Below the pieces are notes generated by a model. It saw only the letters and a program-made list of their open reading frames with translations. It was not told the DNA's origin and searched no databases. From Candidatus Heimdallarchaeota archaeon (GTDB taxonomy: Archaea > Asgardarchaeota > Heimdallarchaeia > Heimdallarchaeales > Heimdallarchaeaceae), in the NCBI GenBank assembly GCA_030668825.1, contig DAOVET010000037.1, positions 1 through 22,760 on the forward strand: a stretch of DNA of 22,760 nt. Direction: 5' to 3'. Positions 1 to 22,760 of this stretch are shown piece after piece. The number at the start of each line of letters is the position of its first letter. Position 1 is the first letter of the stretch. The position numbers and the translations under genes were made by a program.

Positions 1-1
1 T

Positions 2-640
2 GCAAGCAACAATTCAATTTTTATAAATAACACTTTTAGTTATAATGCTCAAAGAGGACTAGTAACTCAATTTTCATATAACAATACTGCGACACTAAAT
101 CAATGTAATTTCAACATGAATGTAGGAATTAGTGGTGGTCAAAATCTTCAAATTAACATTATAAAAAATAATTGCAGTAACAATGGTGTTGCAGGTATTG
201 AGATAGGTAGATCACTTAATGTAACTATAAGTAACAATACTTTAACAGGCAGTAAATTTGGTTTAACTGCTGGTGCTCCCCGATTTTTCAATATCTCATT
301 TAACGAAATATCAAATAATAATATAGGTATTCAATTCGCAGGAAAAGCTGAATTTGGTTTCTCAGAAAATTGTACGATTTATAGAAATCTCATATCTGAT
401 AACTTGAATTATGGTATAGTCATTTATAATGGAAAATTCAGTAGTATTCATCATAATAGTTTTATTAACAATAATCAAGGAACAATTCAAGCCTTTGACT
501 CGGGATTTAGTAATTTATGGTATGATAGTATAACAGAAAAAGGTAATTTTTGGAGTGACTTTTCAGGGATTGGCACTTACACTATTGCTGGTCCAGCTTT
601 AGCAGAAGATCTTTATCCTTTGCTTACTCCTCCAGTTTGA
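2..640 (+). CDS. Right-handed parallel beta-helix (NosD/pectin-lyase fold) protein, C-terminal part; 5' end outside the window
   Basis: The frame is open from base 2 (ASNNSIFINNTFSYNAQRG...) into the 116..640 ORF. It has Asn-ladder repeats (NNTLTG, FNEISNN, RNLISDN, HNSFINN) and the C-terminal cap GNFWSDFSG...DLYPL typical of archaeal NosD-type proteins. Confidence 0.88.
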   Translation, partial: ASNNSIFINNTFSYNAQRGLVTQFSYNNTATLNQCNFNMNVGISGGQNLQINIIKNNCSNNGVAGIEIGRSLNVTISNNTLTGSKFGLTAGAPRFFNISFNEISNNNIGIQFAGKAEFGFSENCTIYRNLISDNLNYGIVIYNGKFSSIHHNSFINNNQGTIQAFDSGFSNLWYDSITEKGNFWSDFSGIGTYTIAGPALAEDLYPLLTPPV

Positions 641-669
641 TGTTTCCACCATTTCGTAAATTTTTTTCA

Positions 670-689
670 AAACTGTTGTGAAACTTTTC
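670..689 (+). promoter_or_regulatory. Imperfect copy of palindromic operator (AAACTGTT-GTGA-AACTTTTC) upstream of the Kelch gene
   Basis: 675-691 (GTTGTGAAACTTTTCTA) is identical to 9081-9097. It lies about 15 bp upstream of a CGA + TTTCATGTA BRE/TATA-like element. Confidence 0.6.
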
Positions 690-773
690 TACTTTTTATT
701 TCACCGACATTTCATGTATTTAGATGAGAATATCATTTTGTTAAAGTTCTTATTGCTTTAATGGGTGAAAAAA

Positions 774-1955
774 ATGATAAAGAAAAACAATAAATCTAAT
801 ATGCTTCTTGTAACAATTGCTATATTCGCTCTACTACTATTTTCTGTTAATTTTGCACCAGTGATTGGGTCTTGTTCTGTAGTACAAAAAGCATATCATA
901 ATATGGTATACGATTCAGAAAATGATAGAATGATAGTATACGGTGGTATAACCAAAACAGGATATGATCATTTTACTGATGATACAGTAACCTATGATTT
1001 CAATTCCAATACTTGGGAGAAAATAACTGCAAACCAATATCCCTATCAAAAAACCTCTATGGGGATGGCTTATGATTCAGAATCAAATAAAACTATTATT
1101 TATGGAGGATCTCCAGAAAAAGATGTTGCTTCAAATCAGACTTGGGTATTTGATTCAAACGATAATACTTGGGTGAATGCTGCTCCTACTACAAATCCAG
1201 GTTTGAGAGGTGGAGTTTATATGGTTTATGATTCAGAATCTGATGTTATTGTTCTATTCTGTGGAGGTTTGGATGAAGATGCGAATCCACTCGGAGTAAG
1301 TATTTCTTACAATGATACTTGGGTGTTCAACTATAATGCAAATACTTGGACCAACGTAACACCTGCAATTTCTCCACCTGGAAGGCATAGTTTTGGCATA
1401 GCATATGATTCAGAAAGTGATAGAGTAATAATCTTTGGAGGATTCTTATACGGATCTGGAGGGTATTTTGCCGATGAGTATTATTCTAAAGAAACTTGGG
1501 CATTTGATTACAACTCCAATTCTTGGGAAAACCTAACTACTTCATCTGGACCTGATGGAAGAACACATCATAACATGGCTTATGACTCTGAAAGTGATCG
1601 AATCATCATGTTTGGTGGTTATCATTATGCAGATGATTCTTATGGTGATGAAACTTGGTCATTTGATTATAATTCTAATACTTGGACACAAAAAGATGCT
1701 TTGGGAACCTCACCATTCAAATATAAACAATCTATGGCTTATGACTCTGAAAGTGATAAAATCATCATATTCGGTGGTTCATCAACTAGTGTTTATGATA
1801 TATCTGATGAAACATGGACTTATGACTATAATTCTGACATTTGGACATTTATGGAGTGCATAATTCCAACAGAAACTCCTTTGTTCTTGTATTCTACAGT
1901 TGTTTCGTTAAATCTCTTAGCCACTTTAGTTGTTATTAGAAGAAGGAATAAATGA
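774..1955 (+). CDS. Secreted Kelch-repeat beta-propeller protein with C-terminal membrane anchor
   Basis: Six repeats of [M/I][A/V]YDSE[S/N].....GG ... TW.FDYNSN.W. N-terminal basic plus hydrophobic signal peptide. C-terminal TETPLFL + hydrophobic helix + RRRNK. ATG 774 is preferred over GTG 765 because the GGTGA RBS lies at 764-768. Confidence 0.92.
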   Translation: MIKKNNKSNMLLVTIAIFALLLFSVNFAPVIGSCSVVQKAYHNMVYDSENDRMIVYGGITKTGYDHFTDDTVTYDFNSNTWEKITANQYPYQKTSMGMAYDSESNKTIIYGGSPEKDVASNQTWVFDSNDNTWVNAAPTTNPGLRGGVYMVYDSESDVIVLFCGGLDEDANPLGVSISYNDTWVFNYNANTWTNVTPAISPPGRHSFGIAYDSESDRVIIFGGFLYGSGGYFADEYYSKETWAFDYNSNSWENLTTSSGPDGRTHHNMAYDSESDRIIMFGGYHYADDSYGDETWSFDYNSNTWTQKDALGTSPFKYKQSMAYDSESDKIIIFGGSSTSVYDISDETWTYDYNSDIWTFMECIIPTETPLFLYSTVVSLNLLATLVVIRRRNK

Positions 1956-1956
1956 T

Positions 1957-1985
1957 ATTTCTTCATTTTTTTTTATTTTCTCTTC
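1957..1985 (+). terminator. Oligo-T archaeal terminator candidate after the Kelch gene
   Basis: Pyrimidine tract ATTTTCTTCATTTTTTTTTATTTTCTCTTC directly after the stop codon. Confidence 0.5.
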
Positions 1986-2131
1986 AAATAAGAAAAATTC
2001 TTTCCACATATAAATTTATCTTGAAACTATTACAAAGTTTTTTTGTTTCAGACAGAATTAGAATAATCATATGGCAAAATTAGTTTGCCTTTGTAACTAG
2101 TCTTTTATTTTAGAAATATATATACTAAATA

Positions 2132-2401
2132 ATGACTGGAATTTCTGATCAACACATCTGTCCTAAGTGTTTTACTGAAGGAGCAAGTGTACTTGAGAAG
2201 AAGGAAACCTTTCATCTGGATAGTAATAAATTCTTTCAAATAGTTCATGTAACCTTTGTTTGTAAAACTGGATGTTGGCACAATTGGAAGGAGTATTATA
2301 AGATTCTGCTAAAAGATTTTTCAGAGGAAGAAAAAATAACAACTGTTCCCTATTTTACTGATGAAATAATAAGTCCTGATCAGATTAAATTTAAAGAATA
2401 G
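2132..2401 (+). CDS. Small putative zinc-ribbon protein, function unknown
   Basis: 89 aa with CPKC and CKTGC(xH) motifs about 30 aa apart. TATA-like sequences lie just upstream. Confidence 0.65.
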   Translation: MTGISDQHICPKCFTEGASVLEKKETFHLDSNKFFQIVHVTFVCKTGCWHNWKEYYKILLKDFSEEEKITTVPYFTDEIISPDQIKFKE

Positions 2402-2618
2402 TTTTGGAAAATTCAGTTTCCAATAAATGTTAGCAGATAAATTCTATTATCAGTTTCCTATCTCCAAAGTGTTTCTGATAAAGAACTAACAGAAGTGGAT
2501 TTAACTGACACAGAAACCCATGATATTCAAATTACATAAGATGTTTGGGTGGTTTAACTCTAAGAATTAACAGTAATTAGATTAATTTAGAAAAAAAAAG
2601 AGTTGTAAAAACGCTCAT

Positions 2619-2777
2619 TTATTGAGGATATTCGAGTTTCTTACCAAGAAGAACCTACACCCAATCAACTAGCCATCAGATACCAAAAAGACCACCAGTA
2701 ACTAACCAGAGAAGACCAGTTAGGATGTATCCTTTATAGAAACGATAGATACCTAATTCTCCTAGAAAGAATAGAAA
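2619..2777 (-). pseudogene. Decayed TM2-domain membrane protein gene remnant
   Basis: Manual minus-strand translation: FLFFLGELGIYRFYKGYILTGLLWLVTGGLFGI*WLVDWV*VLLGKKLEYPQ*. This matches the TM2 consensus (LG.LG.HRFY.G...TG.LWL.TGGLFGIGW..D). There are internal stops at 2676-2678 (TGA) and 2655-2657 (TAG), and no intact 5' end. Confidence 0.8.
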
Positions 2778-3030
2778 CTAAGAATCTAATTTTAGTGAAG
2801 AAATAGTCTTTGAAGAAGCTAAGTTTTATGAAGTATTAAAAAAGCTTCAACTAGATTTTCAATGAAGACAAAAAAAGCCAATATTTCATACCCACAATTT
2901 ATATAAATATCTTTGAGTTCATTATTTAGTATAATTCAGTTGGAAGAGAATAAAACTAGAGCCTAAATATAAAATTTTAATAGTACCTAAGAAACCTTGT
3001 AATAATCTCTTTCTTTAATAAAAAGACAAA

Positions 3031-6000
3031 GTGATTAGATTGAAACCCAAAAAGAGAATATTATTAATATTTTTTATATTTCTCTGTGTTGTCTCTGTAC
3101 TCCCTGTAAGAGCTCAGAATTCAGAGTTTCCTCTGATCTATACTGAAGTAACTGATGATGGTGGCATAATTAGAAGCTATCCAATAATCGATGATGAAAA
3201 CATTCTACACTCATTTATTCATCTTCGTACTGACAAGAATAAAATTATTCATCACTATGTAAAGGATAATGTTACACTCCAATCTACATTTGCAATTAAT
3301 TTTATAGAAATTGAGTTTATTGAAAGCTTCTTGTTTAATGGAAGTTTGTATCTTTTTTATAGTGAATATACTATCTCAAGTTTAAAACATTACAAGCTTT
3401 TTAGATGGTCATATGAATCAGAATCTACAACAATAATCTCTTCTTTTGATGACATGGAACTATTAACTATAGATTATACACAGTCATTTTTTGCTAATGG
3501 TACATTTCATTTCTTTAATACTCACAGATATGGTTTTGAATTAATGCACTTGAATGTAACTCACTATTCTGGTCTTACTAATTTTACTAAGGAAGAATTC
3601 TTTGTTGCAGATCCTTTACAAAGAGAGATTATTGATATAATTCTTGACAAGGATGACAGTATATGGTACCTTTATCAAGAGTGGGCTGCACCCAATCATT
3701 TTGGCATTTTCAGAAATCTTGGAATTGGATTATTACAAAACCAAAGTTTAACTTTTGTAACAAATTTCTCATTTGAGGGTATTTTTCTTCAAGTTGCTAA
3801 AATTGAAGCATTTGTAGAAAACAAAGATATTTTCAGTGTATTATTCTTTCATTCCAACACTATGTTTTATGGTACTTTTAATGGAACATCTATTAATTAT
3901 AGCACTCAAGAGCTGAAAACAAACTATCTCTTCGATAATTTTCTTCTTAGAAAGAACGAAAACACAGTCAAACTTTGTCTAGTTACAAGACTTCCTATTA
4001 GCGGTTTCGTTTATCTCTATGAAGGAAATTATAACGATATTACTATGAAATGGGAATTTTCTTCAATTCCCACACAATTTCAGGTTTTGGAGAATAAATA
4101 TGGATTCGATATAAATAATGAGCATATTGTTGTTCAATATGTTTCTATAATTCCTTCAAGTTTATTGGAAAGACCAAAAGGATTTGATTATCGGCAAGAG
4201 AATCTAATGGTTTTAATGAGTATATCTTCATTAGGTGTTAAAGTAGACCCAATCTTCGACAATGTTGAACTCTTTAACACTTTTCAAGATTGGTACACAC
4301 AAAATTCTGCACTTTTCATTCTTATAATCGTAGCTTTAGTGGGTATCACATCAGCCATTATCTACTACTTGATAAGAAGAATCCCTAAAGTTAAGAAGTT
4401 CTTACTAAATACAGAGGAAGTAGGAGAGTATCCATTAAGAGTTCTAATAAAGAAAAATCTTTTGAGATACTTTGAGAATACTTTTGAGACTTTCAAAATT
4501 ATAGGGTTTACAAACAGAAAGAGAACTTTTCTTACGATATTTAGCTTGTTGATTACAGGTTTTCTGTTAAATTCTATTCTTATAATCTCTGAATCACAGC
4601 AACCTGCAGTGATTAATGCTTTTTATCAATCCCAAGATTTATCAGATAACAGAATGGTAACTGCTGAGTTTACTTCCACAATAGAACATCTAGAAGATAC
4701 ACCTTCAGGATTTACGCCATATTATCATGAACTTGCAGAAGAAGAAATGGTAGAAATTTATTCAGATTTTGAGGTGGGTAAATATACAGAATCTATTAAA
4801 TCTTCATATTTTGTACAGATTGGTGCTGGGTTAATAACTAATCAGTATTTAATTGCATCATTCCCAAATGACACATCTGATGTTATTACTATGTTTCTAA
4901 CTGAAGGGAGAGCGCCTATACATCCATATGAAATTGTTGTTTCAACCTCTATTAGAAATCGGTTCAGTTTAAATCTCAATGATAGTCTCAATTTAACAAT
5001 ATCATCGTTTTTTCTGAATGTAGAAGATCCAGAAAATTTCACTGTAGGAGTTTCTGCTGTAGGATTTTATGATCCACCTACATCTTCTGAACTTAAACTA
5101 ATTACTGAGTATCAGGAACAACCTTATGATCTTTTCAGAAAAGTAAGAATGTCAGGTATGCTTACTACAAATGACAATCTTTTTCAAATATTTGCTTCTA
5201 GTCAGAAATTTGATTTGCTGATTCGGGGATATTTTCAGTTTGAATTTAACTTTGTAGATTTTAAAATGAAGGACAGAATCGTTCTACTAAATGAGCAAAA
5301 AACTATTGTAGACAAGACGTTTACTTTTACATTCGATAGTTATTCTTCTATTACTATCTCAAATGAGATGCTGTGGTTGTTTGGATCTTTCAACAACTAT
5401 TATTTGCAAAACATGGCTAGAATTTTGATTTTTGCATTTCCTGCACTATTACTCTCAATTTTCATGATAATTGAATCTTCAGATTTATTCTCAACAAGTT
5501 ACGAACAAGAAGTTGACATTCTAAGGAAAAAAGGATTTAGAAGAGGAAAAATTGCTAAACTATATCTTTCTGTAAGAATTGTCGAAGCACTAGTTGCAAC
5601 ATTAATAAGCTTTGGAATTGCGGTTATAACCGCAATTCCTCTTATTAGAATAGATGGCTTCTTTAGATTCACAAATCAAGAAACGGAATTAATATTAAGG
5701 AATATAATTGTAAAAATGTTAATAGTTTTTGCAGTATTGGTCACTATTTCAATACCTAAGATCATATCAATTGCATCAGCAAAACGAAAGCATGAAAAGG
5801 ATCCCAAAAAAGGATCAAATCTTTTCAAAAAACTACCTTGGAGAGATTTATCAATTCTTATTCTAGGAATAGTGCTTTTTCAAATATTCTACAATAGAAC
5901 TTATATAGCGTTTTATACACAAACTGTTTCAAATTATATCTCATATCTCATTCTAACAATGCTAGGAGCATTATTTTTGATAGTGGGAGGACTTCCTATT

Positions 6001-7245
6001 TTTATAAAGGTTCTTTCAATTGCATGGAGGTTGCTTGGTTATGTCTTCTGGAAAAGCAGAAAAAACAAATTCAGTTACATTTTTGCAGAAATAAGTAAGG
6101 ACATCAGATATTTTGAAAATATTACGGTGATCTTCTTGCTTGTTATAATTATTATCATCCCATCTATTGTGATACCATCCACAAAGGAAGATATACTAAC
6201 TCAACAAGCACAATTTCAAAACGGTTCAGATCTAATGATTTCGAATTGGTATGAAGCAGAAAATGTAAGTCAAGAACAGATTAATAGCTTAGAAAAAGTG
6301 AAAAATTCCACACATTTAAGACTCTATTCAATTATTTTTGGAGCTCTCTCTAATGTACAATTATTAGTTATCAATACGTCGGATTTTTTGAGTACGGCTT
6401 ATCAACCAACTCAGGATGTTATAGGATTTAATTGGGCTGATTTACCAAATTTGGATAATAATTCGATTATCATTTCTAAAACAATTGTTGAAAAATTCAA
6501 AATCTATCCTGGAGAAGAACTCTTATTCACAACAATTATTGAATGGATAGTGGTTTCATACAGTGTTTCAATAATTAGTTCTTTTGAATTATTTCCAGTT
6601 TTTCATAATGAGAGAGATAGTGCTAAAAATAATACACTTATTGTGTTATCTAGTGATTGTTTTGATATAATTGAACCATTTATTATGGGATTGGTGCTAA
6701 TAACTGATGCATTACTGGTTCGTTTGGAGGATATAAAAGATGTAGATGAAATGAAGGAACTGTTATTTACAATGAGTCAGAATCGAGTGATTTCTTACAT
6801 AGATGTAAAAGAAACTCTAGCAACTCCTCTCTATAACATCTTCATCATCGAAATCCTTCTTTCTTTGGGAGTAGCGTGTATGATTTTTGTTTTTTCAAGC
6901 TATACAACAGCTACAAAAGTAATAGAGAAAAGAGTAATCAAACATGAACTGATGAAGAAAATTGGTCTAAAAGCAAACACGATTGTCAATCTAACTTTAG
7001 CTGAATGTGTTTTAGCAGCCCTAATTCCGGGATTAGGTATAGGAACCATTATAGGTTTCTCAGTGTTGAATAGACTACTCTCATTATTATCATACGCAGC
7101 AGAACCATATTCAATATATACAATTATTTATCCAGGAACGGCTATCATTATCTTCTTTTTGCTAATACCATTTACATTGTATTTGAGCTTAAATTGGAAT
7201 CTAAGAAGAGAATTCAGAAGATATGCACCAACACAAATGGAGTGA
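3031..7245 (+). CDS. Large MacB/FtsX-family (type VII) ABC transporter permease with duplicated permease module and an extra N-terminal extracellular domain
   Basis: Signal peptide, then ~400 aa beta-rich domain, a TM helix, and two units of TM + large ectodomain + 3 TM. FtsX-like coupling motifs (EQEVDILRKKG; KHELMKKIG). It is directly followed by an ABC ATPase gene. Confidence 0.88.
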   Translation: MIRLKPKKRILLIFFIFLCVVSVLPVRAQNSEFPLIYTEVTDDGGIIRSYPIIDDENILHSFIHLRTDKNKIIHHYVKDNVTLQSTFAINFIEIEFIESFLFNGSLYLFYSEYTISSLKHYKLFRWSYESESTTIISSFDDMELLTIDYTQSFFANGTFHFFNTHRYGFELMHLNVTHYSGLTNFTKEEFFVADPLQREIIDIILDKDDSIWYLYQEWAAPNHFGIFRNLGIGLLQNQSLTFVTNFSFEGIFLQVAKIEAFVENKDIFSVLFFHSNTMFYGTFNGTSINYSTQELKTNYLFDNFLLRKNENTVKLCLVTRLPISGFVYLYEGNYNDITMKWEFSSIPTQFQVLENKYGFDINNEHIVVQYVSIIPSSLLERPKGFDYRQENLMVLMSISSLGVKVDPIFDNVELFNTFQDWYTQNSALFILIIVALVGITSAIIYYLIRRIPKVKKFLLNTEEVGEYPLRVLIKKNLLRYFENTFETFKIIGFTNRKRTFLTIFSLLITGFLLNSILIISESQQPAVINAFYQSQDLSDNRMVTAEFTSTIEHLEDTPSGFTPYYHELAEEEMVEIYSDFEVGKYTESIKSSYFVQIGAGLITNQYLIASFPNDTSDVITMFLTEGRAPIHPYEIVVSTSIRNRFSLNLNDSLNLTISSFFLNVEDPENFTVGVSAVGFYDPPTSSELKLITEYQEQPYDLFRKVRMSGMLTTNDNLFQIFASSQKFDLLIRGYFQFEFNFVDFKMKDRIVLLNEQKTIVDKTFTFTFDSYSSITISNEMLWLFGSFNNYYLQNMARILIFAFPALLLSIFMIIESSDLFSTSYEQEVDILRKKGFRRGKIAKLYLSVRIVEALVATLISFGIAVITAIPLIRIDGFFRFTNQETELILRNIIVKMLIVFAVLVTISIPKIISIASAKRKHEKDPKKGSNLFKKLPWRDLSILILGIVLFQIFYNRTYIAFYTQTVSNYISYLILTMLGALFLIVGGLPIFIKVLSIAWRLLGYVFWKSRKNKFSYIFAEISKDIRYFENITVIFLLVIIIIIPSIVIPSTKEDILTQQAQFQNGSDLMISNWYEAENVSQEQINSLEKVKNSTHLRLYSIIFGALSNVQLLVINTSDFLSTAYQPTQDVIGFNWADLPNLDNNSIIISKTIVEKFKIYPGEELLFTTIIEWIVVSYSVSIISSFELFPVFHNERDSAKNNTLIVLSSDCFDIIEPFIMGLVLITDALLVRLEDIKDVDEMKELLFTMSQNRVISYIDVKETLATPLYNIFIIEILLSLGVACMIFVFSSYTTATKVIEKRVIKHELMKKIGLKANTIVNLTLAECVLAALIPGLGIGTIIGFSVLNRLLSLLSYAAEPYSIYTIIYPGTAIIIFFLLIPFTLYLSLNWNLRREFRRYAPTQME

Positions 7246-7249
7246 TAAA

Positions 7250-9022
7250 ATGATAATATGTAATGATCTCGCGAAAATCTACTCTGATCCAATTACAGAA
7301 GCGAGTGTAATTGCACTCAGAGGAATAGATTTAGAGGTAAGAAAAGGTGAAATTGCTTCAATCGTTGGGCCCTCGGGAGCTGGAAAATCAACACTCATCA
7401 AAATACTCTCAGGCTTAGAAGTTCCTACAAGCGGAACGGTTTTACTACATGGAACAAATCTAAATGATTTAAGTGATAGGGAAATGCAAGACTTTAGATT
7501 TGGGAAAATAGGCATACTTAATCAGTATTTGAATAGTAATTTAATCCCTCACCTGACAGTCAAACAACACATTCTTTTACCAATGAGGATGAGAAAAAGA
7601 GAGTTAGAAAAAGCTAAACAAGAAGTAAAAGAAATAATGAAGAATTTGAATATCTTGGAATTGGGTGACAAAAAAGTTACAAAAATCTCAGGAGGAGAAG
7701 CAATTAGAACAAGTATAGGTGCTCTATTAGCTCAGAAACCAGAGATAATTCTAGCTGATGAACCAACAGGACAACTTGATACAGATAATACAAATGATGT
7801 GATTGAAACTTTCAAAGAATTAAACAAAGATCTAGGGACAACAATTCTCGTTGTTACTCATGATCTTCGTTTTCGAAATGCTTTTCGCAAAAGCTATATA
7901 CTTCGTGATGGTAGACTTGTAGGTATTAATCAAGATATAGAACGAGCAGAGCTGGACTTTCTTCTGAAACCAATTGATTCAACTCTTCAATCAACACTTG
8001 ATAAATTTCATTTTCTTAGAATTCCAATGTCAATTATCACTGATACAGGAATTAGCTCCTTAGCTGAATTCAGCATGCATCCATCGAAGAGATTTGCAAT
8101 TATTTACAACCCGCAAGCTATTTCAAAAGATGAAGTTCATAAAGTTCTCAAAAGATCTGACAGTTTCTATGATGATGAAGATGATGAAATAATTTCGGAA
8201 CCAGCAGAAGAGAGAGGTAGAAAAATTACTTTCGATCAAGTAAGCTTTCTTTTCGATAAAGAGTTCCTCCCTCCAAAGAAGACTCTTCCTAACATCATAG
8301 AAGTTAAGAAATTATCTAAATCATTCTCATTTGATAGTAAAGTCCAACACGTCTTGAACAAAATTTCTTTCAGTATTAGAAGAGGTGATTTTGTTGTTAT
8401 TGCTGGTAAAAGCGGTGCGGGAAAGACTACTTTGTTGAATGTTATCTCAGGTGTTGAAACGCCTGACTCTGGATCTATTATCATTACTGGTGCAGATGTT
8501 TCAAAGATGAAGAGATCTAATCTTTCAGATTTTAGGTTTAACAATATTTCAATGATATCTCAGATGAATAATTTATATAGTCAGTACACTGTTGCTGATA
8601 ATATTATTATTCCAAAAATATTTAGCAAGAAAAAGAACAAACTAGATGAAACAGATTTGTATATCATGGAAGATTGTGAAATTAAACATAAAGTCAATCA
8701 CTACCCTGTTGAGCTTTCGGGGGGAGAAACTCAAAGAGCAGCTCTAGCAGTAGCATTATCAAGAAGAAATCCATTATTATTTGCTGATGAACCAACAGCT
8801 AATGTTGATAGCAGGATAGCTCGAAACATAGTTTCTTTGTTAATGGAAATTAATCAGCTTCAGAAAACAACTATTCTTATGAGTACTCATGACCTATCTT
8901 TGGTGAGAATAGGATTCAGAGTAATAAAACTTGAAGATGGAAGTATAGTAGACGACTTTAGAGTAACTAAAAATAATTTAAAGGAAATTGTTGAAGAATA
9001 CTATAATGTGGAAATAGAATAA
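7250..9022 (+). CDS. ABC transporter ATP-binding protein with two LolD/MacB-type nucleotide-binding domains
   Basis: Walker A GPSGAGKST and GKSGAGKTT; signatures ISGGE and LSGGE; Walker B ILADEPT and LFADEPT; two THD H-loops. ATG 7250 is preferred because of the GGAGTGA RBS at 7239-7245. Confidence 0.93.
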   Translation: MIICNDLAKIYSDPITEASVIALRGIDLEVRKGEIASIVGPSGAGKSTLIKILSGLEVPTSGTVLLHGTNLNDLSDREMQDFRFGKIGILNQYLNSNLIPHLTVKQHILLPMRMRKRELEKAKQEVKEIMKNLNILELGDKKVTKISGGEAIRTSIGALLAQKPEIILADEPTGQLDTDNTNDVIETFKELNKDLGTTILVVTHDLRFRNAFRKSYILRDGRLVGINQDIERAELDFLLKPIDSTLQSTLDKFHFLRIPMSIITDTGISSLAEFSMHPSKRFAIIYNPQAISKDEVHKVLKRSDSFYDDEDDEIISEPAEERGRKITFDQVSFLFDKEFLPPKKTLPNIIEVKKLSKSFSFDSKVQHVLNKISFSIRRGDFVVIAGKSGAGKTTLLNVISGVETPDSGSIIITGADVSKMKRSNLSDFRFNNISMISQMNNLYSQYTVADNIIIPKIFSKKKNKLDETDLYIMEDCEIKHKVNHYPVELSGGETQRAALAVALSRRNPLLFADEPTANVDSRIARNIVSLLMEINQLQKTTILMSTHDLSLVRIGFRVIKLEDGSIVDDFRVTKNNLKEIVEEYYNVEIE

Positions 9023-9075
9023 GAAGTTCTTAAAATCAGAAGAGAGTATCAAACTAACATAGAAAATACTCTATT

Positions 9076-9095
9076 GAAAAGTTGTGAAACTTTTC
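9076..9095 (+). promoter_or_regulatory. Perfect palindromic operator candidate GAAAAGTT-GTGA-AACTTTTC
   Basis: 8-bp perfect inverted repeat with a 4-nt spacer, 15 bp upstream of CGA (9111) and TTTTATATA (9116-9124). Its right part is conserved at 675-691. Confidence 0.68.
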
Positions 9096-9176
9096 TATTT
9101 ATTTATTGAGCGATATTTTATATATTTTTATGATGATGTCTTTTTATTAAAGCAAAATGCTTTAAAAGGTGATTTA

Positions 9177-10418
9177 ATGAGATTTGAAACAAAAAAAGTA
9201 AAAACAAAAACAATTTTATCATTTGTAACAATAGGCATATTAGTGTTGTTTGGTAATACTCAATCATCTGCTAATTGCATATGGGAACCTGCTGATCTTT
9301 TTACTGAGGCTGTTGATATTGCAATTGAAGGAAAGATGGCTGCAGGTCACGTACCTTCTTGTGCATTTAGTGTAATTAATGGTTCTGAAGTCTTTTTCTC
9401 TAAAAGTTATGGAGAGCAACTAGGAACTGACAGAGTTTACTTGCTTAATTCTATTTCAAAAACAGTTGCTGCAACAGCTGCTCTTGCTCTTCAAGAACAA
9501 GGTTTGATTAATATCAACGATGATATCAATGATTACTTACCTTTTGAAATAAAACATCCTCTATACCCCAACACAACTATTACAATCAAGCATTTATTAG
9601 CACATCAATCTGGCATAAAAGGATCAAATATTTACTGGGATGTTCTATTGAACAATTCTTACTCTTGGCCTTGAATTATCTATGAGTCTTTTAATGTAAA
9701 TGGTTCTCTATATTCTACTGAGAACTTTAACACTTGGGAACCTGGTACATCTACTGGATATTCAGATCCAGCAACTGACATAGGTGTATTCATATATGAA
9801 CTTGCGGCAAACAAGTCTTATCATCAAATTGTCACGGAAACGATTCTTACACCTTTAGGAATGCTAAACACAGAAATGGACATCAATGAGTATCCACCCG
9901 AAAAATTAACAACACCTTATGAATGGGATAATGTTCAAGGAGAAAATGTTCAGCTCGAATACACTAATACTTCTTTCAATCCAGGTGGTGGAGGATATTG
10001 GAGCACAGTAGACGATATGTCTAAATTTATGATTGCTCATATGAATCAAGGAAATTATGCTGAAAATTCTATTCTTAATGAAACTTCTATTGAATTGATG
10101 CATACTCCACTAATTGGGAGGTATGCACTTGGATGGTTTGTTGAAGCAGATGGAAGGCAAGGACATTATGGTGGTCCATGGTACGGATACTTTGGAAGTG
10201 TTCAATTAAAAGGTACCATAGGTGTAATTTTCTTCTGCAATCAAGGTAGGTCTAATCCCGAAAGTGTAGCTATTATCGAATTAATATGGACTAAAGCACT
10301 TAAGCTACTTAACGAAAAAACATGCACAACTACTAAAACTAGTCTCTATCTACTTCCAATAATCTCAACCATATCCGCCATTGTTTTTATTCAAAAATAT
10401 AGAAAAAGAAAGGATTAA
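9177..10418 (+). pseudogene. Membrane-anchored serine hydrolase (beta-lactamase class C/PBP-like family) interrupted by one in-frame TGA at 9672-9674
   Basis: The ORFs 9084..9674 and 9861..10418 are in the same frame, and the gap reads open after the TGA (IIYESF...WEPGTSTGYSD...ILTPLGM). Motifs: SxxK (SISK), LLAHQSG, YSD (YxN position), PLGM, GHYGG. It has a signal peptide and a C-terminal TM + basic tail. RBS GGTGA at 9168-9172. Confidence 0.85.
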
Positions 10419-10425
10419 ACCTAAG

Positions 10426-10452
10426 CCTTCTTTTTTTTTTGCTTCTTCTTTT
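10426..10452 (+). terminator. Oligo-T terminator candidate after the serine hydrolase
   Basis: CCTTCTTTTTTTTTTGCTTCTTCTTTT just after the stop codon. Confidence 0.55.
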
Positions 10453-10657
10453 AATGCTTTGCAAATCTAATTCTGTCAATAACCTCATCAAAATCACATT
10501 TCATTTTCGTCAATTCTGAGCATCCGTACTATTTTTTGATATTTAGCAAAAAAGTTTATATTTTTCAAAGAAGTTTAATAATAGTTGCATAAATTATCAT
10601 TCGAAACTATATTCTCTATAAAATTAAAATAAATGTCTAAGGGTATAGGGGAAGAAA

Positions 10658-11644
10658 ATGAAGAAGAGAGTTGGAATTCCAAGAGCGTTGCTTTATTATA
10701 AATTTGAAGCGATGTGGAGAACGTTTTTTGAGGAACTTGGAGCAGAGGTCATTGTTTCTCCTGAAACAACTAAAACAATCAAAGATTTAGCAGTCAGATA
10801 TGCTCCTGATGAAGATTGTTATTCCACAAAATTATATTTTGGACATGCCATCTATCTTAAAGATAAAGTAGATTACTTCTTCATACCAAGATTTGGCAGC
10901 GATCATGAAGTTAATGTTGGTTGTCCTAAATTCATTGGTCTTGCACAGGTCTTAGATTCTCTTTTTCCTGATTTTCCTGAAATTATAATGCCCTATTATT
11001 CACAAGCTAAAGCAAAACACGGAAAGAGAAGACTTCTTAGAATTATCTTCGAAATTGGATTCAAATTTACATACAATCCTCTAAAAATTCTTAGAGCTGG
11101 AATTAGAGCTTTTGAGGCTCAAAGAAAATATGAAGAACAATTGTATATCTCTGAGCAACAGTTAGAAAAATGGATAAAGTCTCAAATTTTTCTCAACGAA
11201 AAACCAAATTTGGAAAATAGAAACAAGCCATTGAAAATTGCTTTAGTAAGTCATCCTTATATACTAAATGATAAATTGTCTAATCTAGATATCAGAGAAA
11301 GTTTATCACAAAAGGGTGTAGATATTATTACTTCTCAACAGATGCCTAGAAGTACAATTGAAGATCAAATGGAAAAACTTGATTTTAATATGTATTTTAA
11401 TTATGAAAGAGAGATTCTTGGAACAATAATGTATTTTCTAGAAAACAATACAATAGATGGAATATTACAACTAGCTGTGTTCAGTTGTGGTCCTGATTCA
11501 ATTGTTTTAGAACTAGCTTCGAGATACTCAAGAAGACAACCTGAGACTCCATTATTACAATTAGTTATAGATGAACTATCATCTGAAGTGGGATTTAGTA
11601 CACGAATAGAAGCATTTCTTGATATGATTGAAAGGAGGAATTAA
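10658..11644 (+). CDS. Acyl-CoA dehydratase activase-related protein (DUF2229 family)
   Basis: N-terminal VGIPRALLYY...W.TFFEELGAEVIVS, followed by DCYSTK..GH, CPKFIG, SHPY, FSCGPD and IDE......F.TRIEAFLDM, which are characteristic family motifs. Confidence 0.88.
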   Translation: MKKRVGIPRALLYYKFEAMWRTFFEELGAEVIVSPETTKTIKDLAVRYAPDEDCYSTKLYFGHAIYLKDKVDYFFIPRFGSDHEVNVGCPKFIGLAQVLDSLFPDFPEIIMPYYSQAKAKHGKRRLLRIIFEIGFKFTYNPLKILRAGIRAFEAQRKYEEQLYISEQQLEKWIKSQIFLNEKPNLENRNKPLKIALVSHPYILNDKLSNLDIRESLSQKGVDIITSQQMPRSTIEDQMEKLDFNMYFNYEREILGTIMYFLENNTIDGILQLAVFSCGPDSIVLELASRYSRRQPETPLLQLVIDELSSEVGFSTRIEAFLDMIERRN

Positions 11645-11645
11645 A

Positions 11646-12746
11646 TTGCCTTTTACTTATCCACACTTTGGATCTTTAACATATGTTTTCGAAATACTTC
11701 TTAGAGAACTTGGAAGAACAGACATTCTGGTTCCAAAAAAACCAAGTAGGAAAACTTCTGAACTTGGGTCACGATATTCACCAGAATTCGTTTGTACACC
11801 CTTCAAGTTAACTCTTGGAACTTTTATAGAGATGTTAGATTTAGGCGCTGATGAACTCGGAATAGGAGGAGGGAATATGTATTGTCGTTTTGGTCTTTAT
11901 TGGCCTGTTCAGAAACTCATTTTAGAAGATTTAGGTTATGATTTCAAATTTGTTCCAATTCCAATTTATGATAAACCACTTGGCCTTGTTAAAACATTAC
12001 AAGCTGCAAGCAACAATTGTACTGTTTGGGAAACAATTAAAGCAATTAGAACCACCTGGATCAAAACTAGATTTATTGAGTTGGTCGACAAGCTACATTT
12101 CAAATATAGGACCTTAGAAATAGAAAAGAATCAAGCGGATAAGCTCGCAAAAGAAGCTCATAGAAAGATTGTAGAAATACAAGGTTTAGGAAATTTAAGG
12201 AGATATGGTAAAAAACTTCCTGAGTTATTCGATAAAACTATAGAGATCGATAAGAAAAAAAAGAAAGATGCCCTAAAGATTGGTGTGTGTGGAGAGATAT
12301 ATGTAGCTCTAGAACCTACTTTAAATCTAGACATTCATAGAAAACTGAATGAATTAGGAGTAATTACTATAAACTGTGTATCTTTTGGAATGCTTATTGA
12401 TTTTGGACGAAAAATCAATCCATTTAAGACCTTACCTTATCAAAAAGCTCGAAGAGTAGCCAAACCATATATTGGACAAAGATGTGGAGGAGAAGCTCAA
12501 GAAAATATAGGAGATATTATTCTCTACAAGAAGAAGAAATGGGACGGATTGGTTCACCTATACCCCTTTACTTGTATGCCTGAAATAATTACTCGAAGCA
12601 TATCACCTCAAGTTAGTAGGGAGTATGATATGCCTTTCTTATCCTTGGTTCTCGATGAACATACAGGAGAGACAGGATTTCAAACAAGATTGGAAGCTTT
12701 TGTTGATTTATTAAGCAGAAAAAAGGATAAAATGCTAGCAAGATAA
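11646..12746 (+). CDS. 2-hydroxyacyl-CoA dehydratase-like / 'CoA protein activase' subunit
   Basis: Motifs PHFG, SPEFVCTPFK..LG, CRFG.Y, GEIYV, PFTCMPE and DEHTGETGFQTRLEAF. The start is likely TTG 11646, with AGGAGG at 11633-11638, coupled to the upstream gene. Confidence 0.88.
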   Translation: MPFTYPHFGSLTYVFEILLRELGRTDILVPKKPSRKTSELGSRYSPEFVCTPFKLTLGTFIEMLDLGADELGIGGGNMYCRFGLYWPVQKLILEDLGYDFKFVPIPIYDKPLGLVKTLQAASNNCTVWETIKAIRTTWIKTRFIELVDKLHFKYRTLEIEKNQADKLAKEAHRKIVEIQGLGNLRRYGKKLPELFDKTIEIDKKKKKDALKIGVCGEIYVALEPTLNLDIHRKLNELGVITINCVSFGMLIDFGRKINPFKTLPYQKARRVAKPYIGQRCGGEAQENIGDIILYKKKKWDGLVHLYPFTCMPEIITRSISPQVSREYDMPFLSLVLDEHTGETGFQTRLEAFVDLLSRKKDKMLAR

Positions 12747-12786
12747 AACTAATAAGCAGAATCAGTGATATCAATAATATTTGTGA

Positions 12787-13485
12787 TTAAAAGAAGTCAG
12801 TTATTCTTTTTTGTCTATAACGTCTATATTCGTTCCCTATCTTACTCCATAATATCCCTTCAGCTTTCTCAGGAGTCGAAGGAATTCCATCAGTATCACG
12901 CTGAATTATTGACTTTACATTTCTATAACCTTGGTAAGAGTAACTAAAATTTAGTACAACCTCATTAGCCACTTCTCTTACTTCTTGCTTATTATAATGT
13001 AAAGCAGCAGTCAGAGGAGTAATTGCTTCGGAATCTTTAAGTTCCCTTAGAGCTGTAATCAGAAATTTTGCAGCAGGTTCGCCTATTTTTTCTAGAGCAT
13101 AAACAGCATATTCTCTAACGATTACGTCTTCTTTTTCATCTTTTAGTGTGTTTATCAGAGGTTCTATAGCTCGTTTGTTACCTATTTTCCCTAGAGTTTC
13201 AACAGCACAGACTCTAACCTTGCTTTGAGAATTACCTAATTCAGCAATTAGTTGTGGAACAGCATTAGAACCAATCTTTGCTAGAGCTTTAGAAGCAACA
13301 AAACGAATATTTTTATCTTCATCCTTAAGAGCAGTAATCAAGGGATCTATAACTGGTTCACCAATTTTAATGAGTGCGTTGACTGTTCTGGAAATGACTC
13401 TTGTGTTTTTATTTTTTAACTCTGAAATTAGAGATAAAATGTCTCCAGTATTTTCGAATTTCTCTATATACTTATCTACACTCAT
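12787..13485 (-). CDS. HEAT/PBS-lyase repeat protein with C-terminal PIP-box-like motif
   Basis: Repeats of L...L.D....[IV]R..A..AL.KIG...[AV]..PL. The protein ends in QKRITDFF*. Confidence 0.9.
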   Translation of the reverse strand: MSVDKYIEKFENTGDILSLISELKNKNTRVISRTVNALIKIGEPVIDPLITALKDEDKNIRFVASKALAKIGSNAVPQLIAELGNSQSKVRVCAVETLGKIGNKRAIEPLINTLKDEKEDVIVREYAVYALEKIGEPAAKFLITALRELKDSEAITPLTAALHYNKQEVREVANEVVLNFSYSYQGYRNVKSIIQRDTDGIPSTPEKAEGILWSKIGNEYRRYRQKRITDFF

Positions 13486-13641
13486 GATAATTCCTGCTTA
13501 GGATAAAGGTTGAACCGACAATATATATTTTTTTACAACACCTATATAAAGAGAATCCCACGTTTATATATGTAATTCAGTTTGATGGGGTAATTTTTAT
13601 ATTTAAGGAAGAGAGATACTATTTTGTTTGAGGATAGCTAT

Positions 13642-15942
13642 ATGTCAAAGGATGTCGATGAGATACTAGAAGAGGTAGATAATCTCTATAAAGATGGTAG
13701 ATTTGCTACTGCTCTAGAGAAAATAGAAGATACTCTAGAAAACCTTTGGCATGAAAATTTCAATCCTGAGGAGATTTTAAAGTTCAACATCAAAAAGTTG
13801 TCAATTCTTGTTACAGCTAAAGATTTTGATAGTGCTCAAATACTATGTGAACAACTGTTGGAAGATATCAAAGAGCTAGATATCAGTTTTTACCATATAG
13901 ATATTCTTTTAGAAAAAGCGCTAATCTGCAGCAATCTAAAACAAAAGGATGTTTGTGATGATAGTCTTACTCAAGTAGAAGAAGCATTGACTTTATTCAA
14001 ACGAGGAGATAGAGAGAACTATATACGAAGAAATGCTCAGTTTAATTTGGTTAAAGGCATGCACCATGTCTTAGCTAGCAAATACTTTGAATCAATTGAT
14101 TTCTTTGAAGAGAGTTTGAAAGAGAATAGAAAAATTTCAGATTTATATGGAATCGCTAATAGTCTTCTATGGACTGGTAAAGCCCTCTACAATTTAGGAG
14201 AATATGATTCTGCGAATAGCTTTTGGGATCAAAGTTTCGAGATATTTACTGATTTGGGATATAGACGCCCTCTTGCAGAATATTATATGGACAAAGCAGG
14301 AATATTTTACAACCAGGGAATTTTGAGTCAAGCTTTAGAAACTGTGAGTAAATCTCTGTTAATCTTCGAGGAATTAAATGATGAAGTTTCTCTTGCTATA
14401 GTACACCATAGAATGGGATACATTTACAGACATTCAGGGAACCAAGAAAAAGCCCTCGAAAATTACTTAAAGAGCAAATCGATTTATGAACGTAAAAATT
14501 TAGTTCACGATAAAGCAAAAGCTATTCTCGATATTTCATCAATAAATCGAGATATTGGAGAATATGATGTTTCACTAAAAAATTTGAAAGAATATTATAA
14601 GATTAAAGAAGAAACTAATGATCAATATGCTATTGCAATAGCTTTGTACGAAACTGGTAAAATATACTCCCTAAAAGGTGAATTGGATAAAGCAGAAGAA
14701 AATTACAGGAAAGCATTACCAATTGCAATTGAACATGATAGGTTAGAAACTTTAAGTAATTTATATTATGCTCTTGGAAATCTATCACAACAAAAAGGTG
14801 ATCTAGAAGGTTCCTCAAAATTCTTTCTTCAAAGTTTGCAATTACGAGAACAGATAAAGAAAGTATATCTTATCTCATACTCTCTTAAAAGTTTGATTCA
14901 AATTAATTTAGATCTAAAACTTAATAAAATGGCTGAAGGATTTCTGAAAAAATTGAATAATTTATCAAAGGAAACTGAAAATCAAAATATTGCACAACTA
15001 TACAGGTTATCAGAATCTTTATATCTGAAAAATACAGGAAATGAAAGAGACATCCAAAAATCTGCAGTTTTCTTTGAACAACTTGCTAAAGAAGAAGTTG
15101 TTGATTATATGATTACTATTGAATCTCTACTAAATCTATCTGAAATTCTTATCTGGGAGATGTCTAAAACAGGTAATGAGGACCTTTTGAATGAAGTGAG
15201 AGAGTATCTTAATAAACTTGAAAGTATAGCAAAGAAACAGAATTCTTTTGCTTTACTTGTCGAGGTAATGCTTCTTCAAGCTGAATTCTCACTTGTTGAA
15301 TTGAAAGCAGAAGAAGCAAGAGATATTTTGTCTAAAGCTATGGAAATCGCAGAAGAAAAAGGAATAGTAAAACTAGCTATTAAAATTTCAAATGAACATG
15401 ATGATTTATTAGATCAACTGGATCTGTGGGAAGATTTCACGATGAAACTCCCTACTATAGCTGAAAAATTAGAATTGTCACATATAGAAGATAGATTAAA
15501 ACAAATTGTCAGAAGAAGGTCTGTTATAGGACCAAAAGTTGAAAGTGAAGCTGAGCTACCAATTATGGTTATTATCCAATCAGATCAAGGATTAATTATC
15601 TTCTCAGAATATTTTGATGAGATTTTAGGAGAAGGAATCTATGATGAAATCCTCCTATCACTTAAAAAAGCCTCGTCTAATATGCTAAATAATAGTCAAG
15701 AAAGGTTGAAAAATAAGGAATTTACATTTCTAATAAACAAAGTAAACAACATCTTTGTTAGTTATATTTTCGTTGGTAAATCTTACAATGGGATTAAAAA
15801 GTTAAATAATCTCATAAACATATTCAGTTCTAACAAAGAACTCAAGAAGATGATCGAAAAAGCTGCTAGAAGTAATGAATCATTAAATTATGAAGATAGA
15901 ATCAATCTATCCAGTTTTGTAAATGATATATTTGTTCAATAA
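13642..15942 (+). CDS. Tetratricopeptide (TPR/MalT-like) repeat protein with a C-terminal small alpha/beta (longin/roadblock-like) domain
   Basis: Multiple ~40-aa TPR repeats (e.g. IAIALYETGKIYSLKGELDKAEENYRKALPI), a helical linker (LAIKISNEHD), and a C-terminal beta-beta-alpha-beta-beta-beta-alpha pattern. ATG 13642 follows GAGGA. Confidence 0.88.
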   Translation: MSKDVDEILEEVDNLYKDGRFATALEKIEDTLENLWHENFNPEEILKFNIKKLSILVTAKDFDSAQILCEQLLEDIKELDISFYHIDILLEKALICSNLKQKDVCDDSLTQVEEALTLFKRGDRENYIRRNAQFNLVKGMHHVLASKYFESIDFFEESLKENRKISDLYGIANSLLWTGKALYNLGEYDSANSFWDQSFEIFTDLGYRRPLAEYYMDKAGIFYNQGILSQALETVSKSLLIFEELNDEVSLAIVHHRMGYIYRHSGNQEKALENYLKSKSIYERKNLVHDKAKAILDISSINRDIGEYDVSLKNLKEYYKIKEETNDQYAIAIALYETGKIYSLKGELDKAEENYRKALPIAIEHDRLETLSNLYYALGNLSQQKGDLEGSSKFFLQSLQLREQIKKVYLISYSLKSLIQINLDLKLNKMAEGFLKKLNNLSKETENQNIAQLYRLSESLYLKNTGNERDIQKSAVFFEQLAKEEVVDYMITIESLLNLSEILIWEMSKTGNEDLLNEVREYLNKLESIAKKQNSFALLVEVMLLQAEFSLVELKAEEARDILSKAMEIAEEKGIVKLAIKISNEHDDLLDQLDLWEDFTMKLPTIAEKLELSHIEDRLKQIVRRRSVIGPKVESEAELPIMVIIQSDQGLIIFSEYFDEILGEGIYDEILLSLKKASSNMLNNSQERLKNKEFTFLINKVNNIFVSYIFVGKSYNGIKKLNNLINIFSSNKELKKMIEKAARSNESLNYEDRINLSSFVNDIFVQ

Positions 15943-15972
15943 AATAAGGGGTTATTTTTTGGAGGTAATAGT

Positions 15973-15992
15973 AAAAAAAAGAAAAGAAAAAA
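15973..15992 (-). terminator. Oligo-T terminator candidate for the minus-strand gene 16001..16843
   Basis: A-rich tract AAAAAAAAGAAAAGAAAAAA on the plus strand, which reads as poly-T on the minus strand, between convergent genes. Confidence 0.45.
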
Positions 15993-16000
15993 TAATAATA

Positions 16001-16843
16001 TTATCTTTTTGAGTTATGTATTTTCTTTCTTCTTGCATAAATTAGATAGAGTGCTATAAAAATAAAACCACTGAAAAATGCATAAGAATTTTCTTCTGGT
16101 GGAATGTCTATTGTCTCAAGAGCTGCCCAAGTTACAGTAACATTGCATGATACACCAGCTGTATTTTTTGCATATGTCGTTATAGTATCATTGACAGTAT
16201 AGTCATTGAATGCAGAATCCATCCCAGAATCTGGATCATAGGTAGGATATGGGGTTACATTCCCACAACATGGAAAACCAATTAAGTTGAAACTGATTAC
16301 AGGAGCTGTATAATCGGTTAATGTTAGATTATTGTATTGTGGTTGTTCGTTTAAAATATCTGGTTGGAATGGTATTGGTCCCCAACACTCAGCGTCATCG
16401 CAAAACATAAATCCACCGTATCCACCAACACCTCCACCTTGTTTGAATGATGGTAAAGTTGTAGTATTATCTGCGTCATTAAAGGCAGTTATTACTAAAT
16501 AATTGTGAAAACCTGGTGTGGTGTCAAAATAATTATTCGCATTCAAAGAAAAAGTTACATTTTGGCTAGTTTGGAGGGTTGCAACACTAGAAGTTATATC
16601 AGTACCATTTAGTTCGATAGTATAGTTATGAATGTTAGATTCTAGTTCTATGATTTCACCAAAAATAAGACCTGTACTATTATATTGAGATATGTTTAGA
16701 AATATTATTGGAGCAGTAAGATCCAAAATTCCTGATGGAACAGGTTGGTCAATAACACCATTATCAATCGTAGAAGTGGTATTAGAAGAAGATAAGACTA
16801 TAAAAAGCATCAATATACTTGTAATTGCTATAATTCTTCTCAT
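16001..16843 (-). CDS. Secreted, C-terminally anchored surface protein with probable Ig-like modules
   Basis: Signal peptide; two D[L/Y]TAP motifs typical of Ig-like repeat boundaries; many NxS/T sequons; C-terminal TM + RRKK. Confidence 0.75.
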   Translation of the reverse strand: MRRIIAITSILMLFIVLSSSNTTSTIDNGVIDQPVPSGILDLTAPIIFLNISQYNSTGLIFGEIIELESNIHNYTIELNGTDITSSVATLQTSQNVTFSLNANNYFDTTPGFHNYLVITAFNDADNTTTLPSFKQGGGVGGYGGFMFCDDAECWGPIPFQPDILNEQPQYNNLTLTDYTAPVISFNLIGFPCCGNVTPYPTYDPDSGMDSAFNDYTVNDTITTYAKNTAGVSCNVTVTWAALETIDIPPEENSYAFFSGFIFIALYLIYARRKKIHNSKR

Positions 16844-16945
16844 AATTTTAACTTTAAGAACTCTTTATACTTAAGGATTGTCGTCACAAGTCACTAAATA
16901 AGCATATTTGAAAAAGAACCTTCACTTTAAAGAATTTCAGGCTTT

Positions 16946-18445
16946 CTATTTCTTCTTTGCTTTTTTTAGTTTGATTTCGAAAATTGTTCCTTGTGGCTTA
17001 TTATCTAAAACTCTAATCGAACCCCCAAAAGATTCAATTACAATTTGTGCTAAAAATAATCCCATTCCACTTACTCCCTTGTCAGTTCCTTTGTATCCTT
17101 GTTGAAAAATTAGTCTTTTATTTTCTTCAGAAATACCTTTTCCATTATCGCTAACAGAAATAACAATTTCATTGTTTTGCTCCTCAATCTTTACTTCAAC
17201 ATCTATCCCCTTACCTGCATGTTGGAAAGCATTTTGTATGAAGTTAAACAAAATCGGATAAAGCAATCTATTAGCATTAACTTTTATGTTTGAGCGATAT
17301 GGATGGATTGTAACATTGTCAAAGGATTCAGCTACATTATTAATTATATTAATTTCAATAGGTTGAATTTTAAGAGATTCTAATAATTTTGATTCAGATT
17401 TGAGTAAATCTAACCTTTTAGCTACTGTATCAACTCTACTCTTAGCTCTTTCTAGATATTCTTGTTTCTTCGTTTCTTCAAACAATTCTACACCACTCTG
17501 AATTACGACCAGATCATTTAACAAATCATGACGTAATAGTGAAGTTACTGTGACTAAATCTTTAGCAAAAATGTTCATTTCCTCATAGAGAGTTTGATAC
17601 TGTTTACGTTCTTTCTCCATTTGAGAAATCGTTAAAGGTTTTTCATATTGTTCTATCATTGTGACAATTCCAACAACAAATGATGCATAACACACATTAA
17701 TGAAGAGATCAGAAACTGTTCCAATATCATATGTACCTATAGCTAAAAAATAACCTTTGGATGAATCTCCAGCTAATTTAAAAATCCATGCTACACCTAT
17801 AGTTATCCAAAAAAGAGGCGAACGCACTTTCCAGTTTAGATAGATGAAAGTTAAAGCTATTGCTAAGATATCCAGATCTATTATTATAAACACTATCCCA
17901 AATACTAAGCTGAAATAATCCTTTGCTGCTATCATTGCTGTGCTGAATGCTGTAATTAAAGGAGAAACAAGAATAATTAAAAAAATTGTGACAAAGAGAC
18001 TTGATAACTTCACTCTTCTTGGTATATGTTTCTCAGCTTTTCTGATTTGACTGATTAACAAAATATACAAAGGAATTATTGCAATAATAGATATCATATG
18101 AATGAAAATATCCAACAGAGATGTATTAGCAATTGTAATATAAGCTAACTTTGCTTCTAAAATATGAATAAAAGCTAAAAGCTCAGCCACCATAAAAAGA
18201 AAAAGAGTTATCGTCAAAGGAATTAGGTATTTTTGGTCTAATCTTTCTTTTTTAATTATTAGAATTAGGGCAATAGTTACAGCAATAATTAACATAGCTA
18301 TCTTAAAAATTGGAACGAAGTGGTAGTTAACGATTGGTTCGAGGAAAATAGGTATAATGGCAATTATCAGAGAAAAACCTGCTATTAAAGAACTAAGATT
18401 CCTCATTAATATATTATTCTTGTCCAAAGTTTTAACTTTAAGCAT
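16946..18445 (-). CDS. Membrane-bound sensor histidine kinase
   Basis: About 8 hydrophobic helices, then the H-box LLRHDLLNDL and the HATPase_c boxes N (NFIQNAFQH), G1 (DNGKGI), F and G2 (GMGLF). Confidence 0.93.
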   Translation of the reverse strand: MLKVKTLDKNNILMRNLSSLIAGFSLIIAIIPIFLEPIVNYHFVPIFKIAMLIIAVTIALILIIKKERLDQKYLIPLTITLFLFMVAELLAFIHILEAKLAYITIANTSLLDIFIHMISIIAIIPLYILLISQIRKAEKHIPRRVKLSSLFVTIFLIILVSPLITAFSTAMIAAKDYFSLVFGIVFIIIDLDILAIALTFIYLNWKVRSPLFWITIGVAWIFKLAGDSSKGYFLAIGTYDIGTVSDLFINVCYASFVVGIVTMIEQYEKPLTISQMEKERKQYQTLYEEMNIFAKDLVTVTSLLRHDLLNDLVVIQSGVELFEETKKQEYLERAKSRVDTVAKRLDLLKSESKLLESLKIQPIEINIINNVAESFDNVTIHPYRSNIKVNANRLLYPILFNFIQNAFQHAGKGIDVEVKIEEQNNEIVISVSDNGKGISEENKRLIFQQGYKGTDKGVSGMGLFLAQIVIESFGGSIRVLDNKPQGTIFEIKLKKAKKK

Positions 18446-18507
18446 GAATGCAATGCTAAATGTGTAATTTAGAAAAATTAAAATTGTTCAATATATAAAA
18501 CCGAACT

Positions 18508-18656
18508 GTGAGAAAGAGAATTATTAGTTTAATTGAGTTACCGTTTTTCTTCTATTTGTAGGTCTAGGGGTAGTCTTACCATTGGTTCTAATAGGAGTCG
18601 ACCACAATTATATTGAAATCGAGCAAATAGTTTTATACCTCATTAAAACCAGATAG
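18508..18656 (+). pseudogene. Frameshifted remnant of a signal-anchor N-terminus
   Basis: GTG 18508 reads MRKRIISLI. After an apparent 1-nt deletion (att ga gtt) it continues VTVFLLFVGLGVVLPLVLIGV... and stops at 18654-18656. Confidence 0.4.
18631..18638 (+). promoter_or_regulatory. TATA box candidate for a leaderless transcript of the 18659 gene
   Basis: TTTTATAC begins 28 bp upstream of ATG 18659 and is preceded by purine-rich CGAGCAAATAG. No RBS is present. Confidence 0.45.
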
Positions 18657-18658
18657 TT

Positions 18659-20050
18659 ATGGCCAGTAGAATCATCTCTTTTGATATTCTTCGAGGGTGG
18701 GCTATAATTGGTAACTTGATGGTTCACACATTCATGCTAGTTAGCCAAGTGCAACATATCGCAGAGACAACACCAGAACTTCTGGATACTTCAGGATACA
18801 TCATGATGGGATTAATTGTTGTTTTTGGTCACTGGAGAGGATTATTTCTACTCATCAGTGCATGTGTTCACTTGCTCATTATGCAAATGAAACTAAGAAG
18901 AGGAGTAAGGAGAGAAGTAATTCTAGTTCAAGAGTTATTTAAGGGATTACTTCTCTGGTTATGGGCAATGTTCTTTTATGTATTTCTTGCTCAATGGCAA
19001 TTATCCAAAGAATGGGTTGAAACTGGCACATCTTCTATTGAATGGCAAAACATCTATCATGCAGATCAATTCGCAAATATTGCTTGGGCAATAATGATAT
19101 CTGCAGTATTATTCTATATATTAACCTCAAATAAAAAGCTGAAGAAGCCATTAGTGATGTCAATAGTATTTGCTATAGTAGGGTGTTTGTGCATTTTCCC
19201 TGCACCTATAATTCATCAAGCTGCAAATAATTTCTGGGGTGTTGATCTACATACAGGACAACATTTAGAAAAAATTGGTGACAAGGGTTGGTGGGATTAT
19301 ATTTTGCGGATGGTGGGAAATCAGTTCAATGCGATAGAGTCACCGTTGTTTCCAAATTTTGCATATAGTGCTGTGGGATCAATTCTAGGAATTTATATTT
19401 CTCAAGAAAAGAAACCTAAGAAGGAAAAGTTCCTACTCTGGGGATATGGGCTCGCTGGAGCAACTATCGTTTTTGGTGTATTCTGGTTATTTGTGGTTGA
19501 GGGAATACCAGCTGATCCATTCATGCTTGTAGATTTTCATGTTCACCCTACTTGGTTTGTCTGGGTTACGATTGGTATGTTATTGTTTGTAGTTATTGGT
19601 TTAATGCATAGACATGAGTATAGAGAAAAAATTAATTGGGAGAAAAGATTGAAATGGTCTCGTTTCAGCAGAAGAGTAGGATTTCTATCTCTTTCAGTAT
19701 ACTCCTTCGGATCTATTCAAGCGGTTCTAAGAGTTATTCTACATTATATCTTTCCAAATCAAGGGTTCAGAGCATCTTTAGAATTAAACACAGGGATGAC
19801 CTTCCTTCTAATGGGTATAGAAATATGCTTATGGTTTGGAATTTTATGGCTATGGGAAAAATGGAACTTCAACTTGTCTCTAGAATGGTTATTTGCATTA
19901 ATCCTTAAAAGACCTTATCAAAGGAAACTGAAGGACAAACCAAAACTATTTGGTGACTTTTTGGATGTGAAAGGTCGAGTTATTAATGTTACTCCTGAAC
20001 ATTGGGTGGAGAAGACAACAGAAATATCAGCCAATAAAATAGAAAAATAG
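18659..20050 (+). CDS. Polytopic membrane protein of the HGSNAT/DUF1624/DUF418-like acyltransferase superfamily
   Basis: N-terminal RIISFDILRG.AI....MVH motif, about 10 TM helices, PLFP, G.LSLSVY and LEW near the C-terminus. Confidence 0.8.
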   Translation: MASRIISFDILRGWAIIGNLMVHTFMLVSQVQHIAETTPELLDTSGYIMMGLIVVFGHWRGLFLLISACVHLLIMQMKLRRGVRREVILVQELFKGLLLWLWAMFFYVFLAQWQLSKEWVETGTSSIEWQNIYHADQFANIAWAIMISAVLFYILTSNKKLKKPLVMSIVFAIVGCLCIFPAPIIHQAANNFWGVDLHTGQHLEKIGDKGWWDYILRMVGNQFNAIESPLFPNFAYSAVGSILGIYISQEKKPKKEKFLLWGYGLAGATIVFGVFWLFVVEGIPADPFMLVDFHVHPTWFVWVTIGMLLFVVIGLMHRHEYREKINWEKRLKWSRFSRRVGFLSLSVYSFGSIQAVLRVILHYIFPNQGFRASLELNTGMTFLLMGIEICLWFGILWLWEKWNFNLSLEWLFALILKRPYQRKLKDKPKLFGDFLDVKGRVINVTPEHWVEKTTEISANKIEK

Positions 20051-20070
20051 AGGGTGACCCTCATTTTTTT
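20050..20070 (+). terminator. Short hairpin plus T-tract terminator candidate
   Basis: GAGGG-TGA-CCCTC (20050-20062) followed by ATTTTTTT, between convergent genes. Confidence 0.5.
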
Positions 20071-20518
20071 AATTCATTAAGAAAGGTACTCCAAATGCAA
20101 AAGGTACGACAAATATTATTCCCCAAAATAGCAGCCAAACACCTATAGGTGCAATTATCTGTAGAACTAGACTCTCTCTAGCTGCTTCACGTTCAGTTTC
20201 AGCTACTCGACTATCTGCAGAGCTTTTCCCAGTGGGAACATATCTACTTGCAGTAGCAGCACCAAGTTTATCTCTACCTGCCAAAAGCAAAAGGCTTAGT
20301 GCTATCATACCTATTCCTATTTTCCCACAAAGTGAAAGTGTACCAGTCCAGTCTCTAGTAACAAGCCACACAATTAGGGGAATTAAGAGATAAACTATAG
20401 ACCATACAATACCAGCGATAAAAAAATATGCAACATCTTTTCTAGTAGCTGGAGATTTTTCTTCCTTTTTTGTTGAAACAGCTTTTTCAGCTAGCTGTTT
20501 TCTAAGACTTGAATCCAT
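20069..20518 (-). CDS. Hypothetical membrane protein (about 3 TM helices)
   Basis: 149-aa ORF with three clear hydrophobic segments; no family recognised. Confidence 0.75.
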   Translation of the reverse strand: MDSSLRKQLAEKAVSTKKEEKSPATRKDVAYFFIAGIVWSIVYLLIPLIVWLVTRDWTGTLSLCGKIGIGMIALSLLLLAGRDKLGAATASRYVPTGKSSADSRVAETEREAARESLVLQIIAPIGVWLLFWGIIFVVPFAFGVPFLMN

Positions 20519-20591
20519 TGTTTACCCTAAAAGCTAACTCTTCTATCTATAAATAGTTTTGGTGAATAACGTTAAAAAAATCTGAACTCTA

Positions 20592-21773
20592 TTATTCATT
20601 CATGGAACTATATTCTTCATTGATGAAATTGGTAGCTTCATTAATCTCATCTTGCAAGACTCTTTCTCCATCTCTGTAATATTCTGATAGATCCCATTTC
20701 AAAGACAGAAGTTCCTTGAAGTTTAAATCGGTAATTTTTTCTTCAGATATTCTTCTAAGTATTTCGTCCATAAATTGATTTTCAGGAAGCTGACTTTCTT
20801 CTCTTATACCTGGACAGGAAAAATCTACTTCGATAGTAAAATGATTGTTATCTACCTTATGTATCATGAAAGGGTAACTAAAACAGCTTAGAGGTTTACT
20901 TTCATGGATTGTACATTTCCCTTTTTTACTATCTTGAAAAACACAGACTCCTTTGTTTTGCCTTAGAGCAAGTTGAAAATCAATAATATCTCCTGACTTA
21001 TTCTTTAGATAAATTACAGGATAACAAAATTCTTCGATTCTTTTGTTAACTACAGAGGATATCTCGATTCCTTCATCTAGAGAGAGAGAAGCTAAATTCG
21101 AAGGAAAACATATCCTTTTCTCAGTAAATAATTCTTGGAAAGGTTGCTCAGTTCTATTTGGTATAGGGTTAACTGAATAGTTACTAGGTAACTCACACAT
21201 ATTGCAAAACAAGCAAGAAAAACTGATATCTGATGAAAGCATAGATTCAAACAATATATTATCCTTTATTGTTTGTTCTCTTTTTAAAACATAATTTTCA
21301 ACTTCGAAATTTATAGAATTTTTCTCTAAAATTTCATGTAACTGATTGAAAATTTCATCAATTGAAATATCTCCAAATTGTGAAAATGTTCCTCGAAAAA
21401 CTCTTTCGTTTCTTGGTTTCATTTTTTTTAAACTGTACAAATCATCCCAGATTATTGATCTTATTGTATCATCCTTTATTAAAACTATTAACTCAAGAGA
21501 AGAGTTTAATTTAACACTATCAATTCTTCGTATTATTACATCAACATCTATAGGAAGAGTTAGATTTTTCCAGTAAGTATCGATTAGATTTCTATCAGTT
21601 TTTTCTCCAAGTCCTACACTAATGCCAGTTTCCAATAACTTCTCATTGATCATTCTAAGAATATAAGGAGAGTAGTAGAAGGATTCTGGTTGAAGATTCT
21701 CTCCAATCATCAATTTCAGAAGATCTTCTTCAGCTTTTTGCTGTAATCCTTCATTAATAAGAAGTCTAGTCAT
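20592..21773 (-). CDS. YkgJ-family (CxxCxxCC-type) Zn/Fe cysteine-cluster protein with a long N-terminal extension
   Basis: FSCLFCNMC ... CVFQD...KCTIHESKPLSCFSYPF ... CPG. Confidence 0.82.
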   Translation of the reverse strand: MTRLLINEGLQQKAEEDLLKLMIGENLQPESFYYSPYILRMINEKLLETGISVGLGEKTDRNLIDTYWKNLTLPIDVDVIIRRIDSVKLNSSLELIVLIKDDTIRSIIWDDLYSLKKMKPRNERVFRGTFSQFGDISIDEIFNQLHEILEKNSINFEVENYVLKREQTIKDNILFESMLSSDISFSCLFCNMCELPSNYSVNPIPNRTEQPFQELFTEKRICFPSNLASLSLDEGIEISSVVNKRIEEFCYPVIYLKNKSGDIIDFQLALRQNKGVCVFQDSKKGKCTIHESKPLSCFSYPFMIHKVDNNHFTIEVDFSCPGIREESQLPENQFMDEILRRISEEKITDLNFKELLSLKWDLSEYYRDGERVLQDEINEATNFINEEYSSMNE

Positions 21774-21872
21774 AATTTCAAAAAACTAGAGTGATGTTCA
21801 AAATAATAATTTTTCCTATGAAATCCATAAAAAAAGAGAAAGTGAGTTTCTTTCTTATTTGAATCTTATCTA

Positions 21873-22760
21873 TTACTCTATTTTTTTATAACAATCTGGA
21901 CAATATATAGGTTTGTTAGTTTTTGGCTTGAAAGGTATCATTATCTCCTTATTACATGTTCTACAAGTAGTTTGATGCATCCTTTTGTTTGGTCTATATG
22001 GACCTGGTCTATCACCAAACCTTTCTACAACTTCAGTATCATTGTCGTGATTGTTATTAGTTACTTGTGCAGATTCAACTTCTAGCATTTGTTTTTTAAA
22101 ACACTCTCTGCAGAAAACAGGTTTTGATCCTGTGGGTTTGAAAGGTACCTGAGTCTCTTTCTTGCACTTAGCGCAAATTGCAGTATAAAGTTCAACGTTT
22201 CCTCTCTCTGATTGTCTTCTGTTTCTATCTCCATATTTGTCAGATGATCTGTCAGACGATCGATAATTTGATCTACTCCCAGAACGATTAGGAGATCTTC
22301 TTACTTGTCTAGATTTATCTTGTGTTTTTTGTTCTTGAAAACACTCTCGGCAGAAAACAGGCTTTGATCCTGTGGGTTTGAAAGGTACCTGTGTCTCTTT
22401 CTTACACTTAGCACAAGTTACAGTGTGAAGTTCAACGTTTCCTCTCTCTGATTGTCTTCTGCTTCTAGAATCATATCTATTGCTTGACCTGCTAGAAGAC
22501 TGGTAATTTGATCTACTCCCAGAACGACTAGGAGATCTTCTTGCTTGTCTAGAGCCATCTTGTGATTTTTGATCCTGAAAACACTCTCGACAATAAACAG
22601 GCTTTTTTCCTGTGGGCTTGAAAGGTACTTGGGTTTCTTTCTTACACTTAGCACAAGTTACAGTATGAAGTTCAGCGTTTCCTCTCCCTGATGGTCTTCT
22701 GTCTGATGATCTTCTATCTGATGGTCTTCTGTCTGATGATCTTCTATCTGATGGTCTTCT
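21873..22760 (-). CDS. Tandem CxxC-x17-CxxC zinc-ribbon protein with Arg/Ser/Asp-rich linkers; 5' end outside the window
   Basis: Manual translation shows one open frame from 22760 to the stop at 21873 (295 aa visible). It contains three CAKC-KKETQVPFKPTG[K/S]KPV[Y/F]-CREC units and a terminal CRTC-x17-CPDC. The 71-aa ORF in the track is only its C-terminus. Confidence 0.92.
   Translation of the reverse strand, partial: RRPSDRRSSDRRPSDRRSSDRRPSGRGNAELHTVTCAKCKKETQVPFKPTGKKPVYCRECFQDQKSQDGSRQARRSPSRSGSRSNYQSSSRSSNRYDSRSRRQSERGNVELHTVTCAKCKKETQVPFKPTGSKPVFCRECFQEQKTQDKSRQVRRSPNRSGSRSNYRSSDRSSDKYGDRNRRQSERGNVELYTAICAKCKKETQVPFKPTGSKPVFCRECFKKQMLEVESAQVTNNNHDNDTEVVERFGDRPGPYRPNKRMHQTTCRTCNKEIMIPFKPKTNKPIYCPDCYKKIE
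22099..22700. repeat. 240-bp-period intragenic tandem repeat (about 2.5 copies)
   Basis: Positions 22141, 22381 and 22621 all start AAAGGTAC; 22201, 22441 and 22681 all start CCTCTC; 22264-22301 and 22504-22541 are nearly identical. Confidence 0.93.
22688..22760. repeat. 30-bp (2x15-bp) perfect tandem repeat encoding RRPSD-RRSSD, running off the window end
   Basis: CTGATGGTCTTCTGTCTGATGATCTTCTAT x2 plus a partial third copy. Confidence 0.93.

What the first reader, a model, noticed from the sequence alone, without database searches (positions are those of the whole stretch)
12787..12960. HEAT-repeat protein ending in a canonical PCNA-interacting PIP box
Seen: the final 8 residues (12790-12813) are Q-K-R-I-T-D-F-F*. 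This exactly matches the PIP consensus Qxx[ILM]xxF[FY] at the extreme C-terminus, after a non-repeat ~50-aa tail with a basic patch (YRRYRQKR). Established: archaeal PCNA partners (PolB, Fen1, RFC-L, RNase HII) carry this motif at or near their C-termini, and TD at positions 5-6 occurs in high-affinity PIPs such as p21 (QTSMTDFY). I know of no described PBS-lyase HEAT protein with a PIP box. Inference: a non-enzymatic solenoid adaptor or inhibitor of the sliding clamp in Asgard archaea.
Basis: partly seen in the sequence, partly recalled or inferred. Interest (0 to 1): 0.75.

Follow-up and report, generated by a model that had tools for sequence, protein, structure and literature searches.

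The report
HEAT-repeat protein with conserved PCNA-binding tail
A small helical-repeat protein found in two genera of Heimdall (Asgard) archaea ends in a conserved sliding-clamp docking motif, so it is probably a previously undescribed partner of the DNA replication clamp whose job is still unknown.

Summary
The minus-strand ORF 12787-13485 encodes a 232-aa PBS-type HEAT-repeat protein ending QKRITDFF-stop.

The motif is not chance. Q225 is invariant, and Q-x-x-[LIM]-x-[DE]-[FY]-hydrophobic is kept in 30 of 30 aligned orthologues. The linker before it varies in sequence and length. In the genome set, 19 of 21 distinct orthologues fit, and the other 2 have Cys at position 8.

In the window's own genome the strict motif lies in the last 12 residues of 7 of 2597 crude ORFs, against 0.30 expected. 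The others include Fen1, a Y-family polymerase and a Hel308-like helicase.

A complex model places the tail on the host PCNA (score 0.87, best control 0.01). PIP-PCNA is a textbook pair, so this may be recall.

The family is closed: 31 cluster representatives. Among 400 genomes of the phylum, full-length matches occur in two genera only.

No conserved operon partner or expression data were found. Adaptor or inhibitor remains open. A eukaryotic HEAT protein with a C-terminal PIP, Scc2/NIPBL, is already described.

The parts
12787..13485 (-). Gene for the 232-aa HEAT-repeat protein (P0001), ATG at 13485-13483, TAA stop at 12789-12787
   Evidence: ORF list and translation; Pfam HEAT_2 and HEAT_PBS above cut-offs; 30 further orthologue cluster representatives at 42-82% identity
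12931..13449 (-). HEAT/PBS-type alpha-solenoid, residues 13-185 (about five and a half helix-turn-helix repeats); acidic to neutral
   Evidence: AlphaFold2 model: helices from residue 13 to 185, block pLDDT 83-96 for residues 41-180. Closest solved sequences and folds are alphaRep artificial binders, MTH187, CpcE/F and deoxyhypusine hydroxylase. Domain net charge is -12 to 0 in 30 orthologues
12880..12918 (-). Second conserved stretch in the tail, residues 190-202 (V-K-S-I-I-x-R-D-x-x-x-I-P; S192 and P202 invariant); role unknown
   Evidence: Alignment A1 invariant columns S192 and P202; the model has low confidence here, pLDDT 43-53
12814..12879 (-). Variable linker, residues 203-224. It ends in a predicted beta-hairpin (211-224) and a basic/aromatic flank [KR]-[KR]-[FY]-x just before the motif
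   Evidence: 18-26 residues lie between invariant P202 and Q225; mean column identity is 0.42 against 0.76 in the core. Hairpin E211-216/E219-224. Residues 211-212, 214-217 and 221-224 touch PCNA in the complex model
12790..12813 (-). PIP box Q225-K-R-I-T-D-F-F232 at the extreme C-terminus
   Evidence: Translation. Q 30/30; position 4 L23/M4/I3; position 6 D23/E7; position 7 F26/Y4; position 8 F13/L5/I5/V3/Y3/W1. Predicted contacts with least error join residues 224-230 to PCNA 41-48, 232 and 248-253
13486..13623 (.). 138-bp intergenic region shared with the divergently transcribed 772-aa TPR gene (13624-15942, +); presumed promoter region, not analysed
   Evidence: ORF list; sequence read; TPR assignment

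Best explanation
The gene encodes a lineage-specific client of the archaeal sliding clamp. It has a small, acidic PBS-type HEAT solenoid (residues 13-185) joined by a flexible, basic linker of about 40 residues to a canonical PIP box at the extreme C-terminus.

Proposed mechanism:
- The PIP box inserts into the PIP pocket on the front face of a PCNA subunit. The Gln sits in the Q pocket, and the Leu/Ile plus the two aromatic/hydrophobic residues sit in the hydrophobic pocket.
- The preceding basic strand zips along the acidic C-terminal tail of PCNA.
- This tethers the solenoid to DNA-loaded clamps.
- The solenoid has no recognisable catalytic domain. Residues on what I take to be its concave face are invariant or nearly so (C93, E96, K100, E125, Y126, Y129). 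It most likely acts as a binding module that brings a still unknown protein or ligand to the clamp, that is, a PCNA-tethered adaptor.

Shown here: the motif, its conservation, its enrichment on known clamp clients in this genome, the fold class, and the narrow distribution.
Inferred: the binding itself (in silico only) and the adaptor role.

My odds that the tail binds PCNA are about 0.85. My odds that the role is specifically an adaptor are about 0.5.
For: (1) Canonical motif at the extreme C-terminus.

(2) Conservation. Q225 is invariant and the motif is kept in 30 of 30 aligned orthologues down to 44% identity, while the 18-26-residue linker before it has indels and 0.42 mean column identity. 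The 31st family member, P0283, also has it. Of the 21 distinct genome-derived orthologues with a complete C-terminus, 19 fit; the other 2 keep Q, L and F with Cys at position 8.

(3) Specificity. 0 of 54 and 0 of 85 other HEAT_PBS proteins found with the same queries carry the motif in their last 15 residues.

(4) Own-genome census. 7 ORFs carry the strict motif in the last 12 residues, against 0.30 expected. Besides this protein they are Fen1 (XPG_N/XPG_I), a Y-family polymerase (IMS) and a Hel308-like helicase, plus DUF72, DUF2797 and one 102-aa ORF. The loose pattern adds PolB, NreA and an RFC-large-like protein.

(5) One PCNA gene in the genome.

(6) Complex prediction of PCNA with tail 186-232: score 0.87 in each of three runs, best of 3 controls 0.01. 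That mark was reached by 58 of 80 solved complexes and 2 of 110 mismatched pairs. The runs agree in at least 79% of contacts, and partner pLDDT is at least 59. Contacts are PCNA 41, 44-48, 125-127, 231-232 and 248-256 with partner 221-232.

(7) Basic flank. The tail pI is 8.87-10.14 in 26 of 30 orthologues, and [KR] is the majority residue at positions 221-222. Positive flanks raise PIP affinity (PMC6881253, passages read).

(8) Solenoid. Its closest solved relatives are protein-binding scaffolds, the alphaRep binders. There is no enzymatic Pfam or NCBIfam family above cut-off.

(9) Precedent. The eukaryotic HEAT protein Scc2 is recruited to PCNA by a C-terminal PIP (PMC10497406).
Against: - No experiment exists. 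PIP-PCNA is a textbook pair with many solved complexes, so the pass may reflect likeness to known structures and not this copy's behaviour. My own alignments were used, so the calibration counts hold only roughly.
- No partner for the solenoid is identified.
- There is no conserved operon. The divergent TPR neighbour is kept in 9 of 20 related loci, all at 69% identity or more. The DUF2229 pair is kept in 9 of 20. Neither is next to the gene in L024, L028, L030 or L031 (the DUF2229 pair is still there in L023, at 56% identity). None of the neighbours is replication-related.
- The family is confined to two genera, so it is not a core replisome component.
- Position 8 of the motif is loose (F/L/I/V/Y/W, and Cys in 2 genome orthologues).
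- The assignment of the conserved residues to the concave face rests on my recalled mapping of alphaRep variable positions, not on a computed surface analysis.
Confidence: 0.5

Rival explanations
1. Clamp antagonist or regulator. The protein's job is to occupy PIP pockets. A high-affinity T-D-containing PIP with a basic flank would compete with polymerases and nucleases or alter the ring. This would work like p21 in eukaryotes or the small protein TIP in Thermococcales. The solenoid would add bulk or steric hindrance.
For: Basic flanks raise affinity by orders of magnitude (PMC6881253). No enzymatic domain is present. The complex model shows contacts beyond the motif: partner 211-217 with PCNA 156-158, 173-178 and 204-206. 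A small archaeal PCNA inhibitor is a known concept (TIP; PMC6204406, passage read). A patchy, lineage-specific distribution fits a regulator.
Against: Nothing distinguishes this from an adaptor. The strongly conserved residues on the solenoid face suggest a specific ligand, not mere bulk. By the description read, TIP uses a non-canonical PIP followed by an amphipathic helix; here the motif is canonical and nothing follows it. The extra contacts come from a region with partner pLDDT of about 60.
Confidence: 0.2
2. PCNA-recruited DNA-processing protein. The helical repeats themselves bind or process DNA, as in HEAT-like-repeat glycosylases of the AlkD type, and the PIP box brings the activity to the fork.
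For: The size (232 aa) and all-helical repeat fold resemble AlkD-type proteins (recalled, not tested). Many C-terminal-PIP proteins in this genome are DNA enzymes.
Against: Pfam gives no match to the DNA_alkylation family at E up to 0.1. No AlkD-type entry appears among the rows listed in the Foldseek output or the 27 PDB sequence matches. The solenoid is acidic to neutral (net charge -12 to 0, pI 4.64-6.64 in 30 orthologues), which is unfavourable for wrapping DNA.
Confidence: 0.07
3. The C-terminal motif is conserved for another reason, such as docking to a different protein, folding back onto the solenoid, or a stability signal. The resemblance to a PIP box would then be coincidental.
For: Short linear motifs are degenerate. 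The first stage scanned very many windows, so some perfect matches are expected by chance. Position 8 is variable and is Cys in 2 orthologues. No replication gene lies nearby.
Against: A chance match would not stay intact across 31 family members with a variable linker. The same motif in the same position marks Fen1, a Y-family polymerase, Hel308, PolB, NreA and RFC-large-like proteins in this genome. The flank is basic, as in true PIPs. The complex model passes its controls.
Confidence: 0.13

Closest known systems
Archaeal C-terminal PIP-box clients of PCNA (Fen1, PolB, RFC large subunit, Y-family polymerase, Hel308, NreA)
   Same: Same motif class, same position at or within a few residues of the C-terminus, on a flexible tail. 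In this very genome those proteins end in closely similar Q-K/x-x-L-x-[DE/x]-F-F strings.
   Different: All of those carry a recognisable DNA-enzyme or clamp-loader domain. This protein is only a HEAT_PBS solenoid with no catalytic family above cut-off and an acidic body.
Scc2/NIPBL cohesin loader, a HAWK HEAT-repeat protein with a C-terminal PIP (PMC10497406; abstract and passages read)
   Same: A HEAT-repeat protein tethered to PCNA by a PIP at its very C-terminus on a flexible tail; the tether recruits a non-enzymatic HEAT module to replication forks.
   Different: In the paper's numbering Scc2 runs to residue 1493; it is described as a hook-shaped eukaryotic HAWK that binds kleisin, SMC heads and Scc4. 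This protein is 232 aa and PBS-lyase type. Its only HAWK-related Pfam signals are generic repeat cross-matches: Cnd1 27.4 bits against cut-off 26.4, PDS5 E 0.029. It is restricted to two Heimdall genera. The relation is analogy, with no demonstrated homology.
TIP, Thermococcales inhibitor of PCNA (described in PMC6204406; one passage read)
   Same: A small archaeal, lineage-restricted, non-enzymatic protein that docks at the PIP site of PCNA.
   Different: [quoted passage not shown] Here the PIP is canonical and terminal, with nothing after it, and the body is a HEAT solenoid. I made no sequence comparison, because no TIP sequence was obtained.
PBS-lyase HEAT-like repeat scaffolds: MTH187 (1te4), alphaRep artificial binders, CpcE/CpcF bilin lyases, deoxyhypusine hydroxylase
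   Same: Same repeat family by sequence and fold. Profile against PDB: alphaRep up to E 2e-99, MTH187 6.4e-13, CpcE 2.9e-10, DOHH 1.4e-07. Foldseek top hits are alphaRep.
   Different: None of the other HEAT_PBS proteins sampled has a C-terminal PIP (0 of 54 and 0 of 85). The NCBIfam lyase equivalogs are far below cut-off: CpcF 53.4 against 220, CpcE 43.8 against 330. It should therefore not be called a bilin lyase.
   Same: T-D at positions 5-6 and a basic flank. Basic flanks tune affinity over four orders of magnitude (PMC6881253).
   Different: p21 is a disordered CDK inhibitor with residues after the motif that pair with the interdomain connector loop. Here the chain ends at position 8, so only the upstream flank can add contacts.

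Membership tests
Canonical PIP-box PCNA clients | Motif Q-x-x-[ILM]-x-x-[FY]-[FY] | tested here: met
   Q-K-R-I-T-D-F-F at residues 225-232. 15 of 30 orthologues meet the strict form and 30 of 30 a form with any hydrophobic residue at position 8
Canonical PIP-box PCNA clients | Motif lies in a flexible or disordered terminal region | tested here: met
   Extreme C-terminus. The linker has pLDDT 43-53 for residues 181-210 and length variation of 18-26 residues
Canonical PIP-box PCNA clients | Motif conserved among orthologues | tested here: met
   30 of 30 in alignment A1, plus P0283. 19 of 21 distinct genome orthologues fit; 2 have Cys at position 8
Canonical PIP-box PCNA clients | Cognate PCNA encoded by the same genome | tested here: met
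   One PCNA_N match, 58.4 bits against cut-off 20.3, in a 261-aa ORF on contig C11
Canonical PIP-box PCNA clients | Physical, motif-dependent binding to PCNA | not testable with these tools
   Only an in-silico model: score 0.87, best control 0.01. A textbook pair may pass from memory
PBS lyase HEAT-like repeat proteins (Pfam PF03130 / PF13646) | Score above Pfam gathering cut-off | tested here: met
   HEAT_PBS 67.3 bits (cut-off 20.9); HEAT_2 85.7 bits (cut-off 27.7)
Phycobilin lyases CpcE/CpcF (NCBIfam equivalogs) | Score above the equivalog cut-off | tested here: not met
   CpcF 53.4 bits against 220; CpcE 43.8 against 330
HAWK proteins (Scc2/NIPBL, Pds5, condensin Cnd1) | Specific homology to a HAWK family beyond generic HEAT repeats; large hook-shaped kleisin-binding body | tested here: not met
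   Cnd1 27.4 bits against cut-off 26.4, with no stretch passing on its own; PDS5 E 0.029, below cut-off. The same Cnd1 tag is precomputed on many unrelated HEAT_PBS hits. The protein is only 232 aa. Kleisin binding was not tested
AlkD-type HEAT-like-repeat DNA glycosylases (Pfam DNA_alkylation) | Match to the family model; basic DNA-binding concave surface | tested here: not met
   No such family among the 16 Pfam matches at E up to 0.1. The solenoid's net charge is -12 to 0
PIP degron (CRL4-Cdt2 substrates) | T-D within the PIP plus a basic residue four positions after the motif (definition recalled) | tested here: not met
   T-D is present, but the chain ends at position 8 in the window protein. 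Orthologues have 0-5 trailing residues, often acidic
TIP (Thermococcales inhibitor of PCNA) | Non-canonical PIP followed by an amphipathic helix that disrupts the trimer (as described in PMC6204406) | tested here: not met
   The motif is canonical and terminal, with no sequence after it. Trimer disruption is not testable here

The most novel reading that the evidence does not exclude
The protein is a PCNA-tethered HEAT adaptor that delivers a chromosome-organising or chromatin factor, for instance an SMC-type complex, to newly replicated DNA in these Heimdallarchaeia. That would be an independently evolved archaeal counterpart of the PCNA-Scc2/NIPBL link that couples cohesin loading to replication in eukaryotes.
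Probability: 0.07. Interest if true: 0.8.

Novelty: new member of a known kind. Interest (0 to 1): 0.45.

Why it matters
PCNA is the hub of archaeal and eukaryotic replication and repair, and its client list defines what happens at the fork. Asgard archaea are the closest known relatives of eukaryotes, yet I found no paper on Asgard PCNA clients in my searches, and most lineages are known mainly from metagenome assemblies (recalled).

This work adds a client that is purely a protein-binding solenoid. That raises the prospect of clamp-tethered adaptors or clamp regulators in Heimdallarchaeia, and it gives a simple pair of recombinant proteins to test.

The same census shows that a C-terminal PIP search is highly specific in this lineage. 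It flags two further families of unknown function, DUF72 and DUF2797, as probable clamp clients.

The limit on significance is the narrow distribution (two genera) and the unknown partner of the solenoid.

Tried and rejected
- The profile search of the 1.84-billion representative library with alignment A1 was swamped. 104,735 proteins scored E up to 0.001, and the 150 listed were nearly all giant multi-repeat HEAT proteins. It says nothing about distant relatives of the tail.
- Gene neighbourhood: no replication or repair gene nearby, and no neighbour conserved beyond close relatives. Context gives no functional lead.
- Expression: no RNA holder was listed. The one run labelled RNA-Seq (X20) was judged 'probably DNA' when laid and covered only the flanks. 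I draw no conclusion on expression.
- Bilin lyase reading rejected: NCBIfam equivalogs are far below cut-off.
- AlkD-like glycosylase reading rejected as unlikely.
- PIP-degron reading rejected: nothing follows the motif.
- HAWK homology rejected: only generic repeat cross-matches.
- Literature searches found no paper on a PBS-type HEAT protein with a PIP box or on such a protein in Heimdallarchaeota: 'pip box' + 'heat repeat' + archaea + pcna, 0 papers; 'heimdallarchaeota' + 'heat repeat', 0; 'pbs lyase' + heat + pcna, 0. For Asgard + PCNA + PIP, none of the 15 listed of 22 papers is relevant by title or abstract start. Supplementary files were not opened and could hold interactome tables that bear on this.
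- I did not use the second structure job, the protein atlas or the listing of cluster members.

Full report
OBSERVATION. On the minus strand, 12787-13485 is a 232-aa ORF (P0001) that ends Y-R-R-Y-R-Q-K-R-I-T-D-F-F-stop. Pfam places the protein in HEAT_2 (E 2.7e-24) and HEAT_PBS (E 4.1e-19), both well above their cut-offs. The AlphaFold2 model has mean pLDDT 78. It shows a regular helical solenoid from residue 13 to 185 (block pLDDT 83-96 for 41-180). A low-confidence stretch follows (181-210, pLDDT 43-53), then a beta-hairpin at 211-224 and a one-turn helix at 228-231 inside the motif.

IS IT MORE THAN CHANCE? I ran three independent tests.

(a) Conservation.
- A search of 5.8 billion proteins gave 29 full-length orthologue clusters at 42-82% identity. 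Their sources name them Heimdallarchaeota or Asgard.
- In the alignment, Q225 is invariant. Position 4 is L/M/I (23/4/3), position 6 is D/E (23/7), position 7 is F/Y (26/4), and position 8 is F/L/I/V/Y/W.
- The stretch between invariant P202 and Q225 varies in length from 18 to 26 residues. Its mean column identity is 0.42, against 0.76 for the solenoid core and 0.68 for the motif.
- A profile search added one member, P0283, which also ends in the motif. It also showed a clean score gap: family members score 291 bits or more at 98-100% coverage (two shorter sequences aside), and the next hit scores 244 bits at 50% coverage.
- From genome assemblies, 41 complete C-termini collapse to 21 distinct sequences; the two locus sets largely duplicate each other. 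Of these, 19 fit the pattern and 2 end Q-T-T-L-T-E-F-C-E-D. Those 2 keep positions 1, 4 and 7 but have Cys at position 8.

(b) Specificity. None of the 54 and 85 other HEAT_PBS proteins returned by the same searches has such a motif in its last 15 residues.

(c) A census of the window's own genome (2.76 Mb, 33.4% GC, 2597 crude ORFs of 100 aa or more).
- The strict motif lies in the last 12 residues of 7 ORFs, against 0.30 expected from tail shuffles. It lies at the very end of 3, against 0.083 expected.
- By Pfam, the other six are Fen1, a Y-family polymerase, a Hel308-like helicase, a DUF72 protein, a DUF2797 protein and a 102-aa ORF without a family.
- A looser pattern adds PolB, NreA and an RFC-large-like protein.

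So in this organism a C-terminal PIP is a reliable flag for clamp clients, and the HEAT protein's motif looks like theirs.

THE CLAMP AND THE MODELLED COMPLEX. The genome has one PCNA gene: contig C11, 261 aa, PCNA_N 58.4 bits. I sent PCNA (alignment A2 of 30 sequences) and the tail residues 186-232 (alignment A1) to the controlled complex predictor.
- The score was 0.87 in each of three runs, and the best of 3 controls scored 0.01.
- That mark was reached by 58 of 80 solved complexes and 2 of 110 mismatched pairs.
- The runs agree in at least 79% of contacts, and partner pLDDT is at least 59.
- The confident contacts join partner residues 221-232 to PCNA residues 41, 44-48, 125-127, 231-232 and 248-256. 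Q225 lies against 250 and 252, and I228 against 41-48, 232 and 248-249.
- From my recollection of solved PIP-PCNA complexes this is the canonical pocket: Q pocket at the C-terminal tail, hydrophobic pocket under the interdomain connector. That assignment is recalled, not computed.
- PIP-PCNA is a textbook pair, so the pass shows likeness to known complexes. It does not prove that this copy binds. My own alignments were used, so the calibration counts hold only roughly.

WHAT THE BODY OF THE PROTEIN IS.
- By sequence profile against the PDB, and by Foldseek, the nearest solved relatives are the artificial alphaRep binders. MTH187, the CpcE/F bilin lyase and deoxyhypusine hydroxylase follow further off.
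- NCBIfam lyase equivalogs score far below cut-off, so it is not a bilin lyase.
- No DNA-glycosylase family appears.
- The solenoid is acidic to neutral in all 30 orthologues (net charge -12 to 0). The tail is basic, with pI 8.87-10.14 in 26 of 30. That argues against a DNA-wrapping role for the repeats. It fits the finding that positive flanks raise PIP affinity (PMC6881253, passages read).
- Several invariant or near-invariant residues (C93, E96, K100, E125, Y126, Y129) sit at repeat positions that, as I recall, are the variable, target-binding positions of alphaRep proteins. I read this as a conserved ligand-binding face. It is an inference resting on a recalled mapping.
- A second conserved stretch in the tail (residues 190-202, with invariant S192 and P202) is unexplained.

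DISTRIBUTION AND CONTEXT.
- Among 400 genomes of the phylum, full-length matches occur only in the window's genus (g1) and a sister genus (g2). In g1, 20 of 24 other genomes had a match at the threshold: 17 of these are full-length, two are fragments (one cut by a contig end), and one is an unrelated long HEAT protein. In g2, 2 of 2 matched.
- Three other genera of the same family had none, including two single-contig genomes at 92-93% completeness. No other family had a full-length match; the matches elsewhere cover only the repeats inside much longer ORFs.
- The own genome has a single copy.
- Neighbours in the window: a DUF2229/HGD-D-like pair lies downstream and convergent. A 772-aa TPR protein lies upstream and divergent. 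Beyond it come an ORF with no family and a histidine-kinase-like protein.
- In 20 related loci, the TPR gene is adjacent in 9 and the DUF2229 pair in 9. All the TPR cases are orthologues of 69% identity or more; the DUF2229 pair extends to L023, at 56%. Neither is adjacent in L024, L028, L030 or L031. This is plain synteny among relatives, not an operon signal.

MECHANISM. Most likely the tail docks the protein on DNA-loaded PCNA through the PIP pocket, with the basic strand before the motif lying along PCNA's acidic C-terminal tail. The solenoid then presents a conserved binding face near the clamp. I favour a tethered adaptor (about 0.5) over a p21- or TIP-like clamp antagonist (about 0.2), a DNA-processing role (about 0.07) or a non-PCNA function of the motif (about 0.13). 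The evidence does not separate the first two.

COMPARISON WITH WHAT IS KNOWN.
- The motif and its placement are those of ordinary archaeal clamp clients. What is unusual is a client made only of PBS-type HEAT repeats.
The eukaryotic cohesin loader Scc2/NIPBL, a HAWK HEAT protein, is recruited to PCNA through a PIP at its very C-terminus (PMC10497406, abstract and passages read). The resemblance is functional. There is no specific homology and the archaeal family is young and narrow.
- TIP of Thermococcales is a small archaeal PCNA inhibitor with a different, non-canonical motif (PMC6204406, one passage read).
- Four searches of the library found no paper on a PBS-type HEAT protein with a PIP, nor on HEAT proteins in Heimdallarchaeota. 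Supplements were closed, and subscription journals are not covered.

VERDICT. The functional label (adaptor or inhibitor) remains inference. I class it as a new member of a known kind, the PIP-box clamp clients, with an unusual non-enzymatic body. Interest is moderate, limited by the narrow distribution and the unknown partner.

Noticed in passing
Own genome contig C97:11508-12371 (+), locus L009 / L066: A DUF72 protein (287 aa, Pfam E 2.4e-47) ends in a PIP box (Q-Q-K-L-A-D-F-F-G). 28 of the 30 best-matching loci fetched from 47 genomes of the order keep a C-terminal PIP, down to 29% identity. One paper notes that DUF72 is an unassigned TIM-barrel related to UV-damage endonuclease and is enriched near polB2 (PMC11791011, one passage read); that paper does not mention a PIP. 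A likely uncharacterised PCNA-linked repair enzyme.
   Followed up: partly
Own genome contig C16:1880-2788 (-), locus L003 / L096: A DUF2797 protein (about 301 aa, Pfam E 3.4e-18) ends K-G-Q-K-S-L-S-E-F-F. 30 of the 30 best-matching loci fetched from 47 genomes of the order keep the C-terminal PIP, down to 29% identity. Another probable clamp client of unknown function. No paper held 'DUF2797' together with DUF72 or PCNA.
   Followed up: partly
Own genome C102:2008-2316 (+) = L010; C1:8864-9172 (-) = L002: Two ORFs of about 102 aa with no Pfam or NCBIfam family end in PIP-like strings preceded by basic residues. They could be small clamp-binding proteins or spurious ORFs.
   Followed up: no
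Protein P0142 (1502 aa, from the representative library): A long multi-repeat HEAT protein of unknown origin ends K-K-K-R-T-Q-V-S-I-D-E-W-L-N-N-S-N-S, a PIP-like string with a basic flank. It is one of 2 loose-pattern hits among the 149 listed proteins checked; the other, P0267, looks like chance.
   Followed up: no
window 12804: In one contig of run X11 (depth 14.5 of 30.7, 31 letters from the contig end), T is read as A. On the coding strand this changes codon 228 from Ile to Leu, the commonest residue at PIP position 4 in the family. A strain variant that keeps the motif (codon worked out).
   Followed up: partly
window 12880-12918 (-), residues 190-202: A second conserved stretch in the otherwise variable tail (V-K-S-I-I-x-R-D-x-x-x-I-P, with S192 and P202 invariant in 30 of 30). 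It is predicted with low confidence and has no assigned role.
   Followed up: no
window 9084-9674 (+) and 9861-10418 (+): Two adjacent ORFs match the N-terminal part (profile positions 4-110) and the C-terminal part (189-323) of the Beta-lactamase fold family PF00144. This looks like one gene split by a frameshift, a stop or an assembly error.
   Followed up: no
window 3031-7245 (+): A 1404-aa ORF with no Pfam or NCBIfam family. It is conserved at 88-90% identity in two related loci, and its end overlaps the start of a double ABC-ATPase gene (7223-9022).
   Followed up: no
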